From assembly GCA_951406725.2 (NCBI GenBank), contig OX597815.1, forward strand, positions 169,942,001 to 170,006,000: 64,000 bases of DNA. Direction: 5' to 3'. The notes under the pieces were generated by a model. It made no database searches, was not told the origin of the DNA, and saw nothing but the letters and a program-made list of their open reading frames with translations. Below, piece after piece: positions 1 to 64,000 of the stretch. The stretch is from Octopus vulgaris (lineage: Eukaryota). Numbering within the stretch: position 1 is the first letter of the stretch; the number at the start of each line of letters is the position of its first letter. The translations under genes were made by a program, and so were the position numbers.

Positions 1-619
1 AGATACACACACACACACACACACACACATGTGTGTGTTTATATATATATGTAAATATATGTGTCTGTATGTGTGTGCGCGCGGGTGCGTATGAGTGTGT
101 GAGTGTGTACGTGTGTCTGTGTGTCTGTGTGTGTGTGTGCATATCTATGCACTTTCTTCTTGAATGACATGCTTATCGTATTTATATTCAGAATGAGCAG
201 ATTTACAAAATTATCAAGATTATTAAGAGAACTAACAGAAGATATCTTTGTATAGGGACGTTTTGTTTAGTTCTTAAGTGATTTGCTTTCATTGTGAAAG
301 GCCTCCGTAGATAAACATTCAGACTGAATTTAAACTGCAATGACAACAATAGGTTTAAATCGTATTAGTGATACAGAAAATTTCAAAGAATGAGAAATGA
401 ATAAATGTATATCTTGAGCTTAAGAAACAAAATTATATATATATAAACAAAGAAAAAACAAATAAAAAGAAACCCAGGTAAACAAAACTCATAAAAGAGG
501 ATAATTGTTAACAGTAAGCATAAAATGAGCTCGCATATGCTCAAAAAGTCAGAACTAATCGGTTTCTATGGAATAGTAAAATTACACAGTTTGAATAGTA
601 ATATGTACCATAGTAATCA

Positions 620-885
620 CGTGGCCGAGCAGGCTATCAGATTTTGATACACGTCGCTGGTCACAATGCGCTTTTGCATTGTTTAATCCTTTAAAAGACG
701 TTACCCCGCTAACTAGGCAAGCAGGCCAACAATCCTCTTCCTGATCGAAAGAGGGTGCTGGAGCAACGTGAAATGAAGTGTTTTACACAAGAACACAACG
801 AGCCATCCAGTCAGGGAATCGAACCCATGATCTAGTGATCATGTGCAACAGTCTCACCAGTGCAACAGCCTCACCATTAGACCTC
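620..885 (-). mobile_element. SINE family C copy (diverged)
   Basis: GGAGCAACGTGAAATGAAGTG...ACACAAC and GGGAATCGAACC (reverse-complement B box); same modules as copies at 25825 and 47540. Confidence 0.7.
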
Positions 886-1035
886 GCGCCTTGATATGTA
901 CCGTAGTATTTGAAACTAATGTAAAAATATCTTGTTATGTTTCGGGACGGTCACTTGTTTTTTGCCAAACAAATACACGCAGTATATATTCGTTCTTCAC
1001 ATCAGATTTATTATTGGTAATATTTTACGTATTTT

Positions 1036-1079
1036 GTCCGAAAACTTTTCGTCCCACACACTGTGACCTCTTCAGTGAC
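1036..1079 (-). ncRNA. Minimal type I hammerhead-like motif (slightly degenerate)
   Basis: Minus strand reads GTCA-CTGAAGA-G-GTCAC agtgt GTGGGAC-GAAA-AGTTTTC-GGAC: core, stem II, near-palindromic stem III, stem I with one mismatch. Confidence 0.55.
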
Positions 1080-1844
1080 TCTCCATCCCACGTGTCCCCT
1101 GTTTTGTTTAGTTCATTCTGTCTTTCTAGAGTGTGTATCCTTATCTGCGTATACTTTTGCGTCTGTATCTGTGTGAGCGTGCGTGAGTGTGTATGTTTGT
1201 GTATGTGTGTGTGCGTGTCTACGTATTTTGCAATTGTGCTCTGTGTGTGTGTGTGTGTATGGGTTTATGTATGTAAATAGTATGTCTTTATTTTTGTATA
1301 CAGTATAAATAAATCAAATTTAAGCAAATTAACCAAATAGCAGCACATGCATGAACTGCTAATTTAACGTTAAATTTGCAATTGCTGCGATAATTATTAA
1401 CTGGTAATTGAACGGTAAATGTGTAATTTATATACATTGGACCTGCCACCTCACTGTTTTGTTTTTTTTGTCAAGAGTTTCACCTCCAGCCGTTCGTTAT
1501 GTCAGTCGACACACATACACTGACACACCATTTTGCTGTCGTGGCCATAAAGACAGAAAGTTGCCGATACTGCGTAATGTTGTTCACATTAGGATATCAT
1601 TAGAATTAAAAGTGAAATAATATCATGGTCTTATCACATTAGAATTAAAAGTGAAAAAAACAATATTATATCACATTTACAATGTAAATGTTATTCTTTG
1701 AATTTTGACATGCAATACCGAACCAGTGGCAATGTTGTATTGTTTTAATCCAAATGAGAAAAAAAATTACATGATGACACATATGGCGCCTGATATCATT
1801 ACCATGTAAAACTTGATTTGATTTTTTTGATTAGGTTGATATAC

Positions 1845-1907
1845 AGACACACACACACGCACACACATACACACATACTCACACACACACATATGCATGT
1901 ATGTATG

Positions 1908-1941
<34 letters not shown>

Positions 1942-2125
1942 TGTATGTATGTATGTATGCGTGTGTATATAGTGTAAACTGCCGGGGAGAAACAGAGAGG
2001 GAGAAACAGAGAACGCGAGAGAGTGAGAAAGAGAAACAGAGAGGAGACGATGAACAAAAGAAAGAATATGAGTAATGAGTATATATACTACATAACTATT
2101 ATATACTCTCTTTCTCCCTCTCTCT

Positions 2126-2195
<70 letters not shown>

Positions 2196-2280
2196 CTTAT
2201 ATATATTTATATATGTTACATATATATATATTATATTATATATACATATATATATATATTATATTACACACACATACACA

Positions 2281-2329
<49 letters not shown>

Positions 2330-2430
2330 TTATCATACATGCATACAGACATTCATACATACAGACATACATGCATACATACGTACATGCATACATACAT
2401 ATGTACATATGTGTGTGTGTATGTGTGTCT
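1845..2430. repeat. Compound microsatellites (CA)n/(TATG)n/(CT)n/(TA)n
   Basis: Directly visible. Confidence 0.95.
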
Positions 2431-2840
2431 GTATCAGGCACGTGCTGTCAGTAATTACTCAGGGTAGGCAGTTGGTGATTTTTATGTAGTGAAACACAAA
2501 AAATAAGCGAAACGCAGAAGCGCGACTGAGTTAAAAGCAGATTTCTTTCTGCCTTTATAGCACGTAAAGAAAACGGTGTTGTAGGAGTGTACGCAGCATG
2601 TGTACTACGGCAGTACTATGCGTAGCTTAAATACTGAGATTGAAAAGCAGGGGTGATTTATGCCTACCTGATTTTCCAAAAAAAAAAATATTTTGCCTTT
2701 TATGCATAGTAATCAGAGTAACCGTTATAATTTTATTGAATTAGGTGCATATTTTGCCCTAAAAGGAAAATGTTGCTATCGATCTATCTTATTCAAGGTA
2801 GGCACTGCCTACCTTGTCTACGTAGGGACACGTCCGTGAC

Positions 2841-2874
<34 letters not shown>

Positions 2875-2986
2875 GGCACAAAGGGAAAACCCTTTAAACT
2901 TACTAATATATTATTAGGGATGGGAATAAAGTGGAAGTTTACAAAAAGTTTTGTTTTTATCATTGTTATATTTTGAATTACATATA

Positions 2987-3432
2987 TACGAGAGGAAACA
3001 TTCGCTGTGGGACAAACCCTTAGTAGTTCGAATTTCCGCGGGCTAGAAGCCACTTCATGCGACCCTCAGGCATCAATCTGCCAACCGACATCGTCCAGTT
3101 ACGTCGTACTACCTCGCGGTGCGTCTTTGTTTTGCAGTACTTCTCCCCAGTCTATCGATTTTGCGATAGCTGAAACGAAGGAACAGCGTGCTTCCGTGAA
3201 ATTCTGTTTTCTGCTTGGGAAAACGATGCCAAAGCAGTTGTCATGCTTCAGATAGCTTACAGGGTTGCTGCCATGAACAAAACACAATTTTACGAGTGGT
3301 TTCTACGCTTTATGAATGGTTACCTGCCGCTTGAAGACCAACGTCGTTCTTGACGACCGTCAACCTCCCAAACGAATGAAAAAATCAGGAAAATTCATGA
3401 ACTGATCTTGGAGGACCGTCACCGAACAACAG
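2987..3432 (+). pseudogene. Mariner transposase N-terminal relic
   Basis: EQRASVKFCFLLGK, then frameshifted ...YEWF.RF..G...LED..RS.RPSTS, typical of the mariner HTH region; has stops and frameshifts. Confidence 0.8.
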
Positions 3433-3436
3433 ACAC

Positions 3437-3599
3437 AGGAGTAGCTGTGTGGTAAGAGCTTGCTCAGTCTGCCAACCGACATAGTTCCAGGTTCAGTCGT
3501 ACTACTGCGGTGGTACTTTGATGTCTTCTACAGTACTTCGGGTCGACCAAAGCCTTGCGAGTGGATTTGGTAGACGGAAACTGAAAGAAGCCCATTATT

Positions 3600-3646
<47 letters not shown>

Positions 3647-3914
3647 ATTGAATACGTATCGCCACCGTGGCCACTGCATCGAACACTTTGAACATATAGC
3701 ATGAATGAACTTACTTCAAACTATATTTGAACTTTAAGATGTCTGACTCCGTTGTGTATTGTAAATGAATTTCTTGTGTTTGACGGCATGAGCTGTCTTT
3801 TCTTATATATAACTTTTTTTGATAAGGTTCATTTCAGGAACTGAAACATGTTATAATGTATATATAAAAATTAAAAATTGTATAATATAGCAGCATTTTC
3901 GAACTTCATTTTTT

Positions 3915-3954
<40 letters not shown>

Positions 3955-4162
3955 CATACACGTGTGTGTGTATGTGCCTCTGTTTATCCCCACCATCGCT
4001 TGACAACCGATGTTGGTGTGTTTACGTCCCCGTAATATAGCGGCTCGGCAAGAGACCAATAGAATGAGTTCTAGGCTTACAAACATGAAGACCTGGAGCC
4101 AATTTGTTCGACTAAAGACGGTGTTCCAGCATGGCCGCAGTCAAATAACTGAAACAAGTAAA

Positions 4163-4164
<2 letters not shown>
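3437..4164 (+). mobile_element. SINE family A copy; its internal (TA)n is interrupted by a 277-bp insertion (3642-3918)
   Basis: Head ...GTGGATTTGGTAGACGGAAACTGAAAGAAGCCC at 3437-3600; tail ...CCAGCATGGCCGCAGTCAAATAACTGAAACAAG at 3962-4164. Confidence 0.85.
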
Positions 4165-4239
<75 letters not shown>

Positions 4240-5055
4240 TGTATGTATGTATGTATGTATTAATGTAAACATCAAGAAAGGGAGAGGAGAGAGAGACAGA
4301 GACAGAGAGAGAGAAAGAGAGATGAAATATGATACCGAGATTATAAAAATTTAATGTATAATTTGATATTGATAATTTACAGTTTAGAGATAAAATAGTT
4401 ATCGCACGGGTGTGAATATTGTCTAGACGTCGAAGCGAATAGAATGCAGCTCATAATAAAATGATCAAGCGGAGATACTCGCCCGACTTTTTATAGTGAC
4501 GATATGCAAGAACTTAGGCATCAAGGGAAAGGGACATCACAGAAATAGTAAATGGTTTACGGCACAAAAAAGAAAACCCTTTAAACTTACTAAAATATTA
4601 TTCGGGATCCCTTATCTCTACTAAGTACAGAAGCAGATGTGTTACGTAAGATTAATATTAATTTTGAGGATCTGATAAAAAAACTTTGTATAAACAACAC
4701 CAATAACAACAAAAACAAGAATAATCACAACTATTTTATTTCCAGTTTTCCAAAATGCATCTTCTTTGAGAAACTCACAATCCATGGGATTATCTCTGGT
4801 TATTGTATTGTTAAGTGCAGGAGAAACAAATTTCATCACCAGACAAAACATGCCTTTTCCTGTAGAATGAATGAAACTGGACACTACAAACCAAAGAGTC
4901 CACTCATTAATGCCACAATAACTTTATTGTTATCAGTTATCATGCTATATTTATCGTGATAGCTATCTAGAACTTTGTAGACTCATCTCTAAGTATAGTT
5001 AATTTGTTAATTTCTCCTCTTTATAATTTGAAATCTAACGATGTATCATTATCAA

Positions 5056-5610
5056 AGGCGCGCTAGCAGAACACTCGAGACAAAATGATTAGGCGGCATT
5101 TTATCAGGCTCCTTACGCTCTGAGTTCAAATGCCGCCGTGATTGACATTACTTTTCATCCTTCTAGAATTGGTAAAATAAGCATCAATTGAGCACTAGGT
5201 TCAATCTAATCGATTGCCCCATCCCTTCAAAATTCCTAGTCTTGTGCCAAAATTAGAAAGAACCAATAAGGGTGGTCCGCAGAGGTCGACTTTGCTTTTT
5301 TCTTATCGGGATTGACAAAAAGTACTTGTTGTTTATAGGGGACGATGTAATCAACAGCCCCACCCTAAAAACTGCTGGTCTTGTGTCAAAATTGGAGAAA
5401 TTTTTGATGGCAGTGAATTGGCAGATCCGTTAAAGCGCCCGGAAAAATAATTGCCTTATTTGCACGAGCTTTTTTACGTTCAGAGTGCAAACGCTGAGGT
5501 CATGCTTACCTTTCATCACTTCGGTGTCAAAAACATAAAGTATCAGTTGTCGATCCTATCAACTACTTCCTTTACCCTCAAAAGTGTTTGCTTTGCGTCT
5601 AAATTAGAAA
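5056..5610 (+). mobile_element. Cluster of diverged SINE family B copies
   Basis: CTGAGTTCAAATGCCGCC...TTTCATCCTT...AAAATAAGCA modules repeated. Confidence 0.7.
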
Positions 5611-8208
5611 CAATTGTTATATCTCCTGTTTAGTCAAGTTTATGTCAAATCCTATAGAGGGCTTCTGTTTTTGATGCTATTATTGTTTATCCCTAAATCA
5701 TCTCTGATAATGCAGACCTAGTAATAATAGATCTTCCTGTCTTGGCCATTCATTTTATTTTTAGACATATTGCATCCAGGCTTACATAATCCAGTGTTAT
5801 TGTTCTTAAAAAAGGTAAGTTGTGAATTGATAGAGATTTGGCCGTTGTTTCTAGCAATCAATTGATTGTATAGAGACATTCCCATTGTCACACTCACAGA
5901 AAGCCTTATTTGGTTGACTTTTTATGATATTCTTATGATATGCAAGTTGTCTCAGTTTGTCAAGTAGACTACGATAAGGTATGTGATGGTGTTATTATAT
6001 TATCTGTTAGGCGAGAAGGCAGTGCTCTTGACCCCTTATAGAGCTTTCGAGAGTGGTCGGTGGGAGCGAAGAAGGTATCCCCAAACAGGAGACAGCCCTA
6101 ATACTTACAACAGAGTGTCTATATTTAGTTATCTTTCAAGCAGCAACCTCGAAGGCTTCTAAAATTCGAATTGATAGGGTATTGAATCGAACACCACAGT
6201 GATTTATCGGCATTCATATCATGACACCAGCAATGAAATATGTACATCGTCGAGACAGCTCTCAATTGTTCAGTCGGTCTATCTCTAACATGACGGATGT
6301 TCTAATATCGTAGGTCACAGCCTCAGCTCTATTACTCATAGTATTTCAGATAATATTTTTAAAAGAATGAATGGTTACACAGCTTCACAGAATTCACATG
6401 TCGATGAAGAGGAAAGTTATTCGGAATAGATTGAAAATATATCCACTTTCTGAAGAGATTAAAAGTTAAAATATATTTCAGTCTAGAAACGTATCTGTTA
6501 AACAATTGTTATCAGTTGAATTTATACCTAATAAGCTCCAATACTTACGTAGATAAAATCTTCGTAGTTATATTTTAAAAGTCCTGTTATTAAAACTTAT
6601 AAACATACTAAAAGATTGTGTTCGTTTATGTTTTTTCTTCTACCCACCAAAATTATTAACCACATAAATCTCGTATAGATTTTCAAATGCTTTAAATATT
6701 TTCAACGGGTTTTCTGTGTTATATTAGATGGAAGCGTGGATATGGTTATGCAACCTAAGAAGGCTTAACTAATGTAAGGAAGTACTGTGAACATAATACA
6801 AAATGCTAATCAGCATGTTCTGAAATGTTTAAGTAAATAAATTTCCTGAGTCATGCATTTATTGCTGATGTTTCGATGCTTCATTTCCTAACCCAGAAAG
6901 AAATAATCGATCGTATGTTATTTGTAATTAGTATAACTTGACACGAATCAATAGCAAAAGGAGTTGACTATTGATCAATAGTTGACTTGGAAGCATCCAT
7001 GACCTATAGAGAGAAAAAGAATTTTATTTGCTTTTGCCAAAACTATTGGAGAGGTTTTACAAGAGTTTTACGTCATTGAGAAGTCATTAAAAGCAAATGT
7101 CAACTGAAGAATTATTCTGAACTTTATTTTTCTATTCACGTTTCAAGACTAGAATATTCTTTCCATGCTCGGTTGGAGCTTTAGCCGTCACTCTCATTGG
7201 TCTTTCCTTTTCTTCTTTGAAGAATCAATCGTCCCACGCGCTTTATCTTTTCATTCTTTTCTTTCTATTCTTTTCGATAATTATTTAGCTTTTTCTTTCT
7301 TTCCTTCTTTTTCTTTCTTTCTTTCCTTCTTTTTTCTTTCTTTCTTTTATCTCCCCACTCTACTTCTCAAGTTTTCTTTTTTTTATTAAATTTAATTTAT
7401 TCAACCTCTAAACAAAAACAAAAATACGCATACACAGCAATCATAAAATTTGACAAGATGCTGTGATGTTAAAGTAGAAATTAACAACATTACATGGAAG
7501 CTATTAAAAGCAGCTACCTTACTATACGCTAAATTTATCGCACTGTAGCTATCATTCTAGATGTGACCTGTTGTTATACATCTGAATTCTTCAATGTTTT
7601 ACATTCATATGGCCGTAGGGAATGGTTTCAGGTGTATCGGTTGTTTGTTGTTATCGTTGTTGTTGCTGTGGCTGTTATTGTTCTTATTTAGCTCAAGGTC
7701 ATCTCTGATCAAGCAGACTAATGCTAAAATGTATTAAAATGTATTCCACGCAAGATGAATCCATTTTTTTTTTGTTCAAGAATAGTGTTCTTAAGACTAG
7801 GGCACATTATTTAATGTAACTTCGTTTTTTTTTAAGATGGTAGGAGTTAGTTTAAAGGAAATTTGGCTATTTCTAGCCGACTGAGTATATGTACAGCAGT
7901 ATCTATTTTGATTCTGATATTTTCAAAACGGTTTACTCTACAACGATTCAAATTTTTGCCACTCAATCTCACTAAAACACTGACAACTCTCACGACACCC
8001 TGCTCTGATAAACACTAACTGAAAGTCTTGAGCTGAGATAAATACCATTTATGACCCGTGCAGTACCACAAGTTTTGCAGTTAGATCAAATTGCTTTTCT
8101 CCTCCTCCACAGTGAAATTTAGTAGAATTTACTATCATATAGGCCCCCGTGTTAACAGCAGAAGAAACTCTCTTTGAATGGATTTCTACAAGACTATATA
8201 TACACGGT

Positions 8209-8395
8209 AGTGCGTTGTTGCCCTTCCTGCTTGCATGAGTGCTTTGTGCTATCCCTGCACGCAGGAGTGCGTTGTGCAAGCCATATGTAGGATTGCGTTG
8301 TGTCGTCCTTGTACACAGGTGCATGTAGAGCTCCTCCTTGCACGCAAGTGCGCATAGTGCCATCCCTGCACTCAGGAGTGTGTAGCTCTGTCCTT
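8209..8395. repeat. Degenerate ~28-bp minisatellite
   Basis: About 6-7 units resembling GTGCGTTGTGCTATCCCTGCACGCAGGA. Confidence 0.7.
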
Positions 8396-8512
8396 ACTGT
8401 TGTGGGAATTTAACTGGAGTAGTGATCTTTGAATTTCATTCAGTGTGTTCAGTCAGAGTTGATTGATGTCACACTGCAAATACGGCTACACCACAATATC
8501 TTGATACATGAA

Positions 8513-8692
8513 GGCAGCAAGCTGGCAGAATCGTTAGCACGCTTTAAGTTCTGAGATCAAATTCTGCCGAAGTCGACTTTGCTTTTCATCCTTTTGGGGT
8601 TGATAAAATAAGTTCCATTTGAAAGCTGGGGATCAATGTAATCGGGGTAACCCTCCCCCGAAATTGCTGGTCTTGTGCCAAAACTTTAAATC
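8513..8692 (+). mobile_element. SINE family B copy
   Basis: GCTGGCAGAATCGTTAGCACG...GTCGACTTTGCTTTTCATCCTTTTGGGG. Confidence 0.85.
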
Positions 8693-9664
8693 AATATCTC
8701 GATACACTTCACAACGAGCCAGCGAGGACCTTCTATGTCATCGCTCAACATGCCGGAAATAACAGCCAAATCGGTCAAAAAATTCATCTCACGATCTTAA
8801 AGAAAGAACATACTGCATATGTTGCAAAATATTGTACGTCTCAAATGAAAAATGAATGGTTTAGGTTAGAACGCTTTTGGCCATAGATTATGTGTAAAAC
8901 ATGAACAGAGGTGACCTGGAGATAAACGATAACAGCAACATCTTTTCATAGTTGAACATACTCACTAGATTTATGCAAGAAAACTAACTTTATAGCAACA
9001 ACAAAAGCGATTTAAACGTAACACCATAACGCATCTGATATATGCAAAAGTTGTCAGAGAACATCAATGGTTACGGATCTGTCCAAAACACCTATTAAAG
9101 TAACTACATTCTTAAAAAGTTTCTCCGTTACACGTAGAAAGATCACCAAGCAACTTCATACACAAATAATCCTGAAAAATATACGATTTTGCCCGAAGAA
9201 TAATAATAAAACTGACAGTAACAAAAAAAAAAAGATACCCAAAGAACTGGAAGTAACGTCATCTCGTATCCTAATGTCACAGGTCAGTACAGAATGCATT
9301 TAAAAATTAACACTTCATAATCAAATAAACTTTGTAACCATGACACAAACAATCTAAAAATGCTGCTTGTTACATTAAAGACATTTTATGTGACTAAAAG
9401 ATTTTTATCATCACTCACACCGTTCATTAATTCAGGAAAACACAATTAATAGCAGATCACAGAATATTTACCTGTTTGAATTATACTAAAATCAGACGAG
9501 ACAGAAACAACGGGGGTTGGCTGATAACATACTTAACAAAAGACTGGGAATTTAATTGAAAGATATCGCGAATGACGTTCGTAAGCTAATACGGATAAAA
9601 TACAGAGACACTACAAGTGCAAGCTTTGAAAATAACATATAAGACTTGTAAGCGAAGTACATTA

Positions 9665-9733
<69 letters not shown>

Positions 9734-10070
9734 TGCGTACATATCTATATATACATATTTTATATCGCACGTTTCCGATGACCTCTATTCAACAAAAGTA
9801 AATTATACCAGACAAAACGGAAAATTTGTGTTGGTAGAAATAAATGGGTTTCAGACGAAAATACAATTAGATACCGGTTCAGATGTATCGATAATGAATA
9901 CGGCAACATGGAGTAAGTGGTATAAAAGAACTACTAGGATAGCCCACGGTGTGTCAGGGGAACGAGTTCAATTCTTGTTTTAGCCTACTTCATTGTCTGA
10001 GGGCGTCCACACAACAACATACATACATACATATATACATACATAAATACATATATATATATATATATAT

Positions 10071-10309
10071 AAGTCCCGGGGTCGAGTTGCTCGATTAAAG
10101 GCCGTGCTCCAGCATGGCCGCAGTCAAATGACTGAAACAAGTAAAAGAGTAAAGAGTTAACTCGACCCCGGGACTTATTCTTTCGTAAGCCCAGTACTTA
10201 TTCTATCGGTTCTTTTGCCCAACCGCTAAGTAACGGGGACATAAACACACCAGCATCGGTTGTCAAGCAATGCTAGGGGAACAAACACAGACACACAAAC
10301 ACACACACT

Positions 10310-10358
<49 letters not shown>

Positions 10359-10526
10359 CATATATACGACGGGCTTCTTTCAGTTTCCGTCTACCAAATC
10401 CACTCACAAGGCTTTGGTCGACCCGAGGCTATAATAGAAGACACTTGCCCAAGGTGCCACGCAGTGGGACTGAACCCGGGACCATGTGGCTGGTAAGCAA
10501 GCTACTTACCACACAGCCACTCCTGC

Positions 10527-10527
<1 letters not shown>
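10071..10527 (-). mobile_element. SINE family A copy with inverted 3' tail
   Basis: Body on minus strand at 10159-10527; tail segment on plus strand at 10071-10157. Confidence 0.85.
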
Positions 10528-10566
<39 letters not shown>

Positions 10567-10584
10567 ATATATATATATATATAT

Positions 10585-10640
<56 letters not shown>

Positions 10641-10646
<6 letters not shown>

Positions 10647-10844
10647 TATATAGAAGGAGCTTCTACAGGACTAGAACTGTTTCATTCAATAGAAATCTTC
10701 AGGAAGCAGGAGCTTCCTGAAGATTTCTATTGAATGAAACAGTTCTAGTCCTGTAGAAGCTCCTTCTATATAATAAATTAATTTTACTCTGCTATGTATT
10801 GAGTACCTTATTTACTGTGGTTAACCCCGAATCAACCCGGGACC

Positions 10845-10848
<4 letters not shown>
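10641..10848. mobile_element. Fold-back mini-element (PLE/retrozyme-like) in (TA)n
   Basis: Perfect 67-bp inverted arms at 10641-10707 and 10712-10778, 4-nt spacer, ~70-bp unique tail, (TA)n on both sides. Confidence 0.85.
10708..10764 (+). ncRNA. Type I hammerhead ribozyme
   Basis: Stem I AGGAGCTTC/GAAGCTCCT (9 bp), CTGAAGA 10717-10723, stem II TTC/GAA with a U-U at its base, GAAAC 10736-10740, stem III ACAG/CTGT, cleavage triplet GTA 10753-10755; mirror copy on the minus strand with a 5-bp stem I. Confidence 0.8.
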
Positions 10849-10876
<28 letters not shown>

Positions 10877-10907
10877 CGCGAGAATGAAGCAACAAGAATG
10901 GATAGGT

Positions 10908-10998
10908 TTTTAGTACAATCGTTTCATACAAGGACAGGTTTTATTAAAAGTTGCAAAAATTACAGCATATAAACGTGTCCCGTACTCATCAGCTAAAA
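10908..10998 (-). ncRNA. Type I hammerhead ribozyme (mirror of 12988-13078)
   Basis: Reverse complement of the plus-strand motif, within the left arm. Confidence 0.8.
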
Positions 10999-12515
10999 TA
11001 CATGTGAGTTCTCTAGACATCCTAGTGGTTGAGGCTATACTCATGAAGTAATGTAGATAATTAAGTAACATAAACAGATTTCAAAAGTTCATTAAAGTTC
11101 TTTAAAGATGATGTACAGTCTTATCACAGAATTTTAAAAAAGTCTTAATAGCATCACAGAGAAGGTGACCCAATCCATAGTGCACATATGAATTTCCAGA
11201 GATATGATGAGGGATTACATACTCACAGAAAGCAAATTTATCCATTGTTAATTACAACGAGGTGGGTTTCAATTCCTGCTTATTAGCATTACAGAGAGGG
11301 TGAATTAATCCTTTGTATAGATGCACAATTTCCAATGGTGTAGGTGTAAATTTCCAAGGAATTTCATATTCACAGGCGATAAATTTATCAATGGTTGAAC
11401 ACAATGAGGTAGGTATCAAATCTTGCTATATGATTAGGTATTTGCCACATTAATCACATTACTGCTATTTACAAGAGGCTGTAGCTATTTAACTTTTAAG
11501 GCTGAAGGGCTTACTAGAGCTGTATAGAATAGAAGAGGGAAGGGCATAGAAGAAAAGAGAGAAAATAAAAAAGAGAGAAAATAAAAGAGGAGGGAGCAAA
11601 AAGGGGGGGGGAGGGGGACTCAAAGAGAAGAGAAAAGGAAAAAGAGAATAAGAAGAAGAAAAAGAAAAAAGAGAAAAGAGAAAGAAATAGGGAAGGAAGG
11701 GAAAAAAAGAGAAAAAGAAGAAAAAAAGAAAAAACGAAAAAAGAAGAAAGAAGAAAGAAAAAGAAAAAAGGGTTCTAGTTATACAGAAGAATTAGTAGAC
11801 GACAAGTCTGGTTTTAGTTTACAGGCATCTAGGAATTAGAGGAGAATATTATTCTTTGACCAGTTAAAACAGCTAATTTATTGCTGTTGAAACCAGCTAT
11901 GAATTTAAAGAGAATCTAAAGAGATAACACAGTTAGGGGTTTCGGGGTCAGATGCTAAAATCACCAGAAAATACATTAGGGAAAACTAGGTATAATCTTA
12001 TCAAAAAGTCATTAAAATTTACTTATTTAATTTATTCATTTTATTGTCTTAAGGAGTTGCCGTTATTATTCATACATTGACGGACTACAGGTCAAATCTT
12101 AGAAGATCATTTAAAAGGTGTTAGGGGATTGTCTATCATAATGAAGATAATCATATTATCACCGAGGGAATAGTCTCATTTATTTAATTTTGAAGTAGAA
12201 TTATGGGTCTATAGTAACTCATTTTAATTAATTAGAGTTATGCTAATTAAATTAGATTAAGTTGGGAACTAAAATTAAAAATTACAATTAAGATTTAAAA
12301 TTAAGAATTTAAAAATTTAAAAATTGTGAGTTTGAAATTAAATAAAGCCTCAATTAAGCAGCGAATAAGTGCTATTCATTTCCCTGTTCTCAAAAACTGA
12401 TGCAGATATAGGAAAAAGATAACTGTAGTGTGAGAACTCTTAGTTATCTACTTAAAGCAGTGCTATACCAGTAGAAAACAGGTTATATCAATCTATCTAG
12501 TTACGAATATTCTAA

Positions 12516-12751
12516 TCATTTAAAATATTTTAAATTCTTCAATTTAGCGTGGACACAAACTTGACCTAGTTCGATATGGTTATTCAATAGGTTTCTATGT
12601 TTTCTATGCTTTAGAATTTCATATGTCTCCATGGAGCATAGTTGGCAACCAACCCTACTATTTTTATACGGAATTGCTCTCCTAACTATTTCCCAATTAA
12701 GGTTATAATTTTTATTATTATTTTTGAGTTCCCAGATTTTGTTTGAAAGTG
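12516..12751 (-). pseudogene. C-terminal part of a PLE GIY-YIG endonuclease
   Basis: STLSNKIWELK...NWEIV...Y.....CQLCSMETYEI...LLN...EL...CVH fits the PLE endonuclease C-terminus with CxxC...CxH; the ORF's first codons come from the inverted arm. Confidence 0.8.
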
Positions 12752-12987
12752 TGCTTTCTGTGAGTATGTAATCCCTCATCATATCTCTGGAAATTCATAT
12801 GTGCACTATGGATTGGGTCACCTTCTCTGTGATGCTATTAAGACTTTTTTAAAATTCTGTGATAAGACTGTACATCATCTTTAAAGAACTTTAATGAACT
12901 TTTGAAATCTGTTTATGTTACTTAATTATCTACATTACTTCATGAGTATAGCCTCAACCACTAGGATGTCTAGAGAACTCACATGTA

Positions 12988-13078
12988 TTTTAGCTGATGA
13001 GTACGGGACACGTTTATATGCTGTAATTTTTGCAACTTTTAATAAAACCTGTCCTTGTATGAAACGATTGTACTAAAA
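12988..13078 (+). ncRNA. Type I hammerhead ribozyme
   Basis: Stem I TTTTAG/CTAAAA, CTGATGA 12994-13000, stem II GTACGGGACA/TGTCCTTGTAT, GAAAC 13061-13065, minimal quasi-palindromic stem III ACGATTGT, cleavage triplet GTA 13070-13072. Confidence 0.85.
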
Positions 13079-13225
13079 ACCTATCCATTCTTGTTGCTTC
13101 ATTCTCGCTTATAATCCCCCCACATTACTGTATTGTTAAATCAGTATAGTTTTTTTTGGTGCATCTAAGTTAGGTACCATATTCAAGTAAATTCATTTAA
13201 ATTAACTTGAATCTTTATTGCTTTT

Positions 13226-13672
<447 letters not shown>

Positions 13673-13704
13673 CATGCCATTCAAGAAGAAAATGCATAGA
13701 TGTA

Positions 13705-13809
<105 letters not shown>

Positions 13810-14162
13810 ATGCGCATTCATTTCATCGAACTAGCTACAATTCTTTCCGAGATCAACCTCCATAAACATACATAGCTATCGCAATCTCTTGGCGAACATT
13901 TCTCGGAGTGCCTACCAATTATCATCAAAAGTTATTCGCACAAGAATGAAAATGAGCAAAAGCAATTTTTTAAAATTTCAAAAAAAAAAAGCTTAAATGA
14001 ACAACTTTGACAAGAAACAGAATCAAGGTTTTCTAACTCAACAATACCGCAACCAGACACACAAATTTATAATTTTAATAAAACAATTATAGGTGTACCT
14101 AAAACAACACATCCCATATTTATACGCGATTATTTACGGATGCTGGGTAAAATCACAAGTCT

Positions 14163-14570
14163 AGAGTGGCTGAGTGGTAAGCAGTTTGCTTACCAACTAC
14201 ATGGTTCCGGGTTCAGTTCCACTGCGTGGCACCTTAGACAAGTGTCTTCTACTATAGCCTCGAATAGACCAAAGCCTTGGGAGTGGATTTGGTAGACGGA
14301 AACTGAAAGAAGCCTGTCGTATATAAACATATACATATATATGTGTGTATGTGTGTGTGTCTGTGTTTGTCCCTCCACCATCGCTTTACAAACGATATTT
14401 GTGTGTTTACGTTCTCGTAAACTAGCGGTTCGGCAAAAGAGACCGATAGAATGCGTACTAGGCTTACAAAGAATAAGTCTTGGGGGTCAATTTCTTCGAC
14501 TAAAAGCTGTGCTCCAGTATGGCCGCAGTCAAATGACTGAAATAAATAAAAGAATAAGAGAATAAAAGAA
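14163..14570 (+). mobile_element. SINE family A, near full length
   Basis: A box TGGCTGAGTGG, B-box-like GGTTCAGTTCC, internal (TA/TG)n, tail ending in (AAGAAT)n. Confidence 0.9.
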
Positions 14571-15559
14571 TAACATTATACAAATCTATTGTCGTAGAAA
14601 TCCATCATGTACGCATAAAAGAATCATAAGATATGGTATCCCTAATCCACACACTAACCTCCCAAAATCCCAACATAGATTCGTACGAGTACACTACAAT
14701 ACTACTGACAACAATAAACAGAAGCCCTCCCGCCAACAGGCTTCTGCACAGTTTCCACCAAGCCAATTTCATTCATAAGACTCTAGGATACTAGTCGGCT
14801 CTAAGAAATGGGAGACAGCATTTCCCCAAGGAAAGAACTCGATCTTGATACCACGTAGTTGCGAAGAGAAAGTCTTCACCACACAACCTTTCAACAATTA
14901 TCCATGGGGAAAAAAAGTCCATCAAATTCAATATATAGCTAAACAAAAATAATCCATAAATATCAGCTTTGTTAATATTAAAGCGAAATCGGTATCATAG
15001 CTATGAATACAATACTATACCAAACAAAATATCAAATGACATTTGCTTATAGCATAACTTAACATATTCTGCTGTGTCATACTATTCACCAATAAATCGT
15101 GCTTGCCACAACACACGATGTACGTCATGTTATTTCCGTATAATTTCACACTATATCATGCCATAAATCATATTTTATTTATCGCTTACATACATATTCT
15201 GAAATATATGGCTTCTAATATATGATACCTAAGCAAGTAATCACACTATAGTAATCAACACCACGCTATATACTTTATATACTACTACACGTTTGCATAA
15301 TATATCGTCTGACATTTATAGATTCTTTCTCTCTATAAATTTATGTCATAGCTCTAAATAAGCTACAATTTCTATGGTGGGTAAAGCGTTGTTACGTATT
15401 TTTGTGGAAACTGCCCCTCTAAGACTAATTATGTTAAATTGATGTGAGATATGTTCCACGCTAACGGGTATATACAGCTCGAAGAAGGTTAATTCTGTAT
15501 TGGGCATTTTGAAATAACTTTTTCTTTGAAAGTTCGTTCTATTAGTTTACATATAATCA

Positions 15560-15878
15560 TCATCATTGTTCGACCGTGGTCGAGACAATGGAATTTCTAT
15601 GCTACGCCAGACTTCACGGTCCATCATAGCATTACGGAGGTCCTGTTGTTGGATGCCTGTATCCCTGGCGATTACATCAGGGTAGGAGAGTGTGCGCCCT
15701 CTGGTATCGCGAGTAGATGGCTTCCAGAGGAGAAGAGGAGAAATAACCTCGCTTTCAGCTCTACAACAATGTCCAGCAATCTGGACTCTCCTACTTTTCA
15801 CAAGAGATGATACAGGCGGTAGTTTCCCATATCTTTGTACTTTGGTTGGATGACGCTTCTACGAGAGAATTTGAGATT
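15560..15878 (-). pseudogene. RTE-type LINE 3' fragment
   Basis: ...RRVQIAGHCCRAESEVISPLLLWKP...RGRTLSYPDVIARD...MMDREVWR followed by a short (GAT)n tail. Confidence 0.8.
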
Positions 15879-15996
15879 TTTACATGTAAAATCGTTGTTC
15901 CTTTGGTACATTCATCTGCTCCATGTTCTTTCATGCCTAATCCGTACGACCATAAGCCGTATCCCTCTGGCCACAGAGCGATTCTGTATTCATGTA

Positions 15997-16049
15997 CCTC
16001 CTGATGAGAGATATATCTATAACTCTCGAAACAGAACATTGCGTAGCGG
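15997..16049 (+). ncRNA. Type I hammerhead-like motif
   Basis: CCTC-CTGATGA-GAGA...TCTC-GAAAC...GTA-GCGG: intact core and stem II, weak stem III, one mismatch in stem I. Confidence 0.6.
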
Positions 16050-16207
16050 AAGACTTACTACTAGGTAAGACCGCACATCACACCTTTATTTTGTGTATCA
16101 GAAGTTCACCGTTTTCTTTCATTCTTTCACTGTACAGACATGATGTCGTAGCCACGAATAATTCATAATTTATATCAACATTTAGTGAACAATTTTCGTG
16201 AAAAATA

Positions 16208-16441
16208 ACTATTTCTTTACTACCCACAAGAGGCTAAACACAGAGAGGACAATCAAGGACAGACAAACGGATTAAGTCGATTATATCGACCCCAGTGCAT
16301 AACTGGTACTTAATTTATCGAACACGAAAGGATGAAAGGCAAAGTCGACCTCGGTGGAATTTGAACTCAGTACGTAACGGCAGACGAAATACAGCTACGC
16401 ATTTCAGCCGGCGTGCTAACGTTTCTGCCACCTCGCCGCCT
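16208..16441 (-). mobile_element. SINE family B copy
   Basis: GAAAGGATGAAAGGCAAAGTCGACCTCGGTGGAATTTGAACTCAG. Confidence 0.9.
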
Positions 16442-16605
16442 TTCCGTGAAAAATACCACTCTAAGATTAATTATGGTGTACCCTGGGAGGATGGTTGATA
16501 AATTGTATATCGAGGGAAGAAGCGGTATTTTACGTTTCGGGACTGATACTTCGTATGAGAGAAATTATATTTTTAACAAAGGTTTTTAGGAAGAAGTGAT
16601 AATAG

Positions 16606-17165
<560 letters not shown>

Positions 17166-17867
17166 ATTCATATACGATTGCTCATATGTATTTGTGTGTG
17201 AGTGAGCGTGTGCATTCATCGTTCATATGTAAATTAATACACAAGAATTTAAATTATACCCATGCGTGCATATATGAGTGTGCACATGGGCAGTAATTTA
17301 CATTCTTGAAAATTAATCTCCGCATAAACGATGAACATACAAATACGTTTTTTTTTTATTTTTAATATTTTGAAAACCAAATGTCAATGCTGACGCCGAA
17401 GACATAAACGAGAACGAATAAAATGTGAGCTAAATCCGAGCAACTGAATAACGTTTAATCTGTTTCCACTGGCTCGATCTAAAAAGAAAACTAAATATTA
17501 TTTTCAAATTAAGAAATGTCATTTGTATCGCCATAGAGATGATACATTGTACATTTTACTCATATAAGACCTGTAGCACGCTCAAGAGATTAAATATAGT
17601 CTGTTTATTATGTAAGGATATGATGTACTGTTTTAGAATGATCTGCTTTGAACTGAATTAGCGATACCAGAAGCACATATAGCTTGCTATGTGCTCTGAG
17701 TCATGCATACGTTAAATAAGCATATGTTTGCTATGATTGGTCGGCTCGATGATAAAGTCCTTTACGTTCTGAATCCGAATCTCATTAAGTTAGACTTTGC
17801 CTTTTATCCTTCTGCGGACTGATAAGGTGAAGTACTAGATTTCCTTATGATCGCCAATATCCACAAA

Positions 17868-18105
17868 AAGAAGAAGGAGGAGGGGAGGGGAGGATAAGTT
17901 AGGAGGAGGAGGAGGAGAAGAAGAAGAAGAAGAAGAAGAAGAAGAAGAAGAAGAAGAAGAAGAAGAAGAAGAAGAAGAAGAAGATGAAGAAGAAGAAGAT
18001 GAAGAAGAAGAAGAAGGAGGAGGAGGAGGCGGAGGAGGAAATCAAGAAGAAGAAAATCAAGCAGAAGATGAAGATCAAGCAGAAGTTGAAGAAGAAGAAG
18101 AAGAT
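17868..18105. repeat. (GAA/GGA)n polypurine microsatellite
   Basis: Directly visible. Confidence 0.95.
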
Positions 18106-18329
18106 GTTAGAAGTAATATGAAAATACAGCGAAATGCTAATTAGGATATGTTAAATCACCACCCATTCATTAAGAATATATATCTAGGCTTTAAAAATAT
18201 ACAAGCCATTTCTTGTTTTAGTTATCAGGATAGCAAAAATAAATAAATAAAAAAATATTAAAAAACCCTAGAAAAAGCGAAAAACAAAACAAAAAAAAAC
18301 ATCTTGCATTCGCTTGATATGCCAGAAAT

Positions 18330-18850
18330 GTTCTTTCTAATTTTGGCAAAAGGTCAGGAATTTTAGAGGAGGGAGATAAGTCGATTACATCGCCCTCAGT
18401 GCTTGACTGGTACTTTTCATCCGAAAGGATGAAAGGCAAAGACGATCTCGGAGGGATCTGAATTCAGACGTAAAGAGCTGCAAGAAATGCCACAAAGCAT
18501 TTTGTGCAGCGTGCTAACGAGTCTGCCAGCTGGTCGCCAAATATGTCTTAGAACATCATCCTTTCAGCTACTGCTCTGAAATGGGTGACTATAGAACATC
18601 AGTGAATATGGATATGATATACCAGAAAAGAAATGTTGATGGTCAAACCTGGAACGACGGTCAAAATTGGAACATTCAACACAGTAACGTATAGGGGTGA
18701 TTGTGTGGTATGAAGTTTGCTTTCCAACCACAGGGTTCCGAATTCAGTCCCACTGCGTTCCACATTGGGCAAATACCTTGTACTATAGTCCTGAACCGAC
18801 CAAAGCTTTCTGAGTGGATTTGATAGACAGAAACTGAAAGAAGCCTGCAT

Positions 18851-18936
<86 letters not shown>

Positions 18937-19165
18937 TGTGCTTGTGTGTGTGTGCTTGTGTTTGTCCCCCACCACCGCTTATAAACTGGTGTTAGTTTGT
19001 TTACGTTTCCATAACTTAGCGTTTCGGCAAAAGATACTGGTAGAATGAGTGCTAGATTTTAAAAGATAAGTCCTGGGGTCGATTTGTTCGAGTAAAAGAC
19101 AAAAACAAAGAAAAGCTTCAGCATTGTGCCTCAAAGTCCAAAGATTGAAACAAGAAAAAGATAAA
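18330..19165. mobile_element. SINE B (minus, 18330-18540) and SINE A (plus, 18693-19165)
   Basis: Family modules as in the other copies, diverged. Confidence 0.8.
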
Positions 19166-19352
19166 TGATATTACACATATATTACGTATATAACGCAAAA
19201 ATCCCTTCTAGATTGCAATAGTGAATAAAATAAAATTCAAAAATGTATTCTTTCTTTGCTGCCCAGCACCAAAGGATTTATGGTCTGGTACTGGTCCAGA
19301 ATCCGGCGGCTGAAGACCCCTGATCTACAATATAACGAACAGTACATGCTTA

Positions 19353-19643
19353 AACATAACTTTTATATAACTAAATTCTTCGTCATCACAGTAGGTATTC
19401 ATATTACTCTATTACATAAAATCAATAGAAGTGGACAACATAACTTTTATATAACTAAAATTATCGTTATCACAGGAGATACTCATTGCTATATTACAAA
19501 AAAATCAATACTGTAATACTTAATTGCTATCAATAGAAATGGGAAATATAATTTTTATACAAGTAAAAGCATCGTTATCACAGGAGACATTACATAAAAA
19601 CATTATCATAGAACTCCTAGTTATTATCAATAGAAGTAGACAG
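19353..19643. repeat. Three diverged tandem units of ~86-107 bp
   Basis: ACATAACTTTTATATAACTAAA...CGTTATCACAG...TCAATAGAAG recurs three times. Confidence 0.75.
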
Positions 19644-20729
19644 CCCAAATTTTGATCAAGGTATCGTAGTATACATAACATCGTTCATTAGATATAGATT
19701 CTATAAATGACTCTCCAACGCCACTGTAAACATTCAAAAGAATAAACTAGGAATACGAAAAGCACTGTTATAGATACATGTCATCACCAAAGTCTTCAAT
19801 TTGCTTACATTCGACTAATTCGTTTGCTAGTAAGTGGTCACCAGATTTGCTAAGAACACCAGTTAATCGCTTTCAAACCACACCTCACTGTCGAAAGAAG
19901 GACATTTGATACATCATTGGTTAACGGGTCTGTTTCACTGGGTTATTTACTATATCTACGATGCATTTATGCACTATTAATCGTCTTTATTTGTTTATAT
20001 TTCAATGTATACAATATACCCTAGCACCAAACAATACTGATTACCAACAGGTAGAATTAAGATTCGAAAAATTTACCAACACTGCCATCGCTATTATTGA
20101 CGGTGCTATATAAAACTCCTGTGTATCGGGCAGACCAAAGCCTCTTGAGTGGATTTGGTAGACGGAAACTGAAACTGATGGTGTATGGTTAGGTATACGA
20201 GGTATGTGTAAGTATGTGCGTGTGTCTGTGCGCGTACCTGTGTGTATGTCTGTATATATGTATGTATGTATGTACATGTGTGTGTGTCTTTGTGTCTGTG
20301 TTCGCCCCCCACTACCGCTTGACAACCAGTGTTGGTGTGTTTACGTCCCCGACAAAAATACCACATAAAATAAGTACCAGGCTTCACAAAATATAAGTAC
20401 TGCGGTCGATTCATGCGACTAAAAATTCCTCAAGGCGGTGCCCCAGCATGGACGCAGTCTAATGACTGAAGCAAATAAACGATAAAAGATATATATATCT
20501 TGTTTGTATGATTAGGTTAACGACTACAATTGTATGAGCTAGAGCTCCATGTAGATTATCATTATCCAGTCGGCTTCTAGTATAGTGGTTAGTCTCCCAC
20601 AGTACTTAGTGGTATTGCTAGTTATGATATATAGAGCATATTTAGTGGAAAATTAAAATGAACACTAGTATAAATATTTAGTTTCTACCTAGGTTTCTCC
20701 ATTGCAGTTGACTGGGACGTATATGTATG

Positions 20730-20767
<38 letters not shown>

Positions 20768-21356
20768 CATACACATATACGTACACACACACTTATATCT
20801 GTATATGGGTGTGTGTATGTATCTCTCTCTCTCTCTCTCTCTCTCTGTATATATATATATATATATATATATAGGCATATATATGTGTATGCATGTATGC
20901 TTATACAAACGCTTCTATCAAACACATTTCCAAACTCATTCACACACGCAGACACACACACACACACACACACACTCACACATACACTCACACAGACACA
21001 CACACACATGCGCACACGCTCACACACAAAACGCAAAAAAGGGGACAGGAATAAAAAAAAAACATAGATTCGTACGTTCACAGTCGAGATCAGAAGACAC
21101 AAAAGCCCCAGGGAAATGACTAAATTACAAGTTCACACCTAAAACATATCAATAACATGACGAACATATTGCATTAGCCAATTTGCCGATATCTTCTATT
21201 GATATCAAAATTACCAAACCCCATGAATCCAGAAAGTAGGTAAAATTATTATGATATATTTCAAGGCTTATAGCATTTCAACCTGAGTCATCACTGCTAG
21301 GTGCGCTTTAATATATCCAATAAAAGTTTACCGTTGATATCACCAACACGTACATA

Positions 21357-22594
21357 CTAGGTGGTGTCAAAAGGCTTCCGGACTAGTTATGTTTAATAAA
21401 AAAAAATAACTTATTTACCTTAAATTTTAACATCATCTCCTTCGAAATAGTCACCTCACGCAGCACTGCATCGGCTCCAGCGTTCCTATTGCTTTTGGAA
21501 TCCGGCCTAGAAATCGTTTTCCGTAAGCGAGTCGAGGAGCTTCTGCGATTCGCTCTTGATCTTGACAACAGTGTTAAAATGGCAACCTTTGAAGTGCCTT
21601 TTCATCTTAGGGAAGAGATGGGAATCGGCAGGTGCTAAATCTGGCGAATAGGGCGGGTGCGGAGGGATACCATGTTGTTTTTTGGTGGCAAACTCACGAG
21701 TTAGGAGAGCTCGGTGACAGGGTGCATTGTCGTTGTAAAGAACCCAATTCTCTGTAGATGTTAGGATTGCCTGCACGGCAATATATAATTTGAAATCTAA
21801 CGATGTATCATTATGAAAGGTAGTCAAGGCGGCGCGCTAGCAGAACACTCTAGACAAAATGATTAGGCGGCATTTTATCAGGCTCTTTACGTTCTGAGTT
21901 CAAATGCCGCCGAGACTGACATTTTCTTTCATCCTTCTAGAATTGGTAAAATAAGCACCAATTGAGCACTGGGTCCAATATAATCGATTGCCCCATCCTT
22001 CAAAATTCCTAGTCTTGGCTGCAAACACACGAGTGAGGAGGGTGAATTGTCATTGTAAAGAACCCAATTCTTCGTAGATGTTAGGATTGCCTGCACGGAC
22101 GCATACAACAGACCACCAGCAGCAGCAGCAGCAGCAATGCTGTTGATTGTCCTCCAGCGATGCTGACGATTTTTCTCCACATTTCTGGGGGTGGCGCTCG
22201 TAGCAAGTCTTCGAGATCGTTCATTATCTTCCAGGAACGTTCTTCCGCATTCGAAGCGCCCGTGCCACTTGAAACATTGCGTATGACCCACCGCCTCATC
22301 GCTGCAAGCTTACCGAAGCATGCTTAATGTCTCTGTAGCAGACTTCCCAAGTTCAACGCAAAATTTCATTTTGACTCTTTGTTCCAATTTCCTGTCCATG
22401 GTAAAAATCGCAGACTACAGCATATACGTGATCACAAAAACACAAATTTCATAACTTGCAAAGTAAACACAGCGATGTCACTCGGCACGCTGCCTCATGA
22501 AGGTCACTGCTAGCTCTCATTGCGCATAAAACCGTGTGCTGCCATCTGTTGGCACTCTACAGAACTAATCCGGGAACTTATTGATACCACCTCG
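21357..22594 (-). mobile_element. Decayed mariner element with TIRs and TA target-site duplication
   Basis: TIRs CTAGGTGGTGTCAAAAGGCTTCCGGACTAGTT and AACTAATCCGGGAACTTATTGATACCACCTCG, TA on both sides; peptides DNAPCH and HPPYSPDLAPAD; internal deletion plus an insertion. Confidence 0.9.
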
Positions 22595-23549
22595 TATTCT
22601 TATTATAAATTACTATCTAAATTCAGATCACTACGCTTAATGATTACGCATATCACGAAAGTTAAACGAAAAATATTCGATGGCTCCAGTAACAAGAAAT
22701 AATAAGCAAACTAGAAGGGAACAAAAATTAAGTCGACATGCACTGTCTTAACTCTCATAGGCACGAAGAAATCTCTTGGCTTCAGCCAGTTCGCTAACCA
22801 CTTATACGCAATACTTTTAGGAATAACACAACAGCCAACGGTCAGACCATCCACCCATCCATCTATCCATCCATCAATCCATCCATCTATCGATCCATCC
22901 AGCTATCCATCCATCTATCTATCCATCCATCCATCCATCCATCCATCCATCCATACAGTCATCCAGCGAGCCAGCTAGCGAGCCATCCAGCCAGCTATCC
23001 AGCCAAGCAGGCACTCATTCGGGCAGGCAGCTGGCCATCTTCGTAGTCTAATAACCCTGTGAGGGTTTTGCACTTAGAGCTCTCATACATGTTCTTGTCA
23101 CTAAATATTCCTTCTGGGAAACCAAACGAAGCTATGGCTATTACCCAACCATCTTGCTCGGGATCTATCTTTCAGTTTCCTGCCGGTTAACCTTGTCTGT
23201 TCCTCAGACATTTTAAATATATTTCAAGTTGCCAAGACTATGTAATAAACAACAACAGTAACAGTAGCTGCGACAGCAACAATATCAAAAGTAACAGATC
23301 TAGAATCTCTAACTTCCTGAATGAAGTTTCCTTAGTATCAGACCTTTTAGTCATCCGTTTAAATGTATATGTGTACAGCCTTCCCTTCCGTCCTCAAAAT
23401 GTATATACAACCTCTGACATAGATGGAGTTACAGTCAAGTCATATCCTTCCGCCATTCGTTATAGTTTCACAACCACTCCATCGCTAAAAGAATAATCTA
23501 GAATACGTCACTTAAAAGAGTACCACCTGCTCTGACCTACATTTTTTTG

Positions 23550-23838
23550 TCGCCCTTTTCAAGCCTATCCAGGCTTCCCGGTTTCTGTGGCGTCTGTGTT
23601 CCTCCAAGCTGGACGAGACGCCAGTCCATCGCAGCGTTACTCAAGAAATAGGAAGAGAGAGTGAGAGAAAGTTGTGGCGAAAGAGTACAACAGGGGTCAC
23701 CACTACCCCTGCCGGAACCTCGGCGAGCTTTTAGGTGTTTTCACTCAATAAACACACACAATGTCCGGTCTGGGAATTGAAACGGCGATCCTCCGACCGC
23801 GAGTCCGCTGCACTAACCACTGGGCCATTGCACCTCCA
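23550..23838 (-). mobile_element. SINE family C variant
   Basis: tRNA-like head on the minus strand (GCAATGGCCCAGTGGTTAG...); similar to 47700-47912 and 56528-56787. Confidence 0.85.
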
Positions 23839-24944
23839 CTCTTACCTACATTACTAAAAAGAATTAAATTATTCATCACATTCAGCAACATATTCACACA
23901 CATACAAGAAGTTCCAACCCTGACCACTACGCTCTCTTCTTGAAGATTGCATATCTAGCATATCTAGCACTACTTTATCCATCAATAGGATGTGATTTGA
24001 GATTGAGATTTGGCTGCTATTTCCAGGAGATCGGGCAATCGTGTAGATGGCTTTTCTTTGTAGTAGCAGTATGTGGTGGACCCTATCCGAATATTGTTGA
24101 ATGTTAATAACTAAAGTAGGTTAAATGTTGAATACTGTACCAAAACGGAAGCTAAATTGCAATGCTACAATTTTCATGAGGGTGAGCACTGAATATACTG
24201 TATAGGAGGGGACCTGTGGGGGAAAGATCAAGAGAAAGTCTACGTCATTGGTGAACTGGAATCATTTTAATTCCAGACATAGCTAAATATACTGTAGTTT
24301 ATATTGCTTACGATTTTTCATAGACATCGTAAACTACACCTTGCACCCGCACTCACACACACGCACATATGCACACATGCGTACGAACATTCACACATAT
24401 ACAACCACATGCGTACGAGCATTCACACATGTAAATTTATATAGAAATTCACTATTGATCTTTGTCGTAATCATCATATGTCAACAGCCAAGCAACCAAA
24501 TATTTCATGCAGATATTGCTTGTGATGGTAACGTTGTTGTAATAGAATATCACTGATTGATTGGTAGATCAATACCTATGCTATTTTATAGTATTAGTTT
24601 GTCAACTGAGGCAAGAAATTCCAGTCAACAACTACGTCAAGCAGTAAAAGGTTATGACGTCAAGACCAGTTTTGATAATAGAGGCGTCACTAAAGTATGA
24701 TGATACCACCAACGCGTCAGTCAGAGCAGAGTCAATAGCGTCGATATAACTACCGACAGCCAAACACAAAGTGCATGCACCTCCGTTTTGACGAAGTCGC
24801 TCGTAGATTAAAATAACACTACATCACGATGACGAAAGCATTTCTGATTGTGTGTGTATGCGCGTATTGCATGCGCATGTTAATATATAGGAATGTGCAT
24901 CTATTCTGTGTGCATGTATGTATACATATACGTAAGTATGCTTG

Positions 24945-25014
<70 letters not shown>

Positions 25015-25715
25015 ATTATATATAGATGACGGGCTTCCTCCAATTTCCGTTGCTAAATCAACGCACAAGGCTTTGGTTGGTGAGAGTCTATAGTAGAAAA
25101 CACCCACCCAAGGTGCGACGCAGTGGGATTGAACCCGTAACCATGTGGTTATATATATATGTAGGAGTTTCTCCCGTCGTGAAAAAAAATGAGGGCCATA
25201 TATATATATATAAGAAATTCTATAAGAAATTCTTCAGACAAAGAATTAAAATAACAGAGAATTTACACTTGACTGAAGATTTAATTTATAGTCAACAATG
25301 GATAGTTAGAGTGGAGAAGAAAGAGAAAAATATACGCACGCATGTATAGTTATTGCTGGTTTAGTTGAAGATTAATTGGGTTCCAGAAGAAGTACGATTA
25401 AAGTTATTGCATGCGAGACTGTCCTGTATTTTATTCGGAAATAATGTAACCAGATATATTTATACGAGATATAGTTATCCTTATTTTAGGATTACTTTTG
25501 TAAAATTGCTTTCTTTCCAATCCGGTGGCCTTGGGTTCAGTCTCACTATATGCCATCTTGGGCAATATTTTTCTACTATAATTCTGAGCCGACCAAGAGC
25601 AAAGCCTTGCGCGTGGTTTTGCAGACGAAGCCCTATATATATATGTGTGTGTGTGTGTATATGTGTGTGTGTGAGCAACGTGAAATAAAGTGTCTTGCTC
25701 AAGGACACAACGCGT

Positions 25716-26145
<430 letters not shown>

Positions 26146-26766
26146 TTCATTCTCCATCTTATTTGCTGATGAAAAAATTGAGAAAAATCTTAGAAAAACA
26201 ACAAACTGTCAAAACCATAAGGTAGTGCAAAACACTAAAATTCATTCTCACTGGATCAAAAATGCACAAAGAAACTCCTAACTCAACTGCGATACTCACC
26301 GTTACCTAATTGAGGGGCCAGAATTTAAATTCAAAGTTGGCCAAACTTTCAAAGTAAGGTCTAAGCTCACCTGCAATACGGAAAACCTGATCTACGTAAT
26401 TACATGCAATGTTTGAAAACGGGCGGATCGTTACGCAACAGAATGACGACCCATCGCCAACAGATCGTTTAAGCAGCCATATTGCAACTTGTGCAGGAGA
26501 GGTTTTAGCAATTTTCAAAATTTTTCCGATCTACAAGTGCTCATATTCCTTCAACGAACAACAAAGACTAATTAAAGAAAGACAATTAAATTAAATATAC
26601 AATTTATTATAGACCCAACCACAACCAATAAATAAGAGACACTTAAAAAACAATTTTATACATATTATTTTGAAAAATACTTTCCATCATTTCCTAAATC
26701 TTTTTTCCAATATATATATATGCCTGCACACAGACATACGCACACTTTCACACACACACACACACA

Positions 26767-26804
<38 letters not shown>

Positions 26805-27424
26805 TACACACACTTTCACACAAATGAAAACATCCCAAAAATCACACTCAAACACACAAAAATACACACACATACACACAAAAGAAAACATCACAAAAAA
26901 CAGCACATACATACAAACGCGCACACACAAACGCACACATACAAAAGAAAACATCACAAAAGCATACACACACACACACACACCCATCATCGCAGCTGGT
27001 CACATTCAAAACATATTGAAGGGACGTTCAACACAGTACACACACGCACACACACACACAAATACACAGACACAGGTGGACATAAAATCAATTCAATAAA
27101 TGCTCTTTAGGCACTTCCTTGGCAGGAACACACAAAGATTTCTTTTAGAGACAAGAGTCAACTACACTCTCTAACACTGAACGCTAAACCAAACTATATT
27201 TACAGAAGACTTCAGCGAAAAATTAAAAAAAAAGAATTTTACTGATATTTGATGAGAATCATCGAAACCGGTAATAACTTCTTTATATAATTTTAAAAAT
27301 CATTTTTTATTAAATTCACTCTTAAATTGAAATGTCTTAGACTTATTTCTGTGCTATGTCCACCTCCATCCTTTATATATAAAAATTTGATTCGTATAGA
27401 TCTCTAATCTTTTTTCACCTATGC
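26146..27424 (+). mobile_element. Penelope-like element relic (Neptune-type GIY-YIG remnant, CA-rich 3' region, degenerate hammerhead)
   Basis: GPEFKFKVGQTFKVRSKLTCNTENLIYVITC at about 26320-26410 and FKIFPIYKC...QRLIKE; TTGATGA-GA..TC-GAAAC-CG-GTA at 27244-27278. Confidence 0.7.
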
Positions 27425-27427
27425 ACA

Positions 27428-27506
<79 letters not shown>

Positions 27507-27512
<6 letters not shown>

Positions 27513-27988
27513 GAAAGAATGGAATTGAACGACGACTTAACAAAATTCCTTTATTCTCGACATATGTTTCGAAGACTGCATATTCCTAATTCCGAAGAAA
27601 TAAAGGGTGCATTATGTCGCCTTCTCATCGGCAAAGACAAGGAACTTATGTCAGCATCATGACGAACAAAAACTTTTGTTCGTCATGATGCTGACATAAG
27701 TTCCTTGTCTTTCCTGATGAGAAGGCGACATAATGCACCCTTTATTCCTTCGGAATTAGGAATATGCAGTCTTCGAAACATATGTCGAGAATAAAGGAAT
27801 TTTGTTAAATCGTCGTTCATCTCCATTCTTTCATTTATTTATAGTTAAAAAAAACACACAAATTCCCACACGAAAACACGTGATCTCTGCCCTTGGCATG
27901 TAGCTTCAACCGTGTTTTCTGACGTGAATTTGCTACCCGGGTATCGGTTAACCGAATTATCCATACTAGGATAATTCATTCAACTACT

Positions 27989-27990
<2 letters not shown>
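27507..27990. mobile_element. Fold-back mini-element (PLE/retrozyme-like) in (TA)n
   Basis: 165-bp arms at 27507-27671 and 27674-27838, 2-nt spacer, about 6 mismatches, ~150-bp unique tail, (TA)n on both sides. Confidence 0.9.
27705..27794 (+). ncRNA. Type I hammerhead ribozyme
   Basis: CTGATGA 27714-27720, stem II GAAGGC/GTCTTC, GAAAC 27775-27779, palindromic stem III ACATATGT, cleavage triplet GTC 27784-27786, bulged stem I TTGT(C)TTTC/GAGAATAA. Confidence 0.85.
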
Positions 27991-28064
<74 letters not shown>

Positions 28065-28095
28065 TACATATATGTACATATATATGTATATATAC

Positions 28096-28990
28096 ATGCA
28101 TATATGGGTAAAGTCAACAAAATGAGAAACGGGAACATAAAAAACAAAGGCGTAGAAAACGAACTTTTTTTCGAACAACGAAAGAAACAACTAGAGAAAC
28201 GAGAGAGGCAACGTAAACAGCATTCCCTTCATCTGTTATCCCCTATTTTATCTACTCCTCGTTTCGAAGGTAGGGATAAGACGCAACTTCGATAAAACAG
28301 TCCTTCCCGCAAAGCAAATTAAATGAAATTTGGGATTTTTGTGGAGAGTGAAAGTGGTAACAAAATCAGGACAGTAAGAACAAAACAGTAAAAACAAACG
28401 GTGAGGGCTGTTAAGACAAGACGATGTGAAGTGGTGAACGCTGCAAAAACGAGCTTTAAGAAGAGACAGGCAAAAGCACGTCTTGTCTTTAGGAAGGAAG
28501 ATTGATAGAATAGATGGAAAGAAAGATAGATAGCCGTTGGTCACGTATGAGCAACGAAAGAGTCAAGGAGGAAGAGTGAGAGACAGAGAAGGAACGATGA
28601 AGGGGGAGAGGAGAAGAATAGGGAAAGGGTGGGGGAGAAAAATAGAAAGGAAGAAGAACAAGAGAGGGAGATACATAGAAAGAATTGAGAGGGATAAAGT
28701 GCGCATCGGAATTATAAAGATAAAACTTACTTGAAAACGTGGCGTTCGATCATACGATGATATAAATAATATATAAATATATACATATATACATACATAT
28801 ATGTACATACCTACATATATATGTATATATACATGCATATATGGGTACAGGACATAAAAAAACGTCAACAAAATGAGAAACGAGAACATAAAAAACGAAA
28901 ACATAGAAAATGAACTTTTTGGAAAACGAAAGAAGAGAAACGAGACAAGCAACATAAAGAACATTCCCTTCATCAGTTATCCGCTGTTTA
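28096..28990 (-). mobile_element. Unclassified (TA)-associated repeat family, with a partial tandem second end at 28832-28990
   Basis: GCATATATGGGTA...GTCAACAAAATGAGAAACG terminus occurs twice; body similar to the reverse complement of 34670-35202. Confidence 0.7.
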
Positions 28991-29764
28991 AATTTTTTTT
29001 ACCCATATATATATATGTGCGTGTGTGTGTGTGTGTATATATATTTATTTATTTATTTATATATACAGTGTGTGTACCTTTGTATTTGTCCGCCATGACT
29101 TACAAACTGGTGTTGGTTTGTGTACATCCCTGTACTTAACGGTCCGGGAAAAAAGACTGACAGAATAAGTACCGTACTACGCTTAAAATAAGTCATGGGG
29201 CGATTTGTTTCAGAAGCGACAGACAAAAGCACGTCTTGTCTTTAGGAAGCAAGTAGAAGAAAGAAAGATTGATAGCCGTTGATCCCGTGTCAGTAACGAG
29301 AGAGTCGAGGAGGAAGAGTGAGAGAGAGGGGGAACGATGAAGGGGAGAGGAGAAGAATAGGGAAAGGGTGGGACTAAATCTTTCAAGGATTTGCTTTTGC
29401 ATGGCCGCAGTTCAATGACTGAAACCAGTACAAAAAAGATAAAAGATATCTATATATGTGTATGTTCCCACACTATAATATTTATACCTTTGCATATTGA
29501 GACTGATATCTTAATTTGTTACATTTGACAACCAGTTTAGGCGTCAATCAGAACCTCAACACTTTTGCAGTTTGACTAGGAGAAAGAATTACGTATCACA
29601 CCATACAGAATTTGAAGAAATTTCATATCAGAAAAATATTTTTAGCCTTGGTGTAAAACAAGAAACCACATACTCTCTGGTGGGTTGAAAAATATTCTCT
29701 CAAACACTAATTTCCAAATCTAAACAGTTCGGAAATTGCTTTACGCCAAGGTTAGAAGTACAAA

Positions 29765-30170
29765 CAGGCGCACACGCGTGCACACACACACATACACACA
29801 CACTCGCACACAAGCACGCACGCACGCACACACACACACATGCACACGCACACATGCACTCACACACACACGCACACACATACAGTCGCACACAAGCACG
29901 TTCGCCTACACGCACGCACACATGCACAAACAAGCACACTAGCACACACACATACACACGCACACACACACGCACTCACAAAGAAGCATTAACACTCGGA
30001 GACTAACACGCATGCACACGCACACACACACACACTCACACACACACACACACGCACTCACACACGCACACGCACACACACACACGCACGCGCACACACA
30101 CATGCACACACACACATACACACATACACACGCACACGCGCACACTGACACACAAGCGCGCACGCACGTA
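29765..30170. repeat. Degenerate (CA/CG)n tract
   Basis: Directly visible. Confidence 0.95.
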
Positions 30171-30229
30171 TATGTACAAGTGTGAATGTATATTCTTGTT
30201 TATATTCTGCCATATTTAATATATTAAAC

Positions 30230-30423
30230 CTTTTCTACGTATCTCAGTCATTAGACTGCGTCCATGCTGGTACACCCCCTTAAGTTTTAGTCGAACGAAT
30301 CGACCCCGTTAATTTCTTTTTTAAAACCTGGTACTAATTCTATCTGTCTTTTATGCTGAACCGCTAAGTTATGGGGACGTAAACCATAATTTCCGTTTGT
30401 CAAATGGTGACAAGACACAAACA

Positions 30424-30469
<46 letters not shown>

Positions 30470-30675
30470 ACGACTCACACACATGCACACATGTATATAT
30501 ACATATGTATACACGACGGGTTTCATTTAGTTTCCATCCATCAAATCCACCCAGAAGGCATTGGTCGGCTCGAGGCTATAGTAGAAGACACTTGTCTAAG
30601 GTGCCACGCATTGAGACTGAGCCCGCAACTATGTGGTTGGGATGCAATCTTCTTATCACACAGCCACGCCTGCGC
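30230..30675 (-). mobile_element. SINE family A copy (diverged)
   Basis: Family head and tail modules on the minus strand. Confidence 0.8.
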
Positions 30676-31476
30676 TTATATATGTATATACAGGTCACAT
30701 TGAATACTTGTAAGACAGGAAATAAAAGTTGATTGTGAGTAAATACTTGTGACTTAGCTGGAGTTTTCTATTACTTTTCCTTATTAAAATTTGCGTAAAT
30801 AAATCGGTTTTTTCCTTTTGAATAACCCTGTATATTCTTACATACACACGCACATAAATACATACATACATACATACATACATACATACATGTATATGTG
30901 TTTGTATGTGTGCGAGCGAGCATATGTATATATATATATCATAGACTTTGTGATATGCAATGTAATAGTATATTTTGCTGGTATATCAATATCATATACA
31001 GTTTTATTATAAATGCGACGAATTAGTGAGGTCGTTATAGCGTTGGATACAAATGCTTTAGGCCGTCTGTTTTGACTCTGTGAGCTCTGAGTTCATATCT
31101 AACCGAAATCAAGTGCGTGTCATCCTTTGGTGGCGATAAATTATATACCATTCCGGAGCAAATGGACTAATGGAATTGCTAGAATGACGAACAAGCTTCC
31201 TTGTGATGTCTGTTGTGGGTCTTTGTGTTCTGACAGGAATGTTTGCTAGAATATGAGACATTATAGCACAGCAGTCTTGGCTCACTCATTTGGCGTCTCG
31301 GATTCAACGGTGATTTATTTGACACCAGACGGAGAAATTTCGTTTTCTCTCTCTCTTTCCCTCTGTCTCCTTTATTCTCCCACCACTATCTCTGTTCATG
31401 TGTGTCAGGATATTTCCGTTTAGGAGGAGAGGCAAAGCGATTGCCAATTGTGTTCGGTCAATGTATTATGAATGCA

Positions 31477-31513
<37 letters not shown>

Positions 31514-32675
31514 CCCCGTTTCTTAGTCTCTTCCTTCTCTTTGTCACTCTCTTTGACTGCATGTGTATATTACCGTGCATGCATGTACGTGCGTGTGTGT
31601 GTTTGCCTGCAGTGCCACGAAGTACAGTTGTTAAAACACGTTCTGTGTCTAATCAGCCACGCCAAATCGCCTGCGTCAACCAGCTGTGCCATTCGTCTCA
31701 TGTTTACTACATACGTGTACCATGTTTTACAAAATCTTGTCATTCCATAGTATCGACTAGGTGCGGCATCTGCGTGAGGAACTTTCCTGTTTAGATCAAT
31801 GATGTTCCAGATATATAAAAGCCTTTATTAACGTAGAATTCAGCTAAGAATTAAAAGTAAATATAATTTGTTTCTCTGTTTTCATAAACCAATAAGGAGC
31901 AGTCACAACACAAATGCTCTCGTCACAGCTCCCATCGGCAATTTTCGGCAAACTTTCCTAACTCCATTTTCTTATTTGAGGTGTACGGAAATTAATTATA
32001 ATTATTCTTTTACCTTCATATGCTCTACACACTGGTAAAATCACTGCCATACACATACATTCATATCGAATACATACGCAGATACATGCTTCACTCACCG
32101 ATGTAATCAAAGTACAAATTAGTGTAGAGTACAGATAGAACTTCAGGCAAATGAGATTTTGCCTTAGTTATTTTTACTCACTTAATTTCCACTTCTATAT
32201 AACGCTGTAATATAGAGGAAACGTAACTAAACTATGCATAATTTACAAACAGTAATTTAGAGAAGTGTGAGATATAATTCCTTATGGAACCATATCCTAA
32301 CGGTATAGTATTCGATTACAGTTATTTATTAGTACTATCGTAGCACCAAAAATTGCTCTTAGAATTCGGTCGTGTTATATTCATGCTCATAATGTCTATT
32401 GATTTACTTGGAGATAATTCTATGTGTATAGTTAGGTTTCCTAATGTGAAAACGAAACTGAATTTAATGCTAAAATCTGAAGATGTTATAAGAGATGGTG
32501 TCTCCATTGAAAATGCTATTTCAATACTGTTTTCATGAATTGAAAGACTTTGCTATCTGCTGTGAATCCTACGTTTCTTTCATTCCGCTCTCATCCCCAC
32601 AACATATACGTACATGCATACATATACTCGTACGTATCTGTGTGTATGTGTGTGTGTGTGTGTGTATTTATATAC

Positions 32676-32706
<31 letters not shown>

Positions 32707-32764
32707 TGTATGTATGTATGTATGTATGTATGTATGTATGTATGTATGTATGTATGTATGTATG

Positions 32765-33119
32765 TATATATCTCTCTCATTCACCCTTTTTCTCTTACAC
32801 TCTTAATATATTCGGGTAGGAGAACTTGTTTCCCACAAACAATATATATATTTCGTTTTTGGATTTGGTTTGCAAGATTCTTTATATGAGTTCGTGTATT
32901 GAAGCATATTCCGTTGTGTCTGGGGAGAGTCATTTTCTTTTTGTGCCTTATAATGTAACACACTCACCGGTAAAATTTCCACTTATTTCTTATTTGTATT
33001 TTCCTAAAATTTTCGTTGCGTCTTGCAACCTTTTCAATAAGAAATAAGTGGAAATTTTACCGGTGAGTATGTTAAATTATAAAGCACAAAAAGAAAATGA
33101 CTCTCCCCAGACACAACAG
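32765..33119 (-). mobile_element. Fold-back mini-element with truncated hammerhead
   Basis: ~82-bp inverted arms at about 32913-32994 and 33037-33117 around a ~42-nt spacer; unique tail to the left; (TATG)n and (TA)n flanks. Confidence 0.75.
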
Positions 33120-33282
<163 letters not shown>

Positions 33283-33887
33283 ATATATATATACATATAT
33301 ATACATAAAAATATATATCTTATTGTTTTCATTTTTGCTGCTCTCTCTGCACGTGACAATTTCTTATCGGCTTGGCAGGCGTCAGCACATATCAGCAGGC
33401 GATTCGTCTGCTGATGCCTATAAACAAGAACCATAATTCTTGTTTGGATTCTTCGACTGAAGAAACACAACCAAGTCGAAACATCGTGGTATCTCTTTTG
33501 TATTTTCCATTCATTTCTCTCGTTGTCTGCATATTGAACTCATTTGTTTTCGTATTTCATGTTGTTTACTGTTGGTGACGTCCATTGAATTTGGTGTGTT
33601 GTGAACACACATTGTCTGACAGATGACCTTGCTCCATGAAGGCAAAATACAACAACGATTTGGATATTTACATACGAAAGAGATCGTTTTCTTTCTATTA
33701 TTCTTTCTTTTACTTGTTTCAGTCATTTGATTGCTGCCATGCTGGAGCCACCTTTCGTTGGCGATATTTTCAAATAAACTTGTTCTTAAATTCTGCAACT
33801 TGAGTGTTTACGTCAGCCAAAAATATTTAATCACTTGTAGAGTTTTACGGCAATTTTTTAATAATGTTTTTTGCAGCTTTAATGATA

Positions 33888-33927
<40 letters not shown>

Positions 33928-34058
33928 GCATATGCATATACGGGTACAGGACGTCACCAACAATAAACAACATGAAATACGAATACAAATGAGTTCAATA
34001 CGCAAACAACGAGAGAAACAAATGGAAAACACAAAGAACGACCGATATACATACAAAT

Positions 34059-34372
<314 letters not shown>

Positions 34373-34434
34373 ATATACATGCACACCCACACATACACAC
34401 GCACACACACATATGTACATACTTACATCTATAC

Positions 34435-35327
<893 letters not shown>

Positions 35328-35377
35328 CATATATATATATACATATATACATATACATATATATATACATATATATA

Positions 35378-35430
<53 letters not shown>

Positions 35431-36173
35431 TTAGAGATAAAACCACTATTATGCAACTCAAACAGTGATAGGCATAAACCAAAAGGTATATATATATATA
35501 CATATATATTATTTACGTTATATATATGTATATGTATACACACGCTCACACACACACACACATAGATGCATGTATACAGAACGTTTTTAGCGCGTGTTTA
35601 TGATGTATACATTTCTAAATTTACCGTATTACTGTGAAAATCGCAACCATGATGTTTTACTCTCTGCTTATCACAATACCGATAACAATCTTTTCTTCCT
35701 CTTTGCATTAATGGAACCAGAAATAGAGCAATAACCGAACGGATAAAACGAAAGACGGTCACAAGGTGCTATTCCACTTTTCTATTTATTTCCTTGGAAA
35801 AGTTAGTCTTACTTTTGGAGGGACGTGTCTTACAGTGTTGATTCTTGCTAAAAAAAAAAAAACATCTAAGTAAACGTACGATAGCTGCAGTGAAAAAAAG
35901 AAAAAAAAACAGAAGTAAAAAAAACCCAAAAGAAATTCAAATTTATCATTCATTAATTAGTAATGACAACCCATCTGCAGCGATGTCTTTTCCTTCTAAC
36001 TTTCTGTTATTTAAGAACTGTAGCTTCAGTATCTTCACACTTGCTGCTGCTGCTTCGCTGTTTGCTTCTGATATCTTCACTAACAGATGCTACTTTACAA
36101 CTCTTCATTCTCTCTCAAACTTTCATTTGACAACTCCTTTGTCTTTTCTTCATCGTATTGATTTCTGACAGTG

Positions 36174-37007
36174 GACAAGGGTAGAATATTCTTTTCTACG
36201 CTAAGAACAAGGCCCGAAATTTTTGGAGAGTGGGGGGAGCAGTCGATTAGATCGACTCCAGTATGCAACTGGTACTTAATTTATCGACCCCGAAAGGATG
36301 AAAGGTAAGGTCGACCTCGGTGGAATTTGAACTCAAAACGTAAAGACAGACGAAATACCTATTTTTTTACTACCCACGAGGGGCTAAACACAGAGAGGAC
36401 AAACAAGGAGAGACAAACGGATTAAGTCGACTACATCGACCCCAGTGCGTAACTGGTACTTATTTAATCGATCCCGAAAGGATGAAAGGCAAAGTTGACC
36501 TCGGCGGAATTTGAACTCAGAACCTAACTGCAGACGAAATAATGCTAAGCGTTTTGCCCAGCGTGCTAACGTTTCTGTCTGCTTGCCGTCCTGTCAAGAG
36601 TAGAATATTTTTTTCTACTCTAGGCACAAGGCCCGAAATGTTTGTAGAGGAGGCCAGTTGATTAGATCGACCCCAGTATGCAACTGGTACTCAATTTAGT
36701 GAAGATGCCGACGACCGCTCGGTTCAAAGTCTCTCTTGACCAGAAATGGCCTGCACTCTTTGCATGAACACCACCCTGTACATATATCTCCATGTCCCCC
36801 TACATGGCCATGCTTTTTGCTTTTTGAGGCAAAAAATTAACTTACATTAACTTAACTTAACTCATCGACTCTGAAAGGATAAAAGGTAAAGTCGACCTCG
36901 GCGAAATTTGAACTCAGAACGTAAAGACAGGCAAAATACCGCTAAGCATTTCGCCCGGCGTGCTAAAGTTTCTGCCAGCTCACCGCCCTGACAAAGGTAC
37001 AATATTG
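36174..37007 (-). mobile_element. Tandem array of SINE family B modules
   Basis: Three GAAAGGAT(G/A)AAAGG...GACCTCGG cores, alternating tail types, and a ~160-bp insertion at about 36698-36860. Confidence 0.85.
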
Positions 37008-37389
37008 AAGAGGGTTGAGAGAGCCTTTTTAATACAGTCGATTACCTACATCAATATATCACTGGTATTATTTTATCGAATAAAAAAAGTTGACCACGGT
37101 AGGATTCGAACTCATTATCTAAAATGACACGTGACTAAATACAACAAAGTATTTTGTGGAAAACTCTATCGATTCTGCAAATCCAATGTTCTCTGTTGAT
37201 GTATTATGATCATTTCTAAAAGCGAGGGAAGGCCAGAAATTTGAGAGAACAATAAACATTTGATTATATCAACCTCAGTCCCTGAATGGTACCTTATTTT
37301 ATGGAGCCCTCGGAGGGAAGAAAGGCAGACTTCACTTTGGCTTGATTTGAAACAGTACGTAAAAGAAAGGGGGAAAAACAACCTTAGGA

Positions 37390-38232
37390 CAGATACTGTT
37401 CAACAACATGGCTTCAAACTTTGGAAAAAGGTGAACAATTTTGGGTGAGAGTGTTAGCAGATTACATCGATCCTAGTGCGCAACTTGTACTTATTTTATC
37501 GACCCCAAAAGGATGAAAGGAAAAGTAGACCTCGACGGAATTTGAACTCAGAACATAAAGACGGACGTAATCTGCTCAGCATTTTATCCGGAGTGCTGAC
37601 GATTCTGCCACTTCGCCACCTTGCCGCACAGTAATAATATGTCTGACACTCAAACGAATCTGCTGATCCACCAATCTGTATTTAGGGGAGTAATAAATAA
37701 TAAAATTTTTAAATTTTGACATAAGAGCCAGCAATTTTAGTGGGAAGTGAGTAGTCGAATACATCAACCCCACTACTTAAGTGATACCTTATTTTATCAT
37801 CCCTGAAACAATTAAAGGTAAAGTTGACCCCAGCGGGATTTGAATTCATAAAAAAAAAAAGAGCTGGAAGAAATGTCACTAAAAATTTTGACCTATATGC
37901 TAAAGATTCTTCCAGCTCAGTAACCGTAATGATTTCTAGTTTTGACACATTTTAAAGAAAAAGTCGATTGAATTGTTTCCAGTAATATTGCTGATATTGA
38001 TCTTCGAACGGTAAGTGGGAGGGGTATCATTCTTGAATTTGTTCTCTTTCATTCGGATGGGATTACGCCAGTTTATTACATATATTACTTTATCAACCTC
38101 GGTGGAATGGGTACTTATTTTATCGACCCCGAAAGGATGATTAGGCAAAGTCTACCTCGTCGGAATTTGAGCTCAGAACTTAAAGTCGGACGAAATGCCG
38201 CTAAGCATTTTATCCGGAGTGCTGACGATTCT
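37390..38232 (-). mobile_element. Several SINE family B copies
   Basis: Cores at about 37500, 37810 and 38130. Confidence 0.8.
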
Positions 38233-38949
38233 TTATATGAAACTTTATATGTTGGTATTTAGCCTTCGATCAGCGCTGACTGAGAGGACTTCAAGCGTGT
38301 TTTAGCATCAACCATTTAGTCATCTTGTATGACAGGAACTGCATTACTCAGTTTCTGAAGACAGCAGTAGGAGATTTGGGGGAGTGCTTCCTGCTACACC
38401 TAGCAATTCGAAAGACGGCGTAGTGACTCGTTTATTTGTTCGGGACATTTATATGTAGGGAGAATATGTGGTATTTGAAATTAATGTTTCAAAGAACCCG
38501 AAAGGGAACGTTTATGTGATCACTCGATCTACAAGAAATAAAAGTTGAATTCCTCATAATTCTCTTCGATTGTAAAAAAAGAAAGAACAACACACACACA
38601 CCCACACATCCACACTCACACACATACACACACATACATATATATATATATAATATAAGGTAAGATAGCGACAGATGGAACGCTTTTGATCATTGATGTA
38701 CTCGTTCAAGTTCGACCAGGAGCTAAACAACAAGAACAAAAACGTCAACAACAACAACAACAACAACAACAACAGCAACAACAGCAACAACAACAGCAAC
38801 AACAGCAACAGCAGCAACAACAACAACAACAACAATTATCCACAGATGGATAGAAATGAAATGTTTTAAAAGTGAATTAAACATGTTTTAGATTCGCCCC
38901 AGAGAACATTAGAGCGCTCGATACAAAGCTTAAATACAACGCTAGAATT

Positions 38950-39700
38950 ATTCGTAAGATATTTAGCAACTTAAAAGTTCTGATTTGAAATTCCATGACG
39001 AGTTCATTTTTTAAATTCCCCATCACGAGAAAGATTAATTGTTATTTATTCGCACGAAGTCTTTTGAGACCGATTCAGTCGACTGACTATATGATGGTTA
39101 TCACTCAATGAAAAAAGGAGATCCATCCCCAAAACTGGACTATACCGCGAAAAAGTTTACATTCTGTTAAGTTGGATATGAAGGATGTCGTTTGTTATGA
39201 AGTGTTCAATAAAAACGAAATAGTTAATGTGGAGAAGTATTGCCGTCCTATGGAAGCATTTGGTATAAGAAAAGAAAACTGTAGAAAAATACCCATCATT
39301 GTTCAATCGTAAAGGGGTGTTGTTCATACACGATAGTGCAAGATCACTTATTGCTCTAGTGACCCAGGAAAAGATAATGGATCTAGATATGGGAATTTTG
39401 CCTCATCCGCCTTACTCTCCTGGCCTTGCTCCATCTGACTATTATCTTTTGAGATCATTGCAACATTATTTAGAGGGAAAATAGTTCATAAATTGTGAAT
39501 ATGATAAAAATGATATCGAGGGATTTTTTGCTTTGAAACCGAGAGAACTTTATTCTCGAAGTATCAGCAATTTGCTAAAGATATAAGGTTATGTTATTTA
39601 TATAATATTATCGTGATTAACTATTTCAATTATGACCAACAAATAATTTGTTTTTTTTCCCCATCTTAAAATGCGACCAGACATTCTTTCCAAACTTATA
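38950..39700 (+). pseudogene. Mariner transposase C-terminal relic
   Basis: NRKGVLFIHDSAR...LPHPPYSPGLAPSDYYLLRSLQ; heavily disrupted. Confidence 0.85.
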
Positions 39701-39747
39701 TTAGTTTCGCCATTACGTGGCTCTTCAGGTAAGTGTGAATACGCTCT

Positions 39748-40135
39748 GGCGAGCTGGCGGAATAGTTTGCACGCCGGGCGAAATGCTTACAGGTCTGCCG
39801 CTACGTTCTGAGTTCAAATTCCGCCGAGGTCGACTCTGCCTTTCATCCTTTCGGGGTCGATTAAATAAGTACCAGTTCCGCACTGGGGTCGATATAATCG
39901 ACTTAATCCCTTTGTCTGTCCTTGTTTGTCCTCTCTGTGTGTAGCCCGTTGTGGGTAGTAAAGAAATAGGTATTTCGTCAGCCGCTACGTTCTGAGTTCA
40001 AATTCCGCCGAGGTCGACTTTGCATTTCATCCTTTCGGGGTCGATTAAATAAGTACCAGTTGCGTACTGAGATCGATCTAATCGACTGGTCCAGCCCCTA
40101 AAATTTCGGGCCTTGTGCCTAGAGTAGAAAAGAAT
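39748..40135 (+). mobile_element. SINE family B dimer
   Basis: Two TACGTTCTGAGTTCAAATTCCGCCGAGGTCGAC cores with different tails. Confidence 0.9.
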
Positions 40136-40881
40136 ATAAAGGTAAACAATAGATATTACTCAACATTACCTTAAAATCTGTGTTATGGTGAAATGAATAG
40201 TTGATATGTAGACATGGCATATTCACTTGTTGATAAAAAATATATAATACACATGCATTCAACTATCTTTTACTTAATATTAGTTTAAATATATACATAT
40301 ATGTATGTAAGTGCGCTCGTCTATACACAGACATATGTATACTCGCACACATATATGAGTGTGTGCATGTATGTATGAAAGAATATATGTGTCTATTACT
40401 TTCTACATACGCACACGCATACATATACACACGTACAAATATTATTACTTCACCACACTAGGTTTTTTTTCTATGGTTCACGTCAAAATAAAACACGTAT
40501 GATTCTATGGCAACTTTTTAAGTTTTACGGAAAAGAAGTAGCTGGAAGGAAACCTGGTCAAAAGAAAAATAAAATTCTTCATAAACTAGTTTCTTTTTCA
40601 AGTATAGAAGGTTTATTTCCAAAGTAAAATTCCATAGGTTTACTTTTGCAGTAGCTGTGAAAGATTGATTTTTATACAAAAGAGTACGTCAATTTGTTGT
40701 GAAAGCAAATATCCAGAAGTCATTCTCTCGCAAAGTTAAGAAAATATTTAAGTTTATTTACTGATTACCTTTATGCAAGGAGCCAATGAAGCGTATTTTC
40801 ACCTTAAATTCCTTGCAGCAGTATCGTCACGTTTTAAATGGAAAGCCAACAACATCTTTGTCTATGTATATGTGCGTGCGT

Positions 40882-40921
<40 letters not shown>

Positions 40922-43692
40922 GTAAGTCTGTGTGTATATGTGTGTATGTGTGTATATATGTATCTGTATATGTATGTATACATTTATATGTATGTACATA
41001 TATGCACATATGCATACATATACATATATATATATGCACACATAAATATGTGTGCATATGTACATATCTAAATACATGCGTATATATATATATACATATA
41101 TTTATATATACATTCACACGCACACACATATATCTGTATATTTACATATTATGTGTGTGTGTTATTTTTCTAAATGTTGAGATTAGTTTTATAAGGAAAT
41201 ATATTCTGTTTACAATGAATCTATGTATTTCAACAAAAACACATTAACTCAGTTTCTCCAAAAAGCGTTAATCCATAATGAAAAGATAAACCAAAATTGC
41301 AATGAGTAATACAATGCTTGTAATTTTCGTAAATTCTTTTTTTCATTCTAGTGGGAAGGCAGTGACCATGAGCCTTCACGTGGTTTGCAAGCCTTGTGGG
41401 TTGGAAAGGTGGACAAAACCGTTCTGAAACCGAAGATTTAGCCCGTATCCTAAGAGCAGAGTGATGTATGCTAAACGTAGTTCAGGTTAACTTTATGTTT
41501 CATCATTTGAGGTCAACTTTGTGAAGGTCAATTTTGTCCTTCAGCATTAAAATAATGTACCAGTATAGTTCTGGAGTTGATATAATTGACCAAGCCATCG
41601 GCATTTCGAGGTCGATAAAATAAAAGTACCAGTAAAGTACTGGAATTGATATAATTGACCGAGCCCCCTTCCTTTAACCTGCATCCGGTCGTGAGAGCCT
41701 GATTTGGGTTACCACAGCTTTTAGGACTGTAGAATCGCATCTTAGCCACTATTGCTCCCAGGTCTACTTTGACTTGGTAGCACCTGTCAGGGTCCCAGCT
41801 ATGGGTTAAGTAGCCATTCAAGCCTGGGTATGCTGAAATCGTGGGATACAACATGGTTTATGTGAATTGTTTCGGCAGTTAGCGGTGAATATCATCAGAT
41901 GCTGAGAGGATGAACAGATAAGAAATTGTCAACAGCCAGGATCAATCACGACCAAGTGCCCTTTTCTACACACACACACACACACACACACACGTACGCA
42001 CGCATATACATAGACGGTATTTGAACTCGTAAAGTCAGAAAAGTGTTTAACGGCGGTTTTCTGGCTTTACAAGTTCAAATGCTGTCAGGGTCGATAAAAT
42101 AAGTACCAAATGAGCCCTGGGGTCGATATAATTGATTTAATCCTTCCCCAAAACTGCTGGTCCAGTGCCAAAATTTGAAGTCAATACTTAAATATGTTTG
42201 TAATTCCAATCTGGATTTGAACTCGAAACCCTTACCTATAAACTATGAACAATAACCCTTTCTACTATAGGTACAAGGCCTGGAATTTGCGGGAGCAAAC
42301 AATCGATTACATCGAACTTAGTGTTTCACTAGTTCTTAGTTTATCAACCGCGAAAGGATGAAAGGTAAATTCGACCTTGGCGGAATTCGAACTCAGAACG
42401 TTATGCAAAGCATTTTGGTCAGCGTGTTAACGATTCTGCCAGCTTCCTGCTTTATAAACTATGGATAACAATGCGACTTTCTGTGCTACGATTTTCAAAA
42501 GTTTCATATCCCTACCGGTAGTTGATTAAGTATTTATTTGTCCCAGATGTCTTATTAATAAAATTACAATTATTCACCGAGTTAACCACCTCTCTAGTGT
42601 ACAGATATCTTCCTAGTTCCTTATACTAAACCACTATCGTTCTTTGTCTTGTGACAGACAACGTGTGAAGCCCATTGTTAGATTTTTTTCTTTTGTGTTT
42701 GAGTACAGCTTCTTTCTCTCACTTAATAATTGCATCATCTAGTGGTTTGTCATCTCTAAATATTCACATTTCATAGTCAAGAAGTAGTTTCATTACATCC
42801 TCTGTCGCACTTCTAGATCAAAATATTCGGTCAGTGTTAACTTTTGAATGGTAAATTCTCATACACAGATTTTTCTAAGTGAAGTTTATTATATTGACAT
42901 TTCTAGAAAAGGGACATTTAAGCTGTTTTTATAGTTGGAAGTTAGTATTGGAATGTCATTCAGTTTTCAAAATCAGCCTTACTTTTCGGTAGAATTTCAT
43001 TTGGATTTTTATTTTTATGGTTGGTGTCTAATGCCACGACCTTCATGGACGATAAAGTATCGGCACAAAACTCCTTAGTTTTATTTCGTCGTCGTTTTCA
43101 CTGAACATAACATCACTTAAAGGTCACATTTGAGGATCTTTCAACACCGAAGTGCATCCCTACCTCATTAAGTTCTGCTGCTTTTAGCAAAAAACCTTGA
43201 GCTCAATATCATTTCGAGTACACAGTTTAAATGCTCGAGATATAATTGGGAAAACACAGTATTCATTAACAAGCCATGAGAGTGAAAGCTGAGGCAAAAT
43301 TGATTAGCCTTGAAATTGATCCACTTTGAAAAATATCACAGTGTTTCACATTCATGTATTTATTGTGTATTAGGTTCTGAGATTATAATCTAGAGACATT
43401 TTGTATATTTTCGCGTGGAGAATTTAAAAATATGGTACAGCTTCAAAACTTTATGATGATAATAATAATACTCTCTACTGTAGGCACAAGGCCTGAAATT
43501 TTGTGTCCCTTCGATTACATCGATCCCAGTGCTCAACAAGTACTTATTCTATTGTCTCTGAAAGGATGAAAGACAAAGTTGACCTCGGCGGTATTTGAAC
43601 TTAGAAAGTAAAGATGGACTGAGAGCCGCTAAGGATTTTGCTCGGCGTGCTAAGAATTCTGCCAGCTCGTCGCCTTAATAATAATAATGATG

Positions 43693-43744
<52 letters not shown>

Positions 43745-43745
<1 letters not shown>

Positions 43746-43866
43746 GCAAAACACTTTCAATACAGTAATCATAAGAGCATCACAGCAAACCACATATATA
43801 CCTAAGGCAAACAGAGCTGCGCTCGGTGGTGAAGTGAAAGCACGCTATAAAAATAAAACTACTGAA
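43745..43866 (+). mobile_element. Extreme 5'-truncated copy of the R4/Dong-type LINE 3' end
   Basis: Matches 44836-44958 (AGAGCTGCGCTCGGT.GTGAAGTGAAAGCACGCTATAAAAATAAAACTACTG); embedded in (AAT)n. Confidence 0.9.
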
Positions 43867-43943
43867 TAATAATAATAATAATAATATTAATAATAATAAT
43901 AATAATAATAATAATGATAATAATAATAATAATAATAATAATG

Positions 43944-43992
<49 letters not shown>

Positions 43993-43993
<1 letters not shown>

Positions 43994-44954
43994 CACAAAG
44001 AAGAAGAAGAAGATGATGAAGAAACAACAAAAGCTAAAAACAAATGAAATCCAAACTAAAAATAGAACAGCAACGAGCCATGATAAAACGATGGCAAGAA
44101 AAGCCCCTTCATGGTAAATACTGGACTAAACTAAACGCAAAAGAAATAGACAAAGAAAAATCCCAGCAATGGTTGAGAAGCTCAGGACTCAAAGCAGAAA
44201 CAGAGGGATTTTTAGTTGCAGCACAAGACCAAAGCCTCCCCACCAGAAATTACCAAAAACATGTAATGAAAAGAAATATTACAAGTAACTGCAGAATATG
44301 TGGAGATGGACAAGAAACAATAAATCATATTATCTCTAGCTGCCCAGTCCTGGCTAAGAAGGAATATATTCACAGACATGACAGAGTTGGAACCTACATA
44401 CATTGGAAGCTATGCCAACATTATGGAATAACAACAGAAAAAAGATGGTATAGGCACACACCAGAAAAGGTCACAGAAAACGAGAAAGCAACCATACTCT
44501 GGGATATGCCGATACACACAGATAGAGAAATTAAGGCCAACAGACCAGATATAGTTGTCAGAGATCATGAAGAAAAAAAATGCTTTCTAATTGATGTATC
44601 AATACCGGCTGATGACAACGTGTCTCTAAAAGAAATGGAGAAACTCTCAAAATACAAAGACCTGGAAATAGAGGTAACTAGAATGCGGAATCTGAAAACA
44701 GAAACAATTCCTATCATAGTAGGTGCATTAGGCATGATAAAAAAGTATTCAGACAAATACATAACAAAAACACCAGGACTTACAAACACATATAACATAG
44801 AGGAAATTGCACTACTAGGCACTGCACACATCTTACGCAGAACACTTTCCATACAATAACCATCAGAGCATCACAACAAATCACAGCACATACCCAAGGC
44901 ACATAGAGCTGCGCTCGGTAGTGAAGTGAAAGCACGCTATAAAAAATAAAACTA

Positions 44955-44958
<4 letters not shown>
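43993..44958 (+). mobile_element. 5'-truncated R4/Dong-like non-LTR retrotransposon inserted in (AAT)n
   Basis: Open frame 44044-44859 plus ~100-bp 3' UTR, (AAT)n on both sides. Confidence 0.9.
44044..44859 (+). pseudogene. C-terminal zinc knuckle and restriction-like endonuclease of an R2-group (R4/Dong) LINE; RT domain missing
   Basis: AAQDQ, CRICG...ETINHIISSC (CCHC), RHD, RPDIV...LIDVS, KLSKY, PIIVGALG. Confidence 0.9.
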
Positions 44959-45012
<54 letters not shown>

Positions 45013-45074
45013 TAATAATAATAATAATAATGATAATAATAATAATAATAATAATAACAATAATAAAAAACAAT

Positions 45075-45470
45075 AGTTCTAAATTTTGTCACAAGGACAA
45101 CAATTTTGGGGTAGGGGATAAGTCGGTTACATCGACCCCAGTGTTTCGCTAGTCCTTACTTTATCGACTTAATCGAAAAGATGAAAGGTGAAATCGACCT
45201 CGGCGGAATTTGGACTCAGAATATAGCGACGGGCAAAATACCTATTTCTTTACTACCCACAAGCGGCTAAACACAGAGAGGACAAACAAGGACAGACAAA
45301 CGGATTAAGTCGATTATATCGACCCCAGTGCGTAACTGGTACTTATTTAACCGACCCCGAAAGGATGAAAGGCAAAGTCGACCTCGGCAGAATTTGAACT
45401 CAGAACATAGCGACGGGTGAAATACTGCTAAGCATTTCGTCCAGCATGCTAACGATTCTGCCAGCTCGAA
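45075..45470 (-). mobile_element. SINE family B dimer
   Basis: Two cores, same layout as 39748-40135. Confidence 0.85.
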
Positions 45471-45970
45471 TAATAATAATAGGAAGTCTTTCAAATTTTA
45501 GCACAAAGTGGGTGGATTCGCGGGAGAATTAGTCACATGGAAACCAGTATTTGACGATATCATTTTCCCGTCTTTTTGATATCATCTTCCCGTATTTTAA
45601 TGATCTGGTAACGCTTTTAATCCTGATGTAATTATGTGAGGGCACTAGAATTTCCCGCGACCATCATAAATGTTTTTCGTTAGCAAGCCTTCAAAATACG
45701 CTGTTGTTCATTCACAAAAGACATATCATGAAAGCGGAAACACTGTCTACAGCTTACTATAATAATATGAAGGTACAAATACGTGTAATTAAATTTAACA
45801 CCACACGCTAAGCTCCAAAGGACTTTTTCTTCGTGAAGATCGTGTTGATATAAAATTTTAACTTCACTGCGGTGAATGTATATATATTATCTTCGTCGGG
45901 AGATAGGCCGAGAAAATCCATTGATTAGAAGGTGACTTACGACAGTAGATAAAGTTTAAAGATGTGCATA

Positions 45971-46383
45971 CTCTTTACTCTTTTACTCTTTTACTTTTTT
46001 CAGTCATTTGACTGTGGCCATGCTGGAGCACTTCCTTTAGTCGATCGAGCAAATCGACCCCAGGACTTATTCTTTGCAAGCCTAGTACTTATTCTATCGG
46101 TCTCTTTTGCCGAACCACTAAGTTACGGGGACGTAAGCACACCAGTATCGGTTGTCAAGCGATGTTGTGGGGGGGGGGGGCAAACACAGACTCACACACA
46201 CATATATATATATATATATACGACGGGCTTCTTTCAGTTTCCGTCTACCAAATCCACTCACAAGGCTTTGGTCGGCCCGAGGCTATAGTAGAAGACAATT
46301 TTCCAAGGTGCCACGCAGTGGGACTGAACCCGGAACCATGTGGTTGGTAAGCAAGCTACTTACCACACAGCCACTACTACGCC
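45971..46383 (-). mobile_element. SINE family A, full length
   Basis: Head, internal (TA/CA)n and (TTTTACTC)n tail all present. Confidence 0.9.
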
Positions 46384-47539
46384 TATTTTCATATAATTTT
46401 AGTCGAAGTCTTACGAGAATGTTTCCACCTTCATAGCATGTTTCTAATGAATAAATAAATGTTTCGCGAAGGTTTAGTGGCAAAAAATGTGATTAATAAC
46501 CTTTCTAATTTTGGCACAAGCCCAGCAGTAGTGAGGGGCAGGGCAAGTTAATTACATCTACCCCAGTATTTGACTGTTATTTAATTTTGCTGACTCCGAA
46601 AAGAACGAAAGGTTAAGTCGGTCTTGGCAGCATTTGAACTCCAAACGTTAAGTTTCAGGAGAAATATCGCTAAGCATTTTGTCCGATGCACTAACACTTC
46701 TGCCAGCTTTCCACCTTCAGAATGTTATTAATAACAAGGTAACCATAAGGCGGTGGATTGGCAAAAATGTTTAACGGTGTTTCTTCCGAATCCTTACGTT
46801 CGGAGTTCAAGCACTGCCGAGGTCAACTTTACTTTACATCCGCTTCGGGATCGGTAAATTAAGCATCAGCTGAGAACTGGGATCATTGTAATCGACTTAC
46901 CTGCTACACCAAAATTGCTGGCTTTGTGTCAAATTTCGAAACCAAAAATAAGGCGGCAGTTTATTAGGAATTTATCCGATTTAACAAAGCAGCATTTTGT
47001 TTGAAAGTTACCCCAAAATATGATTACATGTCTCTTTATTTCATTTAATTTGCCACAAGTGCAGCACACAGATAGAAGCTTGCGGGCTGGACACAGACAT
47101 CAATGGGATGAATGATAATGATGCAAGGATGATAAGGATGGGAGAAGACGAAAAGCGCCCGCCGACTTTCGCTTCTCTAAAACATTGTTCTTTTTTCTTT
47201 TTTCTAGAAAACACAATGAGGCAATAAACCTCTTACATAAAAACACAATGTTCAGAATTCTTTCTTTTTTCTTTTTCTTTTTAAAGCACAATGAGGCTAT
47301 AAACCTCGTACATAGTTCAATATTGCACAAAAAGTCACATACACGAGGCAACAAACCTCTCACTTTTTTTTTTCACATACATGTCCCTTGTTAATACGAT
47401 AACAAGGTGGCAGTTTGTTGGGAAAATTACCACAAAACATTGTTACTTGTTAATCCGGCGTCACGAATTATCAGTTGCCAGAAAATTTGTGCAGTACCTC
47501 TATATAACAAAATAAAGAATAATGAATATAAATATGTGG

Positions 47540-47912
47540 AAGCACTCCGTCGGTTACGACGATGAGGCTCCGGTTGATCCGAATCAACGGAACAGCCTGC
47601 TCGTGAAGTTAACGTGTAAGTGGCTGAGCACTCCACAGACACGTGTACCCTTAACGTAGTTCTCGGGGATATTCAGCGTGACACAGAGAGTGACAAGGCC
47701 GGCCCTTTGAAATACAGATACAACATAAACAGGAAGTAAGAGAAAGTTGTGGCGAAAGAGTACAGCAGGGATCACCACCATCCCTGCCGGAGCCTCGTGA
47801 AGCTTTAGGTGTTTTCACTCAATAAACACTCACAACACCCGGTCTGGGAATCGAAACCGCGATCCTATGACCGCGAGACCGCTGCCCTAACCACTGGGCC
47901 ATTGCGCCTCCA
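47540..47912 (-). mobile_element. SINE family C composite copy
   Basis: GGCGCAATGGCCCAGTGGTTAGGGC head and GTTTCGATTCCC B box on the minus strand; tail shared with 13357 and 26145. Confidence 0.85.
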
Positions 47913-48377
47913 CATAAATATGTTAGTATATGTTTTAAAATAGTTAGCATTGCTATCTTTCACAATGTAATTGTTTCAGCAAATATTTTTTTTCAAATAT
48001 TCTGTTTGTCAAAATTGATTAGGTCTGTCTTAGTCGATAACTTAACAGTACTTACATAGCTGTAGTGTTTACGTGAATCGAGGTCAATATCATTCTGCTT
48101 TTTACGTTTTTTTTCCTCCTCGTATGTTTATTCAAGATCTCATAAAACTGTTTCATTCTTTATAAGTGTCTAGAATTCTACTTTACTTCATATTACATTT
48201 GTTCCATGCTGCTCTAACGTACTAAGTACATTATAATTATTATTATTATAATTATTATTATCGTTACTTATATCGCATGTCTTATTGGTTTTAACTCATT
48301 CGATCTTGTATGTCAAACTTTATGTTCGTCTTTGCAATTGCTCTCCTCTTCCGTCGCCCTAGTGGTGTACAATAGAA

Positions 48378-48539
48378 ATCATCATCACCATCATGATCAT
48401 CGTCTCGGCGTCGTCGTGGTCGACATCCTCCTACTGGGGCTTCTGCTCCTCCTCCTCCTAATCATCATCATCATCGTCATCACCATTATCATCATCGTCA
48501 TTGTCGTCATCGTCGTTGTCAACATCGTCGTCGTCGTCG

Positions 48540-48573
<34 letters not shown>

Positions 48574-48625
48574 TGTCGTCGTCGTCATCATCGTCATCAT
48601 CGTCATCATCATCATCATCATCATC
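48378..48625. repeat. (CAT/CGT)n compound trinucleotide repeat
   Basis: Directly visible. Confidence 0.95.
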
Positions 48626-49098
48626 TTCCGACTAGCGAAACAAGCTTAATCTCCTTATACTATAGAAACACATTTTTTTCATGTGTTACCTTCTAGGAGT
48701 TTCACATGTTTTTAAAAGGAAGACACCGCGTATAATGCGTTGTGCCTATAACTTCTGTTTTCGCCGAGCAGACATACATGGATATTAGGAGGGGTTTTCT
48801 CTATCGCCCATGGTGCTTTGAAGCTAATTTATTTTACATCCATTCCCAATATATAATTTTATTACAGTTTTCCAAACAATGGCGCTGGAGTGGCTTTGTA
48901 GTAAGTAGCTTGCTTACCAACCACATGGTTCCGAATTCAGTCCCACTGCGTGGCACCTTGAGCAGGTGTCTTCTACTATAGTCTCGGGCCTCAGTTTAGC
49001 TCACAGATTTTTTAATTATTTTTTTTAACTAATCAGTTTGAAACTTCGTATACTTCGTATTCTTCTCACGCGGAACACGGTTTACTTTGAATATTTTT

Positions 49099-49968
49099 GA
49101 CAAAATTTGTTATTTTAGAAGTTATTTCGTGTTAAAGTTGTTGTATTTGGGTAATTTCATCCAATCAACGACGTGTATTCAGTTGAAGAAAGCAACTGCT
49201 GTTTGCGATAGTAATCGAAGTGAAACAACTTCCAAGTCATCTCTACTGAATGTCAGCACTCTGTCGAGCGACCAGCTTTATACTTTCTTCCTCTCTAGTC
49301 AGCACCGTAAATTCCTTACTCTTTCTCTCACTTCTACACGGTCAACTAGCAACCAGCGAGCGAACTTGTCACTACAATTACCGTATTTTCGGATCTATAA
49401 GCCGCTATTTGTTTTGTTTTACCTTCATGTTTTGATAACGTCATTTTTAATCTAATAAAGACTTTTATATTGACGAAATGTGTTTGTTGTTGATTATAGT
49501 AAGATAAAATCATGACGATGACAATATATCTCATAATTGTAAAATAAGGCATTTTGAAACTACATGCACGTCAACAACAATAAAGCTAGCTGCGGACTCG
49601 TAGCGCTAGAGGTCTTTTAAACACCGGTGCGCTTTATGTGTGGATAAAACACCGATGTCAGGCAAATGAATGAATATATGTAAATAATATTTCCTCCTTC
49701 TTGGTGTTGATTTTCCGATGTTTACTGGTTACTCCGACGCGAGAACCAAAGAAAAAAAGAGCGTCTAATATGCAACGCAGGCGGTAAACAGAAATACAAT
49801 AGAACAGAGTGGTGACATTTAGTAGAGATGGCCCGAAAGTTGTTCCTCTTCGATTACTATCGCAAACAGCAGTTGCATTCTTCGACTGAATACACGTCGT
49901 TGATTGGTTGAAATTATCCAAACACGACAACTTTAACACGAAATAACTTCTAAAATACCAATTTTGTC
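49099..49968. mobile_element. Non-autonomous element with ~165-bp inverted repeats
   Basis: 49099-49264 resembles the reverse complement of 49804-49968; followed by a HINE-like end ...CAGACAGAC...TTTTATATAATAGAT at about 50061. Confidence 0.75.
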
Positions 49969-50534
49969 TACATATCAAATTTGAGCGCAATCGGATGGAG
50001 GATGCCTGAGATCCTAGAAGACACATACACAGACAGACATAACGGATTTTATATAATAGATAAAATGTGAACGCGCGCTCATGTGTATGAGACTGACAAT
50101 GTCTTCGAAGTTTCGGCTTACCAGGTGTCATCAGATGCTGTGAGCAGAAATTTTGAAGTTATTGTTAGCCTTTTTTCTTTTTAAAAATTACTAAATTTGT
50201 ACTCTACTAAAAAGTATTGGGTAATCCTTCAGTTCGATGTTAAGTTGTTTTTATATATAAATTCACATAAAGACAAAACCTCAGAACTAGTAGTTGAATG
50301 ATCACTGGTTTCCTATAACAGTAGCAACGGATTTTGTCTTATCATGCAGTTGGCAGTCACTACATGCTACTGACAAAGTGCGGCGAAGTAGAAATGTGCA
50401 TCTAGCATTGTCAATGCTGGATGAGTTTCGTCTGTTACTGATATACTTGAGCTTTTAAACACAGCACGTCCACGAGAAAGTAACACCGGACGAATACCGC
50501 AGTAAATTCAATTTTTCGCGATGTATCTGCTGTT

Positions 50535-50862
50535 ATGACCCCCTTCGGTCATGACTGACCGTGGGTTTGCACCTAGAAGGTTACCCTCCCAGGCACAAGT
50601 CTGGGCAAGATTGTTTATGGAAGACCAGCAGTCGCCCATGCATACCGGCTTCCACTCCCCACGCCACCAGTGTTATCCAAGGGAAAGGCAAAGGGGCCGA
50701 TACAGCTTGGCACCTGTGACGTCGCAACTCATTTCTACAGCTGAGTTAACTGGAGCAACGTAAAATAAAGTGTCTTGCTCAAGAACACAACACACAGCCC
50801 GGTCCGGAATTTGAGCTCACAACCTCATGATCGTAAGCTCGACGCTCTAACCACTGAGCCAT
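50535..50862 (-). mobile_element. SINE with family C head/core and a different tail
   Basis: TGGAGCAACGTAAAATAAAGTGTCTTGCTCAAGAACACAAC; head ...CTCTAACCACTGAGCCA. Confidence 0.8.
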
Positions 50863-51738
50863 AAACATATGGCTATTCTTAAACATCAATATATTTACAC
50901 ACACACACACACGCACGTATTCATATACTTGGTCATATCTGAGTGTGTTTCCCTAGCTTGACCAGGATTGAGCTGATTAAGACAATATGGTCGATTGCTT
51001 CTTGGCTCTCACTGCACATTGACTACTGCTAACTTTGTTAGTTATGATTAAAAGAATATTTCGTATTTGCGAACTAGCGTTCATCAGAGCTGACACTGCG
51101 TTCTTTTCATTGATTCTGGACCACCATTAACAAGTGGTTTTCTCTTCTCTTCCTCATTTATCTTATCCAATATGCTTTCCCTCATCATCTCCCTCTGGAG
51201 CAATAAGCCAGATATCTTATACTGTCTTTTGTTCATTTGCGTTTTTTTTTTAGCTACTTTGCTCTTATTATTTTCAGCTACATTCCCAGCTGCTGTAGCG
51301 TGTCTAATTAGAAATTTTTTTCCCGGTAAACAGTAAATTTTGTAGGTTTTGTTTTATCCTCTTCCTTAATTAATTGATAGATCCCACCCCTATTTCCAAT
51401 GACGTACTTTGCACATTTTTTTCTTTGTTTCATATTTACTATTCAAATGAAAATATTTTGACTGCATCATATTTTCATGGTGTAGCCAATAGCAATTTTC
51501 TTTGTCTTCTGTCTACGTTTTTTCCGTTTATTTATTTTTCCAATTGATTTTTATTGAAACTGTATTTAATTACTAGGACAGCTAATACGTTTATATTAAT
51601 TACATTGTTTTCTTACTTCGCAATAAAACACTATCTCATATCAATCTGACCTGTATTCTAATATTGTTTTTGATTTTTCATTTTACTTGTGAAAACAGTA
51701 AACGACTCTTGCTTCATTTATTGTTAAGCTTATGTATT

Positions 51739-53404
51739 ACTAGCAGTATCGCCCGGCGTTGCTCGGGTTTGTTTCGACCCGCTGGAATTGTAATTTTGAA
51801 AAGTAAAAATTTTGTGAACATTTTTCTGGTCGAAGTACACCGAAAAGTGGCGACACAGCAGTGAAAAAATCGTAAAAAATAGGGATTTTCATAGAAAAAA
51901 GCATCTTTTTGATGTAAATAATTTTTGGTGTTAACATGGTCCGATTTGAATTTTATGTTCTACGGAAGGAAGAGCAACCCTTCTTCTACCATACTCTCAA
52001 TTTTGGTCAACTTGCGCCGCAGGGTCTCGGAGGAGATAGTGTTAGTTGAAGGTTACCATTCTAGGTGCCTGAGTAACAACCTCGCGGATTTACAGATAAA
52101 TGAATTAATTACTATTTTACAGAATAAAATTAAATAATTCTTGAAAATTAATTAATATTAATATTTTTTGAACAAAGTAAATAATTTTTAAAACTTAAAT
52201 AATAATTTTTTTTACACAAACGCGAACGGGGAAAAGGGGGTGGCGAATTCGATTTACATACCTAAATTTTTTCTTTTTCATGACATTGTAGCAAAATAGT
52301 AGTGAATTATATAAATACCAGCAGTACATTTTTTTTTCTGGGGTATTTTTTTTCAACCTCGTCACATATTTGCCCCTTTCAATTTAAACAAAGTCTTAAT
52401 TAAGCAATTACGGCAGCTTAGCAATGGTTTCAATACAGGCGTGACATGTGTATCTCAATTGTTCAAAACCCTTCGAATTTTTTCGCACGTGATGATATCA
52501 TAGTGAAAACTTTCAATTACGCGCGCTTAGAAGTACGCTCGCAAATTAATACTACCAAAATTTTGAAGTTCGCGCTCCGCTTGTGTGTGTGTGTGCGTGC
52601 TTTAGGTGTACGTAGGTATGTGTTTTTGTGTGTGTGTGTCACTGAAGCCATACATACATATATACATACATAACCTCTCTCTCTCTTTTCTCTCTCAGTC
52701 ACTCACTACAAAAAGTGAATAAAAAAGTTCAGTTATTTCTGTCTTTCACTCTGTCTGTCTCTTTACACACACTAACAAAAGCACTTCACTTACACACCAC
52801 ACTTTCTGTGTCGCACAACCCATCAAACACACACACACACACACACACACACTCACGCACGCACACATGTACATCAATGCTTTCGGAGTGAAATGTTAAA
52901 ATATTGAGTTTTCTCGAATTTTGTCTTAATTGGGGGTGAAATTGAAAGAAATATATTATGGCATGACCGAATGGAGTACTTTGAAAAATCTTAGGTAAAC
53001 TCTAATTGAAGAAATTGTGTGAGGAGTAAATCGTTATGTATTTATTTGTTTCTGTTTGCCGTGTTTTTTTATTTTTTGAGTAGTGGTTTAAATACTTTCA
53101 GTTTAGTCTTCCTCAAATCACTCTGTCGCTATTTACTTTCATTTTATTCGTTGCACACTGTGTGTGTGCGTGTGCGTGTGGTGTAAACCACATTAAGAAA
53201 AGCATTTGACATACACACCAGAATGTGAGTTTTCTGTAAATTTTGCTTAATTGGAGTTTAAATTTTAAAAACTGGACCTGGCATGACCCGATGCATTCTA
53301 CTCTTAAAAATGCTAGGTAAATTGTAATTGAAGAAATCCTATATTATAGATTTCTATAAGTTACAAAGGGAGGCAGATAAAATCTGCCTTTTATAATAAG
53401 AGAT
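51739..53404. mobile_element. Helentron/HINE-like non-autonomous element
   Basis: Begins ACTAGCAGTATCGCCCGGCGTTGCTCGGG (subterminal hairpin), ends CCTTTTATAATAAGAGAT; internal repeat at about 52890-53030 and 53225-53340. Confidence 0.65.
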
Positions 53405-53552
53405 TTGTGTTATATATTTTTGTGTATTTTGATGTTGCATATTTTTTGTTATTTTCTTCTTTCGAGAAAAGTTTTAGAACATTTTGCAAACCCCATATTC
53501 ATATTTTACTTAACTATATTTTAATATTAAAGTCTTCCCTATCGGCCACTAA

Positions 53553-53975
53553 GGGAGCGAGCTGGCAGAAACGTTAGCACACCAGGCCAAATACTTAACC
53601 GTATTTCGTCTGTCTTTACGCTCTGAGTTCAAATTCCGCCGAGGTCGACTTTGCCTTTCATCCTTTCGGGGTCGATTAATTAAGTACCAGTAACGCAGTA
53701 GGGTCGATATAATCGACTTAATCCGTTTGTCTGTCCTTGTTTGTCCTCTCTGTGTTTAGCCCCTTGTGGGCAATAAAGAAATAAGAATCGTTAGCACACC
53801 GAACGAAACGCTTTGCGGCATTTTGTCCGTCTTTACGTTCTGAATTCAAGTTCTGCCCATGTCAACTTTGCCTTTCAGGGTCGGTAAAATAAGTACCTGT
53901 TGAGCACTGGGATTGATGTAATCGACTTATCCCCGCCTCCGAAATTGCTGGCCTTGTGCTAAAATTTTGAAATCA
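53553..53975 (+). mobile_element. SINE family B dimer
   Basis: Two cores. Confidence 0.85.
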
Positions 53976-54686
53976 ATATTAAAGTCTTCCGCATCTTTTA
54001 CTTGAAGATCCGGTGCTTTCTGCCATTATTCCTGCGCCTTATTTATCAACAGCTGTCTCTTCAGACTCACTGGTGTTTCAGTTCTCTTTGATTATTTCCA
54101 AAGAAATTGCTGAAATATGTTTGATGCATTTACAATGGTGTTTACATTGTCTGTAGCTTGTGTGTCGCCACGTGTTGCCTTTGGCTGTTGACTGTGCGTA
54201 TCTTTGATTAAAAACGTTCCGAAGATATTTGATAATGATTTCTTTTTATTTTTATTGCAAAATCTTACAGTGATTAATGTGATTAGTCCTCAAATTGTTT
54301 TGCATGTTTTCATCGACATATTATCAATCGTATTTAGTTTGTATAGTAATAGTAATCATGCCATTATTCTAACTACTACTGTTTCATTATTTTCTTGGTT
54401 CGTTGCTTACAATACTTGACTTGTTCTTCCAAAGCTGATATATTTTGAAACATCATCAAATGTTTTCTTTCTGTTATTTTTTCTACTGTGTAATTTTCAC
54501 ATATTATATTTTATTTATGCTTATAATCAACAACTCTAAACGGAATATTGCTGTTGTGATACAGATGAACTTCAACCAAGAACACTTCTGATCAAAGTCA
54601 TTGCAGTCGTGACTAACGCTTTGTTGTTTATTTCTTTGTGGTTGAGGAGAAGAGATTTTCGTAATGCGCTCATCATTTTATTTAAA

Positions 54687-55083
54687 ACTAGCAGTATCAG
54701 CCGGCGTTGCTCGGGGTTGTTTCGACCCTTGAGAATTGGAACTTTTGAAAAGTAAAATGTTTGTATTATGTAGCTTGTTATTCTCTTTAAGTGAACATTT
54801 TTCTGGTTGAAATACACTGAAAAATGGCGACTCAGCAGTCAAAATATCGTAAAAAATAGGTATTTTCATAGAAAAAAAAAGCACCTTTTTGATGTAAATA
54901 ATTTTTGATGTTGACATGGTCCGATTTGAATTTTTTTCTTCTACAGAAGGACGAGCAAGTCTTCTTCCATCATACTCTCAATTTTGGTCAACTTGCCGCA
55001 GGATCTCGGAGGAGATAGTGTTAGTTAAAGGCTACCAAATCTGCCATACACAGACAACTTCAGCTTTATATATATGGAGAGAT
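54687..55083. mobile_element. Shorter copy of the HINE-like element
   Basis: Similar to 51739-52057; ends CAGCTTTATATATATGGAGAGAT. Confidence 0.7.
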
Positions 55084-55653
55084 ATATCAGGCTATGATTT
55101 CAAAGTATTTGGTTGTGATTTCTAGCGGATCACGTAACCACATGGAAGTTTTCTCGTTGGCTCGCCAGCAGAAGTGTAACTAATGTTAATTAGTTAAGTG
55201 TTTACAATTTGGAAAAAACATATCTTATTGCATAGTATAACATTATTGTTTGGCAAACGTGTTTTACGATATAGGAATAACGTTAGTTCACTGTTTATGG
55301 TTTCCACCCCTTCTTTTGTTTATCAGCATGTAAACAATCGACAAATTAAAAGGTCATAATCTAGGAAAATGTCTGCAAAATGTAAATTAAAATAATTGAC
55401 GTCATACATTGACACCGCCGGTATAAATGCCATGTAGTACATAAATTACTTATATTTGACGAGTCAACAAAAAGTCTCTAAATGATCGCTCAACTGCTAA
55501 AAACCTGGAAAGTAGCGACAATAGGAATGATATATTAGATCGTGTTTTAATAACTAAAGTTTCCAAAGTCATTCCAGGGCTGTTTCACTTGTGGCGCTCC
55601 TCCAGAGGGCGCCTTAAATAATAGTTGGTGTTTTTAATACCTATTGTCTAAAG

Positions 55654-56323
55654 TAGGGATCCCCAAACTTTTTAGACCATCATGGACCCCGTCCCCGGGA
55701 TGTACAAGAAAATAATTAAGGAGATGACCCTTTGAATAATTTTTCTCAACAATAAACAGCAATGAGTATGACCTTCGTGAATTGATCTAAATGTTTGTTA
55801 GGAAAACAAGTTTTTATGGTAATGATATCTAGCAGTAGAAAAAGACAATATAACAGAGGTGGGTAATTGAAAAGCAGTTTGCAACATTCGAAACCATACT
55901 ACCTCTTCCACTGTGAAAAAAAAAACTGAGAAAGTCATTAGAAAATACCAACATTAGGAGTTTCAACAGCATGTGGAACAACCTCCAGCTCTGACTACTG
56001 CTATCTTTCCTTTGAAGAAAATTCTCAATGTGTATAACTGTAATGAAAGATAGTGGGCGATTACAAGGCGGTTCACGGTGCTGATGATATCCAGAGAGGT
56101 AGAAACGCATTCCCTGATTCCACTACTCGGGTGGACACTCATAGCCATTTGACGTTTAAAAAGACATATTTTTATAGTTAAATCTTATTAGGAATTGTAC
56201 TGACAAAATGTTAAAATATTTTGACTATTGTGGTAGCATGAGCAATTTTTTGCACATAAATTTTGATGACAAAATCTTATATGAACCCTCAAGAGTCATA
56301 TGGACTCTGGTTGAGAACCATTG
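55654..56323. mobile_element. hAT (Charlie/Buster-type) MITE
   Basis: Ends TAGGGATCCCCAAACT and GGTTGAGAACCATTG; 8-bp TSD GTCTAAAG/GCCTAAAG (7/8 match). Confidence 0.75.
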
Positions 56324-56527
56324 GCCTAAAGTGAGAAAGGTTCCCCACCACAGCAAATTAGCACTGAATATGACTTTTGTACTGGTCAAATATGTTCTAG
56401 ACATGTTAAAACTGATTTATATGTTAGTTTAGTTGCAAAATTGTTTATATGTGTGCCAGCACAGTATTTTGTTCAGCTGTGGCTGGCATCGCGCTCAATC
56501 AGCTCATGCTTGATGTTGATTTTTTTA

Positions 56528-56787
56528 TACGCCCTTTTCAAGCCTAGCCAGGCACATGGACCCGGTTTCCCCGTTTCTGTGGCGTATGTGTTCCCCACAG
56601 TTGGACGGGACGCCAGTCCATCGCAACGTTACTCAAGAAACAGGAAGAAAGAGTGAGAGAAAGTTGGGGCAAAAGAGTACAACCGGTGTTTTCGCTCAAT
56701 AAACACACACAACGCCCGGTCTGGGAATCGAAACCGCGATCCTCCGACCGCGAGTCCGCTGCCCTAACCACTGGGCCATTGCGCCTC
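56528..56787 (-). mobile_element. SINE family C variant
   Basis: Similar to 23550-23838. Confidence 0.85.
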
Positions 56788-58559
56788 CTTGGTGTTGATT
56801 TACTGTAAGCAAATAAAACCCATTTCCGAGTCGTCTCTCTTACAGTACATGTTGCTGATGATAGCCAACAAGCTAGAAATGCATTCACAGATTTCACTAG
56901 AGATCACCTAGAAATGACTGTTGGTGCTTTTGAACACCCATTGCTTAAAACGAGAAAGGCTTTCCTCGGCAAATTAGCAGTGAATGCGGCCTTTGTACAG
57001 GTCAAGTATGTCCCAAACACATTTGAACTGACCTCAACGTTCAATTGACAATACTGCTTTCACTTACCAACTACATATAAAAGAAAAATAGAGCGGTTTA
57101 AATATATACATATAAGATACATATGTGATACGAAATAGACCTATAAAAGACTCACTTGTCTCTATTCACAATATACTTTAAGTGGAAGGCTATAACTAAA
57201 TTTGATTGAACTCTCTTTGTTAAGATTTCGTGACAATGGTTATTGAAGCTTACGTCTATCAAATGAAAAAAGACAAAAACAAAAAAACAAACAATTATTC
57301 ATTAATAGTGAGTGTTAATGAACTACTTTTAACAATGTTACCTAAGAAATAACGTTCGTAAAATATTCTTTCTATGTTTTAATATACTATTGTTTATAAC
57401 AATATAGACAATAGTAATAATAACAGTAATAAAAAGTAAAAGAATAACAAAGAACAAAGCAAAACAAAGATCAAAAATAAAAATGAGTCATTGAAGAAGC
57501 CTGTATGTGGTCACCCTAGTAACTAGAAATAGCAGTCTCTGACTACATCCAGAGGGTCTTTTTAAAGCAAAAAAAAGAAAAAATAGAAAACGAAAAGAAG
57601 GGCATATTGAATAGCTTTGGGATAAATATGGTCCAAAACCCCTTTAATCATTAATCTTTTAGACCCTTTTAATCATAAGTCTGTTCAATTATAAATGACC
57701 AGGAGTGAAACAACAGCAGCAGCAGCAAAGACTGTTACAAAAAAACAAAAACAAAAAAAGAAACAGACATTAACGTTAAAACAAAGTAGTTGTAGTAGCA
57801 ACAACAACAATAACAACAATAGAAACAAACCCCACGGCAGCAGCAGCAACTACGCCAGCATGGAGTGGCACATCCTTCTGCACGATCTACTTGAGTCCTG
57901 TTTACTGCTTGTACTTTACTAACCTCGTTAATAACGAGCAGAAGCAAGCACACCAATTCACCTCTCTTTTTGACCCGGACGGAATTCAAGTTTAAAGCGA
58001 GCACTACCACCGCACCGCCACCGCCACCACCACCACCACCACCACCACCACCATCCATCACCACCACCACCGCCGCCACCGCCGCCGCCGCTGCCATCCC
58101 CGACGTTATCAATGATAAGAGATTCTCATTATTATTGTATTTTATGGCATAAAAATTACCATAGTTTACTGTACGCACCCCCAATTTCAGCAGCGCACAC
58201 TCAAATGTAAATAAAAAATTCAAGTGTATTAAAGTTTTTTTGAGAGGCTCAGCTTCGCACTAAGGACCGACGTAGAGCAAATTTTTGAAACAATTCTTTG
58301 TCGCCCTGTTCCCCCCAAAATAAAATAAAATAAAATAAAATAAATAAACAAAATAAAAATAAAAATGAATGTGCGTCATATATGTCATTAAAAAAATATT
58401 ACGGGAACTTTGTTGTTTAGTTTCATATCTTTTCATACGACGGTAAGATAACATATACCTCACGTACGCACACACACACAACACACTGCTCCAGGAGAGA
58501 TTGCAACCCCTAAATCAAAATCAACGCGCAACCTCTGCATCGACATTTGTAATGATTCA

Positions 58560-58990
58560 TCGTTCCAGGTGCATATTACTAAGTTGGCAATTAAATGCAG
58601 ACAGCTGGCCGGATGGAGCTTTAGAACTTTCAGAAAGAGAGAACAGGAAACCATAATGGTCCCCTGGAGAACATTTGTCGTCAGCCGTCCAGACTACAGC
58701 TCCCAATTATGGTTACCACTCTGTAAAATTAATGGCAGAATTCGAAGCAATCCAACGAAGCTACACCAAAATTGTCTCAATGAGATGTGTCAGCTACTGG
58801 AGGAGGCTGAAAAAGTTAAGATTCTACTTCCTGGAACGGAGTCGAGAAAGATATGCACTGATGTATAATATCTGGAAAATTCAGGAAGGATTTATATTAA
58901 ACTTTACCAATGGAAGTTGCCTAATAGTAGAATGGCGCACCACTGCATCGTACCAAAAGTCCCAACATTGCCATCAGGATACGGGACCAT
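58560..58990 (+). pseudogene. CR1/L2-group LINE RT C-terminal relic
   Basis: FVVSRPDYSSQLW and EAIQRSYTKI...SYWRRLKKL...LERSRERY...IWKI, frameshifted. Confidence 0.75.
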
Positions 58991-59109
58991 AAAGCAATAA
59001 CCAATATTATGATGAATGGAGAAAAACTTGGCGACATAGACAACTTTAAAATATCTAGGATCTAGTTTGAGCATGGACAGCAGCTCAGTTTTAAACCAAT
59101 CCCAAACAG

Positions 59110-59340
59110 TACCTTGTTTACATTATTTACATTTGACGGATATTTGTTCTCATCTTGTTTGTTGTTAACACAACGTTTCGGCTGATATACCCTCCAGCCT
59201 TCACCAGGTGTCATGGGGAAATTTCGAACCTGGGTTCTCATTTCTCTTAACTACTACGCCATATGCCCGTGGGCGTAGTGGTTCAGAGAGCGCGGGCTAC
59301 TGGCCCCAAGATTCCTAGTTCGATTCCAGGCAGTGACCTC

Positions 59341-59387
<47 letters not shown>

Positions 59388-59573
59388 CAACAACATCGAA
59401 AAATACCTTAGGAATGATAACGCAGGTTCGAAATTTCACCAAGACACCTGAAGGCTTGGAGGGTATAGCAGCCGAAACGTGTTTACAACAAACAAGATGA
59501 GGACAAATATTCGTCAATTGTAAATAATGTAAATAATGTACATAATTCTTCATCTCTTAAACATAGAACTGTA
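59110..59573 (+). mobile_element. tRNA-headed SINE with PLE-type hammerhead tail and 5' inverted duplication
   Basis: 12-bp TSD AATCCCAAACAG (59098-59109 and 59574-59585); A box TGGGCGTAGTGG, B box GTTCGATTCC 59318-59327; (AAT)n; inverted arms at about 59117-59242 and 59411-59535. Confidence 0.85.
59167..59212 (-). ncRNA. Minimal hammerhead motif with a core substitution
   Basis: GACAC-CTGGTGA-A-GGCTG...CAGCC-GAAAC-GTT-GTGTT; palindromic stem III AACGTT; the plus-strand mirror at about 59443-59483 has small deletions. Confidence 0.65.
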
Positions 59574-59955
59574 AATCCCAAACAGCACAAGACTGTTGAC
59601 TTCGCTCTTTTCATATGAGACTCAGAGCTTCACTCTCACAGCTGACATAGAACGTCAAGAGTGCGACCGTTTAAATACAAGCGTTTGAGAAAGTTGGCAC
59701 AATGGGTCTTTTTCGCAGAGCAGAAGACAAACAACTTTTTAAGGCAGTAAAGAACCAAATATGCCAGAAATATGAACCATTCCCGTGCAACAAACTCGCT
59801 TGGTATAGATATATATCCCAACGAAATTCTCTGTCTAAAGCCATAGTCCGGAGCAAATGGCAGGAGAGCGAAGATGAAAAAGATAAAGAAAACCTTGGTC
59901 TGAAACTATCAGGCAAGGAGGGATCCCAATAACGCGGCTTACTCTGTACGATGAA

Positions 59956-60110
<155 letters not shown>

Positions 60111-61579
60111 GATATGACTAATTATGTATATATGTATGTATGTGCACACAGACATACACAGACATACACACAAGCACGCACTCACATTCACAAACACACA
60201 TGTACATTTATATATATATACGTACCAATATTCTGTTAGCTGTTTCAGCTACTGGCAATTGTCATGCAGTGGTACCTATTATTAGTTTGTATATATTCAC
60301 ACTGCCGTCACATTATGTGGTTCATTTCGGTGAATGAAATGTCGGGAGATTACCACCCTCAAAGCGATGGTAAAAAAAAACAAAAAAACGAAGGTAAATA
60401 ACTACGACGAATTAATAACAAAGTTATTTCCCTTACATGTTACCGTGACTGACGAAAAATCCCACGCATGAAAATGATTTTGCGTATCAAGAAGTACATA
60501 AAAGCTACATAAAAGCTACATGCGCGCGCACAAACACACACACGAGTAATAAACAGTACAATTGTATTTACAAATATATAGAAAAAAGAAAAGTGTTGCT
60601 ACGAATAACTTGAATAACCAGTGATGTGTGTTGAATGGCAAGCTTGACTGTTGGCTGGAACCCAGTTTGGTAATATAGATGTATTTGTAAGAATTCATGT
60701 ACTTGGAACTGTGTATGTATATCTGTCATTGTTCAGTTTTATTTCAAGATTTCTTGCCAATACAGAAAGAACCGGTTTGTACCCTAAATCCAAGGCGCCT
60801 TTATTTGAATTTCACCGTCAACAACAGGATATTTTTGTATGTATGTATGTATGTATGTATGTATGTATGGAGATTTGTATGTTTTGCTTTACGTATGTAT
60901 TCTCAGGCATATAGTTGCATATCTAGACATATAATTTAAATGCTAAATTTCTTGAAAGTTTTACAGATTTTTACAGGTCCAGTGATGGATTGGATCTGTA
61001 GACTTTGAAACAGCTTTCTCCTTTCTGATTGCGACAAGCCTAATTTCTCAAGATTGGCACTTAGGCAGTGTATAATATATTCCCAGGGCTCCAATAATTA
61101 CAGGTATAAACCTAAACTTGAAATCTGGGTATTGTAACTATAAAAATTTCAATAGTTCAGCCCAGGTGCTTTCTCTTTCGCTGATCTTTAGCTTTACGTT
61201 AACATCCGCGAAACAGCTTATTTCCACAAGTGTATGCAGTTTCACTTCTCTATCCCAAATTACTATGTAAAGTATTTTTATGTTTTCGTTCAGTTTTCAA
61301 TTTAGAACACATTTTGACCAGCCACATGGATTTGTAAACTTATTAATGGTCCATCGATATAAACGTATGCACACACGTTCATACGCATACACCAAACAGA
61401 CATCCGCGCGCACACGCACGCACGCACGCGCGCGCACACACACACACATACACACACACATGCGCATCCGCGCGTGTATGTGCGTTTGTGCATCCAATTC
61501 CCTTTAAAATATTTCTCTTTAAAACAACTTCAGGATAACAGTCTAACTTAATTACCACTGTTATTCTAACTAAGAATAT

Positions 61580-61616
<37 letters not shown>

Positions 61617-62004
61617 GTATATATATATATATATAATACATTTTAAATATAACTGCAAAATATTTATTATTTACAAAAATATAAAAAGTGCAAGGAGCAA
61701 AAAGTAAGTGTCAAGGTACATAACTACCGTATGTATTAGTAAAGTTATCTCCCTTAGATCACTTTCTCTGCCCGTTACGGAAAGCCTTCAGTAAACAAAC
61801 TTAAACATGAAATTTCATTACCATTTAAAAATCGAGAAGTACAGATACGTATGCTCATACGTGTCTGTATGTGTCATATTTTGATATATATATATACATT
61901 TTACGTATATATATATAATATTTTGTGTGTTAGTTTTGTGAATCAGCACGGCTGACTTATCATCATCATATATATATGGGTGTGTGAGTGTGTATATATA
62001 TACA

Positions 62005-62035
<31 letters not shown>

Positions 62036-62052
62036 GTATATATATATATACA

Positions 62053-62148
<96 letters not shown>

Positions 62149-62357
62149 TATAAATATCAATAATAATAAATGGTAAAATTTATTAATCAATTAATAATTA
62201 ATAATCTTACCAATTAGATCGGTATGTTAAGAGAACCATTATCGGTAACCTTATGCAAAAATTCTATAATTATAACCATAATGATAATTGTGCTTATAAT
62301 TATAGAATTTTGGTGTATATATACACATATATGCATACACACACATGTTTATGTACA

Positions 62358-63592
62358 TCAGGTCATCCCATAAGATCTGTCCAATTTTACCTTTTCAAAA
62401 ATTGAATGAAATTTAATAGTATTTTAGAATGTCTAATGGAAGTATAAATTATTTTTATGCATTTGTGTACATTTAAACTAATTAAATATTATGTTACAGA
62501 ATAGTAAAATTAAAATTTCTTTGATTAAACCCTTTTTAACATGGTGATGCTTTATGAGTACAAAAAAGGAAACTCTGCAGCCGAAGCGACTCGAAACATG
62601 CACTCAATTTATCGGAAAGAATGCTTGAATGAAAGAACTTGCAGAAGACGGTTTTCAAAATTTATATGCGGAGATTTCAGCCCTGAAGATGGAACAGGAC
62701 GTCCAGTTGAATTTGATGGTAAGCTCCTTGAGGCATTACTTGAAAAAAATCCTGCATTATCAGCTGAAGAATTGGCAATAAAGCTTAGTTCAAACCATAC
62801 AACTGTTCATCGTCATCTTCAACAACTTGGAAAGTGGGTGTCTCGTGAATTGTCCGAAAGCAACCGCAAATCCCAAGTTGTCATCTGCTTTTCTCCCCAT
62901 TCTCGTGAACTCATTTCACCCTTTTTGGATAGACTTGTGACTGGTGACGAAAAATGGATCTTCTATCAAAATGTTAAACGTCGTAAATAGTGGCTTGGTA
63001 AAAGGGAAAAAGCTCAAGCACAACCGAGTAGGGAACTTCATAGAAAAATGTTTTTCTCTCTATCTGGTGGGATTGCAAAGGTGTAATTCACTTTGAATTG
63101 TTACCACCTAATGCAACAATCAATGCTCAAGTCTATTGCAGCAATTAGAGCGTTTGAACCAAGCTTTGAAGAAAAAAAGACCCGCTTTAGTGAATCGAAA
63201 AGGAGTGATGTTTCATCATGACAATGCACGAGCCCACACTGCAAAAATCACATCACAGAAGATCGAAGAGCTTGGTTGGGAAAAAATTCCTCTTCTACCT
63301 TATTCTCCCAATCTTGCTCCTTCAGACTATCCCTTGCTTCGTAGTTTACAGAATCATTTGGGGGACATAACTTTCGCAAACCAGGAAGAGGTCGAAACTG
63401 ACATTTCAGAGTTCTTTGCTTTGAAACCAAAAGAGTTTTACGTTGATGGGATTAAAAAGTTTGTAAAAAGATGGAAGGAAGTCATAGGTAATCAGGGAAA
63501 GTATATTGATGATTAAACGTCAATTAAATATAACATTTGATCACTTGGTTTTCTTTATTCAAAATTCGGACAGAACTTATGGGATGACCTGA
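62358..63592 (+). mobile_element. Near-full-length mariner element, inactive
   Basis: TIRs TCAGGTCATCCCATAAGATCTGTCC and GGACAGAACTTATGGGATGACCTGA; TA on the right, CA on the left. Confidence 0.95.
62541..63516 (+). pseudogene. Mariner DD34D transposase pseudogene
   Basis: VTGDEKW, HHDNARAH, YSPNLAPSDY; stop at 62988-62990 and frameshifts. Confidence 0.9.
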
Positions 63593-64000
63593 TATATATA
63601 TATATACATGTATATATAAAATCTGAAATGTATAGTATTAAATATTCATCACGAGTGTTCTTACCAGTCATTTTGGCGTAAAGAATACAATGCAGTGTTA
63701 GGTAACAATCCGATTATATAACTTTACGCTCATCAGAGTTAGCCGTTATTATAAGGAATATGGTGACTGCTCTCTATTGTTTACCTAACACTCTGTTGTT
63801 ACCTAACACTCCATTATATTCTTTATGCGCAACCGATTGGTAAGATCTCCTACTTGTGTAACATGGTGCAGAGTCCTGTTGCCAGACAGGATCTTGCAGC
63901 AGCAACTCTCTTGACCATGGGTAGCACTACCTCCTCCAGTCGATGAAGGTCTGCCCCCGTCTATCTTATTAATAGTACATACATAAATACATACATACAT

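Follow-up and report, generated by a model that had tools for sequence, protein, structure and literature searches.

The window analysed here is a 64-kb stretch of the Octopus vulgaris contig OX597815.1, and the locus of interest is a 208-bp element at positions 10641–10848, inserted in a (TA)n tract. Sequence analysis of the window confirmed the original prediction of a perfect 67-bp inverted repeat (10641–10707 against 10712–10778) with the spacer AGGA between its arms. Window position 10708 was numbered as element position 1, so that 10711 is position 4, 10778 is position 71, 10848 is position 141 and the predicted ribozyme cut falls after position 48. The 208 bp comprise element positions 4–141 and an inverted copy of positions 5–71, joined head to head (Table 1), and contain no ORF. 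The earlier description of the element as almost only two hammerheads was not borne out, since the ribozymes make up about half of its length and the 70-nt tail is a defining part of it. A second head-to-head element (10873–13113) shares the right (AT)n tract. Its 367-bp inverted arms match at 99 % and each carries a hammerhead-like motif whose stem II is long (plus strand, 12988–13078; minus strand, from 10998). At 12758–12519 it has a weak match to the endonuclease end of the parent element described below (tblastn E 1.3e-4), and it probably represents another Penelope-like element (PLE) family. Two further frames in the window, at 44038–44856 and 62529–63513, look like those of a protein from a non-LTR retrotransposon and of a transposase of the mariner kind, respectively.

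Table 1. Features of the 208-bp element and its immediate flanks (window coordinates)
Feature	Position	Strand	Remarks
Left (TA)n target tract	10528..10640	.	Read from the sequence; 29/29 other best copies likewise end in (TA)n
Short inverted arm, element positions 71 to 5	10641..10707	-	Putative cDNA primed at the inner start zone
Minus-strand hammerhead motif	10659..10707	-	5-bp stem I; predicted cut at 10664
Junction-made AGG	10708..10710	+	Without counterpart in parent copies; turns the 6-bp stem I into one of 9 bp
First native base of stem I	10711..10711	+	5′-end pile-up; putative transcription start
Native type I hammerhead motif	10711..10761	+	Predicted cut after 10755
Hammerhead parts	core 10717–10723; U·U 10724/10735; stem II 10725–10727/10732–10734; stem III 10739–10742/10751–10754	+	Palindromic loop on stem III
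Local 8-bp hairpin	10752..10770	+	Predicted to mask the cut site and the stem I 3′ strand in an RNA that begins with the native base
AT-rich inner end zone (positions 65–75)	10772..10782	+	Short-arm ends; putative second RT start site
70-nt tail	10779..10848	+	Normally on one arm only; ends at 141, the putative main RT start site
Right (AT)n target tract	10849..10872	.	Common to the neighbouring inverted-arm element

The original prediction treated the locus as a stand-alone element of two ribozymes. It is instead the front end of a coding element, and almost certainly a minimal insertion, lacking a promoter, that stems from a young Penelope-like retrotransposon of the Hydra clade. In long copies the RT and endonuclease frames lie on the same strand as the plus-strand hammerhead. 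Copy L169 has an uninterrupted 713-aa RT/GIY-YIG frame in a unit of 5,387 bp, which opens with positions 4–141 and continues through a leader to the ATG, 183 nt after position 4; full elements repeat the 4–141 stretch at the end of the unit. Where the tail of the 208-bp copy stops at position 141, with ATAT microhomology to the target, full elements run on into the 5′ leader and ATG. The single ORF combines RT and GIY-YIG domains, with MG..YRDD and YIGMT motifs, as in EN+ PLEs. The protein has 1,084 full-length relatives, of which the top match is annotated with PF01541 and many with PF26215; a Pfam search with the parent protein itself gave no match above the cut-off. The layout is also that of a PLE, with a tandem or partially tandem pLTR, an inverted 5′-truncated copy and a tail at one end only; tandem units were found in L175–L177 and a partial tandem in L169.

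The 713-aa protein carries RWR (not RWK) at residue 38, DKT at 116, CxCx5C at 567, CxxC..E at 667 and NCMH at 694, together with a C-terminal GIY-YIG-like motif, and neither CX2-5CxxC nor GxKF/Y was found in it. The family also inserts in (TA)n and has a canonical hammerhead on the sense strand. The available text of Craig et al. 2021 (PMC8557442) gives (TA)n as the target of the Hydra clade and lists its diagnostic motifs, and on the strength of such motifs the parent would be placed in that clade. Its 3′ region (L032 3600–6300; L169) is about 3 kb long, rich in TA/CA microsatellites and internally duplicated, far longer than in described Hydra elements. About 30 long copies (L032, L157–L168) share an identical 225-aa frame that is severed from the RT frame, and this frameshifted subfamily seems to have spread in trans.

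The plus-strand motif at 10708–10764 is a type I hammerhead with a 9-bp stem I, a 3-bp stem II and an 8-nt loop 3, and it presents the core CUGANGA/GAAA/NUH with all three stems. Its GUA triplet puts the predicted cut after 10755, in agreement with the original prediction, and the 4-bp stem III claimed there resolves into three Watson–Crick pairs plus the core A15.1–U16.1 pair. A descriptor scan of the 64-kb window returned two hammerhead motifs only, both in the 208-bp element, a count that is incomplete in that the neighbouring motifs with the long stem II were overlooked. Rfam gave no match at gathering score across the window and no hammerhead family among the 41 matches at E≤10 within 10600–10900; the miRNA matches were discarded as reflecting only the hairpin. 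A 30-mer from the motif had 3,548 exact matches in the genome against 0 for a reversed control, indicating that the motif is not a chance occurrence. In a sister subfamily with a CUGAUGA core (2,252 matches), the core and stems were preserved and changes were confined to N7 and loop 2. No compensatory pairs were seen in this comparison, so covariation lends the motif no support.

At the base of stem II the G10.1–C11.1 pair is replaced by U·U, which had been thought liable to inactivate the ribozyme. A hand count in File S2 of Craig et al. (PMC8557442), as far as that file was available, found U·U at this position in 14 of 25 Hydra-clade families, the commonest published state of the clade. According to Perreault et al., it is also the mismatch that is tolerated best, and natural hammerheads with U–U are on record. 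The U·U is the typical clade state and not a lesion.

Folding predictions cast doubt on the monomer fold that had been suggested for the hammerhead of the 208-bp copy. For the 57-mer 10708–10764, the hammerhead fold (−15.1 kcal/mol) lies 2 kcal/mol above the minimum free energy (−17.1 kcal/mol). The pairing probability of stem III is 0.06 with the rare A10729 of this copy against 0.54 in a common C copy, and that of stem II is below 0.1 in both. The palindromic loop 3 permits a dimer (duplex −12.8 against −1.4 for the monomer hairpin), and for PLE hammerheads such a loop-3 option has been described, together with poor cutting in vitro, in the available literature. Since a PLE hammerhead was inactive without its own protein in the available account of PMC11167929, absence of cleavage of the 57-mer would count little as refutation. 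The local hairpin, predicted for all family copies, has a probability of 0.44 here, 0.73 in the common C copy and 0.0 once AGG is added. With an RNA starting at the native base it would compete with stem I, and the added AGG would remove this competition. In the family at large, the local hairpin could keep the mRNA uncut until the protein binds.

That the junction extends stem I and is predicted to release it from the local hairpin is what could be expected of a functional RNA switch, in which the full hairpin and the ribozyme fold alternate in a read-through transcript, as the original prediction proposed. For the whole element, however, the hairpin was computed at −126.9 kcal/mol against −48.6 kcal/mol with the ribozyme forced, a gap of 78 kcal/mol that leaves little room for competition. 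In a head-to-head pair the antisense arm is also transcribed ahead of the ribozyme in either direction, so a read-through RNA would be a long hairpin. The junction is moreover not conserved among copies and no host gene was identified around the element, and we regard a switch as very improbable. The hammerhead of the 208-bp copy appears to be inherited cargo, its cleavage being a prediction from the motif.

A search of the genome DNA gave 749 candidates, and nearly all of the 40 that were scored had an inverted partial copy on their 5′ side. Tail arms differed from the 208-bp copy by 1–5 bases in 48 of 51 ungapped comparisons, suggesting a young family. Both loop-3 subfamilies produce mini palindromes of this kind, with the A allele in 38 of the first 100 G-type arms (hand count). 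Three loci, each with a junction of its own, carry the rare A10729 on both of their arms, and a fourth carries it on a single arm. At L133 and L136, mini palindromes occur in pairs, with distances of 2.0 and 9.5 kb between partners that are oppositely oriented or face each other.

The outer ends of the arms were confined to two places. In a set of 125 distinct mini pairs, for which the search patterns used had enriched, one arm ended at 139–141 and the other at 64–75 in 123, and both arms had tails in two; long pairs combined a short and a tail end in 26 of 26 cases. Nearly all short arms of the minis (122/123) ended at positions 65–75, 77 of them at 71. Because ATAT follows 141 and positions 65–75 are AT-rich, both places can pair with (TA)n. 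Pol III termination was rejected as the cause of the short ends, as a sister subfamily with only three T has the same ends. Breaks at the predicted cut site were limited to 20 matches, eight of them point changes, and cut RNA was accordingly rejected as the usual template. In a single case (L138, the same as L112; C2 near 21636740), inverted 4–48 is joined to 49–141, exactly the two predicted cleavage products, and cut RNA may sometimes serve as template.

The relation between the two arms was also informative. Of 21 long copies, 8 had a short arm that extended beyond the tail arm on the 5′ side, seven of them by more than 600 nt; in 26 unbiased mini pairs the short arm reached further in 5, the tail arm in 8, and the two were equal in 13. 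Since it often reaches further 5′, the short arm is more than a plain copy of the cDNA in the tail arm. Discordance between arms was found in 4 of 369 comparisons at segregating sites, against 39 of 6,032 at other sites. This agreement indicates that both arms derive from one RNA or one source locus, and it rules out two RNAs drawn randomly from the family pool. Locus L209, first listed as mixed, has a left arm too short for the comparison.

At the inner junction, long copies have A(A/C)T ahead of position 4 in place of AGG, which gives a native stem I of 6 bp. The 9-bp stem I of the original prediction is thus present in the 208-bp copy but is a product of the junction. Likewise, the inversion point does lie at stem I as proposed, although only the final A of the AGGA spacer (10711) is native and the AGG (10708–10710) is missing from long parent copies. 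Of 3,070 arms genome-wide, 1,986 have retained the native T ahead of position 4; the other 1,084 have lost it, and 493 of these show G instead. In the same enriched sample of 125 mini pairs, 169 of 250 inner ends fell at position 4 and 42 at position 8. Zero-spacer palindromes with AGCT (positions 4–7) at their centre were found at 654 loci, in two subfamilies. In 70 of 71 matches, with 10 spacer sequences, TATAAA precedes position 4 by 29 nt, a spacing that is weak evidence because the copies are close kin and some loci are counted twice; the 208-bp copy does not carry this TATAAA. The pile-up of 5′ ends, the AGCT-centred palindromes and the TATAAA point to position 4 (10711) as the putative 5′ end of the RNA. 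The pile-up could alternatively stem from AGCT microhomology or from release of the RT at stem I. None of the public datasets found to contain the sequence is registered as RNA.

Both the 3′ strand of stem I and the beginning of the core are complementary to the AGG; if the cDNA end folded back briefly, the AGG and the longer stem I would both be explained. It is possible that its G derives from a cap, as in L1, and fold-back explains the added G equally. The AG that precedes the core was also considered as a splice acceptor and rejected as such, since the junctions have no fixed upstream exon. Among the 26 unbiased mini pairs there were 14 junction types, in both polarities. This variety, the production of minis by both subfamilies and the occurrence of A10729 with three junctions indicate a recurrent origin.

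An assembly or sequencing fold-back artefact is barely conceivable. No public contig bridges the junction of the 208-bp copy, which proves nothing, and contigs from four public runs join (TA)n at 10777–10782, as in the short arm. The arms are furthermore asymmetric, the flanks are distinct and varied junctions recur at hundreds of loci.

The same variability bears on whether the minis are a non-autonomous palindromic element, SINE- or MITE-like, of which one or a few palindromic masters are transcribed and copied whole. Their copy number is high, no long copy with A10729 was present among 6 exact matches, and the AGG and adjacent non-native bases are seen again at many junctions. Recopying of masters would not, however, be expected to give variable junctions in both polarities or minis in every subfamily; the minis also lack the TATA region, and a 64–67-bp hairpin is a poor template. 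We consider such an element distinctly improbable.

Self-priming offers a further explanation, in which the arm made first (or an antisense RNA) folds back at its 3′ end and then serves as template for the second arm. On an antisense template it is the published reading of PLE junction palindromes in the available text of PMC3846280. It would account for arms that are nearly always concordant and for the short fold-back-like additions at many junctions. The 654 zero-loop loci, in contrast, are hardly attainable by an intramolecular primer, the short arm is often further 5′ than the tail arm, and two pairs have both arms tailed. A variant in which the template arm was trimmed later is possible. 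We judge self-priming unlikely overall, though less so than the recopying of palindromic masters.

The reading we prefer, with a probability of roughly two in three, is that both ends of the target break prime cDNA synthesis on the front of the element RNA, that both cDNAs run to its 5′ end and that they are then joined by microhomology. The PLE enzyme would cut the (TA)n tract, and both DNA ends would prime reverse transcription on an RNA whose 5′ end is the first stem I base (10711), 29 nt downstream of the TATA box. One end would prime near position 141 and the other near 71, on the same RNA or on RNAs of one source. When the start sites at the front of the mRNA are used, cDNAs of 138 and 68 nt would stop at the 5′ end after both had read through the uncut hammerhead. 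The cDNA ends would anneal by microhomology, most often at the self-complementary AGCT, and a few bases, here AGG, would often be added first by a brief fold-back; fill-in would then fix the palindrome. The long two-armed copies would result if a tandem transcript were primed at its downstream copy of the start sites. As described in the available text of PMC11167929, both strands are cut and extended by a purified PLE protein, that of Poseidon, which uses uncut RNA as template and has two internal start sites on either side of the tail. Against priming from both ends, the arms overlap on positions 5–71, so two readings of a single RNA would be needed; the near-complete concordance of the arms fits such double reading or the copying of one arm off the other. 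A broader proposal, that the empty palindromes are a genome-scale record of both break ends primed at two fixed sites on the same uncut RNA and joined at its 5′ end, where the first four bases are self-complementary, is put forward tentatively, at less than even odds.

Inverted pLTRs, tails, PLE hammerheads and inverted 5′-truncated copies are already in print. Hydra-clade PLEs, as far as the available text of PMC8557442 describes them, share with the present family a C-terminal GIY-YIG domain, RW[K/R], DKT, the CxCx5C linker and CxxC/CxH, (TA)n targets, a canonical hammerhead often with U·U at stem II, and an inverted 5′-truncated copy with a tail on one end. The hammerhead found here nevertheless differs in sequence from the Hydra-1_oBim motif listed there. 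The unit is 5.4 kb with a microsatellite-rich 3′ region against less than 3 kb in Hydra elements, the tail is 70 nt against 30–40, and loop 3 is 8 nt against 1–3. That text does not mention mini palindromes for the Hydra clade.

In the Poseidon element PAc of Anolis (Frangieh et al. 2024, PMC11167929), the available account likewise describes two internal RT starts downstream of the hammerhead that bound the tail, extension of both strands, an AT-rich target and uncut RNA. PAc belongs to another clade and its ORF begins inside the hammerhead, compared with 183 nt past the start of stem I here; the head-to-head junction is not explained in that account. Penelope elements of Adineta vaga (Arkhipova et al. 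2013, PMC3846280) have, in the text available, a head-to-head inverted pLTR with a junction palindrome, an optional tail and a TATA-like box in the pLTR. Few copies underlie the antisense-template self-priming proposed there, whereas the hundreds of empty insertions found here favour priming from both ends.

Type I hammerheads with a palindromic loop 3 are likewise found in PLEs and non-LTR retrozymes, where dual opposite-strand motifs 100–700 bp apart are known (available portions of PMC4209133 and bioRxiv 10.64898/2026.07.22.740005). Retrozymes form head-to-tail tandems according to the same portions; the present locus has just one pair, arranged head to head and with the same sequence as the front of its coding parent, and is not a non-LTR retrozyme. 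Twin priming of L1, in the available text of PMC11702581, also involves a second target end that primes internally and microhomology at the junction, and full-length L1 5′ ends carry an extra G. L1 segments abut with little overlap, in contrast to the two arms here, which both copy one stretch of 67 nt and come together at the presumed RNA 5′ end. In the literature covered, with few subscription journals among it, we found no account of the family or of a class of empty palindromes ending at stem I, and only Craig et al. was relevant to octopus hammerheads.

Taken singly, the locus is ordinary transposon debris, and the palindrome probably arose as a side product of transposition and not as an RNA switch. 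Ribozyme features in such copies, for example the 9-bp stem I, can be artefacts of the junction. The origin of the inverted ends of PLEs is described as an open question in the available texts of PMC8557442 and PMC3846280. The family offers hundreds of very young and very short insertions in which the outer ends and the junction can be read to the base, and these favour priming from both target ends over self-priming. If the broader proposal holds, the antisense self-priming model would be replaced and the transcription start of a PLE would be mapped to stem I of its hammerhead. A third of insertions would then also be automatic hairpin genes, which could feed small RNAs directed against the 5′ end of the element.

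What the first reader, a model, noticed from the sequence alone, without database searches (positions are those of the whole stretch)
59098..59585. Chimeric tRNA-headed SINE with a Penelope-type hammerhead tail
Seen: one insertion bounded by a 12-bp TSD holds, in order, an inverted copy of its own 3' region, a short fold-back of the head (59244-59260 vs 59272-59288), a tRNA-like head with A and B boxes, (AAT)n, a hammerhead-like module and a unique ~40-bp tail. Known: SINEs normally borrow LINE 3' ends, whereas minimal hammerheads and 5' inverted pseudo-LTRs with a tail are hallmarks of Penelope-like elements. Inference: a Pol III-driven non-autonomous element mobilised by PLE machinery. Both cores in this copy are damaged (CTGGTGA; CTGA with a 3-nt deletion), but together they imply an ancestral CTGATGA. 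I cannot check whether the family is already catalogued.
Basis: partly seen in the sequence, partly recalled or inferred. Interest (0 to 1): 0.88.

Follow-up and report, generated by a model that had tools for sequence, protein, structure and literature searches.

The report
Penelope end-repeat with tRNA-type promoter
This is a decayed, back-to-back pair of the end-repeat of a very common protein-coding jumping gene (a Penelope-like element); the repeat begins with a tRNA-type promoter, so the element, possibly including its protein gene, was likely read by RNA polymerase III, an enzyme not expected to drive self-mobile jumping genes.

Summary
Head, (AAT)n, hammerhead and tail are not a SINE that borrowed a Penelope tail. 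Together they are the terminal repeat (pLTR) of a Poseidon-type Penelope-like element in the same genome. The head follows the endonuclease stop codon in 26 of 30 loci, and hammerhead plus tail encode the protein's N-terminus. Nine loci in 600 kb of evenly spaced sample give roughly 42,000 insertions; 1 of 9 carries ORF sequence. Inverted pairs have one tailed and one tail-less arm (63 of 73) and a repeat of 10 nt or more at the ends (45 of 73; control 4 of 73). Either arm can reach further 5', which points to twin priming. Short arms start sharply 13 nt before the A box. The 2.7-kb unit has no TTTT on its sense strand (P 0.006-0.043; 0 of 28 relatives match this). Pol III transcription is therefore likely for the short RNA (about 70%) and possible for the coding RNA (about 42%); neither was tested. 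The scan noted this family before on other DNA (three findings, seen after my analysis). I found no paper describing it; Repbase, Dfam and SINEBase could not be checked.

The parts
59098..59109 (+). left target-site duplication, 12 nt
   Evidence: family-wide test
59110..59245 (-). short (tail-less) arm: inverted pLTR body ending at the proximal reverse-transcription entry site
59167..59212 (-). minimal type I hammerhead of the left arm; core damaged by one substitution (59201-59207)
   Evidence: family profile
59244..59274 (-). 5' end of the left arm (leader plus start of the tRNA head), ending 13 nt upstream of the A box; the rest of this arm's head and its AAT tract are missing
59272..59274 (.). 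3-nt overlap that joins the two arms head to head; the same junction recurs in other copies
59271..59339 (+). tRNA-derived head of the long arm: A box 59271-59281, B box 59318-59326; closest to tRNA-Arg among five isotypes sampled
59341..59394 (+). (AAT)n(AAC)n tract between head and ORF start; internal, not a 3' tail
59393..59573 (+). long arm body = 5' end of the Penelope ORF (likely start codon at 59414)
59443..59483 (+). minimal type I hammerhead of the right arm; two 3-nt deletions (core and cleavage region), predicted inactive
59542..59573 (+). Penelope 'tail': stretch between the proximal and distal entry sites, present on one arm only
   Evidence: concept from PMC11167929
59574..59585 (+). 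right target-site duplication, 12 nt

Best explanation
The insertion is two head-to-head copies of the terminal repeat of a Poseidon-type Penelope-like retrotransposon whose repeat starts with a tRNA-derived A/B-box cassette; it was likely transcribed by RNA polymerase III from 13 nt before the A box and likely inserted by twin priming. Shown: the unit order is ORF (RT, C-terminal GIY-YIG) - stop - short spacer - tRNA head - (AAT)n - ORF start with hammerhead - tail; in 5' repeats this runs into the ORF; there are two fixed 3' end points about 35 nt apart, one per arm, framed by a repeat of about 12 nt. Inferred: (1) Pol III starts at the G at -13. From a repeat with no ORF behind it, it makes a short SINE-like RNA; from a 5' repeat it would read on through a unit that has no TTTT. 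(2) The element's protein would nick both target strands about 12 nt apart. Each 3' end primes reverse transcription, one at the distal site (with tail) and one at the proximal site (no tail). (3) The two cDNA ends would anneal by a few bases, often inside the self-complementary leader, and prime each other's second strand, giving the inverted pair. (4) The hammerhead would cut weakly and only as a dimer; copies come from uncut RNA. Odds: identity as a Penelope pLTR 0.97; twin priming 0.75; Pol III origin of the short RNA 0.70; Pol III origin of the coding RNA about 0.42.
For: EN stop followed by the head in 26 of 30 loci by BLAST; the other 4 have deletions in the head but keep leader, part of the head or the body. 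EN-to-head junction bridged by contigs of four runs with four organism labels (table 8). Tail runs into the ORF in 22 arms; head-AAT-body-ORF contiguous in L228, L236, L245, L249 and L397, L400. A natural copy's hammerhead-tail-ORF frame is 46% identical over 114 aa to the N-terminus of P0003 (E 6e-29). Majority frame after the tail is open for 783 aa; it groups with P0002-P0005, away from the genome's Neptune-type family (quick tree). Long+short arms in 63 of 73 pairs; end repeats of 10 nt or more in 45 of 73 versus 4 of 73 controls. Short arm reaches further 5' in 24, long arm in 20, equal in 20 of 64 pairs, some by 0.5-2.4 kb. Upstream match of 78 head arms from the tail-query, head-query and sample sets ends at -13/-14 in 19, in none between -15 and -27; L236, L251 and L052 join unrelated sequence exactly at -13. 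No T4 in 2,738 nt: mononucleotide shuffle P 0.006, dinucleotide P 0.043, synonymous-codon P 0.041 for the ORF. Real copies 0.47 T4/kb versus 3.39 for Neptune-type copies at the same 92% identity. 0 of 28 related units are T4-free. 26 of 33 relatives have TATA- or CCAAT-like motifs where this family has the tRNA head. PMC11167929: a Poseidon protein cuts and extends both strands, starts at two sites inside the ORF start, and uses uncut RNA.
Against: No direct evidence of Pol III use. The T4 deficit is only moderately significant and comes from one family; 3 of 61 related ORFs also have no T4 in the ORF alone. Ten of the 19 arms ending at -13/-14 are partners of a junction type that the head query selected; many arms end at other places. 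Only three ORF-linked heads start near -13 (L228/L376, L397, L400), and their ORF pieces are 150-340 nt. L245 shows RNA or template jumps spanning EN, pLTR and the next ORF, which fits Pol II read-through equally well. One CCAAT lies in the region tested upstream, and D. virilis Penelope uses a TATA-less internal promoter (PMC2377424 abstract), which I cannot exclude. The two arms of one locus share subfamily variants more than chance (39 of 45 versus 63%; 42 of 53 versus 64%), so two independent RNAs are not shown. How an uncapped RNA would be translated is unexplained.
Confidence: 0.66

Rival explanations
1. The tRNA head is a passenger: an old SINE head captured in the pLTR. The element is transcribed by Pol II (internal TATA-less promoter or host read-through), and the short copies are ordinary 5'-truncated Penelope copies whose reverse transcription tends to stop or fold at the small leader palindrome.
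For: Penelope elements are known to leave mostly truncated and inverted copies (PMC4209133, PMC8557442 passages) and to use a TATA-less internal promoter (PMC2377424 abstract). The -13 boundary coincides with the 5' edge of a 4-bp palindrome. Short and EN-linked repeats have similar divergence (4.4% and 5.3%) and the same variants.
Against: A and B boxes are intact in the majority with tRNA spacing (45 nt, read from copies). The boundary lies at a pyrimidine/purine step at a distance typical of Pol III starts (own knowledge). No T4 in the unit. The head sits where relatives keep TATA/CCAAT or T-rich intron-like sequence, and no such segment remains between stop codon and hammerhead.
Confidence: 0.22
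2. Split labour: Pol III makes only the short, non-coding pLTR RNA (a true SINE-like by-product that also amplifies from solo copies), while the protein is made from capped Pol II read-through transcripts of tandem copies.
For: 8 of 9 sampled loci have no ORF sequence. AAT tracts are longer in short copies (median 57.5 nt, n=60, versus 34 nt, n=17; P 0.003; P 0.03 without the tail-query loci). Pol III is held to be too weakly processive for autonomous elements (PMC10886601 passage). This variant is compatible with most of the best explanation and differs only in step 1 for the ORF.
Against: It does not explain why the 2.35-kb ORF itself lacks T4, nor the ORF-linked heads that start at -13 to -4.
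Confidence: 0.3
3. The inverted pair forms by snap-back: one cDNA folds at its 3' end and copies itself, with no second priming event.
For: Arms share subfamily variants more than chance. A few junctions carry 3-6 nt that look like a fold-back extension of the leader palindrome (L012, L027, L028, L048).
Against: In 24 of 64 pairs the tail-less arm holds sequence that the tailed arm lacks, and in 20 of 64 the reverse. Only 18 of 272 rare differences are shared between arms (between loci 2.8%). The tail-less arm ends at a fixed site. Later deletions could mimic part of this.
Confidence: 0.2
4. One reading: an independent tRNA-derived SINE that acquired only the hammerhead tail of a Penelope element whose own repeat has no tRNA head.
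For: Short copies dominate and look like a SINE.
Against: The autonomous element carries the head (26 of 30 EN loci; L108, L047, L014, L015 found without selecting for EN).
Confidence: 0.04

Closest known systems
Penelope/Poseidon-clade PLEs (Anolis PAc, PMC11167929; D. virilis Penelope, PMC2377424)
   Same: One ORF with RT and C-terminal GIY-YIG; pLTR with minimal hammerhead; ORF start overlaps the hammerhead; two entry sites leaving a 30-40-nt tail on one end; partial tandems and 5' inverted copies.
   Different: The pLTR begins with a tRNA-derived A/B-box cassette and an AAT tract; no TATA or intron-like T-rich segment between stop codon and hammerhead; the sense strand has no T4; most insertions start at or behind the cassette.
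tRNA-derived SINEs, including octopus OK/OR1/OR2 (Ohshima and Okada 1994; seen only as a citation and one passage in PMC4758252, which lists OR2 as a CORE-SINE)
   Same: tRNA-type head, short non-coding copies, tens of thousands of insertions, target duplications.
   Different: The head is shared with the autonomous partner; the 3' end is a Penelope ORF start, not a LINE tail or simple repeat; long/short inverted pairs. Identity with OK or OR1 could not be checked.
Schistosoma Sm-alpha / Sj-alpha SINE-like hammerhead repeats (passage in PMC6765202)
   Same: Pol III-type promoter followed by a hammerhead in a short repeat.
   Different: Those are tandem units released by the ribozyme, with no coding partner described in the passage; here copies are dispersed or inverted, extend 60-95 nt past the cut site, and are part of a coding element.
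TRIMp3: Cassandra, Helenus, Ajax (PMC10886601 passages)
   Same: A small-RNA-derived Pol III promoter inside a terminal repeat.
   Different: Those are non-autonomous LTR elements of at most about 1.3 kb; the author expects their autonomous partners to use Pol II. Here the autonomous element itself carries the cassette.
Animal non-LTR retrozymes (bioRxiv 10.64898/2026.07.22.740005) and non-autonomous Chlamys/MRC1 (PMC8557442 passage)
   Same: Non-coding derivatives of Penelope repeats.
   Different: Retrozymes are head-to-tail arrays; the preprint text has no occurrence of 'tRNA' or 'polymerase III'.

Membership tests
Penelope/Poseidon PLE | RT plus C-terminal GIY-YIG in one ORF | tested here: met
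   783-aa open majority frame after the tail; homologues carry PF00078, PF28514, PF26215; EN motifs read by eye. No intact copy among 134 matches.
Penelope/Poseidon PLE | RT outside the Neptune clade, no Zn-finger-like linker | tested here: met
   Quick tree separates it from two Neptune-type rows (careful search unfinished). The clade names are my assignment from motifs, partly recalled.
Penelope/Poseidon PLE | pLTR with minimal hammerhead overlapping the ORF start | tested here: met
Penelope/Poseidon PLE | 30-40-nt tail on one end; partial tandems; 5' inverted copy | tested here: met
   63 of 73 pairs; tandems
Penelope/Poseidon PLE | Pol II promoter (often with an intron) in the pLTR | tested here: inconclusive
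   No TATA or T-rich intron-like segment, one CCAAT upstream; a TATA-less internal promoter cannot be tested by sequence.
tRNA-derived SINE | tRNA-derived head with A and B boxes | tested here: met
   Best alignment to tRNA-Arg genes, z 6.1-6.8 against shuffles, among 30 tRNA loci of mainly five isotypes; ARAGORN and Rfam do not score it.
tRNA-derived SINE | short, non-coding, dispersed, high copy | tested here: met
   9 loci in 600 kb, 8 without ORF sequence
tRNA-derived SINE | head absent from the partner; only the 3' end shared, with a LINE | tested here: not met
   The partner is a PLE and carries the whole short element.
tRNA-derived SINE | amplifies from its own short source copies | tested here: inconclusive
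   Longer AAT tracts in short copies, but shared variants and similar age.
tRNA-derived SINE | transcribed by Pol III | not testable with these tools
   Available RNA reads are unstranded and dominated by read-through.
minimal type I hammerhead | CUGANGA and GAAA core, stems I and II, palindromic stem III | tested here: met
   Family majority; stem pairing read by eye and in the fold of the left arm. Not met in either arm of this copy. The cleavage triplet is GUU.
minimal type I hammerhead | self-cleavage as a dimer | not testable with these tools
   PMC4209133 passages report low activity for such motifs.
non-LTR retrozyme | head-to-tail arrays of hammerhead units | tested here: not met
   Copies are solo or head-to-head; short arrays occur rarely (L023, L405).

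The most novel reading that the evidence does not exclude
An autonomous, protein-coding retrotransposon that replaced its Pol II promoter with a tRNA-derived one, purged Pol III terminators from a 2.7-kb unit, and is transcribed whole by Pol III and translated from an uncapped RNA; its solo repeats are at once self-sufficient SINEs. A second, distant Penelope lineage (L308) may have done the same independently.
Probability: 0.42. Interest if true: 0.9.

Novelty: new variant of a known kind. Interest (0 to 1): 0.72.

Why it matters
Autonomous retrotransposons are taken to be Pol II genes and SINEs to be Pol III parasites of LINEs. This family blurs that line: one sequence is both the promoter repeat of a coding element and a SINE-like unit, which offers a direct route for the birth of a SINE from its own partner. 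It makes two open questions testable: whether Pol III can supply a retrotransposon's mRNA, and how Penelope elements make their inverted 5' ends. The strict one-tail-per-pair rule, the 12-nt duplication and the independent reach of the two arms tie the two entry sites seen in vitro (PMC11167929) to the two target strands. At roughly 19,000-80,000 insertions it is also a source of inverted repeats in host transcripts and is probably misfiled as an unclassified SINE (inference).

Tried and rejected
First partner candidate: the young 781-aa GIY-YIG family shares no alignable tail; it is Neptune-type with TATA/CCAAT repeats and was kept as a control. Peptide search with the 55-aa frame found only one host protein with an element-derived N-terminus. 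An early idea that AC/GT 'flip-flop' loops prove re-amplification from dimers was dropped: most junctions are one complete arm plus a 3-nt overlap. The 3-nt deletion near the cleavage site is not a subfamily marker (26 of 33 concordant versus 76% by chance), so it says nothing on template number. One search had a misaligned majority at the 9-nt repeat; its values for this family were discarded and redone. One search stopped with an error after printing the hammerhead profile; the rest was rerun. RNA: no RNA holder listed; three raw RNA runs of one study are unstranded, 81-85% of laid reads run on into unlike sequence, and no start or end pile-up is seen at head or hammerhead; this is no evidence either way. 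Summed contig depth was not used as a copy number. Folding energies of the hammerheads are not below shuffles, as expected for minimal motifs. Rfam and ARAGORN do not score the head or the L308 cassette. Viral contigs hold no relative. The tool for DNA around a given protein was closed, so the repeats of the closest relatives P0002-P0005 were not seen. Lunse et al. 2017 (PMC5785218) is not held. Repbase, Dfam, SINEBase and the supplements of PMC13282606 were not seen and may already list the sequence under some name.

Full report
Observation. The window lies in a 2.8-Gb animal genome. A protein hit labelled Octopus sinensis that begins with this element suggests an octopod; this is inference.

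Family. The element has many relatives at 78-92% identity. With the head alone as query, 27 of 30 loci have the body downstream on the same strand (two loci duplicate others). In 60 evenly spaced 10-kb stretches there are 9 loci, about 42,000 in the genome (Poisson range 19,000-80,000, my arithmetic). Six of the nine are inverted pairs and one carries ORF sequence. The hammerhead core is intact in 103 of 178 arms; the majority is a minimal type I motif with an unpaired A before stem II, a palindromic stem III and a GUU site, the form described for Penelope elements (PMC4209133, passages).

The partner. The genome's youngest GIY-YIG family did not match. A sampled locus, L108, showed the end of a different GIY-YIG frame directly before the head. 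Searching with it, 26 of 30 loci have the head right after the stop codon and a short spacer; the other four have deletions in the head. Walking upstream gave RT and the N-terminus. The tail runs into the ORF in 22 arms, and head, AAT, body and ORF are contiguous in several loci. Hammerhead and tail are coding: the frame of natural copy L234 matches the N-terminus of an unrelated database protein, P0003, at 46% over 114 aa. The majority frame after the tail is open for 783 aa. In a quick tree it groups with P0002-P0005, apart from the Neptune-type rows (careful search unfinished). No intact copy was seen among 134 matches; copies are about 92% identical to the majority, so the family looks extinct here. 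Contigs from runs with four organism labels bridge the EN-to-head junction. The window element is thus a pair of solo terminal repeats of a Poseidon-type element.

How it inserts. 3' ends fall in two groups, one in the 9-nt repeats and one about 35 nt further on. Of 73 head-to-head pairs, 63 have one of each, 2 have two long arms, 1 has two short arms, and 7 have an arm that ends elsewhere; 45 have a flanking repeat of 10 nt or more (one mismatch allowed) against 4 of 73 mismatched controls. PMC11167929 (parts 1-2 of 4 read) showed that a Poseidon protein cuts and extends both strands, starts at two sites inside the ORF start, that the stretch between them is the tail, and that hammerhead cleavage is not needed. 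Here the tail-less arm reaches further 5' in 24 of 64 pairs, the tailed arm in 20, with 20 equal, so neither arm is simply a copy of the other. I infer twin priming with annealing of the two cDNA ends. Against a simple two-RNA picture, arms of one locus share two subfamily variants more than chance (39 of 45 and 42 of 53), so the templates come from the same or a related source, or one RNA is read twice. In the window the left arm is complete at its 5' end (59274) and joins the right arm by a 3-nt overlap seen in many copies; its middle is missing.

How it is transcribed. The head aligns best to tRNA-Arg genes among 30 tRNA loci of mainly five isotypes; other isotypes were not sampled. Upstream matches of 78 head arms end at -13/-14 in 19 and never between -15 and -27; ten of the 19 are partners of a junction that my query selected, but L052, L236, L251, L381, L396 and L400 show the same edge in other contexts. 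The 2,738-nt unit has no run of four T on the sense strand: P 0.006 (mononucleotide) and 0.043 (dinucleotide); for the ORF P 0.041 (synonymous shuffle), 0.034 (Neptune codon usage) and 0.016 (mononucleotide). Real copies have 0.47 per kb against 3.39 in Neptune-type copies of equal identity. Among related loci from other organisms, 3 of 61 ORFs lack T4 (median 2.99 per kb), but 0 of 28 whole units do; 26 of 33 have TATA- or CCAAT-like motifs between stop and hammerhead, and 1 of 33 has A/B boxes. That one, L308, has the lowest T4 density (0.38 per kb), yet keeps two T4 near the ORF start (P 0.17) and also matches TATA and CCAAT, so it is a lead only. These lines point to Pol III but each is modest. 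The RNA runs could not decide. Translation of an uncapped RNA behind a tRNA-like head and an A-rich tract is unexplained.

Literature. Nine searches listed no paper on a Penelope element with a tRNA-derived promoter; most hits were seen as listings only. Seen in more detail: PMC8557442, PMC6765202, PMC10886601, PMC4209133, PMC13282606, PMC4758252 (passages); bioRxiv 10.64898/2026.07.22.740005 (part 1 of 5 and passages); PMC2377424 (abstract). PMC10886601 states that autonomous partners of Pol III TRIMs must use Pol II because Pol III is weakly processive. PMC6765202 describes Schistosoma Pol III hammerhead repeats as the nearest precedent for the short form. PMC13282606 has no occurrence of 'hammerhead' or 'ribozyme' in its main text and leaves most active SINE families unclassified. 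Subscription journals and repeat databases were not covered. Three earlier notes of this scan, seen after the analysis above, describe the same family on other DNA; they are not independent support.

Verdict. A real feature and a member of the Penelope/Poseidon clade by every tested structural feature; it works like a SINE but fails the SINE test on its relation to the partner. New variant of a known kind; interest 0.72. If the coding RNA is also a Pol III product (about 0.42), it would be a kind of autonomous retrotransposon that I did not find described.

Noticed in passing
L308:2741-3171 and 5532-5741: A distant Poseidon-type element with two identical intact tandem ORFs (855 aa) has an A/B-box cassette and AAT triplets between stop codon and hammerhead, the ORF starting just before the core, and the lowest T4 density of 33 relatives; two T4 remain near the ORF start.
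   Followed up: partly
L091-L094 (e.g. L093:1081-5790): A young Neptune-type Penelope family (97-99% identical copies, many 781-aa frames) has a second upstream frame of about 465 aa, CCAAT/TATA repeats, a likely intron and a degenerate hammerhead-like motif in its repeat.
   Followed up: partly
L377, L380-L382, L388, L389, L398, L399, L402 (ORF positions about 215-270 after the tail): Upstream units of partial tandems often end in this narrow zone, which suggests a further entry site used in template jumps.
   Followed up: no
P0001: A host protein model labelled Octopus sinensis, cysteine-rich with a membrane span, has an isoform whose first ~37 residues come from this element's frame; possible exonisation or annotation artefact.
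   Followed up: no
L130:7700-7780: Another minimal hammerhead (different stems, GUC-type site) not belonging to this family.
   Followed up: no
window 58640-59097 and 59586-59870: The insertion interrupts a decayed frame that resembles the C-terminal end of a CR1/L2-type LINE protein (resemblance recalled, not tested).
   Followed up: no
L093:7626-7654: An insertion of the 29-nt tail alone, inside another repeat.
   Followed up: no
L185/L186 (about 2150-2440, oriented): A fragment that looks like antisense 18S rRNA sits inside the pLTR body of a duplicated copy; a similar short piece is in L172 (recalled resemblance).
   Followed up: no
L364-L373, L365, L374, L375: Penelope ORFs with hammerhead repeats lie in records titled as bacterial genomes or MAGs; most likely eukaryotic contamination.
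   Followed up: no
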